Below are positions 1 through 8,433 of a stretch of 8,433 nucleotides of DNA, in pieces. Position 1 is the stretch's first letter. Every line of letters starts with the position of its first letter. The DNA comes from a virus. The stretch lies in the UHGV virus genome UHGV-1374310. The stretch is one strand, 5' to 3'. The notes under the pieces were generated by a model. That model was not told the DNA's origin and did not search any database. It saw nothing but the letters and a program-made list of their open reading frames with translations. The position numbers were made by a program, and so were the translations under genes.

Positions 1-2
1 TA

Positions 3-377
3 TCCGACAATAAGAATCCCGAAGAACATCAGAGACATTCCCCAGCCAGTTCCATACCACGAAACCATATCATCGAAAACCAGCCCACCCGTTTCACGAA
101 CTCCGGCAGCTTCCTTAAGAATTGGCTTGAATACCGGAATCAGAAGGGCGATCGCCAGTGGAGCACCCCAGCGAATAAGGCCAGTTTCCATTTTGATCCC
201 GAAAAAGATCCCCGCACCGACAACAAGCAGCCAGACTATCAGGCCAGGCGCAGTTTCCAGTGCTGTTTGCCATTCAACATCGAAAGTTTTCATTAGCCAG
301 GCAACAACTGCCAGACAGAAAGCAAATACGCCTACAACAACCAGTTCAACGCCGCTTGTTTCGTTATTTCTACTCAT
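3..377 (-). CDS. Hypothetical integral membrane protein, C-terminus cut by the window edge (at least 125 aa)
   Basis: Minus-strand ATG at 377-375 preceded by AGGA (6 nt spacing); my translation MSRNNETSGVELVVVGVFAFCLAVVAWLMKTF...GMSLMFFGILIVG has several hydrophobic segments and no stop before position 3. Absent from the ORF track, presumably because it has no in-window stop. Confidence 0.5.
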   Translation of the reverse strand, partial: MSRNNETSGVELVVVGVFAFCLAVVAWLMKTFDVEWQTALETAPGLIVWLLVVGAGIFFGIKMETGLIRWGAPLAIALLIPVFKPILKEAAGVRETGGLVFDDMVSWYGTGWGMSLMFFGILIVG

Positions 378-420
378 CCTTTTGATCCTTTGTTGCTGTT
401 CAAAATCCGCACAATAAAGA

Positions 421-447
421 ACGTGCAGTGTAGGTAATACTGCACGT
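421..447. promoter_or_regulatory. Perfect inverted repeat ACGTGCAGT-9 nt-ACTGCACGT, next to a second 6-bp-arm palindrome GTACCA-TTCG-TGGTAC (450-465); operator or terminator/attenuator
   Basis: Arms 421-429 and 439-447 are exact reverse complements. It lies between the stop of the small minus-strand gene (466) and the start of the membrane-protein gene (377), and on the minus-strand transcript is followed by UCUUUAUU. Confidence 0.4.
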
Positions 448-465
448 TTGTACCATTCGTGGTAC

Positions 466-648
466 TTAATCCTTTTGTTTGGCAGACATGAGATCTTCTG
501 CTGCATCTTTAGAGTAGTTATCAATCAGATAACCTAAAATCTCTGTCCATGTAATTGTTTTTCCTAGTTTTACACTGGCATTTATAGCCAGTCGTTCTAG
601 TTTCATTTTTCTTTCTTCCGTCACGTTATAAGTCGTGCGCTTTGCCAT
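466..648 (-). CDS. Small (60 aa) putative DNA-binding transcriptional regulator, ribbon-helix-helix-like; candidate phage repressor
   Basis: ORF track protein MAKRTTYNVTEERKMKLERLAINASVKLGKTITWTEILGYLIDNY...; size and a strand-helix-helix-like pattern; it sits upstream of and opposite to gII, the position of rstR in CTXphi. SD is weak. Fold assignment is inference. Confidence 0.5.
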   Translation of the reverse strand: MAKRTTYNVTEERKMKLERLAINASVKLGKTITWTEILGYLIDNYSKDAAEDLMSAKQKD

Positions 649-695
649 TTTTTACGCTCGTTCAATGCAATATTTGAAGTGAGTATACATGCTCA

Positions 696-775
696 TGAAC
701 TCATATCATCCAATCCTCTTGAACTCACTAGCTCACTGGTGTAATGTTAAAACACTAATGAACTACTGAACTCAT
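696..775. promoter_or_regulatory. Control region upstream of gII: four direct repeats of TGAACTCA(T/C)/TGAACTAC and a candidate sigma70 promoter
   Basis: TGAACTCAT at 696-704, TGAACTCAC at 720-728, TGAACTACT at 759-767, TGAACTCAT at 767-775. Candidate -35 TTGAAC (719-724) and -10 TAATGT (742-747) with 17-bp spacing; one repeat overlaps the -35. Confidence 0.4.
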
Positions 776-817
776 GTGTTAGTAAGTCATCATTTTTGTA
801 ATTTTGAGGATTTATTC

Positions 818-1870
818 GTGATCGATTGGCTTACCGGGATTTTCCCTTGCACACACAAACCGCTTCCGGCGGGGAGTGTTGTCAGCGTTGATGCTGACGG
901 TGCAATTGAGTGGGAAACCGTTAAGCGACTGACTGTTCGCGGTTCGCATGAAGCAACGATGAAAGTACGATCGATAGGATCTAATGGCGAAGGTAAAGCG
1001 ACACATTTGTACATTGATGGTAATCCTTCCAAGTTTCTGCAGGGGCATTCTGTTGTTGGGTCGGATGATATACAAGGGCTCATGTTGACGGTCTATGCCA
1101 GGATTTTATCCTTATTGAATATTCCTCATGATTTAGCGTCTTATAAAGCCGTTATGGCAGGTCAGTATAAAATTTCACGTATTGACATTAATTACATGTA
1201 TTCATTATCTACGCTGGAAAATGTCAGATCATGGCTTTATGCCGCCGAATTTAAAGCTAAAACACGCCATGGTCGCGCATGTGGGAAAGGCGGTACAGTT
1301 TATTTAGGTAAAAACTCCCGTCGATGGAGTCTGAAATTTTATTCAAAATATGATGAACACGTTTCTGGTAAAAAAGGGCACCAGATAGCCGAAGAGTTTG
1401 TACGAGCCGGGTTACTGGACTGGACGAAAGATAAATTACGTATTGAATTAACATTAAGAACAACTGAGCTTATTGATTTAAATTTAACGCTTGGCGCTAA
1501 CTGGAATATGAAAACACCACGTCAATTATTCTCTGAATATGTAGGGAGAATAGAAATGAATCAGAATGCTATTTTAAGTGATGAAAAAATAACGAAACTG
1601 CCAAGAAAAATACAGTCAACTTATTTACTTTGGAAACAAGGGGCTAACATGAAAGAAATGTTACCTCATAACACTTTTTATCGCCATAGAAGAGAATTGC
1701 TTTCGTTCGGTATCGATATTAATTTCTATTGTGATTCACCAGACTCTAATAACGTTGTTCCGCTAATAAGAACGCTGGAAGCCAAGCCAGCGGAAATCCC
1801 CTTATGGATTTATGAGAAAGGTTTTATTTTCGATTACAACCGTATTTCGCACGCCAGTAGCTGGCATTAA
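818..1870 (+). CDS. gII: Replication initiation protein pII (rolling-circle nickase)
   Basis: Recalled M13 pII aligns: VIDWLTGIFPC vs MIDMLVLRLPF at the N-terminus, KFLQGHSVVG vs KVLQGHNVFG, SRIDINY vs SRIDATF, NNVVPLIR vs NNVVPLVR. Start set at GTG 818 (GAGGA at 806-810, 7 nt spacing); the track's GTG at 776 is an upstream extension. Confidence 0.9.
   Translation: MIDWLTGIFPCTHKPLPAGSVVSVDADGAIEWETVKRLTVRGSHEATMKVRSIGSNGEGKATHLYIDGNPSKFLQGHSVVGSDDIQGLMLTVYARILSLLNIPHDLASYKAVMAGQYKISRIDINYMYSLSTLENVRSWLYAAEFKAKTRHGRACGKGGTVYLGKNSRRWSLKFYSKYDEHVSGKKGHQIAEEFVRAGLLDWTKDKLRIELTLRTTELIDLNLTLGANWNMKTPRQLFSEYVGRIEMNQNAILSDEKITKLPRKIQSTYLLWKQGANMKEMLPHNTFYRHRRELLSFGIDINFYCDSPDSNNVVPLIRTLEAKPAEIPLWIYEKGFIFDYNRISHASSWH
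1508..1870 (+). CDS. gX: pX, in-frame internal initiation product of gII (predicted by analogy with Ff)
   Basis: Internal ATG at 1508 gives a 120-aa C-terminal product; the NNVVPL motif falls at about the same distance from this Met as in M13 pX (111 aa). No strong SD; call is by analogy. Confidence 0.45.
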   Translation: MKTPRQLFSEYVGRIEMNQNAILSDEKITKLPRKIQSTYLLWKQGANMKEMLPHNTFYRHRRELLSFGIDINFYCDSPDSNNVVPLIRTLEAKPAEIPLWIYEKGFIFDYNRISHASSWH

Positions 1871-1881
1871 AGGAAAGTAAT

Positions 1882-2199
1882 ATGTCTAATTATGGTCTTT
1901 TCGTTAAGGGTAAAATGTTGGGAGCCCGCCAACGTAATAAAGTTAATGGTCAGGGCTATTATAATGAAATTGGTATTGGCCTTGAAATACCTGATGGTTT
2001 TGGTGGTACAAAGCAGGATCAAATTATTATTCGAGTTTCTCAGGCTCTCGTTAACGCAGGTCTAATGAACCAGGCGAATGCTTTCATTGGGAAATTAGTT
2101 CAAATTCCTGTCTATGTCCGTGCGTGGTCAATGGAGGGTAGGGAAGGTGTAACTTATAATGTTGCTTCCGATGGTGGCATCGCAGAGATCAAAGGTTAA
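1882..2199 (+). CDS. gV: Single-stranded DNA-binding protein (gV-like, divergent, 105 aa)
   Basis: Position directly after gII with SD AGGAA (1871-1875). Only a short stretch ARQRNKVNGQGYYNEIGIGLE resembles the DNA-binding region of M13 pV (TRSGVSRQGKPYSLNEQLCYVDL) and Pf3 SSB; the rest is not recognisably alignable by eye. Confidence 0.65.
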   Translation: MSNYGLFVKGKMLGARQRNKVNGQGYYNEIGIGLEIPDGFGGTKQDQIIIRVSQALVNAGLMNQANAFIGKLVQIPVYVRAWSMEGREGVTYNVASDGGIAEIKG

Positions 2200-2201
2200 A
2201 T

Positions 2202-2288
2202 ATGGACGATGTTATTCAAATTTTGATAGCGTCTGGCATCGTTATTTCTTTTGGCCTCGGCGCGATTACTGCGGGGGTCTTTCGTTAA
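2202..2288 (+). CDS. gVII: Minor coat protein pVII (28 aa)
   Basis: ATG 2 nt after the gV stop with SD AAAGG; translation MDDVIQILIASGIVISFGLGAITAGVFR resembles M13 pVII (MEQVADFDTIYQAMIQISVVLCFALGIIAGGQR) in size, hydrophobicity and C-terminus. Not in the ORF track because it is too short. Confidence 0.7.
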   Translation: MDDVIQILIASGIVISFGLGAITAGVFR

Positions 2289-2383
2289 TGTATATCGTTT
2301 ATTTCTTCGGGGCTTATACCTTTGGTTTTGCCCTTTTCTATGCGGTCGGTTCATTTAAATCATTTTCTGACCGATTAATGTAA
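2288..2383 (+). CDS. gIX: Minor coat protein pIX (31 aa)
   Basis: ATG overlaps the gVII stop (TAATG); translation MYIVYFFGAYTFGFALFYAVGSFKSFSDRLM matches M13 pIX in size and the ...RLM ending. The track's 2159-2383 ORF is an artefactual extension of this frame. Confidence 0.7.
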   Translation: MYIVYFFGAYTFGFALFYAVGSFKSFSDRLM

Positions 2384-2402
2384 CCTTAATGGAGTTATTC
2401 CT

Positions 2403-2645
2403 ATGAAAATTCTGTCTACTGTTAAATATAAAATTGCTCTGGCTTCAACTGCGCTTTTTATTTCTGCAAGTTCTTTTGCGGCTGAAGGCGCTACAGGTGG
2501 TACTGATTATGCAGGTCAGGCAATGGATGCTTTGTTGACTCAGGCAAATGATCTCATTGGTAAAGTATGGCCTGTTGTTGTTGCTGTGGTTGGCGCTGGG
2601 CTTGCCATTCGTATTTTCAAAAAATTCTCTTCAAAAGCGGTTTGA
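2403..2645 (+). CDS. gVIII: Major coat protein pVIII precursor (IKe-like)
   Basis: 26-aa signal peptide ending SFA then AEG; mature C-terminus ...[26 protein letters not shown] is close to the IKe coat C-terminus (...[11 protein letters not shown]) as recalled. SD GGAG at 2391-2394. Confidence 0.95.
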
Positions 2646-2655
2646 ATTTCACTCA

Positions 2656-2678
2656 GGGGCACTCGTTGCCCCTTTATT
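2656..2678 (+). terminator. Rho-independent terminator after gVIII
   Basis: Stem GGGGCA (2656-2661) / TGCCCC (2667-2672) with loop CTCGT, followed by TTTATT; same position as the strong terminator after gVIII in Ff phages. Confidence 0.7.
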
Positions 2679-2691
2679 AAAGCGGGTTACT

Positions 2692-3951
2692 ATGAGAAGG
2701 AAAATATTAATTCTTTCCGCTGTCCTCATTTCTCCTTTTTCACATGCTGAGTCATGGGAAAGCATTACTAAATCCACTTATCAAAGTTCTGCCTATGCTG
2801 AAAGTAAGCAAATAACCAATCAGGATGGCTCTAAGATAACGGTTTACTATATTGATGCTGCTATGCAGGCCTCCGCTTGTCAGGGTGCTAAATCCAGTGC
2901 TCAGAGTGTATTTACTCGGATTAAACCAACTTATGAGGGTATCTGGCCTGATTCTGAATTCCGTCTTGTTTTTACTGGCGATTGTACTTACAGCGATTCA
3001 CCAGGGCAGAAGGATAAATATTGGTCTTTAACGGCTTATATTGTTGGTAATATTCAGCGTTCTGTTCCTGATGAAAAACCTACTGACCCGACACCAGAAG
3101 AAATTTGTGAAGCGAAGCCGCCAGAAGAAGGTGTATTTAATAATGTTGATTCATATGATGGTGGTCGCTATATCTACTATAACGGCTGTGAATATGAGGC
3201 TACTGGTGTCATTGTTTGTCAGGGTGATGGTACTGTTTGCGCTGCAACATGGAAGCCTACAGGTGCTGTAGCTGACCCCTCTGATAAACCCTCAACCCCC
3301 CAAAATGGTGGTGGTGAGTCCGGTGGTGGTGAGTCCGGTGGTGGTGAGTCTGGCGGTGGTGAGTCCGGTGGCGGTAGTTCTGGCGGTAGTTCTGGCGGTA
3401 GTTCTGGCGGTGGCTCTAGTGGTTCCAGTCTTTCTAAAGGTGATATTCAGTCTGCGATCGAAGGTGCTTCACCCAAAATAGCCAGCGATATTCATGATAA
3501 ATTAACGGAGAAAGACACTTCATCAGATGATAAAAAAAATGCCGATGAACAAACCAGGAATAATATAAATCGTCTTGACGATTCCATTAACAATCTTACG
3601 CGGGGGGCTGGCCGTTTTGCTGACCCTTCAGGTGGTGATTCTCGTTATGGAAAGGGCGACTCTGAATTAGATGGCGCTTCTACTTTAGCTGATTCTGAAT
3701 TGGGAATTGAAAAGGATTCTCACGGTGCTTTATGGGAAGCATTTTTAAATAAAGGTGCTATGCTGCCTAATTTACCCAATGGTAACGGCTGCTCTGATTT
3801 TATTATTTTTCCCGGAGAGGTTTATCAGATTGATATTGGTTGCGATAAATTACTGACTATTAAAGATGTTCTTTCATGGGTTTTTTATTGCCTTACGTTC
3901 TGGTATGTCTTTACTTCTTTAACTTCATTGCTTCGCAAAGGGGGTGAGTGA
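2692..3951 (+). CDS. gIII: Minor coat / adsorption protein pIII
   Basis: Signal peptide [19 protein letters not shown]; internal motif [29 protein letters not shown] resembles the M13 N1 (TolA-binding) motif YEGCLWNATGVVVCTGDETQCYGTWVPIG; glycine-rich linker (GGGES x4 then SSGG units); C-terminal anchor [21 protein letters not shown]...[14 protein letters not shown] resembles the M13 pIII C-terminus. The track's start at 2548 is an N-terminal over-extension. Confidence 0.9.
3307..3429 (+). repeat. In-frame tandem repeats inside gIII (15-bp GGTGGTGGTGAGTCC units, then 12-bp GGCGGTAGTTCT units) encoding the Gly/Ser/Glu linker
   Basis: Directly visible near-identical tandem units with wobble-position variation. 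Confidence 0.85.
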
Positions 3952-4292
3952 TGCCTTTATTATTAGGTATTCCTGCATTGTTGCGTTTTCTTATTGGTCT
4001 TGTTCCTTTGTTTATTGGCTATGTGGCGGTTTTTTTAGCTCGACTTGCTACCAGAACAGGATTAATCGCCTTTGCATTGGTCGCATTAATTACAACAACT
4101 GTTACGCTTTTAATGCAGTACCTTGCTGAGGTCATGTATAACGGTTTACCTGCTGATTTCTCCCATTTAATGGCGTCTGTATTGCCTGACCATTTTCAGG
4201 CGTGTGTTAACGTTATTATGGTTACTCGTATCAGTGTTTTTGTTTTCGATTTAAAACAAAAATTTCTTGATTATGCAAACAGGGTGATTTAA
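3951..4292 (+). CDS. gVI: Minor coat protein pVI
   Basis: ATG overlaps the gIII stop (TGATG); [17 protein letters not shown]... vs M13 MPVLLGIPLLLRFLGFL...; C-terminal ...VFVFDLKQKF resembles M13 ...IFIFDVKQKI. Confidence 0.9.
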   Translation: MPLLLGIPALLRFLIGLVPLFIGYVAVFLARLATRTGLIAFALVALITTTVTLLMQYLAEVMYNGLPADFSHLMASVLPDHFQACVNVIMVTRISVFVFDLKQKFLDYANRVI

Positions 4293-5387
4293 ATGGCGGT
4301 TTATGTAGTAACAGGCAAATTAGGCTCAGGCAAGACACTTGTTAGTGTTTCCAGAATACAGGAAAGACTTGCTAAGGGTTGTCCTGTTGCCACTAATCTT
4401 GATCTTAAATTGCATAATATGCCTATGGTTGGGCGTTATGCGAAAAAAACGCGCGTTATTCGCATTCCTGACAAGCCTTCATTAAATGATTTACTTGCTA
4501 TTGGTATTGGGAATACATCTTACGATGAATCCCGTAATGGCCTCCTTGTACTTGATGAATGTGGTACTTGGTTTAATTCCCGCTCATGGGGTGATAAAGA
4601 CAGACAACCTGTTATTGACTGGTTTTTACATGCCAGAAAATTAGGCTGGGATATTATATTTTTGATTCAGGATATTTCGATAATGGATAAGCAAGCTCGT
4701 CTGGCGCTTGCTGAGCATGTTGTTTATTGTCGCCGTTCAGATAAATTAAACATTCCTTTTGTTGGCTCCATTATGAATTTGGTTTCAGGGGCGAGATTTT
4801 CTTTACCAAAGGTACACTTTGGCATTGTCAAATATGGTGATAATGTTAATTCAATCACTGTTGATAAATGGATATATACAGGAAAATCTCTTTATTCTGC
4901 TTACAATACCAAACAAGCGTTCACAGATAATTATCCTCATGGCGCATTTTCGCTTTTGCCACCATTTATCACGCACGGTCAATTTTCTGTTCACAGAGGA
5001 TTTAATTATTATATGCGCCTCACTAAAATTTATTTTCGCAAATCGAACCGTCTTATATTAATGCTTTCTTTTTTGGCGCTGGGGCTTGCGTTTGGTTTCT
5101 GGCTCCAGTCTGGAAAGAATGTTGATGAAATCTCAGCTATTAAATCTGCTTATGCTGAACAGGCGAGGGCGGTAACGCCTGATTCGTCCAGTGACTTACC
5201 CCGACTTTCTATTAATTCTTTTTCACAACTTGGCTTTGACGTTTCCGTTACGTTTGTTGATGCAAAAGGTATGAAATATCAGTATTTTGATTTGATTAAA
5301 GATGGTTATTCCGTTGATATTAAAGATGCCTGTCGTGTTGTTATTAGAAAAGGCCGTTATTTACAGACTGTTACCTGTCAGGAGTAA
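4293..5387 (+). CDS. gI: Assembly ATPase pI (Zot-like), Walker A GKLGSGKT
   Basis: Strong similarity to recalled M13 pI throughout (MAVYVVTGKLGSGKTLVSV..., LLVLDECGTWFN, IDWFLHARKLGWDIIFL, AEHVVYCRR). ATG follows the gVI stop directly. Confidence 0.95.
   Translation: MAVYVVTGKLGSGKTLVSVSRIQERLAKGCPVATNLDLKLHNMPMVGRYAKKTRVIRIPDKPSLNDLLAIGIGNTSYDESRNGLLVLDECGTWFNSRSWGDKDRQPVIDWFLHARKLGWDIIFLIQDISIMDKQARLALAEHVVYCRRSDKLNIPFVGSIMNLVSGARFSLPKVHFGIVKYGDNVNSITVDKWIYTGKSLYSAYNTKQAFTDNYPHGAFSLLPPFITHGQFSVHRGFNYYMRLTKIYFRKSNRLILMLSFLALGLAFGFWLQSGKNVDEISAIKSAYAEQARAVTPDSSSDLPRLSINSFSQLGFDVSVTFVDAKGMKYQYFDLIKDGYSVDIKDACRVVIRKGRYLQTVTCQE
5013..5387 (+). CDS. gXI: pXI, in-frame internal initiation product of gI (predicted)
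   Basis: Internal Met at codon 241 of pI (MRLTKIYFRK...), the same codon position as the M13 pXI start (MKLTKIYLKK...), just before the transmembrane segment. Confidence 0.5.
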   Translation: MRLTKIYFRKSNRLILMLSFLALGLAFGFWLQSGKNVDEISAIKSAYAEQARAVTPDSSSDLPRLSINSFSQLGFDVSVTFVDAKGMKYQYFDLIKDGYSVDIKDACRVVIRKGRYLQTVTCQE

Positions 5388-5394
5388 TATTATT

Positions 5395-6660
5395 ATGCGC
5401 TCTGTTATTGTTGCTTTTTTATTTGCCTGTTCATTCTGCGTTTCTGCTGAAACTGTTAATTTAAATAATTCATCTGTTCGCTCATTTGTTCAGCGGTATT
5501 CTTCAAAAACTGGCAAGCCTGTTATTGTTAATCCTGATATTAAAGGAAACGTAACCGTATTTAATGCTGATGTTAATCCAACAAATATTGATGATTTCTT
5601 TAAGTCTGTTCTGAATGCTAACGGTTTTGTCATGCTTTCTGGCAATCCTGCGGTAGTCTCTTTGCCGTCTAAATTACCTTCACAGATGGTTTCGGATTCC
5701 GATGATTCTGATAACCAGTCTTATGATACTTTTCCTTCTGAGCCATCTTACCAGCCAGTACCTGTGGCGCTTACGGTCAGAAATTTTAAGCTGACAAAAG
5801 TTAGATCGTCCGATGTTCAGCAACTGATTAAAATTTATCTTGATTCTAATGGTGGTGGTAATGTCGTGGATTATCCAGGCAATAACTCGCTGATTGTTTC
5901 TGCGCCTGACGAGCTGCTGCCGGTTCTGTCCGATTTTATCAATTCTGTGGATGTTGCCCGCGATCAGGTTCTCATTCAGTCGCTGATGTTTGAAACCAGC
6001 TTGTCTGATGGCGTTGATTTATCGTTTGCGGCAGGTTCTGCATCCGGTCATAAGGTTGCGGGGGGCTTTAATACTTCTGCACTGGGTAGCGCTCTTTCTA
6101 CGGCGGGCGGTTCTTTTGGTATTTTTGATGGTAACGTGTTGGCGCTGTCTCTGCGTGCTGTCCAGAGTAATTCACGCTCTAAGGTGATTTCAACGCCGCG
6201 TATTCTTACTCAGTCTGGTCAGACTGGTTACATTTCCGTAGGTAAGAATGTGCCGTTTATCACCGGAAAGGTAACGGGCGAATCTGCCGGGGTAAATAAT
6301 CCGTTTCAGACTATCGAGCGTCATGATGTTGGCGTTTCTCTCAAGGTAACGCCTGTTGTCATGGGTAACGGGCAACTAGTTCTGACTATCGACACTCGCG
6401 CTGATTCAATCAGCAATGATGATCAGGCATCCGATATTATTACTAATCAGCGCCAGATTCAGACGACAGTCCAGATTAAGGATGGTCAGACGTTGTTATT
6501 GGGGGGGCTTATCGATTCATCGTTCAGCAATGCCGAGCGTTCAGTTCCAGTTATAAGTAAAATTCCTCTTATAGGCTGGATTTTCAGTAGCAAGGCAGAC
6601 AGCAATGAACAGCGTATTATGTATATTTTGCTTACAGCACATATCATTCGTCCACTTTGA
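5395..6660 (+). CDS. gIV: Outer-membrane secretin pIV precursor
   Basis: Signal peptide MRSVIVAFLFACSFCVSA; extensive similarity to recalled M13 pIV (LDFSFAAGS, GGSFGIF, PRILT.SGQ.G.ISVG.NVPFITG.VTGESA.VNNPFQTIER, TNQR.I.TTV...DGQTLLLGGL, SKIPLIG). SD AGGAG at 5380-5384. The track's start at 5302 is an over-extension overlapping gI. Confidence 0.95.
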   Translation: MRSVIVAFLFACSFCVSAETVNLNNSSVRSFVQRYSSKTGKPVIVNPDIKGNVTVFNADVNPTNIDDFFKSVLNANGFVMLSGNPAVVSLPSKLPSQMVSDSDDSDNQSYDTFPSEPSYQPVPVALTVRNFKLTKVRSSDVQQLIKIYLDSNGGGNVVDYPGNNSLIVSAPDELLPVLSDFINSVDVARDQVLIQSLMFETSLSDGVDLSFAAGSASGHKVAGGFNTSALGSALSTAGGSFGIFDGNVLALSLRAVQSNSRSKVISTPRILTQSGQTGYISVGKNVPFITGKVTGESAGVNNPFQTIERHDVGVSLKVTPVVMGNGQLVLTIDTRADSISNDDQASDIITNQRQIQTTVQIKDGQTLLLGGLIDSSFSNAERSVPVISKIPLIGWIFSSKADSNEQRIMYILLTAHIIRPL

Positions 6661-6703
6661 TGGATAGCGGGTAGGTGCGTGAGCCCTGCTCGCTATCCAT
6701 CAA
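6657..6703 (+). terminator. 13-bp-stem hairpin overlapping the gIV stop: terminator and/or packaging-signal-like element
   Basis: TTGATGGATAGCG (6657-6669) and CGCTATCCATCAA (6691-6703) are exact reverse complements with a 21-nt loop. Ff phages have the packaging-signal hairpin, which also acts as a terminator, in this position after gIV. No T-run follows. Confidence 0.5.
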
Positions 6704-6729
6704 ATGGACATTATTGATTGGGGTAACTA

Positions 6730-7038
6730 ATGGATTCTTATGGGATTTTATCTGCTCTGGCAGAACGAACGATTACAGCGGAAGAAGCAAAAACAATGAC
6801 ACTTGCAGCCAGAAGTTCTTCGGCTCAGGTAAATGAAGCATCACTTGCTCTGTTACTGATTGATAATACTCTGGATGCGATCAAAGCAGCTGCCAGTGAA
6901 GGGAAAGGATACACTTTACTTCCTTCTTATGAGATTTCTGTAAAAGCCATTGATTTAGCAGAAGAATTTTTAAGGAAACAATGCGGCTATGTTATTGATA
7001 ACCAGAATGGCGTAAGGACGGTCTATTGGTTTATATGA
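6730..7038 (+). CDS. Hypothetical protein (102 aa), accessory/cargo gene with no recognised family
   Basis: ORF track protein MDSYGILSALAERTITAEEAKTMTLAARSS...; starts about 27 nt after the hairpin; weak SD. Confidence 0.45.
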   Translation: MDSYGILSALAERTITAEEAKTMTLAARSSSAQVNEASLALLLIDNTLDAIKAAASEGKGYTLLPSYEISVKAIDLAEEFLRKQCGYVIDNQNGVRTVYWFI

Positions 7039-7155
7039 TAACCCCGGACAATGACAAAACTTGCTTTTGTTAGTGTCAGGGGTTGGCCAAGCCGAACAAT
7101 TCTGTTTTTTTAGCGTTATTGCTGATTCGGCGCGGCAGCATTACGAGGAGATAAA

Positions 7156-7389
7156 ATGCAATTTTTCACATCCAGCGATACTGTAATGTTATGTGCGAAG
7201 ACCTGCGATCGCTGTGGTCGCCATGCGAAGACGGTGGTAGATGACATTGAGTTCAATGAGTTTCTGTCTGTTAATCACTTAGCTGGATACGGTTCAATTT
7301 TTGGTGACAGTAATCGCTTAAAACTGGATTTATGCCAACATTGCCTGAAAGACGTCCTGGGCCAGTGGATTACGGTCTGTGACCAATGA
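7156..7389 (+). CDS. Hypothetical small zinc-ribbon protein (77 aa; CxxC...CxxC), accessory/cargo gene
   Basis: Strong SD GAGGAG 6 nt before the ATG; Cys pairs CDRC (near the N-terminus) and CQHC (near the C-terminus). Confidence 0.6.
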   Translation: MQFFTSSDTVMLCAKTCDRCGRHAKTVVDDIEFNEFLSVNHLAGYGSIFGDSNRLKLDLCQHCLKDVLGQWITVCDQ

Positions 7390-7427
7390 CGGCACCGGTA
7401 ACGCCAGTTCCCGCCATCCTTACCATT

Positions 7428-7460
7428 GGTGCGCATAATGTAGGACTCGTTATGTTGAAA
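7428..7460 (+). other. dif-like XerC/XerD recombination site with an extended 11-bp central region (candidate attP half-site 1)
   Basis: GGTGCGCATAA-TGTAGGACTCG-TTATGTTGAAA versus recalled E. coli dif GGTGCGCATAA-TGTATA-TTATGTTAAAT: XerC arm 11/11 plus the next 4 nt identical, XerD arm 9/11. Confidence 0.6.
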
Positions 7461-7494
7461 AGGCCGCTGCGAAAATCGAATCCCGCAGCGGCCT
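7461..7494. terminator. 11-bp-stem hairpin between the two dif-like sites; likely bidirectional terminator for the convergent gene blocks and apex of the putative attP fold
   Basis: AGGCCGCTGCG (7461-7471) and CGCAGCGGCCT (7484-7494) are exact reverse complements with a 12-nt loop; on the minus-strand transcript the stem is followed by UUUUCAACAUAAC. Lies between convergent genes ending at 7389 and 7537. Confidence 0.6.
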
Positions 7495-7521
7495 CTTTAG
7501 CATAACGTCATTGTGCGAACC
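7495..7521 (-). other. Second, inverted dif-like site (candidate attP half-site 2)
   Basis: Reverse complement of 7495-7521 reads GGTTCGCACAA-TGACG-TTATGCTAAAG: XerC-like arm 9/11 and XerD-like arm 9/11 to recalled dif, 5-nt centre; opposite orientation to site 1. Confidence 0.5.
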
Positions 7522-7536
7522 AAAATCTTTTAGATT

Positions 7537-7728
7537 TTATTTTCCGCAAGCAGGGCAGACGTTTGCATCACCAAATTGCATTGTAGTGCTTTTATTCACA
7601 CTAAAACTTTCGAATCCTTCACGTAAGGATTTTTTTTCACCATTAAAAAGATATGTTGTAAATTCTTTTTTCTCCGCATCAGTCAATTGAAGCCAGAGAG
7701 CTTTGACTTGATCTACTTTATAACTCAT
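7537..7728 (-). CDS. Hypothetical small protein (about 63 aa) ending in CPACGK; second gene of a minus-strand accessory pair
   Basis: Start chosen at the internal ATG (MSYKVDQVK...) because AAGGAG sits 6 nt upstream and overlaps the stop of the preceding gene; the track's longer form from 7770 would overlap that gene by 31 nt. Confidence 0.5.
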   Translation of the reverse strand: MSYKVDQVKALWLQLTDAEKKEFTTYLFNGEKKSLREGFESFSVNKSTTMQFGDANVCPACGK

Positions 7729-7739
7729 TTGTTTCTCCT

Positions 7740-8315
7740 TTATTTCACGAGATTGCCACAATTTGTGCAACCTTTCCGCTTGTTAAATTTAGTCGGTATT
7801 TTATTGCAACGTACGCATTCTTTATTTTTCTTTACCAGAATGTCGAACATAATCCGTTTCTTATCATTATTGCTAACATATTTTTCATCTTCCTTGGCAT
7901 TGAAGTCATCTTTTGATTTTATCACTGAAAACAAATGGTTAGCGGGTTGCTGGTTGCCTGTCTTTGATTTAAACATGCTCGACAGTTCGCCATACAAATC
8001 AGTTAGGAGTTTATTGAAAGAGTATGATTCCAGATATCGAGATAAATTTTCATCAGTCTTCATGACCAGCGTGTATAAATTAGAAAGCAAGACTATCACT
8101 GATAATATCCCTGTGCCCCAAACTAAAAAATCAAAATATTTGGAGCTGTGATCAACCGATGCGTATCCTCCAACTAGGACAGGGAGGGCAAATGATAGAT
8201 ATTGGTTTATTTTTAAAAGTCGTTCGCTTTTTTTGATTTTAGTTTTTAAGTAGTCAGCTGTTCCCTCTGCGTAAAATTTCCTGAGGTCCATTTCTTCATT
8301 CGGTTGCATACTCAT
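7740..8315 (-). CDS. Hypothetical 2-TM membrane protein with C-terminal C4 zinc ribbon (about 191 aa); candidate toxin, exclusion or defence effector
   Basis: ORF track 7740-8321 (GTG); I prefer the ATG at 8315 (AGGTG upstream). Two hydrophobic helices (LSFALPVLVGGYASV, LVWGTGILSVIVLLSNLYTLV), then a charged region ending CVRC...CTNC. Visibly AT-rich. The opposite-strand ORF 7687-8151 looks like a shadow. Confidence 0.6.
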   Translation of the reverse strand: MSMQPNEEMDLRKFYAEGTADYLKTKIKKSERLLKINQYLSFALPVLVGGYASVDHSSKYFDFLVWGTGILSVIVLLSNLYTLVMKTDENLSRYLESYSFNKLLTDLYGELSSMFKSKTGNQQPANHLFSVIKSKDDFNAKEDEKYVSNNDKKRIMFDILVKKNKECVRCNKIPTKFNKRKGCTNCGNLVK

Positions 8316-8433
8316 CTTCACCTTTCACAATATCAAACTAGCGCGGGCTGAAATTATAAAAAACCTGTAAATTCAAGTGATTGACATTCACCAATAATAT
8401 GAATTCCTTCTGTGCCACCAATAAAGCAGACCG

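Follow-up and report, generated by a model that had tools for sequence, protein, structure and literature searches.

A complete circular phage genome

The window, by which we mean the whole stretch of 8,433 nt analysed here (UHGV-1374310), very likely represents one unit genome, no more and no less, of a temperate filamentous phage (UPφ group, Inoviridae), the circle having been opened inside a 140-aa membrane-protein gene; we put the probability of this reading at roughly 93%. A complete circular inovirus genome had been suggested in a preceding sequence-only reading, and the suggestion is upheld by conservation of the junction between the window ends in related loci, by one-HSP alignments to single prophages and by a closed attP join. 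The size of 8433 bp is, as had been supposed, in the range of filamentous phages (IKe 6883 bp, I2-2 6744 bp, Ypfφ 8.7 kb; PMC4266046). The features of the window are listed in Table 1.

Table 1. Genes and sequence elements of the window, in order of position
Feature	Position	Strand	Basis
Membrane-protein gene, N-terminal 125 codons + 2 bases	1-377	-	Four hydrophobic segments; phrog_4174; cut by window ends
Perfect 12-bp hairpin between regulator and membrane-protein genes	420-448		Likeness to I2-2 intergenic region
60-aa small protein at repressor position	466-648	-	phrog_2503
Divergent control region, regulator gene to gene II	649-817		Gene II start annotation
Gene II, rolling-circle replication initiator	818-1870	+	Phage_CRI E 8.8e-70, G2P_X_C E 2.1e-29
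Gene V, ssDNA-binding protein	1882-2199	+	PF17426, E 8.3e-51
Gene VII, minor coat protein	2202-2288	+	70% aa identity to IKe, annotation
Gene IX, minor coat protein	2288-2383	+	57% aa identity to IKe, annotation
Gene VIII, major coat protein	2403-2645	+	60% to IKe, annotation
Gene III, attachment protein	2692-3951	+	51% to IKe; GGGES/GGS repeat 3291-3405
Gene VI, minor coat protein	3951-4292	+	DUF5455, 52% to IKe
Gene I, Zot-type assembly ATPase	4293-5387	+	66% to IKe, annotation
Gene IV, secretin	5395-6660	+	71% to IKe, 73% to I2-2
Packaging-signal (morphogenetic signal) hairpin	6650-6709	+	Overlaps gene IV stop
102-aa accessory protein, phrog_4115	6730-7038	+	PHROGs match
77-aa Cys-rich accessory protein, phrog_5435	7156-7389	+	PHROGs match
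attP, two inverted dif-like sites, forked hairpin	7426-7523	+	Fold, site match, prophage-end comparison
63-aa cargo protein	7537-7728	-	Annotation in related prophages
191-aa cargo protein, mobilome CxxCx(11)CxxC family	7740-8315	-	TIGR04402 E 1.1e-41; PF27874
Membrane-protein gene, last 15 codons + TGA	8388-8433	-	ORF closure, junction comparison

A minus-strand ORF begins at an ATG (377-375) and its frame leaves the window at position 1. When base 8433 is joined to base 1, the frame continues for 15 codons to a TGA at 8390-8388, exactly as the sequence-only reading had claimed, giving a protein of 140 aa that reads ...GILIVG/YGLLYWWHRRNSYYW across the join (slash). The same reading had called this closure statistically weak, which agrees with the chance of about 0.49 that 15 codons stay open, (61/64)^15; because these odds are close to those of a coin flip, proof of closure has to come from external comparison. 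As shadows of this membrane-protein ORF, half of the six frames (three) stay open across the join for over 100 aa. The 140-aa protein matches phrog_4174, a profile of 140 positions, over residues 1-140 of 140 (E 1.5e-85), the same 423-nt gene is present in E. coli C10 (RefSeq WP_052938190.1), and the gene is likewise annotated as 423 nt long in UM146. Comparison with related genomes, which had been recommended as a check, found the 8433/1 junction uninterrupted and gapless in 34 of the 35 related loci fetched. The 15-residue C-terminal tail is conserved in 34 loci, with R/K and Y/H changes only, even where nucleotide identity across the join falls to about 80%, and homology to related phages with other cargo ends at 8386-8390. 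No terminal overlap was found in the window or in short related contigs, including a high-coverage Izhakiella contig of 8271 bp (L039). An exact search for the 38-nt junction in viral contigs returned no matches, which is uninformative because the 23 related viral contigs used for comparison all lack this cargo.

Contiguity from 8433 to 1 is not in itself diagnostic of a circle, since the join is intragenic and would be contiguous even in a single integrated prophage; what is diagnostic of the circular unit is the attP join (7408-7450). The refutation named earlier, host genes flanking either end, cannot apply either because both ends lie inside the phage. When the window is rotated to start at 7428, five single prophages (L028, L029, L033, L034 and L035) each align to it as one HSP of 8446-8452 nt with 99.2-99.4% identity, the sole indel relative to L028 being 12 nt in the glycine repeat of gene III, and integrated copies correspond to this circle cut at 7428-7442. 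The near-even odds of 15 open codons and the absence of a terminal repeat might suggest that the window is instead a fragment of one integrated prophage, lacking its flanks and closing in frame by coincidence. However, single prophages are interrupted at 7428-7442 and bordered there by host DNA at either end, whereas the window has a closed attP join and intragenic ends; this, the full-length one-HSP alignments with nothing lacking and nothing added, and the conservation of the junction and of the C-terminal tail in 34 loci refute the fragment reading, which is almost certainly wrong.

attP and the prophage ends

The attP hairpin region postulated earlier proved to be real, a forked hairpin of 98 nt made of two inverted dif-like sites (ΔG -31.3, z -7.9). 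attP1 comprises GGTGCGCATAA (7428-7438), an 11-nt spacer and TTATGTTGAAA (7450-7460), and attP2 lies on the other hairpin arm (7495-7521). The minus-strand fold is nearly as stable (-28.2) and computation therefore does not pick the active strand. In Rosenbergiella the hairpin carries one compensatory change from G-C to A-T. The arrangement of its sites marks attP as CTXφ-type, and no integrase family was matched by any of the 15 annotated ORFs (each covered by an assignment or a family search, 10 via Pfam/PHROGs, four more via NCBIfam and gVIII via homology and annotation).

The crossover core at 7428-7442, GGTGCGCATAATGTA, consists of the XerC arm and 4 nt of dif, and the prophage ends map there. 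There is no full dif in the window, where the best match to the 28-nt site is 20/28 at 7428, because only the XerC arm and TGTA are retained. Near-identical prophages are inserted at the chromosomal dif with an intact dif regenerated 3' and a hybrid site 5', the outer left end reading non-phage sequence (host or another dif-inserted element)/core/GGACTCG and the outer right end ...CCATT/full dif/host. The window instead reads TTCCCGCCATCCTTACCATT/GGTGCGCATAATGTA/GGACTCG, that is, phage right end, core and phage left end, which is identical to the junctions between copies in tandem arrays (L001, L026, L027, L030 and L031). As this closed attP join is otherwise seen only between tandem copies, the window is without host DNA. 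The bacterium carrying loci L026-L029 and L033-L035 might be Salmonella enterica, judging by a PhoPQ-related flank and the style of the accessions.

Tandem arrays of the phage were found in four genomes, and a free replicative form or virion and a tandem prophage array collapsed by an assembler are indistinguishable from sequence alone. The unit could thus be complete but have its source in a chromosomal tandem array at dif, either collapsed by a short-read assembler or cut to one period by a database pipeline, to which we give slightly less than an even chance. Arrays of this very phage are common (see also PMC7307601, section 4.2), their inter-copy junction is identical to window positions 7408-7450, and in 265 collection blocks the longest contig with the exact cargo protein measures 5-10 kb, as expected of collapsed repeats. 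Yet no sequence feature separates an array from a replicative form, and Ypfφ and UPφ901 are known to be extrachromosomal or shed (PMC4266046; PMC7307601). An array origin would be compatible with the window being one complete, circularly permuted genome.

Core genes, packaging signal and control region

The Ff-type core genes II, V, VII, IX, VIII, III, VI, I and IV are all present in that order on one strand. The product of gene II has 56% aa identity to I2-2 gII, and the GGGES/GGS repeat of gene III is the sole source of length variation between copies. At its tip the packaging hairpin (ΔG -24.5, z -7.3) shares 91% identity over 22 nt with the morphogenetic signal annotated in IKe, which has the same orientation, and 87% over 30 nt with that of I2-2. 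Rfam and tRNA scans of the window were empty. It is very unlikely that we are dealing with a defective or satellite element (RS1- or TLC-like) rather than an autonomous phage: although Shapiro and Putonti could not obtain new infections with UPφ901 (PMC7307601), each of the nine core genes is full length and intact when compared with IKe and I2-2, the window has the packaging hairpin, and the UPφ901 DNA that is shed resists DNase (PMC7307601).

Two divergent blocks converge on the attP hairpin, as in the sequence-only reading, but the control region between them, which had been placed at 649-775, extends to 817 because the most likely start of gene II is GTG 818, preceded by GAGGA (806-810), as annotated in near-identical prophages; the longest gene II ORF begins at 776. 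The control region has one weak promoter-like site on the minus strand (709-682). A promoter/terminator scan yielded 7 promoter-like sites against 20 expected and is therefore not informative. The position of the 60-aa protein suggests a regulatory role. The hairpin at 420-448 could act either as a terminator or as an origin element, and a 34-nt stretch there is 94% identical to part of the intergenic region of phage I2-2, which retains a relic of the regulator as well as of this hairpin.

Relationship to other filamentous phages

The phage belongs to the published UPφ viruses, with identity gauged via the ECONIH2 prophage (PMC7307601). In UPφ viruses, IKe-like morphogenesis genes occur together with a replication module of Ypfφ/I2-2 type and a slot for variable cargo (PMC7307601). 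In the window, an IKe/I2-2-like morphogenesis module is joined with Ypfφ-type gII and gV, and positions 1-7523 are 98.4% identical to the E. coli ECONIH2 prophage (CP014667, a tandem triple) and 98.9-99.4% identical to most other E. coli prophages compared. Two genes after gIV, GGGES variation in g3p, tandem arrays, and reverse ORFs adjoining dif, with a variable pair, are further points of likeness. The UPφ paper mentions "a copy of the dif site" (Shapiro & Putonti, 2020; PMC7307601) but contains no description of the forked-hairpin attP or of the circular unit. Megablast against deposited phage genomes matched nothing beyond short parts of gene IV in IKe and Erwinia PEar phages, indicating that UPφ is absent as a phage record from that collection.

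The Lineavirus phages IKe and I2-2, which are specific for IncN and IncI2 pili respectively, have the same gene order as the window and a homologous packaging-hairpin tip, but are non-integrating and have neither attP nor the membrane protein, no intact regulator and no cargo. Relative to them the window has about 3.7 kb extra (6710-418), and IKe gII is only ~25% identical to that of the window.

CUS-1 (E. coli O18:K1:H7) and Ypfφ (Yersinia pestis) integrate at dif, have inverted XerC/XerD sites and an intact dif at the 3' end, and Ypfφ occurs in 2-4 tandem copies (PMC4266046). The divergent layout, variable ORF pairs by attL and tandem arrays are common to these phages and the window (PMC4266046). 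Loci L009, L014 and L019, assigned to the CUS-1/Ypfφ type from the published pattern rather than from a reference sequence, share with the window the membrane protein (97-98%), gII (86%), gV (93%) and the attP hairpin, but differ in their regulator and in having unrelated morphogenesis genes (gIV 27%, others no match). Membership of CUS-1/Ypfφ was rejected, as nucleotide identity of ~99% over the 7.1-kb core was not found against loci so typed.

In CTXφ of Vibrio cholerae, two inverted dif-like sites form a forked hairpin on ssDNA, and the integrated prophage is bounded by a hybrid left site and a regenerated right dif, a model that has been extended to CUS-1 and Ypfφ (PMC3089051). The window phage resembles CTXφ in its tandem arrays and in the cargo adjoining the att sites (PMC3089051), whereas its attP hairpin is shorter (~98 nt compared with ~150 nt), its target is the enterobacterial dif, its cargo and structural genes are unrelated and it encodes its own secretin. 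With inverted dif-like sites, insertion at dif and no phage recombinase, it fits a CTX-type IMEX, for which XerC-only exchange is predicted.

Accessory and cargo genes

The 102-aa and 77-aa accessory proteins are probably h1 and h2 of UPφ, respectively (PMC7307601), given their position and the use of ECONIH2 in that paper; the same two genes are present in ECONIH2 and UM146. For these two proteins, searches of Pfam, NCBIfam and PADLOC gave only sub-threshold matches, in Pfam. Neither the membrane protein nor the regulator nor the 63-aa cargo protein had any match in these searches, and the 63-aa protein had no family match in PHROGs either.

The cargo pair at 7524-8386 (mob_CxxC_CxxC and the 63-aa protein) is unlike the cargo modules of the other loci fetched; it occurs in one of 5426 complete E. 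coli genomes and is common elsewhere (1121 collection blocks). Across 38 copies, the slot at 7523-8388 is either empty (9 nt) or occupied by one of at least 10 unrelated modules (400-1230 bp), the copies diverging precisely from the end of the attP2 XerC arm. On 441 plasmids, 393 of which are conjugative, there is a diverged hairpin-plus-cargo relic (STM4504/CBY_0614 family). The slot, from the attP2 end (7523) to the membrane-protein stop (8388), might conceivably be a site-anchored cassette position, the cargo being swapped and occasionally exported to plasmids via Xer/hairpin-dependent recombination at attP2, but we consider this speculative and rather unlikely. Alternatively, cargo variation may arise by homologous recombination or by hybrid-phage formation from mixed tandem arrays.

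Proposed integration and replication cycle

By analogy with the CTXφ/Ypfφ model, the packaged plus strand would fold at 7426-7523 into a forked hairpin mimicking dif, host XerC would exchange one pair of strands between the hairpin and the chromosomal dif, and replication would fix the prophage between a hybrid left site and an intact right dif. A double-strand Xer reaction predicts the same prophage ends, the sole counter-argument being the attP1 spacer of 11 nt instead of 6. Since double-stranded prophage DNA has no hairpin site, new circles would probably be produced by gene II rolling-circle replication between the putative origins of successive tandem copies, which would account for the frequency of tandem arrays.

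The biology of dif-integrating, tandemly arrayed filamentous prophages with variable cargo is already documented for CTXφ, Ypfφ, CUS-1 and UPφ. For this member the annotation is settled, as a complete, circularly permuted inovirus genome without host DNA, with the membrane-protein gene running across artificial ends and attP at 7426-7523.

Gene content and relatives

On sequence grounds the window is that of an inovirus, carrying a morphogenesis block on the plus strand and minus-strand genes on both sides of it (see table). The morphogenetic signal of IKe has a counterpart, in identical orientation, in the packaging hairpin at 6650-6709, indicating that the plus strand of the window is the viral strand.

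Features of the window (positions on the 8,433-nt stretch) and of compared loci (L numbers, positions on the fetched locus)
Feature	Position	Strand	Remarks
140-aa membrane protein	377, across the 8433 to 1 join, to 8388	-	phrog_4174
60-aa protein	648-466	-	
Gene II	818-1870	+	Phage_CRI E 8.8e-70, G2P_X_C E 2.1e-29
Gene V		+	between gene II and genes VII/IX
Genes VII and IX		+	after gene V
Gene VIII		+	after genes VII and IX
Gene III		+	after gene VIII; GGGES/GGS repeat
Gene VI		+	DUF5455
Gene I		+	Zot-type
Gene IV		+	secretin
Small ORF	6730-7038	+	function unknown; downstream of gene IV
Small ORF	7156-7389	+	function unknown; downstream of 6730-7038 ORF
191-aa mobilome CxxCx(11)CxxC protein		-	TIGR04402, E 1.1e-41
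63-aa protein		-	cargo
Plasmid hairpin loci	L046 3001-4013; L047 3001-4013; L048 2524-3529		
Ends of other dif-inserted elements	L001 1550 and 4995; L005; L010; L030 1744		

The window belongs to a known phage group with known biology, and agrees with the UPφ viruses as described by Shapiro and Putonti (PMC7307601), which combine IKe/I2-2-like structural genes with Ypfφ-like gII and gV, have two unknown genes past gIV and reverse ORFs by dif (two of them variable), and display GGGES repeat variation and tandem arrays (PMC7307601). ECONIH2, the case-study strain of that paper (PMC7307601), carries a match (H28) 98.4% identical to window 1-7523. Amino acid identity to IKe is 51-71% for the morphogenesis genes but ~25% for gII, whereas I2-2 reaches 56% for gII and 73% for g4. 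Some loci pair a related gII (86% identity), gV (93%) and membrane protein (97-98%) with unrelated structural genes, which fits the published contrast between UPφ and Ypfφ/CUS-1.

One complete phage unit

A complete circular genome had been proposed in the sequence-only reading from a minus-strand ORF that begins with ATG at 377-375 and stays open to position 1. We reproduced its closure exactly; joining 8433 to 1 adds 15 codons (YGLLYWWHRRNSYYW) before a TGA at 8390-8388, giving a 140-aa product with four hydrophobic segments. As that reading had cautioned, in-frame closure taken alone is weak evidence for circularity, the chance of 15 consecutive sense codons being ~(61/64)^15 = 0.49, and three frames out of six, shadows of the one membrane-protein ORF, read through the join for >100 aa. 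Comparison of the window ends revealed no terminal repeat.

Related inovirus genomes, proposed earlier as a check, bear the closure out. E. coli genomes, IMG/VR and NCBI assemblies supplied 35 loci, of which 34 have an unbroken join and one ends at a contig edge; GTDB representative genomes, outside this count, also contain the full gene. The closed protein covers the phrog_4174 profile in full (140/140 positions, E 1.5e-85), and its 15-residue tail is kept with R/K and Y/H changes only, even at ~80% nucleotide identity. The head-to-tail tandem array of E. coli C10 aligns twice without gaps to the 400 nt around the join (99%), and RefSeq annotates a 423-nt gene across the equivalent position. 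In phages with other cargo, homology to the window ends at 8386-8390, directly past the membrane-protein stop codon.

Five single prophages (L028, L029, L033, L034 and L035) each align to the window rotated to 7428 in a single HSP (8446-8452 nt, 99.2-99.4% identity) which, with the join contiguous elsewhere, supports a complete circular genome; judged from these alignments, the window is exactly one phage unit. The sole indel in L028 is 12 nt in the glycine repeat of gene III, and tandem-array periods are 8411 and 8490 nt versus 8433 nt for the window, the indels mapped in array copies falling mostly in the same repeat. This GGGES/GGS repeat (3291-3405, 15-nt period) is the main source of length difference among near-identical copies, with indels of 12-24 nt at 3388-3400; the surplus length of E. 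coli C10 also maps within the 3307-3413 overlap, and exceptions are small indels elsewhere in some copies.

Integration at dif

Prophage ends map to 7428-7442 (GGTGCGCATAATGTA), a core comprising the XerC arm of E. coli dif and the initial 4 nt of the dif central region. Right ends read ...CCATT, followed by an exact 28-nt dif and host DNA, and left ends consist of non-phage sequence (host or another dif-inserted element), the core and then GGACTCG... The window instead reads ...TTCCCGCCATCCTTACCATT/GGTGCGCATAATGTA/GGACTCG..., the phage right end fused to the left one. Exactly this join occurs where one copy meets the next in the tandem arrays of four genomes. Only a circle, or neighbouring copies of an array, can give such a closed attP join, and the window is therefore without host DNA. 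Either a collapsed array of tandem copies or free phage DNA (replicative form or virion) may have been its physical source. The PCR across 8433 to 1 proposed earlier is uninformative here, since every form contains that join; the diagnostic join is attP, which by itself, without nuclease-protected or long-read DNA, leaves circles and arrays unseparated.

The attP region (7426-7523) holds two inverted dif-like sites. The first, attP1, is GGTGCGCATAA, an 11-nt spacer and TTATGTTGAAA; the other hairpin arm is the complement of GGTTCGCACAA, a 5-nt spacer and TTATGCTAAAG. The predicted plus-strand fold is a forked hairpin (ΔG -31.3 kcal/mol, z -7.9, 0/200 shuffles equally good) whose internal loop, located at the central region, is asymmetric. 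The minus strand folds almost equally well (-28.2), and the active strand is therefore one that we infer. In a Rosenbergiella relative, one stem pair is changed from G-C to A-T, a compensatory substitution. This is a CTX-type attP; integration through a single-stranded DNA hairpin is established for CTXφ and has been proposed for CUS-1 and Ypfφ (PMC3089051, PMC4266046). If XerC exchanged top strands between dif and the plus-strand hairpin, exactly the left and right junctions observed would result. A double-strand Xer reaction would give an identical product, but attP1 by itself, with its 11-nt spacer, is probably no normal Xer site. The circle would be regenerated by rolling-circle replication from two origins in series, a CTX-type requirement with which the tandem arrays agree.

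Many prophage arrays are bordered on the left by the end of a different dif-inserted element (ATTCTTCCTTGGTTTATATT/GGTGCGCATAATGT...), which means that several Xer-dependent elements are stacked at dif. The L030/L031 array (UGBE01000003.1) shows decay of arrayed copies: IS1 interrupts the gene for the 63-aa cargo protein in one of them, and genes II and I are frameshifted or split in its copies. In the RefSeq record of E. coli UM146, a run of N directly left of the prophage (L002 4940-5010) covers what looks like a degenerate phage right-end copy, and hipA at this run carries a pseudogene flag for its excess of ambiguous residues. A Candidatus Nanosynbacter MAG contig (L036, JARKOR010000214.1) carries this enterobacterial prophage with E. 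coli-type dif flanks; the contig is almost certainly a binning contaminant.

A variable cargo slot

Across 38 copies (L002-L041), the slot between attP2 and the membrane-protein stop codon (7524-8387) holds at least 10 unrelated cargo modules of 400-1230 bp; L022 and L023 have an empty slot of 9 nt. Copies start to diverge exactly past ...TGTGCGAACCAA, the XerC arm of attP2. Among 5426 complete E. coli genomes, one contains the cargo module of the window (7524-8386), and none of the plasmids searched does. The exact 191-aa protein occurs in 1121 blocks of a large collection, beside the same phage; flanks at most of these loci are not E. coli, and we suspect the host to be Salmonella enterica.

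The inner attP hairpin and attP2 (7451-7522) match 441 plasmid records at 90-95%, of which 393 are conjugative, mostly IncF E. coli plasmids. These copies lack attP1 and adjoin a STM4504/CBY_0614-family gene between IS elements; in E. coli CP062855 a gene of this family occupies the phage slot (69% nucleotide identity over 824 nt). The plasmid hairpin and gene are apparently left over from a related dif element.

Possible relics of integration in I2-2

The conserved hairpin at 420-448 may be an origin element or a terminator. The I2-2 intergenic region (L045) is collinear with the window less a 3.7-kb block, and contains a 34-nt, 94% identical copy of the hairpin stretch 419-451 (2666-2699) and a relic of the 60-aa putative regulator (2799-2903; 43% over 35 aa, E 2e-5). 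I2-2 is a non-integrating phage, yet it retains relics of the regulator and hairpin of the window, which supports the descent of I2-2 and IKe from an integrating ancestor.

Follow-up and report, generated by a model that had tools for sequence, protein, structure and literature searches.

A putative ribbon-helix-helix repressor/operator cassette and proposed viral-strand origin upstream of gII in a dif-integrated filamentous prophage of Escherichia coli

In many strains of E. coli, a filamentous prophage is found in which a short open reading frame (ORF), a series of direct repeats and two palindromes are crowded into the 400 bp preceding gII, the gene for the rolling-circle replication initiator. 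Which of these elements might control gII, and which might serve replication itself, is the question addressed here. The window (the whole stretch of DNA analysed, 8,433 bp) is one complete, circularly permuted unit of this prophage, which is integrated beside hipA at the dif locus. It shares 99% identity with tandem copies in E. coli C10, and single copies that are likewise 99% identical to the window are present in strain UM146 and in many further strains. The phage family was identified in 48 of 5,426 complete E. coli genomes (~1%), and members occur in Salmonella and Klebsiella as well.

On the plus strand, the window contains gII, gV, gVII/gIX, gVIII, gIII, gVI, gI, gIV and two small ORFs, and four genes are located on the minus strand, i.e. 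a 60-aa ORF (648..466), the gene for a 140-aa membrane protein and two cargo genes. The gII product matches the Pfam families Phage_CRI (8.8e-70) and G2P_X_C (2.1e-29). The initial annotation of this DNA had placed the gII start at 776, with a gap of 127 bp between the two divergent genes, but the start is the GTG codon at 818: the RefSeq annotation agrees with this position, and homology to sister phages resumes there. Because gII starts at 818 and not at 776, the intergenic region is 169 bp long (649-817). The features of the region, numbered as in the window, are as follows.

377..1 and 8433..8388, minus strand: gene for the 140-aa membrane protein, spanning the window ends
420..448, plus strand: hairpin A, the proposed gII nick-site hairpin, AACGTGCAGT-GTAGGTAAT-ACTGCACGTT
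450..465, plus strand: hairpin B, the proposed gII-binding palindrome, GTACCA-TTCG-TGGTAC, abutting the regulator stop codon
458..818, no strand: exchangeable regulator and operator cassette, homology to HTH-type sister phages being lost from 458 or 477
466..648, minus strand: gene for a predicted ribbon-helix-helix (RHH) regulator, 60 aa, RstR-like, phrog_2503 (RefSeq WP_001335098.1)
682..709, minus strand: candidate regulator promoter P_R, with -35 ATGATA (709..704), a 16-bp spacer and -10 TATACT (687..682)
688..703, no strand: putative operator O1, CATGCTCA followed by TGAACTCA, in the P_R spacer, with the exact box at 696
719..747, plus strand: candidate gII promoter P_gII, with -35 TTGAAC (719-724), a 17-bp spacer and -10 TAATGT (742-747)
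720..735, no strand: putative operator O2, TGAACTCA followed by CTAGCTCA, covering the P_gII -35
759..782, no strand: putative operator O3, three contiguous 8-bp units, TGAACTAC, TGAACTCA and TGTGTTAG
818..1870, plus strand: gII, the rolling-circle replication initiator gene and proposed regulated gene, with a GTG start and the ribosome-binding site GAGGA at 805-809

The region is a real, non-random and not yet described example of a CTXphi-type control region. Our main reading, to which we assign a probability of about 0.62 on the basis of the sequence, is that 420-818 is a control and origin region combining an RHH repressor/operator cassette with the viral-strand origin. For DNA binding, repression, promoter use and nicking, we infer the following scheme. 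The phage would be a temperate, dif-integrating E. coli filamentous phage with a layout like that of CTXphi RS2, i.e. ig-1 origin, rstR, ig-2 operators and rstA. The 60-aa RHH protein would bind, probably as dimers, to arrays of 8-bp TGAACTCA/TGAGTTCA units; occupancy of O1 in the spacer of its own promoter would result in autoregulation, and occupancy of O2 over the gII -35 and of O3 after the gII transcription start would repress gII. Repression of gII would lower both replication and virion production, and may in this way support prophage maintenance and superinfection immunity. The repressor gene and its operators would recombine between phages as a cassette. The palindromes at 420-465 would be separate from this switch: gII would nick within the hairpin A loop, and the adjacent hairpin B would be the palindrome to which it binds. 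This scheme provides a testable map for dif-integrated filamentous prophages, comprising promoters, three operator clusters, cassette boundaries and origin, in a prophage family related to CUS-1/YpfPhi, whose regulation remains uncharacterised (PMC4266046). The current view of how temperate filamentous phages work is unchanged by it.

Several parts of the arrangement are shared with CTXphi. In the RS2 region of that phage, a small repressor gene is divergent from the replication gene and operators lie between the two, which is the layout proposed here. In CTXphi, RstA nicks in Ig-1, adjacent to rstR, with origin and nick site located 3' of the repressor gene (PMC8265649), as is likewise proposed for the window. 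In both cases, phages that are otherwise alike differ in their repressor-operator cassettes, and integration at dif involves two inverted dif-like sites. The replication proteins differ, however: that of CTXphi is RstA (Rep_trans), whereas that of the window phage is an Ff-type gII protein (Phage_CRI), and the origin in the window would be a two-palindrome Ff/IKe-like element, unlike that of CTXphi. The P_rstA promoter of CTXphi is also controlled by LexA, whereas no LexA box (CTGT-N8-ACAG, with up to two mismatches) was found in 600-850 of the window.

The regulator protein and the boundaries of the cassette

A regulator-like gene for a 60-aa product opposite gII, as the initial annotation had described it, is present at 466-648 on the minus strand and is divergent from gII. 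Its product matches phrog_2503 (E 3.6e-34), an entry that is listed in PHROGs as function unknown. The analogy to rstR/rstA that had been drawn from gene order also holds at the protein level: the protein shares 41% identity with the 'environmental RstR; transcriptional repressor' of CTXphi strain IB1617, which belongs to the same phrog_2503, a homology that rests on this environmental allele and not on the canonical El Tor/classical RstR. A homologue in Vibrio phage VAI1 is annotated as 'RstR-like'. In tblastn searches against phages, homologues were detected at the equivalent position in several genomes, including several metagenomic inoviruses, and 65 relatives, nearly all of 58-90 aa, were found among 1.8 billion representative proteins.

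Similarity to proteins of known fold was not detected by sequence searches. The 60-aa protein matched no Pfam family at E<=1 and no PDB entry in a single-sequence search; in a profile search of the PDB, the sole match was the RHH protein ParG, with a non-significant E of 0.53, and no significant sequence similarity to MetJ, Arc/Mnt, omega, ParG or CopG was found. Structure prediction, which had been suggested as a check, gave an RHH-like result. When single chains were modelled with AF2 on the alignment of the 65 relatives, an extended N-terminus followed by two helices was obtained with a pLDDT of 94, in line with the order of elements that defines the RHH fold (an N-terminal beta-strand and then two helices, beta-alpha-alpha) and with the RHH repressors MetJ, Arc/Mnt, omega, ParG and CopG. 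The monomer model shows no beta-strand; the strand is expected in the RHH dimer only. From these models, the 60-aa protein is predicted to be a ribbon-helix-helix DNA-binding protein, and phrog_2503 gains both a predicted fold and a probable function. The protein studied here is predicted to be of the RHH type, whereas the classical El Tor RstR belongs to the HTH proteins, and at least two unrelated folds would be represented among proteins named "RstR". A literature search for RstR with a ribbon-helix-helix fold and for WP_001335098 found no papers.

Two homologues, P0077 (129 aa) and P0088 (130 aa), contain the ~60-aa domain duplicated in tandem within one chain and, judging from their sequences, could be covalent RHH 'dimers'. 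An AF2 model of the naturally duplicated P0077, computed from the single sequence as a stand-in for the dimer, reached a pLDDT of 55, i.e. low confidence.

The extent of the unit to which the regulator gene belongs was defined by blastn comparison of the window with the dif-site prophages of E. coli M11 and APEC E19057, the gII proteins of which are 87% identical to that of the window. The segment shared with M11 is 1-476 and that shared with APEC E19057 is 1-457, both at ~95% identity, and homology comes back exactly at 819. In M11 and APEC E19057, the intervening slot is occupied by genes for Xre/cI-type HTH regulators of 148 or 150 aa (phrog_3557), and the intergenic DNA contains its own repeats, unrelated to those of the window, with no TGAACTCA-type box. 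Because homology vanishes at 457/476 and resumes at 819, the regulator gene together with the whole intergenic DNA up to the gII start codon is, on this sequence comparison, an exchangeable unit similar to rstR/ig-2 of CTXphi.

CUS-1/YpfPhi, known from E. coli O18:K1:H7 and Yersinia pestis, occupies the same dif locus beside hipA. The identity of the window phage with CUS-1/YpfPhi itself was considered and rejected: it is the HTH-type relative that is found in NU14, an O18:K1:H7 strain, so that the window phage has to be regarded as a separate relative. Prophages of the NU14/M11 type share with the window the gII/gV module (87% gII identity), hairpin A, the 140-aa membrane protein and the attP region, and in NU14 a 148-aa HTH regulator is found in the slot together with different structural genes. 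Compared with the CUS-1-like phages, the window phage has the RHH cassette and IKe/If1-like structural (morphogenesis) genes instead. According to a review of YpfPhi, YPO2273 is an RstR homologue located at this position, with a role that 'awaits experimental demonstration'; the review also describes binding of RovA to the promoter region of the gII homologue (PMC4266046).

The palindromes at 420-465

Just downstream of the regulator gene, a perfect palindrome with 9-bp arms at 421-447 and a palindrome with 6-bp arms at 450-465 had been described. The first is present with longer arms: these are 10 bp long (420-429 and 439-448), 100% complementary and separated by a 9-nt loop, giving a span of 420-448. 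The second is exactly as described, GTACCA-ttcg-TGGTAC. Folded as single-stranded DNA, hairpins A and B together reach -15.8 kcal/mol (z = -4.4). Sequence comparison points to the viral-strand (+) origin as the most likely identity of 420-465, with hairpin A as the gII nick hairpin and hairpin B as the gII-binding palindrome.

On the strand coding for gII, hairpin A (420-448), a single T and the second palindrome (450-465) follow one another. The same hairpin layout is seen in the annotated viral-strand origin of IKe (6554-6580 and 6582-6599) and in the M13 origin, so that Ff/IKe and the window have in common a hairpin with a 9-11-nt loop, 1 nt and a short-loop palindrome, located on the gII coding strand upstream of gII. 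The IKe origin ends 1 nt before the stop codon of an antisense ORF homologous to the regulator gene, and an equivalent abutment is found in the window. Compared with Ff, the arms and the loop differ, and an AT-rich enhancer domain is absent, its place being taken by the regulator gene. The Ff/IKe nick motif GTTCTTTAATAGTGG was not found within three mismatches on either strand, the loop of hairpin A being without this consensus, and no Rfam family was found in the window. A look-alike of the nick motif is present on the minus strand at 408-429, GCAC-GTTCTTTATT-GTGC (GTTCTTTATTGTGC); it was treated as a chance occurrence because the strand is not the one required and relatives do not conserve the sequence.

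The type of hairpin changes with the type of replication initiator and not with the neighbouring genes. Both palindromes are located outside the cassette, and the same hairpin A is present in HTH-regulator phages with the equal gII type; all 10 of its pairs are invariant in seven relatives, in several of which the left flanks are unrelated. In the M11/APEC phages, hairpin B reads GTCTCA-TTCC-TGAGAC, two pairs having changed on both sides with 100% pairing kept. The M11-type phage has gII in common with the window phage and different structural genes, and the sole non-coding DNA common to the two consists of 378-476 and the attP region (7427-7523). Phages with an If1-type gII contain a similar pair at the same place, i.e. 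GTTCGGGG-loop-CCCCGAAC followed by a palindrome with arms of 6-7 bp, which vary with compensation. The phage whose Rep is of the RstA type has, in place of the hairpin A type, the hairpin of CTXphi, ACCCCCGT-loop-ACGGGGGT.

The initial annotation had suggested that the palindromes could be operators, or a terminator/attenuator setting read-through into the 140-aa membrane protein gene; as operators, they would be additional sites for the 60-aa protein. We consider this interpretation unlikely. As to operators, no TGAACTCA unit occurs in either palindrome; both are external to the cassette and are kept, identical or compensated, beside unrelated HTH regulators. Their dependence on Rep type speaks against the operator and the terminator reading alike. 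As to a terminator, both hairpins fold in RNA of the minus strand (-24 kcal/mol, z -3.0), and hairpin A has 5 GC pairs among its 10 and is followed on that strand by the U-rich tail UCUUUAUU. However, this tail is not conserved, a U tract being absent from the same strand of the If1-type hairpins. The gap from hairpin A to the start of the membrane protein gene at 377 is too short for this gene to have a promoter of its own, and its expression would therefore need read-through. The IKe record labels its origin hairpins as potential terminators as well, although the IKe annotation has no gene following them on the strand of the antisense ORF. A terminator scan called none here, with a scan loop limit of 8 nt compared with the 9-nt loop of hairpin A. 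An origin remains our preferred reading of 420-465, and a terminator/attenuator is possible as a side role of hairpin A alongside it.

The repeated boxes and the candidate divergent promoters

Between the two genes, four copies of a direct repeat had been reported. Three exact copies of TGAACTCA are present (at 696, 720 and 767), whereas the fourth, TGAACTAC at 759, is imperfect (6/8 match). The number of exact TGAACTCA copies expected by chance is ~0.32 in the whole window, counting both strands, and ~0.006 in the intergenic region, and the probability of at least three copies of TGAACTCA, taken as a particular 8-mer, is ~4e-8. A generic test is weaker: some 8-mer in at least three copies was obtained in 113 of 20,000 mononucleotide shuffles. 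At the sequence level, the conservation of the boxes across phages is a stronger argument against chance than these shuffle statistics.

The comparison of the repeats across related phages, which had been proposed earlier, showed that they are kept at aligned positions: loci whose regulators are 60-88% identical carry two to seven TGAACTCA/TGAGTTCA boxes. In an alignment of six phages, TCATGA of O1 is invariant, as is TTGAACTCA of O2, which contains TTGAAC. In relatives, the second unit of O2 is TGAGTTCA, which generates the perfect 16-bp palindrome TGAACTCATGAGTTCA. O3, which follows closely on the predicted start of gII transcription, consists of three contiguous units in mixed orientations at the aligned position in all relatives, and similarity in the six-phage alignment stops at ~782. 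A search of genome contigs for the exact O3 pattern yielded 2 MAG contigs only and no link to Y. pestis. The putative sites thus consist of contiguous 8-bp units, both direct and inverted, an arrangement that recalls MetJ, for which the sites are tandem 8-bp met boxes. In the CTXphi allele with the 41% identical regulator, the intergenic repeats are different (CGCATGC), two of them being also 8 bp apart.

The boxes coincide with candidate promoters on both sides. P_R, whose spacer contains O1, was the only sigma-70-like match in 300-900 in a promoter scan, and its -10 is conserved, the aligned hexamer of relatives being TATACT, TAGAAT or TATAAT. On the gII side, the overlap of one repeat with a candidate -35 that the initial annotation had pointed out was confirmed, as TTGAAC (719-724) overlaps the copy at 720. 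This -35 is invariant, and the relatives have TTGAAC-17-TATCTT, TAGTAT or TATGTT, or TTGAAC-18-TATATT; the 18-bp spacing is found in one phage (L015), the spacing being 17 bp otherwise in the six-phage alignment. The P_gII -10 of the window itself is a weak one (3/6), which the promoter scan did not detect.

Operator and iteron functions had both been considered for the repeats, and the distribution of the boxes separates the two. They occur with three kinds of Rep, namely the gII type of the window, the If1-type gII, which is only 23-27% identical to the window gII, and, at one locus (L029), an RstA-like Rep_trans protein, which belongs to a different Pfam family. By contrast, they are absent where gII is 87% identical but the regulator differs. 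A locus search with the single protein retrieved near-identical regulators only, one of them (L029) next to the different Rep type. The boxes therefore travel with the regulator and not with gII, which argues against iterons. In Ff, gII-binding repeats and an enhancer are located just upstream of gII, a precedent that counts for gII sites, and one TGAACTCA repeat contains the -35-like TTGAAC; given the association with the regulator, it is nevertheless highly improbable that the repeats are gII sites (iterons or a replication enhancer) or promoter elements alone. Following the regulator and sitting on both divergent promoters is the expected signature of operators, and operators of the RHH repressor are the best reading of the boxes from the sequence data.

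Least plausible of all is that the 60-aa RHH protein is an antitoxin paired with the downstream 140-aa membrane protein: the two genes are separated by 88 nt with the hairpins in between, the 60-aa protein has no C-terminal extension for toxin binding, the genes downstream of its homologues are unrelated (IKe has none), and the same membrane protein is found after HTH regulators in sister phages.

Antisense ORFs in IKe and If1, and further features of the phage genome

The window had initially been contrasted with classical Ff/IKe phages, which were said to have no repressor. This contrast does not hold for IKe and If1, as both carry an unannotated homologue of the regulator gene at the same place. 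In IKe (NC_002014), a 65-aa antisense ORF is located at 6604-6798 on the minus strand, between the viral-strand origin and gII, and matches phrog_2503 with an E of 2e-7. A copy that is 71% identical is present in PEar4 (87-281). The two copies differ at 27 synonymous and 27 non-synonymous positions, corresponding to a dN/dS of 0.16; because this value indicates purifying selection, the IKe antisense ORF has the appearance of a genuine gene, one that the IKe gene map lacks. In If1, the unannotated homologue lies in the 'major intergenic region' (58% identity in the tblastn match) and is separated from gII by an IS200/IS605-type insertion, which encodes a Y1 transposase and ORF348, a TnpB protein (OrfB_IS605, with Cas12f-like TNB domains). 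The positions are as follows.

5119-5322 (minus strand), 5388-5831 (minus strand) and 6031-7086 (plus strand) of NC_001954: If1 regulator homologue and insertion

A broader proposal takes the RHH gene for a conserved regulator that has been overlooked in filamentous phages at large, with control of gII through MetJ-like binding of dimers to 8-bp arrays and a cassette that is freely mobile across Ff-, If1- and RstA-type replication modules. We regard it as tentative, the odds falling a little short of even. If it were true, the 'classical' non-integrating phages IKe and If1 would encode an antisense repressor between the origin and gII, and the textbook gene maps of IKe and If1 would miss one gene.

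In the deposited PEar4 sequence, a rearrangement in the region from gIV to gII coincides exactly with the IKe nick motif: ...CACTATGTTT continues into other DNA, and upstream there is AATAGTGGACTC.... PEar1 is without the annotated origin hairpins, and its copy of the antisense ORF is truncated. Rolling-circle or assembly artefacts could account for these differences, as could natural deletions.

A circular Salmonella record of 7.9 kb has the backbone in common with the window from 393 onward and is probably a replicative form; it carries a Doc-family toxin. The segment of the window from attP to the origin hairpins (7524-8433 and 1-392) is a variable cargo slot, occupied here by a 'mobilome CxxCx(11)CxxC' protein, a small ORF and the 140-aa membrane protein. 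In other strains, the RefSeq product names in this slot include a PD-(D/E)XK nuclease, an STM4504/CBY_0614 family protein, DUF6953 and a zinc-binding ECs_2282 family protein.

Two dif-like sites in inverted orientation are present at 7427-7520, GGTGCGCATAA...TTATGTTGAAA on the plus strand and GGTTCGCACAA...TTATGCTAAAG on the minus strand. The pair sits inside an inverted repeat with 24-nt arms, a layout that corresponds to the folded single-stranded attP of CTXphi, and the prophage junctions beside hipA begin at this region. A segment of ~90 nt (7432-7523) is also found on hundreds of conjugative enterobacterial plasmids, with 90-98% identity.

Long imperfect hairpins with 20-nt arms are located after gIV (6656-6704) and after orf102 (7040-7084) and could represent the packaging signal and the minus-strand origin. 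The former resembles the 'morphogenetic signal' region of IKe (GGGTAGGTGCG...AGCCCTGC). In the glycine-rich linker of gIII (~3300-3400), the length of the GGGES/GGS repeat differs among strains; the unit of E. coli C10 is 57 bp longer than the window, and its gIII is annotated at 1317 nt.

Follow-up and report, generated by a model that had tools for sequence, protein, structure and literature searches.

A predicted Ff-type plus-strand replication origin of the I2-2 subtype in a dif-integrating filamentous prophage of Escherichia coli

The DNA analysed here (the window, the whole stretch of 8433 bases) is 99% identical to chromosomal prophages of E. coli, including those of UM146 and strain C10. 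In strain C10 the prophage adjoins hipA/dif and forms a tandem array of 8490-nt units. The start and end of the window fall within a single minus-strand open reading frame (ORF), which makes the stretch one full unit, circularly permuted, of a dif-integrating filamentous phage of the CUS-1/YpfPhi group of E. coli. The genes and other landmarks are:

466-648, minus strand: antisense gene for a putative small DNA-binding regulator of 60 amino acids (phrog_2503), whose stop codon abuts hairpin 2 of the element described below
649-817: putative divergent promoter/operator region, from the antisense gene to gII, which includes 649-775
818-1870, plus strand: gII, encoding the rolling-circle initiator pII (350 aa, GTG start; Pfam Phage_CRI and G2P_X_C)
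1556-1870, plus strand: gX, from an in-frame internal start in gII, its ATG following GGGAGA
1882-2199, plus strand: gV
2403-2645, plus strand: gVIII, among the small coat genes
between the coat genes and gI, plus strand: gIII and gVI
4293-5387, plus strand: gI
5395-6660, plus strand: gIV, followed by two small ORFs
6656-6704, plus strand: packaging (morphogenetic) signal hairpin after gIV, an inverted repeat
7039-7155, plus strand: conserved two-hairpin intergenic region, candidate minus-strand origin
7428-7460, plus strand: dif-like XerC/XerD site, GGTGCGCATAA-N11-TTATGTTGAAA, for attachment and at the tandem junction
minus strand: three accessory ORFs

The product of gII had been called a pII homologue in the first-pass annotation, and this was borne out by its matches to Phage_CRI (8.8e-70) and G2P_X_C (2.1e-29). 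RefSeq annotates the same GTG start in identical prophages, and gX agrees in position with both the annotated gene X of I2-2 and the G2P_X_C domain. The dif-like pattern was matched once in the window and 0 times in shuffled sequences; in YpfPhi, an imperfect dif site is present at the tandem junctions (PMC4266046). The core of the hairpin at 6656-6704, CTTTGA..GGGTAGGTGCG..AGCCCTGC, recurs in the morphogenetic signals annotated in IKe and I2-2. This part of the window, beyond gIV, had been put forward as one possible place for the plus-strand origin, but by this homology its hairpin is the packaging signal. The two-hairpin region at 7039-7155 is 77-100% conserved across pII subgroups and has a DNA fold z of -4.1; we assign it tentatively as the minus-strand origin. 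A megablast search of the window against phage genomes gave short matches in gIV only, none of them informative on the origin.

Inspection by eye had recognised no Ff-type plus-strand origin anywhere in the window. As regards the conserved nick-site core of Ff and IKe, that observation was correct. The 34-nt sequence CTTTAATAGTGGACTCTTGTTCCAAACTGGAACA gave 0 matches on either strand with up to three mismatches allowed, and the 16-nt left half of the Ff core likewise gave 0 matches in a mismatch search of both strands of the window. Smith-Waterman alignment of the 48-nt core of M13 with both strands scored 23, against a mean of 24.5 for dinucleotide shuffles, and the 48-nt core of IKe scored 25, against a shuffle mean of 25.4. 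The top local-alignment matches (1477-1506, 6724-6749 and others) scored the same as shuffles and were rejected as origins. By mismatch search and local alignment, then, the canonical Ff/IKe core GAGTCCAC..TTTAATAGTGGACTCTTGTT is not present in the window. Similarity to the Ff core in sequence is at the level of chance, and any link to Ff therefore depends on structure-aware profiles. Searches of that kind placed an Ff-type origin at 412-468 on the plus strand, so that the wider claim of no such origin anywhere in the window does not hold. A proper search for a canonical Ff-like origin thus finds the architecture and not the canonical sequence, and the element is therefore Ff-type in architecture rather than a canonical Ff origin. 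The suggestion that the origin may have diverged together with gII was apt, as the element has the same architecture as the Ff core, a different sequence, and a counterpart in I2-2. It is an ordinary feature that was overlooked in the scan by eye. Its parts, and the predicted sites of pII action, are:

398-419, plus strand: semi-conserved A/T-rich box TTCAAAATCCGCACAATAAAG, just 5′ of the origin hairpins
420-465, plus strand: two-hairpin element AACGTGCAGT-GTAGGTAAT-ACTGCACGTT-T-GTACCA-TTCG-TGGTAC, 184 nt to the left of 649-775
420-448, plus strand: origin hairpin 1, counterpart of Ff hairpin D, with stem AACGTGCAGT/ACTGCACGTT, extendable to 12 bp
435-436, plus strand: predicted pII nick, T435^A436 (AGGT^AATAC), from the alignment of two covariance models (R1 and R2, below) to M13 T5780/A5781
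450-465, plus strand: origin hairpin 2, inverted repeat GTACCA-TTCG-TGGTAC, counterpart of Ff hairpin E
1340-1342, plus strand: codon of the predicted catalytic Tyr175 of pII, from alignment with M13 Tyr197

Hairpin 1 is made up of AACGTGCAGT at 420-429, the loop GTAGGTAAT and ACTGCACGTT at 439-448, followed by one T. An invariant GTAATAC occupies 434-440, at the junction of the loop and the 3′ arm, and when the region is folded as single-stranded DNA the T435/A436 step sits in a 5-nt loop. The DNA fold of 410-470 has an energy of -15.8 kcal/mol (z = -5.7), and none of 200 shuffled sequences was as stable. Hairpin 2 corresponds to Ff hairpin E, which is the place of the initiator-binding (pII-binding) repeats in Ff. 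The element ends at position 465, and the antisense ORF, stop codon included, at 466. On the 5′ side of the element, the box at 398-419 is partly kept (AAAAT..GCAC.AA) in loci that share no similarity farther 5′, and is absent from I2-2; it may be part of a termination or recognition region. In Ff, domain B is an AT-rich replication enhancer with IHF sites, downstream of the core. A crude consensus scan of the window gave no match to the IHF consensus WATCAANNNNTTR, and the enhancer position 3′ of the core is taken up by the antisense ORF, as in IKe; an enhancer of this kind may be dispensable. Read on the minus strand, hairpin 1 is followed by CTTTATTG, a T-rich run, and could therefore double as a terminator of the antisense gene; the 420-448 hairpin was not called in a terminator scan, and this secondary role is given only as something that the hairpin could have.

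The non-coding segments of the window were compared with those of 38 viral contigs encoding a pII 85-100% identical to that of the window. An island at approximately 420-465 was present in essentially all of these contigs, and its 46 nt did not vary among about 30 IMG/VR loci, including those with an unrelated left or right flank. Hairpin 2 shows two compensatory changes that divide by pII subgroup (GTACCA/TGGTAC versus GTCTCA/TGAGAC; pII 94-100% versus 85-91% identical). There is one origin per unit, and the tandem prophage of strain C10 accordingly has two copies 8490 nt apart.

A genome-wide scan extended the comparison to more distant relatives and yielded 56 loci, most of them from marine Gammaproteobacteria, in which pII identity falls as low as 28%. 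The element was found in most of these loci, by an element profile and then by a covariance model, R1, built from 35 distinct elements of the window and I2-2 type with no Ff or IKe sequence. All 69 R1 matches at E <= 0.01 (58 loci) were on the gII strand, and in distant relatives they usually lay 15-90 nt upstream of gII. In those with pII 28-52% identical, GTAATAC is nearly invariant and the stem of hairpin 1 covaries, giving compensatory stems such as GTGCAG/CTGCAC, GGACGG/CCGTCC, GGCCAG/CTGGCC, GTCGGG/CCCGAC and GGAACG/CGTTCC. The covariation score of the model alignment was 0.363, compared with 0.159 for shuffles and 0.08-0.12 for slid controls, and 130 cells were changed on both sides. 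In some marine relatives two copies of the origin bracket a repressor gene. The signature of a hairpin, GTAATAC, TTTTGT and a second hairpin, in that order, can be used to look for origins beside pII-family genes in metagenomes.

A second covariance model, R2, was built from M13, IKe and five IKe-like contigs only, and holds no sequences of the window type. Its sole significant match in the window was 412-468 on the plus strand, with a score of 25.3 bits and an E-value of ~7e-6 in 51.6 kb, the E-values of both models being only roughly calibrated. R2 aligned TAATA with window positions 435-439, and also recovered the corresponding elements of I2-2 and other relatives. Conversely, R1, which scored 66.4 bits on the window and 52.8 bits on I2-2, had its best M13 match at 5759-5811 (18.9 bits, E 0.0025 on the same rough calibration), a segment that spans the nick T5780/A5781. 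The core origin of M13, domain A, occupies 5769-5819, and gIIp nicks it between T5780 and A5781 (PMC5405960). The best R1 match in IKe was 6547-6599, where the annotated viral-strand origin hairpins are at 6554-6599. Both models aligned the element with hairpins D and E of Ff and IKe, and not with A, B or C. A hairpin 2 consensus, TTGT-NNCA-TTT(T)-TGNN-AC, is common to the window type, M13, IKe and the IKe-like origins. R1 did not recognise the origin of the IKe-like phage PEar1, and gave no origin match in If1, which is without an annotated pII homologue.

The alignments of R1 and R2 point to the T435/A436 bond as the one that pII would cut. In M13 gpII, Tyr197 is the residue that becomes covalently linked to the nicked 5′ end (PMC5405960). 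It aligns with Tyr175 of the window pII, at a position that is invariant in 19 homologues, and Tyr175 is the predicted counterpart. Two natural junctions also touch on the nick site. In one contig, L030, the gII promoter, copied together with 103 nt from the 5′ end of gII, runs directly into the 3′ half of the origin, at ...GGGAAACAGTAA|TACTGCACG, and GTAA is present in both parents. Such a product is expected if replication begun at the nick had gone once past the origin and closed at a look-alike site in gII. A second, independent junction, in contig L049, reads ..CCCG|TAATAC, and homology to the origin starts at (G)TAATAC. Each of the two events has 1-4 nt of microhomology, and therefore they place the nick only within GTAA; they favour a nick within GT^AA, as support and not as proof. 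An exact 18-mer scan of viral contigs for further junctions gave a few chance matches and no new junction, and added two I2-2-like origins, L122 and L124.

The other place proposed for the origin was the repeat-containing region at 649-775, upstream of gII. The repeats themselves are real: GAACTCA occurs at 697-703, 721-727 and 768-774, three times within 78 nt, and a degenerate copy lies at 760-766. The window has four exact copies, compared with approximately one expected, and three of the four are in this stretch. In the most diverged homologue of the cassette the repeats are invariant and the spacers between them change. A single sigma-70-like site was found, on the minus strand (709..682), for the antisense gene. 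The product of that gene matched phrog_2503 with a value of 3.6e-34, and had no match in Pfam and no sequence match in the PDB. Its AlphaFold monomer (pLDDT 78.6) has an extended N-terminus and two helices, and a Foldseek search of this model against the PDB gave nothing significant. The protein might be a ribbon-helix-helix repressor, a type with a beta-alpha-alpha fold and an N-terminal strand that reads DNA. Among the 38 contigs compared, segment 649-817 was found only where the 60-aa antisense gene was present too. In the group with 86-87% identical pII, including Y. pestis loci, the place of both is taken by an unrelated HTH repressor of 148 aa with another intergenic sequence. We conclude that 649-775 is most likely the divergent promoter/operator region of a regulator cassette, and that 649-817 would serve as its operator region.

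These results bear directly on the proposal that the GAACTCA repeats are pII-binding iterons and that the origin lies in 649-775. The clustering of the repeats would fit such a role, as would their position directly upstream of gII, where distant relatives mostly have the origin, and GAACTC is loosely like the GGACTC of the Ff core. However, the stretch is swapped out in relatives: those with 85-91% identical pII lack it and yet keep 420-465. Neither origin model finds a match in 649-775, there is no TAATA-in-hairpin motif there, and the repeats occur only alongside the phrog_2503 gene, as expected of operators for that protein. An origin in this stretch is therefore extremely improbable. We consider it very unlikely, too, that 420-465 is a mere terminator, of the antisense gene, of the upstream accessory genes or of both, with the true origin elsewhere or unrecognisable. 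On the minus strand the element comes directly after the stop of the antisense ORF and hairpin 1 is followed by a T-rich run, as in a terminator; yet the element was not called as one, and it is unchanged beside at least three unrelated downstream cassettes and beside unrelated upstream genes. Moreover, in distant relatives it either separates a divergently transcribed repressor from gII or immediately precedes gII, positions from which it cannot act as a terminator of the antisense gene. A terminator would also leave unexplained the reciprocal matches to the mapped origins of Ff and IKe, and the invariance of a GTAATAC loop that is strand-specific, all 69 matches being on the gII strand. Stable hairpins on the viral strand are likewise formed by minus-strand origins (single-strand priming signals) and by packaging signals, but the packaging signal is already accounted for by 6656-6704, with its homology to the IKe and I2-2 signals, and 7039-7155 is available as a minus-strand origin. 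Both models, furthermore, align the element with hairpins D and E and not with A, B or C, and it is scarcely credible that 420-465 has either of these functions.

The best explanation is that 420-465 on the plus strand is the core of a plus-strand rolling-circle origin, Ff-type and of the I2-2 subtype, to which we give a probability of about 85%. We propose that pII binds the replicative-form duplex through the inverted repeat 450-465 together with the stem next to it, and that hairpin 1 is distorted or extruded from the DNA. The plus strand would then be cut by pII in GTAATAC, most likely at T435/A436, and Tyr175 would become linked to the 5′ end. The host polymerase would extend the 3′ OH round the circle, passing first the regulator gene, next gII to gIV, and finally the dif-like site and accessory genes. 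When the origin had been regenerated, pII would cut again and ligate, and a unit-length single-stranded circle would be freed. In a tandem prophage, initiation would take place at the origin of the first copy and termination at the origin of the second, as for CTXphi. The antisense regulator gene and its promoter/operator would form an exchangeable cassette that separates the origin from gII.

The origin might in addition act as a recombination joint for module exchange in this phage group, which we regard as rather unlikely. In that case DNA would be cut and rejoined by pII not only at the origin but also at pseudo-sites resembling it, and such aberrant termination would make the junctions. 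Unrelated cassettes occur on both sides of the 46-nt island in different relatives, an arrangement compatible with a recombination joint. The two GT|AATAC junctions and the double origins around a repressor gene in marine relatives are compatible with it as well.

CUS-1 (of extraintestinal E. coli), YpfPhi (of Y. pestis) and the UPphi phages form a clinically relevant group. In the accessible literature we found no paper that maps the origin of CUS-1, YpfPhi or UPphi. The ordinary Ff-style origin of the group is now narrowed to 46 nt with a predicted nick bond. Its location is needed to predict which prophage arrays release DNA, to build phagemids and helper systems, and to annotate these phages.

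The closest known counterpart is I2-2. The pII of the window is 56% identical to that of I2-2, compared with approximately 23% to those of M13 and IKe, and the gV products are 39% identical (E 2e-30). In I2-2 the element lies at 2664-2714, about 390 nt upstream of gII and on the same strand; over 34 nt of the origin core (I2-2 2666-2699) identity is 94%, and both hairpins and GTAATAC are present. The I2-2-type core ACGTGCAGTGTnnGTAATACTGCA(A)CGTTTGT is thus present in the window, upstream of gII and on the same strand. A similar small antisense ORF lies between origin and gII in I2-2, frameshifted in the I2-2 record. The two phages differ in that I2-2 is non-integrating, has a genome of 6.7 kb, and is without a dif site or accessory genes. 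In addition, a bulged A interrupts hairpin 1 of I2-2 and a single mismatch its hairpin 2, and at 2540-2579 I2-2 retains the right half of an IKe-type origin, a relic with no counterpart in the window. Stassen et al. (1992) reportedly found no homology between the I2-2 replication module and its IKe and Ff counterparts. Our comparisons show that this module, reportedly long regarded as unrelated to the Ff/IKe module, has a structurally homologous origin.

With Ff and IKe the window shares the arrangement of a hairpin with T^AATA at the junction of the loop and the 3′ arm, a spacer of 1-2 nt, TTGT, and a second hairpin of the form GTNNCA-loop-TGNNAC. In both cases the origin is on the gII strand, and the initiator belongs to the same Pfam family with its catalytic Tyr aligned. 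In contrast, the stems are unrelated (GAGTCCAC in Ff, AACGTGCAGT in the window), the loop GTAGGTAAT is shorter than the Ff loop GTTCTTTAATA, and the window pII is ~60-70 aa shorter and only ~23% identical. Unlike in Ff, no IHF-type enhancer was detected in the window. The surroundings of the origin are also alike in IKe. An unannotated 65-aa ORF at 6601-6798 on the minus strand lies directly after the IKe origin; it matched phrog_2503 at 2.1e-07, and its product matched the window 60-aa protein at 8e-05 by BLASTP. The IKe origin ends at 6599 and its phrog_2503 ORF at 6601, the corresponding positions in the window being 465 and 466. With phrog_2503 ORFs adjoining in both, the window element therefore sits where the IKe origin does, to the nucleotide.

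The organisation of the region resembles that of CTXphi, where the nick site is likewise in an intergenic element, with a divergent repressor between it and the initiator gene. The window order 420-465, 466-648 (minus strand), 649-817 and 818-1870 matches the CTXphi layout of Ig-1, rstR, ig-2 and rstA. The two also have in common that repressor and operator form a swappable immunity cassette, and that integration at dif is in tandem. This likeness is functional and organisational only. The gene in the window cassette differs in that it encodes the 60-aa phrog_2503 protein and not an RstR-like HTH protein, whereas an HTH protein does fill the cassette slot in the group with 86-87% identical pII, including the Y. 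pestis loci. For CTXphi, a single-stranded circle can be released from the chromosome only if two origins are present (PMC8265649). The CTXphi-like layout implies that here, too, a tandem array with two origins would be needed for release of phage DNA from the chromosome.

The plus-strand origin of IKe (L003, NC_002014) is immediately followed by an unannotated antisense ORF at 6601-6798 on the minus strand, within a stretch commonly regarded as non-coding origin/enhancer sequence. The encoded 65-aa protein and the 60-aa product of the antisense ORF in the window both belong to phrog_2503. A counterpart of this ORF, its likeness judged by eye, lies at 2720-2918 in phage I2-2 (L043), where it is split by a frameshift.

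I2-2 also carries part of an IKe-type origin. The right half, GGGGTGTACTCTTGTTGCAAAATCGCAAC, is present at 2540-2579, scores 18.5 bits with R2, the covariance model built from M13, IKe and five IKe-like contigs, and lies approximately 100 nt upstream of the phage's own origin. It looks like a relic, a scar left by exchange of the replication module. Partial origin copies starting exactly at GTAATAC, the heptamer containing the predicted pII nick site, were found on two further contigs, at 1640-1760 in L030 (= L113) and at 5690-5740 in L049. The copy in L030 is joined to the initial 103 nt of gII, and that in L049 to unrelated sequence. Both look as if they arose by aberrant termination or strand transfer at the nick site.

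The part of the window downstream of gIV contains the following features.

6656-6704: perfect hairpin, 3′ of gIV, core CTTTGA..GGGTAGGTGCG..AGCCCTGC
6730-7038, plus strand: accessory ORF
7039-7155: intergenic region
7156-7389, plus strand: accessory ORF
7428-7460: dif-like site, GGTGCGCATAA-TGTAGGACTCG-TTATGTTGAAA
7448-7507: 24-nt inverted repeat
7537-7770, minus strand: accessory ORF
7740-8321, minus strand: accessory ORF

The core of the hairpin recurs in the morphogenetic (packaging) signals annotated in both IKe and I2-2, and on this sequence match the hairpin is very likely to be the packaging signal. The intergenic region at 7039-7155, 77-100% conserved across the pII subgroups and with a fold of two hairpins (z = -4.1), is a candidate for the minus-strand origin; by eye, no resemblance to the corresponding origins of Ff or IKe was noticed.

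In the dif-like site both the XerC and XerD arms are exact and are separated by a spacer of 11 nt, and the XerD arm is included in the inverted repeat. The site fits the imperfect dif junction described between tandem copies of YpfPhi. Pfam gave no function for any of the accessory ORFs beside it, and that at 7740-8321 is named 'mobilome CxxCx(11)CxxC protein' in RefSeq. The left-hand accessory genes vary among prophages that are otherwise 99% identical, and the prophage of E. coli UM146 has different genes at that place. The window (8433 nt) also differs by 57 nt from the unit of the E. coli C10 prophage (8490 nt). The probable source of this difference is the set of 15-nt and 12-nt tandem repeats in gIII (3291-3423), which encode a Gly/Ser linker; the length of the annotated attachment protein differs among strains.

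Two pII-encoding loci lie in metagenome bins that carry the names of unrelated taxa, 'Candidatus Nanosynbacter' (L045, pII 99% identical to that of the window) and 'Aerococcus' (L050, 86%). Their presence there is likely to reflect mis-binning or contamination, not host range.

Two origin-like elements per unit were found in L063 (4292-4986) and L081 (4301-4985), and also in L072, L077 and L054. In L063 and L081 the paired elements flank a minus-strand HTH repressor gene directly upstream of gII, a layout intermediate between an origin next to gII and an origin beyond the repressor. Perfect tandem arrays with a unit of approximately 2.85-3.4 kb are present in the marine Gammaproteobacteria genomes L059, L077, L054, L091 and L082. 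In the one unit inspected, that of L059, the origin is accompanied by a gII homolog, an HTH repressor and several small ORFs; ORFs of morphogenesis size were not seen in it. The arrays are reminiscent of satellites of the RS1 type or of rolling-circle mini-replicons that have integrated.

Follow-up and report, generated by a model that had tools for sequence, protein, structure and literature searches.

In the filamentous phages of the Ff group (f1/M13/fd), the packaging signal is known as hairpin [A] of the intergenic region; this imperfect plus-strand hairpin is long and located at the gIV stop codon. The C termini of pVII and pIX, the proteins that are described as reading this signal, are reported to contact the hairpin (PMC10175506, citing Russel & Model 1989), and its ascending limb is reported to carry CGGGT closely followed by GGTG (bioRxiv 10.1101/2023.12.30.573655, citing Russel & Model 1989). 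Corresponding elements are annotated in the two Lineavirus phages I2-2 and IKe. In the GenBank record of I2-2 (X14336), gIV spans positions 987 to 2273 and a "morphogenetic signal" is placed at 2260 to 2330; in that of IKe (X02139/NC_002014), gIV spans positions 4838 to 6151 and is followed by a hairpin at 6141 to 6196, labeled [quoted passage not shown] Both signal annotations were made largely by analogy with Ff. A DNA hairpin also serves as packaging signal in the integrative inovirus φLf-UK of Xanthomonas and its relatives (bioRxiv 10.1101/2023.12.30.573655), where it is located within gII and measures only 20 to 26 nt with a stem of 7 to 8 bp; it functions in both orientations and depends on particular bases in the loop. 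The UPφ viruses, finally, are described as inoviruses of E. coli that integrate at dif and combine IKe/I2-2-like assembly genes with Ypfφ-like replication genes (PMC7307601).

The window, i.e., the whole stretch of 8,433 nucleotides of viral DNA analyzed here, appears from its gene content to fit the UPφ description, as it features IKe/I2-2-like assembly genes, Ypfφ-like gII and gV genes, a dif-like site at 7428 to 7460, two open reading frames (ORFs) between gIV and this site, and ORFs on the reverse strand; the assignment is based on a comparison with the published description. According to Pfam, the genes of the window follow the Ff order:

776-1870: gII (Pfam)
1882-2199: gV (Pfam)
2202-2288, + strand: gVII, encoding a minor coat protein predicted to read the signal (translation; annotated as "tail virion protein G7P-2" in locus L001)
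2288-2383, + strand: candidate gIX of 31 amino acids (by-eye likeness to IKe pIX, ...FGFALFY..G.FKS.S.R...; unannotated in RefSeq)
2403-2645: gVIII (Pfam)
within 2548-3951: gIII (Pfam)
3948-4292: gVI-like gene (Pfam)
4293-5387, + strand: gI, Zot-type assembly ATPase of the IKe-like assembly module (Pfam Zot)
5395-6660, + strand: gIV, secretin (Pfam Secretin, Secretin_N, and N0; RefSeq annotation in L001)
6730-7038, + strand: downstream accessory ORF, probably the "h1" of UPφ (ORF list; UPφ description in PMC7307601)

The pIV protein is 73% identical to that of I2-2, 68.5% to that of IKe, and about 70% to those of the Erwinia PEar phages, with values of 50% for f1 and 47.5% for If1. The window phage differs from I2-2 and IKe in its Ypfφ-like replication module and in its integration at dif. 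An identity with CUS-1/Ypfφ was ruled out, since only gII and gV are Ypfφ-like whereas the assembly genes are IKe/I2-2-like; a megablast search with gII-gV that was aimed at CUS-1 returned UPφ variants only. The entire unit is found as a tandem prophage on the chromosome of E. coli C10, more than 80% of the query is covered in 47 E. coli genomes, and the unit is also present as a 7.9-kb Salmonella plasmid, which is probably the replicative form.

Anatomy and stability of the hairpin

The initial annotation had described an inverted repeat at the end of gIV, with a 13-bp perfect stem and a 21-nt loop. This repeat is real, its arms TTGATGGATAGCG (6657 to 6669) and CGCTATCCATCAA (6691 to 6703) being fully complementary. 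As a description of the hairpin it captures the correct core but underestimates the extent: the uninterrupted perfect stem comprises 14 bp (6656 to 6669 and 6691 to 6704), the presumed loop is mostly paired, and the structure obtained by DNA folding reaches 27 bp in total. The elements referred to below are as follows:

6650-6709, + strand: complete hairpin of 27 bp, with 25 Watson-Crick and two G·T pairs
6657-6703, + strand: 13-bp perfect core and "21-nt loop" of the initial annotation (sequence and repeat finder)
6668-6689, + strand: conserved apical core CGGGTAGGTGCGTGAGCCCTGC, carrying the CGGGT...GGTG motif on its ascending limb (6668 to 6677)

Specifically, the 21-nt segment contains six more pairs, which include both G·T pairs (6670-6690 and 6672-6688), followed by the bulged T6676, two apical G-C pairs, and a GTGA tetraloop (6679 to 6682). 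Below the perfect stem, the second single-base bulge, C6655, is followed by five further pairs formed between GTCCA (6650 to 6654) and TGGAC (6705 to 6709). The repeat finder delimited arms of 20 nt each (6656 to 6675 and 6685 to 6704) with 90% complementarity and a 9-nt spacer. The CGGGT..GGTG motif, CGGGTAGGTG at 6668 to 6677 on the plus strand, occurs only once within the window.

The hairpin overlaps the end of gIV, as had been noted before. The sequence at this end reads ...CGTCCACTT TGA TGGATAGCGGGTAGGTGCGTGAGCCCTGCTCGCTATCCATCAAATGGAC..., the stop codon (6658 to 6660) sits in the 5′ arm, and the last 11 nt of gIV are part of this arm. Since the start codon of h1 follows 20 nt past the hairpin, the latter occupies most of the 69-nt gap between gIV and h1.

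Folded as DNA, the hairpin has a free energy of -24.5 kcal/mol (z = -7.7), which was equaled by none of 200 shuffled sequences; folded as RNA, it reaches -46.9 kcal/mol (z = -9.35). Among 1,687 overlapping 70-nt segments of the plus strand covering the whole 8.4-kb genome (mean, -4.84 kcal/mol; standard deviation, 2.84 kcal/mol), it ranks first. Other strong hairpins of the genome are found at 7441 to 7510 (-21.5 kcal/mol) and at 7036 to 7105 (-16 kcal/mol). A scan with the Rfam covariance models returned nothing at 6650 to 6709, even at E values of up to 1.

Conservation in relatives and covariation of the stem

The I2-2 and IKe signals begin 10 to 13 nt before the end of gIV, and the window hairpin begins at position 6650 with gIV ending at 6660; in all three cases, the stop codon lies in the 5′ arm. 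Folding of the same interval in I2-2 and IKe likewise yielded long imperfect plus-strand hairpins of 21 to 29 bp with loops of 3 to 5 nt and a bulged T before the apical G-C pairs. When the apices were aligned by eye, CGGGTAGGTGCGTGAGCCCTGC of the window corresponded to GGGGTAGGTGCGTTAGCCCTGC of I2-2 and CGGGTAGGTGCGCTAGCCCTGC of IKe, i.e., the apical sequence CGGGTAGGTGCG..AGCCCTGC is common to the window hairpin and the two annotated signals, and the near-identical apex can be written as GGGTAGGTGCG-NN-AGCCCTGCCC. Two G·T pairs of the window correspond to G-C in I2-2 and IKe. The sequence of the lower stem differs, with compensated changes. A short-word blastn comparison with the whole IKe intergenic region matched the window apex to IKe nucleotides 6158 to 6179 at 20 of 22 positions and detected no similarity outside the apex. 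The same type of apex is present in PEar1 and in a 6.8-kb Klebsiella plasmid, and more divergent UPφ-like prophages, such as those of E. coli A20 (L002) and Izhakiella (L004), retain GGGTGCGT(N)AAGCCCC.

The position of the hairpin is more widely conserved than its sequence. The f1 packaging hairpin also begins in the last gIV codons, so that the parallel to Ff drawn in the initial annotation holds with respect to location. Like the window hairpin, it carries CGGGT and then GGTG on the ascending limb, as CGGGTGTGGTG; beyond this short motif, there is no alignable sequence, and its apex is ACGCGCAGCGTGA. Hairpins of the If1 type, found in If1, a plasmid prophage of Klebsiella sp. LY, and prophages of Photorhabdus, Xenorhabdus, and others, are long as well and lie no more than about 20 nt from the gIV stop codon, but they are unrelated in sequence and have a conserved apex of their own, CTCCCTGCGCAGCGGGG. 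Hence, a hairpin at this position is a conserved feature of the entire Ff/If1/IKe clade. In the more distant prophages of Halomonadaceae (pIV identity, 40 to 44%), no long hairpin was found at that place. Viral contigs were also scanned for exact matches to GGTGCGNNAGCCCTGC, but this proved too unspecific, with at least 120 contigs hit, most of them unrelated, and was not used.

For the covariation analysis, 17 distinct IKe-type hairpins were gathered via relatives of pIV, and a structure of 23 pairs was specified by hand. In an unguided MAFFT alignment, 77.9% of the cells were paired, compared with 31 to 51% when the pairing partners were slid; 11 of the 23 pairs had changed on both sides. 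The covariation score was 0.313, whereas slid partners gave values of at most 0.123, and none of 500 shuffles reached the observed score. Given the relatedness of the sequences, such shuffle counts cannot be read as probabilities; the slid controls, together with the number of independent pair types, constitute the more reliable evidence. After refitting of the alignment with the covariance model built from these hairpins (R1), which leans toward the given structure, 80.5% of the cells were paired, the number of compensatory pairs was 12, and the score was 0.365. RNAalifold, applied to the MAFFT alignment, recovered only 11 pairs of the upper stem, because indels misregister the lower stem; for this reason, the structure was set by hand and the sequences were realigned with the covariance model.

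Individual comparisons illustrate how the stem is maintained. Between the window and locus L098, whose pIV proteins are 93% identical, C-G and G-C have taken the place of two A-T pairs, and the stem contains no uncompensated change. The lower stem reads GTCCA/TGGAC in the window and GGCGC/GCGCC in IKe. Note that coding sequence forms the 5′ base of the stem, with Arg-Pro-Leu-stop in the window and Arg/Lys-Ala-Leu-stop in I2-2 and IKe, and that the noncoding 3′ arm follows it. The matches in E. coli genomes are about 100% identical across the hairpin and thus contribute no information on covariation. The loop varies among relatives (GTGA, GTTA, GTAA, GCTA, GCCA, GTCA, and others), in line with a report that the loop of the Ff packaging signal tolerates changes (bioRxiv 10.1101/2023.12.30.573655). 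In each of the 18 hairpins, one to five G·T pairs are present, and the plus strand exceeds the minus strand in stability by 3 to 10 kcal/mol. This strand bias argues against a palindrome acting as duplex and against a minus-strand element; it would be consistent with the property of Ff-type signals to act in a single orientation, in the packaged plus strand.

A search of the window with R1 gave a single match, at 6646 to 6714 on the plus strand, with 70.4 bits and an E value of 5e-18; the score is not independent, since the window is one of the 17 sequences on which R1 was trained, and all that follows from the single match is that the window contains no second copy. The by-eye alignment of the apices and the blastn match to IKe are independent of R1. 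Neither the f1 hairpin nor the If1 hairpin is detected by this model.

Linkage to the assembly module and probable role in packaging

A scan of viral contigs for pII yielded 32 loci in which the association of the hairpin with the phage modules could be followed. Every locus with an IKe-like assembly module and an intact 3′ end of gIV had one R1 match directly after gIV. R1 found no match in 11 contigs in which a matching replication module is joined to unrelated, Ypfφ-like assembly genes (pIV identity, 25 to 29%) and which share only pII (85 to 94%) and pV (84 to 94%) with the window. The hairpin thus accompanies the IKe-like assembly module in inheritance, rather than the replication module. 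It comes as no surprise, and is to be expected, that the signal stays with the assembly genes through exchanges of the replication module.

The candidate readers of the signal belong to the conserved genes as well. The 13 C-terminal residues of pVII, SFGLGAITAGVFR, are identical to those of IKe pVII, and the pIX-like ORF that follows gVII is similar to IKe pIX; both proteins are conserved between the window phage and the phages I2-2 and IKe.

Judged by its position and apex, the window hairpin is clearly the counterpart of the signal annotated in IKe and I2-2 and, as such, an expected and ordinary part of a filamentous phage. The hairpin at 6650 to 6709 is very probably the packaging (morphogenetic) signal of the window phage. 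The initial annotation had leaned toward this reading on account of the position and had named a lack of conservation in relatives as evidence against it; the hairpin proved to be conserved in relatives, and the reading is now supported by the location at the end of gIV, by the homology of the apex to the I2-2 and IKe annotations, and by the covariation of the stem across relatives. From the biology of Ff and IKe, we infer that the hairpin would be required in cis, would be read by pVII and pIX, and would be located at the virion tip. In the proposed course of events, the segment 6650 to 6709 of the plus-strand single-stranded DNA (ssDNA) produced by rolling-circle replication would fold into the 27-bp imperfect hairpin and stay free of the pV coat. 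The C-terminal ends of pVII and pIX may then recognize it at the pI/pXI-pIV export complex; this recognition would start assembly, and the hairpin would end up at the leading tip of the virion. The window element differs from the φLf-UK signal in its greater length, its location after gIV, and its strand bias. Two points count against the packaging reading: two ORFs and the dif-like site lie 3′ of the window hairpin, whereas replication origins (of the minus and plus strands in IKe and I2-2) occupy this place in IKe, I2-2, and Ff, and the genome contains the other strong hairpins named above.

A signal of this kind is known, being annotated in IKe and I2-2; in the UPφ group, it is not pointed out in the accessible literature. 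The UPφ paper (PMC7307601) makes no mention of a packaging signal or a hairpin, and no packaging experiment on the window phage or any UPφ virus was found in the accessible literature. The hairpin offers a precise candidate packaging signal for the dif-integrating UPφ prophages, which are widespread in clinical E. coli, Salmonella, Klebsiella, and Citrobacter. A fragment of about 60 nt could yield phagemids packaged by UPφ or IKe, and the element is useful for annotation and vector design. Direct constraint is most likely to act on the apex, whose sequence is conserved above a freely varying lower stem. Prophage copies that do not carry the hairpin, such as those at loci L106 and L294, can be flagged as probably nonpackageable.

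Other roles considered for the hairpin

The hairpin could also act in the transcript of gIV. An intrinsic terminator can be discarded, as already stated in the initial annotation: the 3′ flank, ATTATTGATTGG, contains no T-run, none is present in any of the relatives, and the site is not among the eight terminator-like sites returned by the terminator scan. This leaves a rho-dependent terminator or pause site, a target of RNase III, or a 3′ stabilizer, any of which would set the read-through into h1 and h2. The terminator following gIV in Ff is rho-dependent. The label in the IKe record names transcription termination beside the morphogenetic signal, the fold of the window hairpin as RNA is very stable (see above), the hairpin lies exactly at a gene boundary, and no sigma-70-like promoter was predicted in the interval up to h1. 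Covariation and strand bias suit an RNA as well as an ssDNA element and cannot separate the two roles, because the plus-sense mRNA forms the same hairpin. Against this stand the conserved, nonpalindromic apex and the CGGGT..GGTG motif shared with f1, which point to an element read by a protein and not to an RNA stem of a generic kind. Moreover, the element tracks the assembly module while the downstream sequence differs: h1 follows in the window, another ORF in L002 and L258, and the replication origins in IKe.

A role in RNA, which fits all of the data, is more plausible as an addition to packaging than as the only function. It is conceivable, though improbable, that the hairpin is used twice, i.e., as packaging signal in ssDNA and as a rho-dependent stop or RNase III site gating h1 and h2 in a gIV-h1-h2 transcript; cargo genes inserted behind the packaging signal would then have co-opted the hairpin as an expression valve. 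Taken by itself, the RNA-level role is an unlikely explanation.

An origin of complementary-strand synthesis, at which host RNA polymerase or primase would prime the conversion of ssDNA to the replicative form, is a highly improbable reading of the packaging-signal candidate. A strong hairpin in plus-strand ssDNA would be suited to this role, no such origin has yet been assigned in the genome of the window phage, and dependence on host enzymes means that the module comparison alone does not exclude it. The role is nevertheless unlikely, since IKe has separate hairpins annotated for it, at 6333 to 6385 and 6410 to 6438, apart from the one at 6141 to 6196. In addition, the window offers other candidates at 7036 to 7105 and 7441 to 7510, and no promoter-like -35/-10 arrangement was detected at the site.

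A palindromic protein site in double-stranded DNA, either an operator of a phage regulator or a Xer/dif-type recombination site, has the least chance of all: although a 14-bp perfect inverted repeat in the gIV-h1 gap and an apical GGTGCG that also starts the XerC arm of dif might suggest it, the imperfections are strand specific (conserved G·T pairs and a bulged T in the 5′ arm, with the minus strand always less stable), the stem bases vary freely while pairing is kept, unlike in an operator, and only these 6 nt are shared with the features of dif (11-nt XerC and XerD arms, GGTGCGCATAA-TGTATA-TTATGTTAAAT), the real dif-like site lying elsewhere, at 7428 to 7460.

The "attP hairpin" at 7448 to 7507 was considered as packaging signal in place of the hairpin after gIV and rejected as a poor fit, since about 72 bp of it occur in about 480 mostly conjugative, nonphage plasmids. 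This hairpin adjoins the dif-like site.

Dif-like site and the adjoining match boundary

The window contains a dif-like sequence 3' of the two accessory ORFs h1 and h2, which lie between this site and the secretin gene gIV, and a strong hairpin overlaps it:

7428-7460, dif-like sequence, consisting of GGTGCGCATAA (7428-7438) and TTATGTTGAAA (7450-7460)
7448-7471 / 7484-7507, arms of the overlapping hairpin (-21.5 kcal/mol)

While the arms of E. coli dif are separated by 6 nt, 11 nt lie between GGTGCGCATAA and TTATGTTGAAA. In most E. coli prophage copies the match to the window ends at position 7523, and approximately 480 plasmids, for the most part conjugative E. coli IncF types, carry 72 bp of window 7451-7523 with an identity of 87 to 94%. 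In pAPEC-O78-ColV, this element is adjoined by a gene of the STM4504/CBY_0614 family, found also among the variable cargo of some UPφ prophages. The region 7428-7523 could mark the edge of a cassette or be a hot spot for Xer-related recombination.

Prophage variants and accessory genes

In one UPφ copy (IMGVR_UViG_2541047720_000001; L106 / L294), the match to the secretin pIV ends at residue 339, beyond which the sequence runs on into the end of h1. Because the match jumps in this way, the copy lacks the 3' end of gIV, the probable packaging-signal hairpin (6650-6709, plus strand), and most of h1; most likely, either the prophage is defective or the sequence was misassembled. The contig IMGVR_UViG_2700989204_000003 (L286) encodes a homologue, 64% identical, of the CxxC ORF h2 (window 7156-7389), although its assembly genes are Ypfφ-like, which suggests an exchange of accessory genes between UPφ phages and those of the Ypfφ type. 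One chromosome, that of E. coli EC5502 (NZ_CP092647.1; H10, H46, and H169), matched at 15 to 17 separate places, suggesting either an unusually long tandem prophage array or many scattered copies.

Further hairpins and a gene IX-like ORF

Two further hairpin structures were found in the window:

7036-7105, 19-bp hairpin, AACCCCGGACAATGACAAAAC...GTTAGTGTCAGGGGTT, directly 3' of the h1 stop codon
836-905, double hairpin in the 5' portion of gII (plus-strand DNA fold, -20.0 kcal/mol)

The former, which is followed at a distance of approximately 17 nt by a T-run (7103-7111) and is also kept in L106, could serve as a terminator or as a minus-strand origin; the latter may have some connection with the plus-strand origin that belongs to the Ypfφ-like replication module. 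A 31-codon ORF at 2288-2383 resembles gene IX of IKe; the RefSeq entry for the identical prophage annotates gene VII but not this ORF.

Inovirus sequences in unlikely hosts

Several genome contigs (L003, L009, L012, and L022) place inovirus sequences within assemblies whose host labels look unlikely. A 'Candidatus Nanosynbacter' MAG contains a 100% identical UPφ pIV, a 'SAR11' assembly an f1/M13 vector-like contig, an 'Actinomadura monticuli' assembly an If1-like contig, and a 'Paenibacillus' assembly an inovirus fragment. The sequences in these contigs probably reflect contamination or binning errors.

What the first reader, a model, noticed from the sequence alone, without database searches (positions are those of the whole stretch)
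6730..7389. Two uncharacterised cargo genes inserted between gIV and the att site, the position occupied by ctxAB in CTXphi
In Ff and IKe the packaging signal and origin follow gIV directly. Here a hairpin at the gIV stop is followed by a 102-aa protein and a 77-aa zinc-ribbon protein with a strong SD, and only then the dif-like region. Cargo in this slot of integrating inoviruses is often a toxin, a regulator or a host-modulating factor. Neither protein resembles anything I recognise.
Basis: partly seen in the sequence, partly recalled or inferred. Interest (0 to 1): 0.6.

Follow-up and report, generated by a model that had tools for sequence, protein, structure and literature searches.

The report
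Two accessory genes of UPφ phage
The two small genes are real and sit where described, but they are very probably the published, still uncharacterised "h1" and "h2" genes of the UPφ filamentous phages; they are two separate cassettes, not a toxin pair, and the second belongs to a large unnamed zinc-ribbon family of phages and plasmids.

Summary
ORF-A (6730-7038, 102 aa) and ORF-B (7156-7389, 77 aa, two CxxC pairs, GAGGAG Shine-Dalgarno) lie between gIV and a folded dif-like attP. Both evolve under purifying selection (dN/dS 0.05-0.14).

The window is one complete 8433-nt unit of a UPφ-type, IKe-related, dif-integrating inovirus. Shapiro & Putonti (2020) described two unknown genes in this slot, named them h1 and h2, and made the same ctxAB comparison. 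The finding itself is therefore already known.

New here:
- The hairpin at the gIV stop is the homologue of IKe's packaging signal.
- The two genes are separable. A Salmonella variant keeps h1 without h2. In four other inovirus backbones an h2 homologue follows gIV with no h1-like gene; it is the last + strand gene before attP in the three where the site is on the contig.
- h2 is not an orphan. Its family has at least 1236 clusters at 50% identity in phages and plasmids, with no Pfam model. Longer members carry antitoxin toxin-binding tails.
- Both proteins are acidic and lack a signal peptide or transmembrane segment, so a secreted toxin is unsupported.

Function remains unproven. My best guess is that h2 is a cytoplasmic protein-binding zinc ribbon, an antitoxin-like or counter-defence module. 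h1 is lineage-specific and unknown.

The parts
5392..6660 (+). gIV secretin (context; upstream neighbour)
   Evidence: Pfam Secretin 5.7e-43, plus GspD N0 and Secretin_N. It is 93% identical to the Salmonella UPφ variant.
6650..6709 (+). Long hairpin overlapping the gIV stop: homologue of the IKe morphogenetic (packaging) signal and probable terminator
   Evidence: z = -8.0. The apical 22 nt are 91% identical to IKe 6141-6196, which is annotated 'morphogenetic signal'. One compensatory A:T to C:G change in the Salmonella variant keeps the stem.
6730..7038 (+). ORF-A, presumably 'h1' of UPφ viruses: 102-aa acidic cytoplasmic protein restricted to this phage lineage
   Evidence: phrog_4115 at 2e-68. 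Only UPφ-type relatives were found, in two alleles at 100% and about 60% identity. dN/dS is 0.14, and 0.08 for residues 36-102. The AF2 model has pLDDT 69 and an α3-β-α-β-β topology. No fold match is significant. pI 4.7, no TM segment or signal peptide.
7040..7136 (+). Two conserved hairpins in the h1-h2 spacer (7040-7084 and 7086-7136); candidate minus-strand-origin or attenuator elements
   Evidence: ssDNA fold z = -4.63. The first stem is kept in the Salmonella variant despite several substitutions on both arms (read by eye). The function is inferred from position only.
7145..7150 (+). Shine-Dalgarno GAGGAG of ORF-B
   Evidence: Sequence read; 5 nt before the ATG at 7156.
7156..7389 (+). 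ORF-B, presumably 'h2': 77-aa acidic zinc-ribbon protein, a stand-alone member of a large unnamed mobile-element family
   Evidence: phrog_5435 at 4.5e-46. The family has 2307 clusters at 90% identity and 1236 at 50%. Invariant residues are C20, E35, G44-Y-G-S47, F49-G-D51, C60 and C63. dN/dS is 0.05-0.14. There is no Pfam or PDB sequence match. Paralogues carry Xre_MbcA_ParS_C, TacA1 and DUF4926 tails.
7426..7523 (+). CTXφ-type folded attP: XerC-arm 7428-7440, inverted partner 7509-7521, and an internal G+C hairpin (arms 7448-7471 / 7484-7507) that also looks like a bidirectional terminator
   Evidence: ssDNA fold z = -5.45; inverted repeat I1. In integrated prophages a perfect dif replaces it, starting 39 nt after the h2 stop.
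7537..8433 (-). Variable reverse-strand accessory module (context): 77-aa ORF, 193-aa TIGR04402 'mobilome CxxCx(11)CxxC' protein, and the start of a 140-aa membrane protein that continues across the window ends
   Evidence: TIGR04402 at 1.1e-41. The module is absent or replaced in other UPφ copies. The circularised window restores the 140-aa gene.

Best explanation
The region holds two real but independent accessory genes. They sit in the former intergenic region of an IKe-like, dif-integrating filamentous phage (a UPφ virus), between the packaging-signal hairpin and the folded attP. They are presumably the published h1 and h2.

h2 (ORF-B) is a stand-alone copy of a widespread, acidic, four-cysteine zinc-ribbon domain found in phages and plasmids. 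In longer relatives the same domain is tethered to antitoxin-type toxin-binding tails. I infer that h2 acts in the lysogen's cytoplasm by binding a protein partner. That would make it an antitoxin-like, counter-defence or regulatory adaptor rather than a toxin.

h1 (ORF-A) is a lineage-restricted, acidic α/β protein with a conserved C-terminal half and a fast-changing N-terminal third. Its partner is unknown.

Shown: gene reality, identity of the phage, independence of the two genes, family size, domain fusions, and the nature of the flanking hairpins.

Inferred: the mode of action. I put protein-binding neutraliser or adaptor at about 0.35, nucleic-acid-binding regulator at about 0.2, and other at the remainder.
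For: Identity of the phage:
- gI is 66% identical to IKe gI.
- g3p carries GGGES repeats.
- There are two ORFs after gIV, a dif-type site, then three reverse ORFs. This is the layout described for UPφ901 (PMC7307601).
- E. coli C10 carries a tandem array with a period of 8490 nt, and the circularised window restores a gene across its ends.

Real genes: dN/dS is 0.05-0.14.

Independence of the two genes:
- The Salmonella UPφ variant has gI and gIV 93% identical. Its h1 is only 60% identical and it has no h2.
- h2 homologues of 57-82% identity follow gIV with no h1-like gene in backbones whose gIV is 26-29% identical to this one or not detectably related (L012/L011, L074, L075, L013). A Xer site follows h2 where it is on the contig: 39 nt away in L075, about 320 nt in L012/L011 and L074.
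- h2 homologues also occur as lone genes on plasmids and in tailed or jumbo phage contigs, with no recurrent neighbour.

Family and fusions:
- 1236 clusters at 50% identity.
- Of 32 long members, 7 carry PF09722 Xre/MbcA/ParS toxin-binding domains (best E 3e-18, above the gathering score), 1 carries TacA1 (1.5e-14) and 2 carry DUF4926.
- The 102-aa homologue in the same slot of another inovirus has a tail weakly like the CcdB-binding end of CcdA. NCBI names some members of its cluster 'CcdA family antitoxin'.

Cytoplasmic and acidic: pI is 4.7 and 5.4, with no hydrophobic segment. The family's median domain charge is -3, and 87% of members have pI below 7.
Against: - No experiment or transcript data bears on either gene.
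- The fused 'antitoxin-like' relatives that could be examined had no recognisable toxin next to them. Their status as working antitoxins is therefore unproven.
- One fusion (TacA1) brings its own ribbon-helix-helix region, so the zinc ribbon is not simply a replacement DNA-binding domain.
- The CcdA-tail similarity is below Pfam's threshold (16.9 bits against 22.4; BLASTP 7 of 22 identities).
Confidence: 0.55

Rival explanations
1. h2 is a nucleic-acid-binding factor that acts on the phage's own structured DNA. The target would be the neighbouring folded attP or the origin hairpins, making h2 an accessory factor for Xer integration or for replication. Alternatively it is a small transcriptional regulator.
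For: - An h2-family gene follows gIV in five different backbones. It is the last + strand gene before the Xer site in the four where that site is on the contig.
- In antitoxin-like paralogues the domain sits where canonical Xre/ParS antitoxins carry their HTH (the canonical architecture is from general knowledge of the Pfam PF09722 family).
Against: - The domain is consistently acidic, with conserved D18, E32, E35, D51 and D58. That is unusual for a DNA binder.
- Most family members are in tailed phages and plasmids that have no dif-type attP.
- The Salmonella UPφ variant integrates at dif without h2.
- There is no match to DUF3653/XafT or any other Pfam DNA-binding family.
Confidence: 0.2
2. 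h1 and h2 form a toxin-antitoxin (addiction) pair. It would stabilise the prophage or its episomal replicative form, with h1 as toxin and h2 as a zinc-ribbon antitoxin, in the MqsR/MqsA gene order.
For: - Two small adjacent co-oriented genes of 102 and 77 aa.
- The h2 family is linked to antitoxin modules.
- The authors of the UPφ paper suspected the two interact.
- The replicative form is known to exist as a plasmid-like episome (a 7938-bp Salmonella 'plasmid').
Against: - h1 occurs without h2 in Salmonella prophages. A lone toxin should not persist.
- h2 homologues almost always occur without h1.
- The genes are 117 nt apart, with two conserved hairpins between them, rather than overlapping or abutting.
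- h1 matches no toxin family or fold.
- h2 lacks the toxin-binding tails of its longer relatives.
- In this phage group, toxin-antitoxin genes (Doc) appear in the other, reverse-strand variable module.
Confidence: 0.1
3. The pair is virulence cargo in the manner of ctxAB. It would be a secreted toxin or host-cell-modulating factor that benefits uropathogenic hosts.
For: - The slot is equivalent to ctxAB (PMC7307601, PMC4266046).
- UPφ is enriched in urinary isolates, according to the paper.
Against: - Neither protein has a signal peptide or hydrophobic segment; the maximum Kyte-Doolittle 19-residue mean is 1.21 and 0.66.
- There is no similarity to any toxin family or solved toxin structure.
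- h2 relatives are common in environmental phage contigs with no link to pathogenesis.
Confidence: 0.04

Closest known systems
h1 and h2 of UPφ viruses (UPφ901; Shapiro & Putonti 2020, Virus Evolution, PMC7307601)
   Same: - IKe-like morphogenesis genes.
- Replication genes shared with other dif-integrating inoviruses.
- GGGES repeats in g3p.
- Two unknown ORFs in the region that is intergenic in IKe, followed by the dif-like site and three reverse ORFs.
- The same hosts.
The paper makes the same comparison with the ctxAB slot.
   Different: Nothing structural differs; this appears to be that element.

The paper states that the genes have no homologues outside UPφ prophages, that all UPφ viruses share both, and that the two probably interact. 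Here h2 has thousands of relatives, a Salmonella variant lacks h2, and the two genes are separable.

Assigning h1 to ORF-A and h2 to ORF-B is by gene order only.
YPO2280a/YPO2281 of YpfΦ and their CUS-1 homologues (Derbise & Carniel 2014, PMC4266046)
   Same: Two ORFs of unknown function lie next to attR of a dif-integrating enterobacterial inovirus, in the ctxAB-equivalent slot. A variable reverse-strand module sits at the other end.
   Different: The backbone differs. The UPφ paper reports under 30% overall identity to YpfΦ, with over 85% only in genes II and V. Homology of h1 and h2 to the YPO ORFs was not tested here, because no Y. pestis sequence was available in the collections I could still search.
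ctxAB of CTXφ
   Same: Position: after the morphogenesis and assembly genes, next to the Xer-dependent attachment site. The attP is a CTXφ-type folded ssDNA site.
   Different: ctxA and ctxB encode secreted AB5 toxin subunits with signal peptides and their own regulated promoter (general knowledge). h1 and h2 have no signal peptides, no toxin similarity and no detectable promoter.
Type II antitoxins with a C-terminal Xre/MbcA/ParS toxin-binding domain (PF09722), TacA, and CcdA
   Same: Longer members of the h2 family carry exactly these toxin-binding modules C-terminal to the zinc ribbon. A weak CcdA-like tail is also seen.
   Different: h2 itself has no tail. No cognate toxin gene is adjacent, either here or in the fused relatives examined. 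Canonical members use HTH or RHH N-domains, not a zinc ribbon.
IKe/Ff intergenic region (morphogenetic signal, minus- and plus-strand origins)
   Same: The hairpin overlapping the gIV stop is homologous in sequence and position to IKe's morphogenetic signal. Further hairpins follow it.
   Different: IKe's 730-nt intergenic region is non-coding. Here the stretch after the packaging signal carries h1, two hairpins, h2 and an attP. No sequence similarity to IKe's origin hairpins was detected, which fits the different gene II type.

Membership tests
UPφ viruses (Lineavirus-related, dif-integrating inoviruses) | Morphogenesis and assembly genes about 65-70% identical in protein to IKe/I2-2 | tested here: met
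   gI is 65.9% identical to IKe gI over the full length. A gIV segment is 79% identical in DNA.
UPφ viruses (Lineavirus-related, dif-integrating inoviruses) | Two unknown ORFs (h1, h2) between gIV and the dif-like site, with reverse-strand ORFs beyond it | tested here: met
   ORFs at 6730-7038 and 7156-7389, attP at 7426-7523, and three reverse CDSs in the RefSeq annotation of the tandem prophage. No UPφ901 reference sequence was compared directly. E. coli ECONIH2, which the paper names as a host, is among the hits at 99.4% identity.
UPφ viruses (Lineavirus-related, dif-integrating inoviruses) | Glycine-rich GGGES repeats of variable number in g3p | tested here: met
   [20 protein letters not shown] is present in the gIII product. 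The copy in E. coli C10 has a gIII 51 nt longer.
Type II toxin-antitoxin pair (h1 + h2) | Obligate co-occurrence of the two genes | tested here: not met
   h1 occurs without h2 in L060-L062. h2 homologues occur without h1 in L011-L013, L074, L075, on plasmids and in tailed phages.
Type II toxin-antitoxin pair (h1 + h2) | Tight operon (overlapping or closely abutting genes) | tested here: not met
   The spacer is 117 nt and contains two conserved hairpins.
Type II toxin-antitoxin pair (h1 + h2) | One partner related to a known toxin family or fold | tested here: not met
Type II toxin-antitoxin pair (h1 + h2) | Toxicity of one product relieved by the other | not testable with these tools
   Needs expression experiments.
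Zinc ribbon / treble-clef type zinc-binding domain (h2) | Four metal ligands in two CxxC knuckles, conserved across the family | tested here: met
   C20, C60 and C63 are invariant and C17 is kept in 97% of 39 diverse members. One close homologue (P0018) has Ser at the first position.
Zinc ribbon / treble-clef type zinc-binding domain (h2) | Knuckles brought together around a β-hairpin, with the second knuckle leading into a helix | tested here: inconclusive
   The AF2 model shows strands at 36-42 and 54-59 and a helix at 61-71, but mean pLDDT is only 55.
PARP-type zinc finger (zf-PARP) | CCHC ligand set with Cx2Cx28-30Hx2C spacing, and a basic DNA-gripping surface (general knowledge of the family) | tested here: not met
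Antitoxins with the Xre/MbcA/ParS C-terminal domain (PF09722), TacA, or CcdA | Presence of the toxin-binding domain in the protein itself | tested here: not met
   h2 ends right after the zinc-ribbon helix and matches none of these models. Only longer paralogues carry them.
ctxAB-like secreted toxin cargo | Sec signal peptides and homology to a toxin family | tested here: not met
   No hydrophobic N-terminal segment. No toxin hits.
Ff/IKe packaging (morphogenetic) signal (hairpin 6650-6709) | Long imperfect hairpin at the end of gIV, in the + strand, homologous to a characterised signal | tested here: met
   It overlaps the gIV stop. The apical 22 nt are 91% identical to the IKe feature annotated 'morphogenetic signal'. 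One compensatory pair change is seen in Salmonella. Packaging activity itself cannot be tested here.
CTXφ-type folded ssDNA attP | Two inverted Xer-binding-like sites that pair in the + strand, with the integrated prophage flanked by a regenerated dif | tested here: met
   Arms at 7428-7440 and 7509-7521, fold z = -5.45. A perfect dif is present at attR in L001-L007, L012, L060 and L075. Dependence on XerC/XerD was not tested.
Xer activation factor XafT (DUF3653) | DUF3653 HTH domain | tested here: not met
   No Pfam hit of that kind for h1 or h2 at E up to 1.

The most novel reading that the evidence does not exclude
The h2 zinc ribbon defines a new, very widespread class of counter-toxin or counter-defence modules in mobile elements. 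In the stand-alone form (h2) it would bind and blunt a host or plasmid effector directly. In the tailed forms it would present CcdA-, ParS/MbcA- or TacA-type tails as 'orphan antitoxins' that disarm resident toxin-antitoxin or abortive-infection systems.

For dif-integrating inoviruses this would explain why an h2-type gene follows gIV, close to attP, in five unrelated backbones. These phages probably enter through conjugative-plasmid pili, as IKe and I2-2 do.
Probability: 0.15. Interest if true: 0.7.

Novelty: already known. Interest (0 to 1): 0.33.

Why it matters
UPφ prophages occur in roughly 1% of complete E. coli genomes: at least 49 of 5426 carry this region. According to the 2020 paper they are enriched in urinary isolates. 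[quoted passage not shown]

The value added here is modest but practical. The genes should be studied separately rather than as a pair. A secreted-toxin hypothesis is a poor bet. h2 can be approached through a family of more than a thousand sequence clusters whose longer members point to toxin-antitoxin or defence biology.

If the family proves to be a general counter-defence or antitoxin-scaffold domain, it would be a new Pfam-scale family of interest well beyond filamentous phages.

Tried and rejected
1. I first filed the window as CUS-1/YpfΦ on the strength of the review. I rejected this after gI proved 66% identical to IKe and the layout matched UPφ901.
2. The apparent membership of 'G2P replication protein' sequences in the h1 cluster is a clustering artefact. 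It is caused by deletion chimeras, gII'::h1 and gII'::h2.
3. The plasmid matches are not to h1 or h2, nor to the reverse module. They are to a 72-nt piece of the attP region.
4. A search for a conserved neighbour of h2 homologues in 50 viral loci found none outside the close inoviruses.
5. A search for toxin genes next to the antitoxin-tailed relatives found none. The contigs were mostly short.
6. Profile searches of h1 and of the h2 family against PDB sequences gave nothing significant.
7. The Ff plus-origin nick sequence is absent. No similarity to IKe's origin hairpins was found.
8. I could not link the L012-type phage to CUS-1 through E. coli genomes.
10. Rfam gave only sub-threshold hairpin noise.
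Full report
**What is there**

The window carries a full inovirus gene set:
- A reverse-strand 60-aa gene at 466-648 (phrog_2503, unknown function), in the slot where related phages carry their repressor.
- gII (776-1870), gV, gVIII, gIII, gVI, gI/Zot (4293-5387) and the gIV secretin (5392-6660).

- A long hairpin lies across the gIV stop.
- ORF-A is at 6730-7038 (102 aa).
- ORF-B is at 7156-7389 (77 aa). It has two CxxC pairs and a GAGGAG five bases before its ATG.
- A dif-like region follows: a perfect XerC arm at 7428-7440 and an inverted partner at 7509-7521.

The hairpin spans 6650-6709 and is far more stable than shuffled sequence (z = -8.0). The dif-like region folds as single-stranded DNA into a forked hairpin, 7426-7523 (z = -5.45). 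This is the CTXφ type of attachment site.

In integrated copies in E. coli, Salmonella and metagenomic prophages, a perfect 28-nt dif starts 39 nt after the ORF-B stop.

**What the window is**

E. coli strain C10 carries this element as a tandem array with a period of 8490 nt. Joining the window's ends restores an intact 140-aa reverse-strand gene. The window is therefore one complete 8433-nt phage unit.

I first took it for CUS-1/YpfΦ. That was wrong, for three reasons:
- gI is 66% identical to IKe gI.
- g3p has the GGGES repeats.
- The layout is the one described for UPφ901 and the 'UPφ viruses' by Shapiro & Putonti 2020 (PMC7307601): two unknown ORFs in IKe's intergenic region, then dif, then three reverse ORFs.

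E. coli ECONIH2, a host named in that paper, is among my 99.4% hits. The paper names the two genes h1 and h2 and notes that CTXφ carries ctxAB in this region. I found no later functional work in the held library.

**Are they genes?**

ORF length alone proves nothing here, since spurious antisense ORFs of 80-97 aa abound. Both are nonetheless under purifying selection:
- h1 against a 60%-identical Salmonella allele gives dN/dS 0.14, and 0.08 for residues 36-102.
- h2 against homologues of 71-82% identity gives 0.05-0.14.

Both match PHROG families end to end and are annotated as CDSs in RefSeq. Nothing in Rfam reaches threshold.

**The flanking hairpins are intergenic-region elements; the ORFs are not**

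IKe's record annotates a 'morphogenetic signal' stem-loop at 6141-6196, overlapping the gIV stop. The apex of the window's hairpin is 91% identical to it over 22 nt and sits in the same place. In the Salmonella variant one A:T pair of the stem has become C:G by changes on both arms. So the packaging signal still follows gIV directly, and h1 and h2 lie after it.

The 117-nt h1-h2 spacer folds into two hairpins (z = -4.63). The first is kept in Salmonella despite several substitutions. By position they could be minus-strand-origin or attenuator elements, but this is only inference.

No σ70-like promoter was found after the packaging signal or in the spacer. The simplest reading is read-through transcription from gIV. 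That is untested.

**The two genes are separable**

A Salmonella UPφ variant (L060-L062) has gI and gIV 93% identical to the window. Its h1 is only 60% identical, and it has no h2. In place of h2 there is a roughly 330-nt non-matching stretch before a perfect dif. The synonymous divergence of h1 is 1.78, against about 0.37 for gI and gIV. The allele was therefore swapped in by recombination.

Conversely, h2 homologues follow gIV, with no h1-like gene, in four other backbones:

| Locus | h2 identity | Backbone relatedness to the window |
|---|---|---|
| L074 | 82% | gIV 28% identical, gI undetectable |
| L075 | 77% | gIV 27% identical, gI undetectable |
| L012/L011 | 64% | gIV 29% identical, gI undetectable |
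| L013 | 57% | gIV and gI both undetectable |

A Xer site follows h2 in L075 (39 nt), L012/L011 and L074 (about 320 nt). The L013 contig ends at the h2 stop.

h1 was found only in UPφ-type phages. This pattern argues against an obligate pair, and hence against a toxin-antitoxin couple.

**h2 is not an orphan**

A profile of h2 and its close relatives finds 1236 clusters at 50% identity. An alignment-seeded search finds 2307 clusters at 90% identity. Members are mostly 75-90 aa.

The family signature is CDxCG … E-x-QEF … GGYGSxFGDG … CDLCQHCLK. C20, E35, G44-Y-G-S47, F49-G-D51, C60 and C63 are invariant. The family has no Pfam model and no relative of known structure by sequence.

Members occur in tailed and jumbo phage contigs among runs of small early-type genes. 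They also occur on small and large plasmids. No recurrent neighbour was found.

The informative clue comes from longer members. Of 32 examined:
- 7 carry a C-terminal Xre/MbcA/ParS toxin-binding domain (PF09722, best E 3e-18).
- 1 carries TacA1 (1.5e-14).
- 2 carry DUF4926.

All of these score above the gathering thresholds.

The 102-aa homologue in the equivalent slot of the L012-type inovirus has a tail weakly resembling the CcdB-binding end of CcdA (Pfam E 0.009, below threshold; BLASTP 7 of 22 identities). NCBI labels some members of its cluster 'CcdA family antitoxin'. JGI gives the same label to two more distant family members.

None of the tailed relatives I could inspect had a recognisable toxin next door, although most contigs were short. 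They look like orphan antitoxin-type proteins.

**What h2 probably does**

Two readings compete.

*Protein binder.* Several observations favour this reading:
- The domain is consistently acidic. Median net charge is -3, 87% of members have pI below 7, and the conserved residues D18, E32, E35, D51 and D58 are all acidic.
- It is scattered among early genes of unrelated phages and plasmids.
- One fusion partner (TacA1) brings its own DNA-binding region.

I therefore favour a cytoplasmic protein-binding role, as an antitoxin-like, counter-defence or regulatory adaptor (about 0.35). A nucleic-acid-binding role comes second (about 0.2). A dedicated Xer or integration role is unlikely, because the Salmonella variant integrates at dif without h2 and most family members are in elements without dif sites.

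**What h1 probably does**

Very little can be said. It is acidic (pI 4.7) and has no signal peptide or membrane segment. The moderate-confidence model (pLDDT 69) shows three helices followed by β-α-β-β.

The C-terminal two-thirds are strongly conserved, and GYVIDNQNGVRT is invariant. The first 35 residues diverge freely.

**Toxin reading**

Neither protein has a secretion signal, any toxin similarity, or a defence-system match. The ctxAB analogy is positional only.

**Verdict**

The interpretation as slot-specific cargo is partly right. The useful additions are the separability of the two genes, the packaging-signal assignment, the large h2 family with its antitoxin-type fusions, and the case against a secreted toxin. 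Function remains open and needs the experiments listed.

Noticed in passing
window 7740-8321 (-), with 7537-7770 (-) and the gene spanning 8391-8433|1-377 (-): The reverse-strand module encodes a TIGR04402 'mobilome CxxCx(11)CxxC' protein (E 1.1e-41, with a weak SLATT-domain hit), a 77-aa ORF and a 140-aa protein that looks hydrophobic and may be membrane-embedded. The module is absent or replaced in other UPφ copies. Two E. coli strains carry a Doc (death-on-curing) toxin gene there instead.
   Followed up: partly
window 7451-7522: A 72-nt piece of the attP region, comprising the G+C hairpin and the inverted Xer-like arm, matches about 480 plasmid records. They are mostly conjugative plasmids of E. 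coli, Klebsiella and Salmonella, at about 93% identity, in unannotated DNA. It may be a plasmid Xer or multimer-resolution site, or a trace of exchange between phage and plasmid.
   Followed up: partly
P0005, P0024 (protein clusters); L006 7419: Recurrent deletion derivatives fuse the 5' end of gII in frame to h1 (P0005, Citrobacter) or to the last 21 codons of h2 (P0024, a cluster of 70 sequences). L006 has lost window 6350-6839, which covers the gIV 3' end, the packaging signal and the h1 5' end. These look like mini-prophages or decay products that keep the attP-proximal end.
   Followed up: partly
L060 10320-10690; L012 4100-4418; L074 8351-8678: A conserved stretch of about 320 nt lies between the last gene and attP in three different inovirus backbones. 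It is absent from the window and from L075. It may be coding or structural.
   Followed up: no
L002 (JARKOR010000214.1): A 25-kb contig filed under a 'Candidatus Nanosynbacter' metagenome-assembled genome carries this phage at about 99.6% identity, next to a perfect E. coli dif. This is almost certainly a mis-binned enterobacterial contig.
   Followed up: no
window 3300-3420 (gIII): The glycine-rich GGGES/GGS repeat tract of g3p varies in length between copies. It is 51 nt longer in E. coli C10, and gIII is the most divergent core gene (52% identity in the Salmonella variant, against 93% for gI and gIV).
   Followed up: no
L001 (E. coli C10) and NZ_CP092647.1 (EC5502): The prophage is present as a tandem array at dif in C10. 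EC5502 shows 13-17 separate matching places, which suggests unusually high copy number or dispersal.
   Followed up: no
L066 (Proteus terrae pZF2-7kb) 1880-4940: On a 7-kb Proteus plasmid an h2 homologue (55% identity) is divergently adjacent to a large SIR2-family gene and a RelE/ParE toxin-antitoxin pair. This is a possible defence-related context.
   Followed up: no
NZ_CP140410.1 (Salmonella, 7938 bp): A 7.9-kb circular 'plasmid' record carries identical h1 and h2 genes and 135 nt of the attP region at 97.8%. It is probably the episomal replicative form of a UPφ phage.
   Followed up: no

What the first reader, a model, noticed from the sequence alone, without database searches (positions are those of the whole stretch)
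7428..7521. CTXphi-style paired inverted dif-like sites around a stem-loop: candidate XerCD-dependent attP in an IKe-like enterobacterial inovirus
Site 1 (7428-7460) matches the recalled E. coli dif XerC arm 11/11 plus the next 4 nt, but has an 11-bp centre instead of 6 before a 9/11 XerD arm. Site 2 (7495-7521) is the same kind of site in inverted orientation, with 9/11 arms. Between them is a perfect 11-bp stem-loop. In single-stranded phage DNA the two sites could pair into a forked hairpin with a bulged centre, which is how CTXphi makes a functional XerCD substrate from two sites that are individually non-functional. No integrase is encoded in the window, consistent with reliance on host XerCD. 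Classical Ff/IKe phages are not known to integrate, so this would imply a lysogenic lifestyle for this phage.
Basis: partly seen in the sequence, partly recalled or inferred. Interest (0 to 1): 0.85.

Follow-up and report, generated by a model that had tools for sequence, protein, structure and literature searches.

The report
Known CTX-type attP of CUS-1/YpfΦ phage
The two inverted dif-like sites around a stem-loop are real and are the attachment site by which this filamentous phage inserts at the bacterial dif site using host XerCD, but this has already been described for the CUS-1/YpfΦ phage family to which the window belongs.

Summary
Site 1 (7428-7460) is GGTGCGCATAA|TGTAGGACTCG|TTATGTTGAAA. 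An 11-bp stem with a 12-nt loop follows (7461-7494). Site 2 (7495-7521) is inverted and has a 5-nt centre. Only 3 of 300 shuffles give even one such site. The + strand folds into the predicted forked hairpin (-31.3 kcal/mol, z -7.9).

The window is one circular unit of an inovirus with no integrase. It is about 99% identical to prophages in 47 E. coli genomes that sit between hipA and dif. The crossover lies within the 15 nt shared with dif, consistent with exchange at the XerC-arm/centre border of site 1, and a perfect dif is regenerated at the far end. The unoccupied site is contiguous in 3,050 of 5,426 genomes.

The architecture is conserved in Rosenbergiella, Xenorhabdus (different stem sequence, still paired) and a Citrobacter phage. 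There is one compensatory change, and the top-strand centre always starts with TGT.

It is not new. Val 2005, as cited by Das 2011, Derbise & Carniel 2014 and Das 2014 already describe inverted XerC/XerD sites in CUS-1Φ/YpfΦ and class them as CTX-type IMEXs. XerCD dependence and ssDNA use remain inferred.

The most interesting side observations are a defence-gene cargo hotspot beside site 2 and relics of the module on about 480 plasmids.

The parts
7428..7438 (+). Site 1 XerC-binding arm, GGTGCGCATAA. The predicted XerC cleavage and strand-exchange point is between 7438 and 7439 on the + strand.
   Evidence: It matches E. coli dif 11/11. All prophage junctions place the crossover within 7428-7442.
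7439..7449 (+). Site 1 centre (top strand), TGTAGGACTCG, 11 nt. TGTA equals the first 4 nt of the dif centre. The terminal CG pairs with the bottom strand, and the middle is bulged.
   Evidence: In 12 variants the centre is 9-11 nt, always starts with TGT, has a freely varying middle, and its last 2 nt are paired (one compensatory CG/CG to CA/TG change).
7450..7460 (+). Site 1 XerD-binding arm, TTATGTTGAAA (9/11 against dif).
   Evidence: It is invariant in the enterobacterial copies. G at position 8 is shared with CTXφ attP1 TTATGTTGAGG.
7461..7494 (+). Spacer stem-loop: an 11-bp perfect GC-rich stem (7461-7471 with 7484-7494) and a 12-nt loop (7472-7483). It forms the tip of the forked hairpin. 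It may also act as a bidirectional terminator between the convergent gene sets (inferred).
   Evidence: In Xenorhabdus the stem has a different sequence but is fully paired over 12 bp. The consensus terminator scan did not flag it because the loop exceeds 8 nt.
7495..7521 (-). Site 2, inverted: GGTTCGCACAA|TGACG|TTATGCTAAAG on the minus strand, with a 5-nt centre. On the + strand it supplies the bottom strand of the folded attP(+).
   Evidence: It is conserved in all relatives. It stays inside the prophage at attL and is never the crossover point.
7156..7389 (+). Last + strand ORF (77 aa, unknown function) immediately upstream of attP. It matches the position of YPO2281 as described for YpfΦ.
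   Evidence: layout in PMC4266046. A 64%-identical homologue is kept in a Klebsiella plasmid mini-element.
7537..8321 (-). Variable cargo next to site 2: a 63-aa ORF (7537-7728) and a 193-aa TIGR04402 'mobilome CxxCx(11)CxxC' protein (7740-8321). This is the attL-adjacent accessory segment.
   Evidence: (1.1e-41). There is no PADLOC hit. The segment is replaced by unrelated genes in other copies.
776..6660 (+). Inovirus core: gII (776-1870), gV (1882-2199), gVIII (2403-2645), gIII (2692-3951), gVI-like DUF5455 (3948-4292), gI/Zot (4293-5387) and gIV secretin (5395-6660). There is no recombinase. These genes define the + strand as the packaged strand.
   Evidence: Pfam hits and RefSeq annotation of identical prophages. 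The strand assignment follows established Ff/CTXφ biology (inference).

Best explanation
Window 7428-7521 is the attachment region of a CUS-1/YpfΦ-lineage filamentous phage and works as a CTXφ-type attP(+). In the packaged (+) single strand, site 1 and the inverted site 2 base-pair. This creates one duplex XerC-binding arm and one duplex XerD-binding arm, separated by an asymmetric centre of 11 nt on the top strand and 5 nt on the bottom strand, of which 2 bp are paired at each end. Host XerC and XerD bind this structure and chromosomal dif. XerC cleaves the top strand between 7438 and 7439 and exchanges it with the dif top strand. The exchange is stabilised by TGTA of the phage centre pairing with the dif bottom strand, and by TG of the dif centre pairing with the phage bottom strand. 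The resulting pseudo-Holliday junction is resolved by replication. The product is a prophage of the form host XerC arm, phage centre, hairpin, site 2, phage genome, phage XerC arm, dif centre and XerD arm. A functional dif is therefore regenerated at the right end and can take a further copy, producing tandem arrays. In double-stranded form neither site (11-bp and 5-bp centres) should be a XerCD substrate, so integration should be irreversible and virions should arise by rolling-circle replication across tandem copies. What is shown here: the anatomy, the fold, the junction structure, the empty site, the tandem arrays and the conservation. What is inferred by analogy with CTXφ: XerCD binding and cleavage, XerC-only catalysis, ssDNA as the substrate, and irreversibility.
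For: The fold has the arms in register, z -7.9.

Junctions: in UM146, TUM13936, the contig L004, Rosenbergiella and Xenorhabdus the chromosomal left flank is followed by an XerC arm, the phage long centre, the hairpin and site 2. Phage DNA up to the site-1 XerC arm is followed by a perfect host dif.

Empty site: the flanks are contiguous over one dif in 3,050 of 5,426 E. coli genomes, with top hits in one piece at 98-99%. The locus lies next to hipBA.

Tandem arrays regenerate the full attP at copy junctions in C10, F11, Res13 and EC5502. An episomal 7.9-kb form exists in Salmonella. There is no integrase.

Conservation across 12 distinct variants: the arm-to-arm register is kept, the top centre always starts with TGT while its middle and length (9-11 nt) vary, and the pair next to the XerD arm changes CG/GC to CA/GT in Rosenbergiella/Izhakiella (compensatory). 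Xenorhabdus has a different 12-bp stem that is fully paired, with fold z -8.6. Rosenbergiella folds with z -7.05. In Xenorhabdus the bottom-strand centre (3'-AG) matches the host dif centre TC, whereas all others have 3'-AC with host TG. This is as the CTXφ compatibility rule predicts (PMC3089051).

The anatomy parallels CTXφ attP1 (12-nt centre) and attP2 (5-7 nt), inverted and lying between the last + strand gene and the minus-strand regulator.
Against: No experiment or direct evidence here shows that XerC/XerD act on this DNA or that the single strand is the substrate. Junction sequences alone cannot tell ssDNA integration from dsDNA integration at site 1. Covariation is thin: one compensatory pair in one clade plus one diverged homologue. 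Most copies are nearly identical, so conservation partly reflects recent common ancestry. The minus strand also folds well. The literature reports that superinfecting YpfΦ inserts between resident copies, which the classical CTX model does not predict. I could not compare the window directly with the deposited CUS-1 or Y. pestis CO92 sequences.
Confidence: 0.86

Rival explanations
1. VGJφ-type integration. The double-stranded replicative form recombines with dif through site 1 alone (XerC-first exchange, resolved by replication). Site 2 and the hairpin would serve another purpose.
For: The junction products are identical to those expected from a dsDNA XerC-first exchange at site 1. More distant pI relatives in Vibrio and Photobacterium carry single sites with 7-8-nt centres flanking the prophage, which is VGJ-like. 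The reported insertion of incoming YpfΦ at copy junctions could suggest that the double-stranded junction is recombinogenic.
Against: Site 1 has a 10-11-bp centre in every enterobacterial copy. Functional dsDNA Xer sites, including attP-VGJ, have 6-7 bp (PMC4246890). The review states that the analogous 12-bp attP1 of CTXφ is unsuitable as dsDNA. Site 2 is conserved, inverted and complementary in register in all relatives, including Xenorhabdus where the intervening stem sequence differs. A compensatory change links the two sites. In Xenorhabdus the site-2 centre, not the complement of site 1, matches the host dif centre.
Confidence: 0.07
2. The long imperfect hairpin is primarily a phage DNA-metabolism or expression signal: a packaging signal, a minus-strand origin as in the Ff intergenic region, or a bidirectional terminator. 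The dif-like arms would be relics of past recombination rather than an active attP.
For: The hairpin sits in the intergenic region downstream of gene IV, where Ff phages keep their packaging-signal hairpin (established Ff biology, recalled from general knowledge rather than tested here). The GC-rich stem lies between convergent gene sets and is followed by T-rich runs on both strands. The right-hand 72 nt persist next to cargo genes on plasmids that have no phage, as a terminator would.
Against: The arms match dif far beyond chance. The crossover in every prophage maps to the site-1 XerC arm. A perfect dif is regenerated. The TGT homology and the arm sequences are conserved while the loop and bulge drift. 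The consensus terminator scan did not call it. A dual role is not excluded, but it cannot replace the attP role.
Confidence: 0.03
3. The prophages entered the dif region by homologous recombination or another host pathway, and the dif-like sequences only provide a short homology patch of 15 nt.
For: The phage and dif share 15 identical nt (GGTGCGCATAATGTA). The YpfΦ literature invokes homologous recombination for changes in array copy number.
Against: 15 nt is far below the length for efficient RecA-dependent recombination (established knowledge). The same architecture and junction type recur in hosts with different dif and phage sequences, namely Xenorhabdus and Rosenbergiella. A XerD arm and an inverted partner site would be unnecessary for homologous recombination.
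Confidence: 0.02

Closest known systems
CUS-1Φ (E. coli O18:K1:H7) and YpfΦ (Yersinia pestis) filamentous prophages
   Same: It is an inovirus of about 8.4-8.7 kb with about 13 ORFs in two orientations. It is integrated at dif, often in tandem, with episomal forms. A dif is regenerated at the 3' end. It has a pair of XerC/XerD sites in inverted orientation. Two ORFs of unknown function lie next to attR, and a variable two-ORF segment lies next to attL (PMC4266046). The window is about 99% identical over about 7.5 kb to prophages of ExPEC strains UM146 and F11 at hipA-dif.
   Different: The attL-adjacent cargo is different here: a TIGR04402 CxxC protein plus a 63-aa ORF. One base of the bulged centre differs (G at 7443, against C in most copies). 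The g3p glycine-rich linker is 57 nt shorter than in strain C10. I made no direct alignment to the deposited CUS-1 or CO92 sequences.
CTXφ attP(+) of Vibrio cholerae (CTX-type IMEX)
   Same: Two inverted dif-like sites have a long centre (12 nt against 11 here) and a short centre (5-7 against 5). They lie between the last + strand gene and the minus-strand regulator and cargo. There is TGT homology to the dif centre next to the XerC arm, a G·T wobble at XerD-arm position 8, no integrase, tandem prophages, and a functional dif regenerated on one side.
   Different: The sites are 34 nt apart here, against about 90 nt, so the hairpin is about 94 nt rather than about 150 nt and has a single simple stem-loop tip. 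The arms match enterobacterial dif, not Vibrio dif. The phage core genes are not CTXφ-like at the nucleotide level. The mechanism is demonstrated biochemically for CTXφ and only inferred here.
UPΦ phages (dif-integrating Lineavirus-like inoviruses of Enterobacterales) and IKe/I2-2
   Same: They are enterobacterial inoviruses. UPΦ integrates at dif, has reverse-oriented accessory ORFs next to the dif copy, and shares gII/gV at over 85% with YpfΦ (PMC7307601). Strain F11 carries a third, structurally different inovirus that uses the same attP module in the same dif array.
   Different: IKe and I2-2 do not integrate. The window shares only about 190 nt of gene IV with IKe, at 79%. According to that paper UPΦ structural genes are less than 20-30% identical to YpfΦ.
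VGJφ-type and TLCφ-type IMEXs
   Same: They exploit host XerCD at dif and encode no integrase.
   Different: VGJ-type uses one 29-bp site with a 7-bp centre as dsDNA and is reversible. TLC-type has a degenerate XerD arm and XerD-first catalysis. The window has neither: there is no 6-8-bp-centred site and both XerD arms are 9/11.

Membership tests
CTX-type IMEX (folded ssDNA attP(+)) | Two dif-like sites lie close together in inverted orientation on the phage genome. | tested here: met
   Site 1 is at 7428-7460 (+) and site 2 at 7495-7521 (-), 34 nt apart. Only 3 of 300 shuffles give any site.
CTX-type IMEX (folded ssDNA attP(+)) | Neither site alone has a canonical 6-bp centre, so the dsDNA form should be non-functional. 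| tested here: met
   The centres are 11 nt and 5 nt, and 9-11 and 5-6 nt in relatives. Functional incompetence of the dsDNA form is inferred from the CTXφ literature and was not assayed.
CTX-type IMEX (folded ssDNA attP(+)) | The (+) strand folds so that the two sites pair arm to arm, giving one XerC and one XerD duplex arm with a bulged centre. | tested here: met
   The fold is -31.3 kcal/mol, z -7.9, with the arms in register. The same holds in Xenorhabdus (z -8.6) and Rosenbergiella (z -7.05).
CTX-type IMEX (folded ssDNA attP(+)) | Bases next to the XerC arm can pair with the host dif centre to stabilise strand exchange. | tested here: met
   The top centre starts with TGT(A), matching the dif centre TGTATA, in all 12 variants. 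The bottom strand is 3'-AC opposite dif TG, and in Xenorhabdus 3'-AG opposite host dif TC. The rule is from PMC3089051.
CTX-type IMEX (folded ssDNA attP(+)) | Integration occurs at host dif, with the crossover at the XerC-arm/centre border, dif regenerated on one side, and both attP half-sites left together on the other. | tested here: met
   See (three host genera) and the empty-site test.
CTX-type IMEX (folded ssDNA attP(+)) | There is no element-encoded recombinase. | tested here: met
   Pfam and NCBIfam scans of all ORFs find only inovirus genes and cargo. RefSeq annotation of identical prophages agrees.
CTX-type IMEX (folded ssDNA attP(+)) | Integration requires XerC and XerD, needs only XerC catalysis, and uses ssDNA as substrate. 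| not testable with these tools
   This needs genetics or biochemistry. The papers I could read present it as proposed by analogy for YpfΦ/CUS-1.
CTX-type IMEX (folded ssDNA attP(+)) | Prophages occur in tandem arrays, which are needed to regenerate phage genomes by rolling-circle replication. | tested here: met
   Tandem copies with a full attP at the junctions occur in C10, F11, Res13 and EC5502. Virion production from the arrays was not tested.
CUS-1Φ / YpfΦ lineage | About 99% nucleotide identity over the roughly 7.1-kb core. | tested here: inconclusive
   The window is 98.4-99.4% identical over about 7.5 kb to E. coli prophages including ExPEC UM146 and F11. The deposited CUS-1 and Y. pestis CO92 sequences are not in the searchable collections, and Gonzalez 2002 is not held.
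CUS-1Φ / YpfΦ lineage | Layout: regulator and variable ORFs on the minus strand next to attL, the gII-to-gIV core on the plus strand, two unknown ORFs next to attR, integrated at dif. | tested here: met
   See, compared with the description in PMC4266046.
VGJ-type IMEX | A single dif-like attP with a centre of about 7 bp that is usable as dsDNA. | tested here: not met
   No site with a 6-8-nt centre exists in the window.
TLC-type IMEX | A degenerate XerD arm with a dif-identical XerC arm and centre. | tested here: not met
   Both XerD arms are 9/11, and the centre is 11 nt, not dif-identical.

The most novel reading that the evidence does not exclude
The attP module is more than an integration site. 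Its site-2/hairpin side may mark a cargo-exchange junction shared between different inovirus lineages and conjugative plasmids. At least 20 unrelated first genes, including AbiJ-like, Fic/Doc, Shedu and TIR-effector defence genes, end 1-15 nt from site 2. About 480 plasmids keep just window 7451-7522 beside such cargo, with homology starting at the centre/XerD-arm border of site 1. This could mean that Xer-mediated (XerD-side) or hairpin-mediated exchange moves defence cargo between phages and plasmids, rather than simple decay or homologous recombination.
Probability: 0.12. Interest if true: 0.6.

Novelty: already known. Interest (0 to 1): 0.2.

Why it matters
The feature explains how an integrase-less filamentous phage becomes a stable, often tandem, prophage at the chromosome terminus of E. 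coli, Salmonella, Yersinia and their relatives. This lineage has been linked to ExPEC and plague fitness (PMC4266046). Because it is already described, this analysis mainly confirms it independently, using natural junctions, an empty-site test and cross-genus conservation. That adds sequence-level support to a mechanism which, for this family, still rests on analogy with CTXφ. The practical by-products are a clear prediction of the XerC cleavage point (7438/7439), a set of natural attP variants for mutational tests, and the observation that the slot beside site 2 is a hotspot for anti-phage defence cargo.

Tried and rejected
- A megablast of the window against the phage collection found only short gene IV matches to IKe and Erwinia PEar phages. 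That collection gave no full-length relative.
- A full-text search for the arm and centre sequences as strings returned only unrelated primer hits.
- Gonzalez et al. 2002 (the CUS-1 paper) is not held, so I made no direct comparison with the published CUS-1 description of the site.
- An exact-protein cluster look-up showed wide distribution in Enterobacterales but gave no CUS-1, Ypf or Yersinia name.
- My loose scan for paired inverted XerD arms in the 45-60%-identity pI relatives (Halomonadaceae, Marinomonas and others) was too noisy to interpret. I therefore make no claim about attP type in those, except that some Vibrio and Photobacterium loci show single 7-8-nt-centre sites.
- The MAFFT alignment A1 put the Xenorhabdus stem out of register. 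I made the pair counts with a hand-parsed table instead of the count of structure pairs.
- The consensus terminator scan did not flag the hairpin because its loop exceeds 8 nt, so the terminator role is only inference.
- The near-complete copy on a 385-kb 'plasmid' (H28) carries hipBA and is a mislabelled chromosomal dif region, not a plasmid integration.
- PADLOC found nothing for the window's own cargo.

Full report
**1. Observation**

- Site 1 is GGTGCGCATAA|TGTAGGACTCG|TTATGTTGAAA. The XerC arm is 11/11 against E. coli dif, the centre is 11 nt and starts with TGTA as dif does, and the XerD arm is 9/11.
- Next come an 11-bp perfect stem (7461-7471 with 7484-7494) and a 12-nt loop.
- Site 2 at 7495-7521 is inverted. 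On the minus strand it reads GGTTCGCACAA|TGACG|TTATGCTAAAG, with both arms 9/11 and a 5-nt centre.

E. coli K-12 and Y. pestis CO92 have the same dif, GGTGCGCATAATGTATATTATGTTAAAT (PMC2731167). With up to 2 mismatches per arm and a spacer of 4-13 nt, 3 of 300 dinucleotide-preserving shuffles of the window contain any such site. The window has two, 34 nt apart and inverted.

Folded as DNA, the + strand 7415-7535 forms one long hairpin with the XerC arms paired, the XerD arms paired and the top-strand centre bulged (-31.3 kcal/mol, z = -7.9, 0 of 200 shuffles as stable). The minus strand folds slightly less well.

**2. What the window is**

The window encodes a complete inovirus gene set on the + strand: gII, gV, gVIII, gIII with a G3P pilus-binding domain, a DUF5455 gVI-like protein, gI/Zot and the gIV secretin. 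It encodes no recombinase.

It is 98.4-99.4% identical over about 7.5 kb to prophages in 47 complete E. coli genomes. In strain C10 the element is tandemly repeated with a unit of 8,490 bp. That equals the 8,433-bp window plus 57 nt in the glycine-rich linker of g3p, so the window is exactly one circular genome unit. A 7.9-kb episomal form exists in Salmonella. Only about 190 nt of gene IV resemble IKe, at 79%, so 'IKe-like' is a weak description.

**3. Integration products**

- In TUM13936, which has a single prophage, the chromosomal sequence after hipA runs into GGTGCGCATAA|TGTACGACTCG|TTATGTTGAAA, then the hairpin, site 2 and the prophage. At the other end, phage sequence identical to window ...7427 runs into GGTGCGCATAA|TGTATA|TTATGTTAAAT, a perfect dif, and then chromosome.
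- The same structure is seen in UM146, in a mis-binned E. coli contig (L004), in Rosenbergiella gaditana (pI 88% identical) and in Xenorhabdus sp. BG5 (pI 56% identical).
- The crossover therefore lies within the 15 nt shared by phage and dif. This is consistent with exchange at the XerC-arm/centre border of site 1.
- Joining the two TUM13936 flanks over a single dif gives a sequence that is contiguous in 3,050 of 5,426 E. coli genomes, with top hits in one piece at 98-99%. The prophage is thus a precise insertion at dif.
- Tandem arrays regenerate the complete attP at each copy junction (C10, F11, Res13, EC5502).

**4. Conservation**

I catalogued 12 distinct attP variants from chromosomes, episomes and viral contigs.
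- The arm-to-arm register is kept in all of them.
- The top-strand centre is 9-11 nt and always begins with TGT. Its middle varies freely (AGGACT, ACGACT, CAACG, CGACG, GCCACA, CCACGT and others).
- Its last two bases pair with the first two of the bottom centre. In Rosenbergiella and Izhakiella this pair changes from CG/GC to CA/GT, which is a compensatory change.
- The Xenorhabdus homologue has a spacer stem of entirely different sequence that is still fully paired over 12 bp (fold z -8.6). Rosenbergiella folds with z -7.05.
- Two G·T wobbles in the XerD-arm duplex, at positions 6 and 8, are conserved even in Xenorhabdus. The wobble at position 8 is also present in CTXφ, where attP1 is TTATGTTGAGG.
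- In Xenorhabdus the host dif centre is TCTATA and the phage bottom-strand centre next to the XerC arm is 3'-AG. In the other hosts dif is TGTATA and the phage bottom strand is 3'-AC. The folded-ssDNA model predicts this: the invading dif strand must pair with the strand supplied by site 2. A dsDNA site-1-only model does not predict it. This rests on one case.

**5. Mechanism**

The best explanation is a CTXφ-type attP(+). In CTXφ, attP1 has a 12-bp centre and attP2 a 5-7-bp centre. They are inverted and about 90 bp apart, between ctxB and rstR, and neither is usable as dsDNA. The folded (+) strand is recombined with dif by XerC-only catalysis, and the junction is resolved by replication, which makes integration irreversible (PMC4246890; PMC3089051).

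The window matches this layout feature for feature. It has a shorter, 34-nt spacer and enterobacterial arms. The position is equivalent, between the last + strand ORF (7156-7389) and the minus-strand cargo and regulator genes.

The anatomy, fold, junctions, empty site, arrays and conservation are shown here. XerCD action, ssDNA as the substrate and irreversibility are inferred.

The main rival is VGJ-type dsDNA integration through site 1 alone. Junction sequences do not exclude it. It is disfavoured by the 10-11-bp centre, by the conserved complementary site 2 and by the covariation.

A packaging-signal or terminator role for the hairpin may coexist with the attP role but cannot replace it. 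The terminator scan did not call the hairpin.

**6. Comparison with what is known**

This is not new.
- Das et al. [quoted passage not shown] 2005.
[quoted passage not shown] They also describe integration at dif with an intact dif reconstituted at the 3' end, tandem repeats, 99% identity to CUS-1 over 7.1 kb, two unknown ORFs next to attR and a variable pair of ORFs next to attL.
- Das 2014 lists YpfΦ and CUS-1Φ as CTX-type members.
- Bischerour et al. 2012 call them enterobacterial IMEXs related to CTXφ.

The window's layout, host locus and 99% identity to ExPEC prophages place it in this lineage. A direct alignment to the deposited sequences was not possible.

The only differences are the cargo next to site 2, here a TIGR04402 CxxCx(11)CxxC protein plus a 63-aa ORF, one base in the bulge, and the g3p linker length. 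In the papers I could read, the mechanism for this family is 'proposed' by analogy. I found no direct biochemical test.

**7. Side observations**

*Cargo hotspot.* The slot directly beside site 2 is highly variable. Among 36 distinct copies, at least 20 unrelated first genes end 1-15 nt from the site-2 XerC arm. They include an AbiJ_NTD4+DUF7014 protein, a Fic/Doc protein, a TIR effector of CAP12/Pycsar type and, on a Serratia plasmid, Shedu SduA.

*Relics on plasmids.* About 480 plasmids, mostly conjugative IncF, carry only window 7451-7522 next to such cargo. A Klebsiella plasmid has a 2.9-kb mini-element that keeps an orf77 homologue and is followed by a 6-bp-centred dif-like site.

*Shared module.* The same attP module is used by a structurally different inovirus in the F11 dif array and by a 10-kb Citrobacter replicon with a different Rep.

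These points are recorded as leads. They do not change the verdict on the finding.

**8. Verdict**

The feature is already known, so interest is low (0.2). The most novel reading not excluded is that the module's site-2 side is an active cargo-exchange junction between inoviruses and plasmids (probability about 0.12).

Noticed in passing
window 7524-8387 (cargo slot beside site 2); also L069, L070, L073, L076 and L078: The segment directly beside site 2 is a swap hotspot. At least 20 unrelated first genes end 1-15 nt from the site-2 XerC arm across 36 distinct copies. They include AbiJ_NTD4+DUF7014 (STM4504 family), Fic/Doc, Shedu SduA and a TIR (CAP12/Pycsar-type) effector. The window itself carries a TIGR04402 'mobilome CxxCx(11)CxxC' protein plus a 63-aa ORF, with no PADLOC hit.
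   Followed up: partly
window 7451-7522; plasmid loci L070 (4001-4071), L071 (4001-4092), L073 (4001-4091): About 480 plasmids, mostly conjugative IncF from E. coli but also Klebsiella, Salmonella, Serratia and Pantoea, carry the site-1 XerD arm, hairpin and site 2 at 86-98% identity without any phage structural genes. The module is always next to a minus-strand cargo gene. In L070 and L073 the homology starts at about the centre/XerD-arm border. L070 and L071 have a 6-bp-centred dif-like site about 2.7 kb downstream. L071 keeps a 64%-identical orf77 homologue. I did not resolve whether this is decay, one clonal event or Xer-mediated exchange.
   Followed up: partly
L075 13449-19544 (E. coli F11) and L072 1-4100 (Citrobacter pB72D): The same attP module serves other inoviruses. 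One is a third prophage in the F11 dif array with different structural genes (DUF2523, another Zot) but similar gII/gV, possibly UPΦ-like. The other is a 10.2-kb Citrobacter replicon with a different Rep, whose site 1 is AGTGCGCATAA|TGTGCCACACG|TTATGTTGAAA.
   Followed up: partly
L008 4677-4770 and 14178-14205 (Xenorhabdus sp. BG5): The host dif centre is TCTATA, and the phage bottom-strand centre next to the XerC arm is 3'-AG instead of the 3'-AC seen with TGTATA hosts. The site-2 strand therefore appears to track the host dif centre, as the CTXφ tropism rule predicts. This is a single case.
   Followed up: partly
L004 1378-4824: A further 3.4-kb element sits between the hipA-side flank and the prophage. 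It begins with a dif-like site, AGTGCGCATAA|TGTGTTGA|ACATGTTAAAT (8-nt centre). The 25 nt left of the prophage attL repeat the chromosomal left-of-dif flank. It may be another IMEX in the same array.
   Followed up: no
L107 (E. coli EC5502, NZ_CP092647.1 20000-69000): A very long tandem array of the prophage lies next to hipA: at least 5 copies in 40 kb, and 17 matching places in the chromosome. Many genes are frameshifted, which may reflect real decay or long-read assembly error.
   Followed up: no
window about 3300-3480 (g3p glycine-rich linker): The GGGES/GGSS repeat linker of the attachment protein varies in length between copies. It is 57 nt shorter here than in strain C10, and annotated g3p lengths range from 1203 to 1317 nt in other strains.
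   Followed up: no
L003, L004, L007 (genome contigs): Contigs with pI 98-100% identical to the window are filed under MAGs or isolates named Bacteroides, Candidatus Nanosynbacter and Paenibacillus. L004 carries the E. coli left-of-dif flank and a perfect E. coli dif, so these look like mis-binning or contamination. The E. coli 'plasmid' NZ_CP141085.1 likewise carries hipBA and is a chromosomal dif region.
   Followed up: partly
L034, L051, L052, L056 (Vibrio and Photobacterium relatives, pI 44-51% identical): These prophages are flanked by a canonical dif on one side and a single site with a 7-8-nt centre on the other, both on the strand opposite to the phage genes. This is a VGJ-like arrangement rather than a CTX-like one, so both attP types occur among pI relatives.
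   Followed up: no
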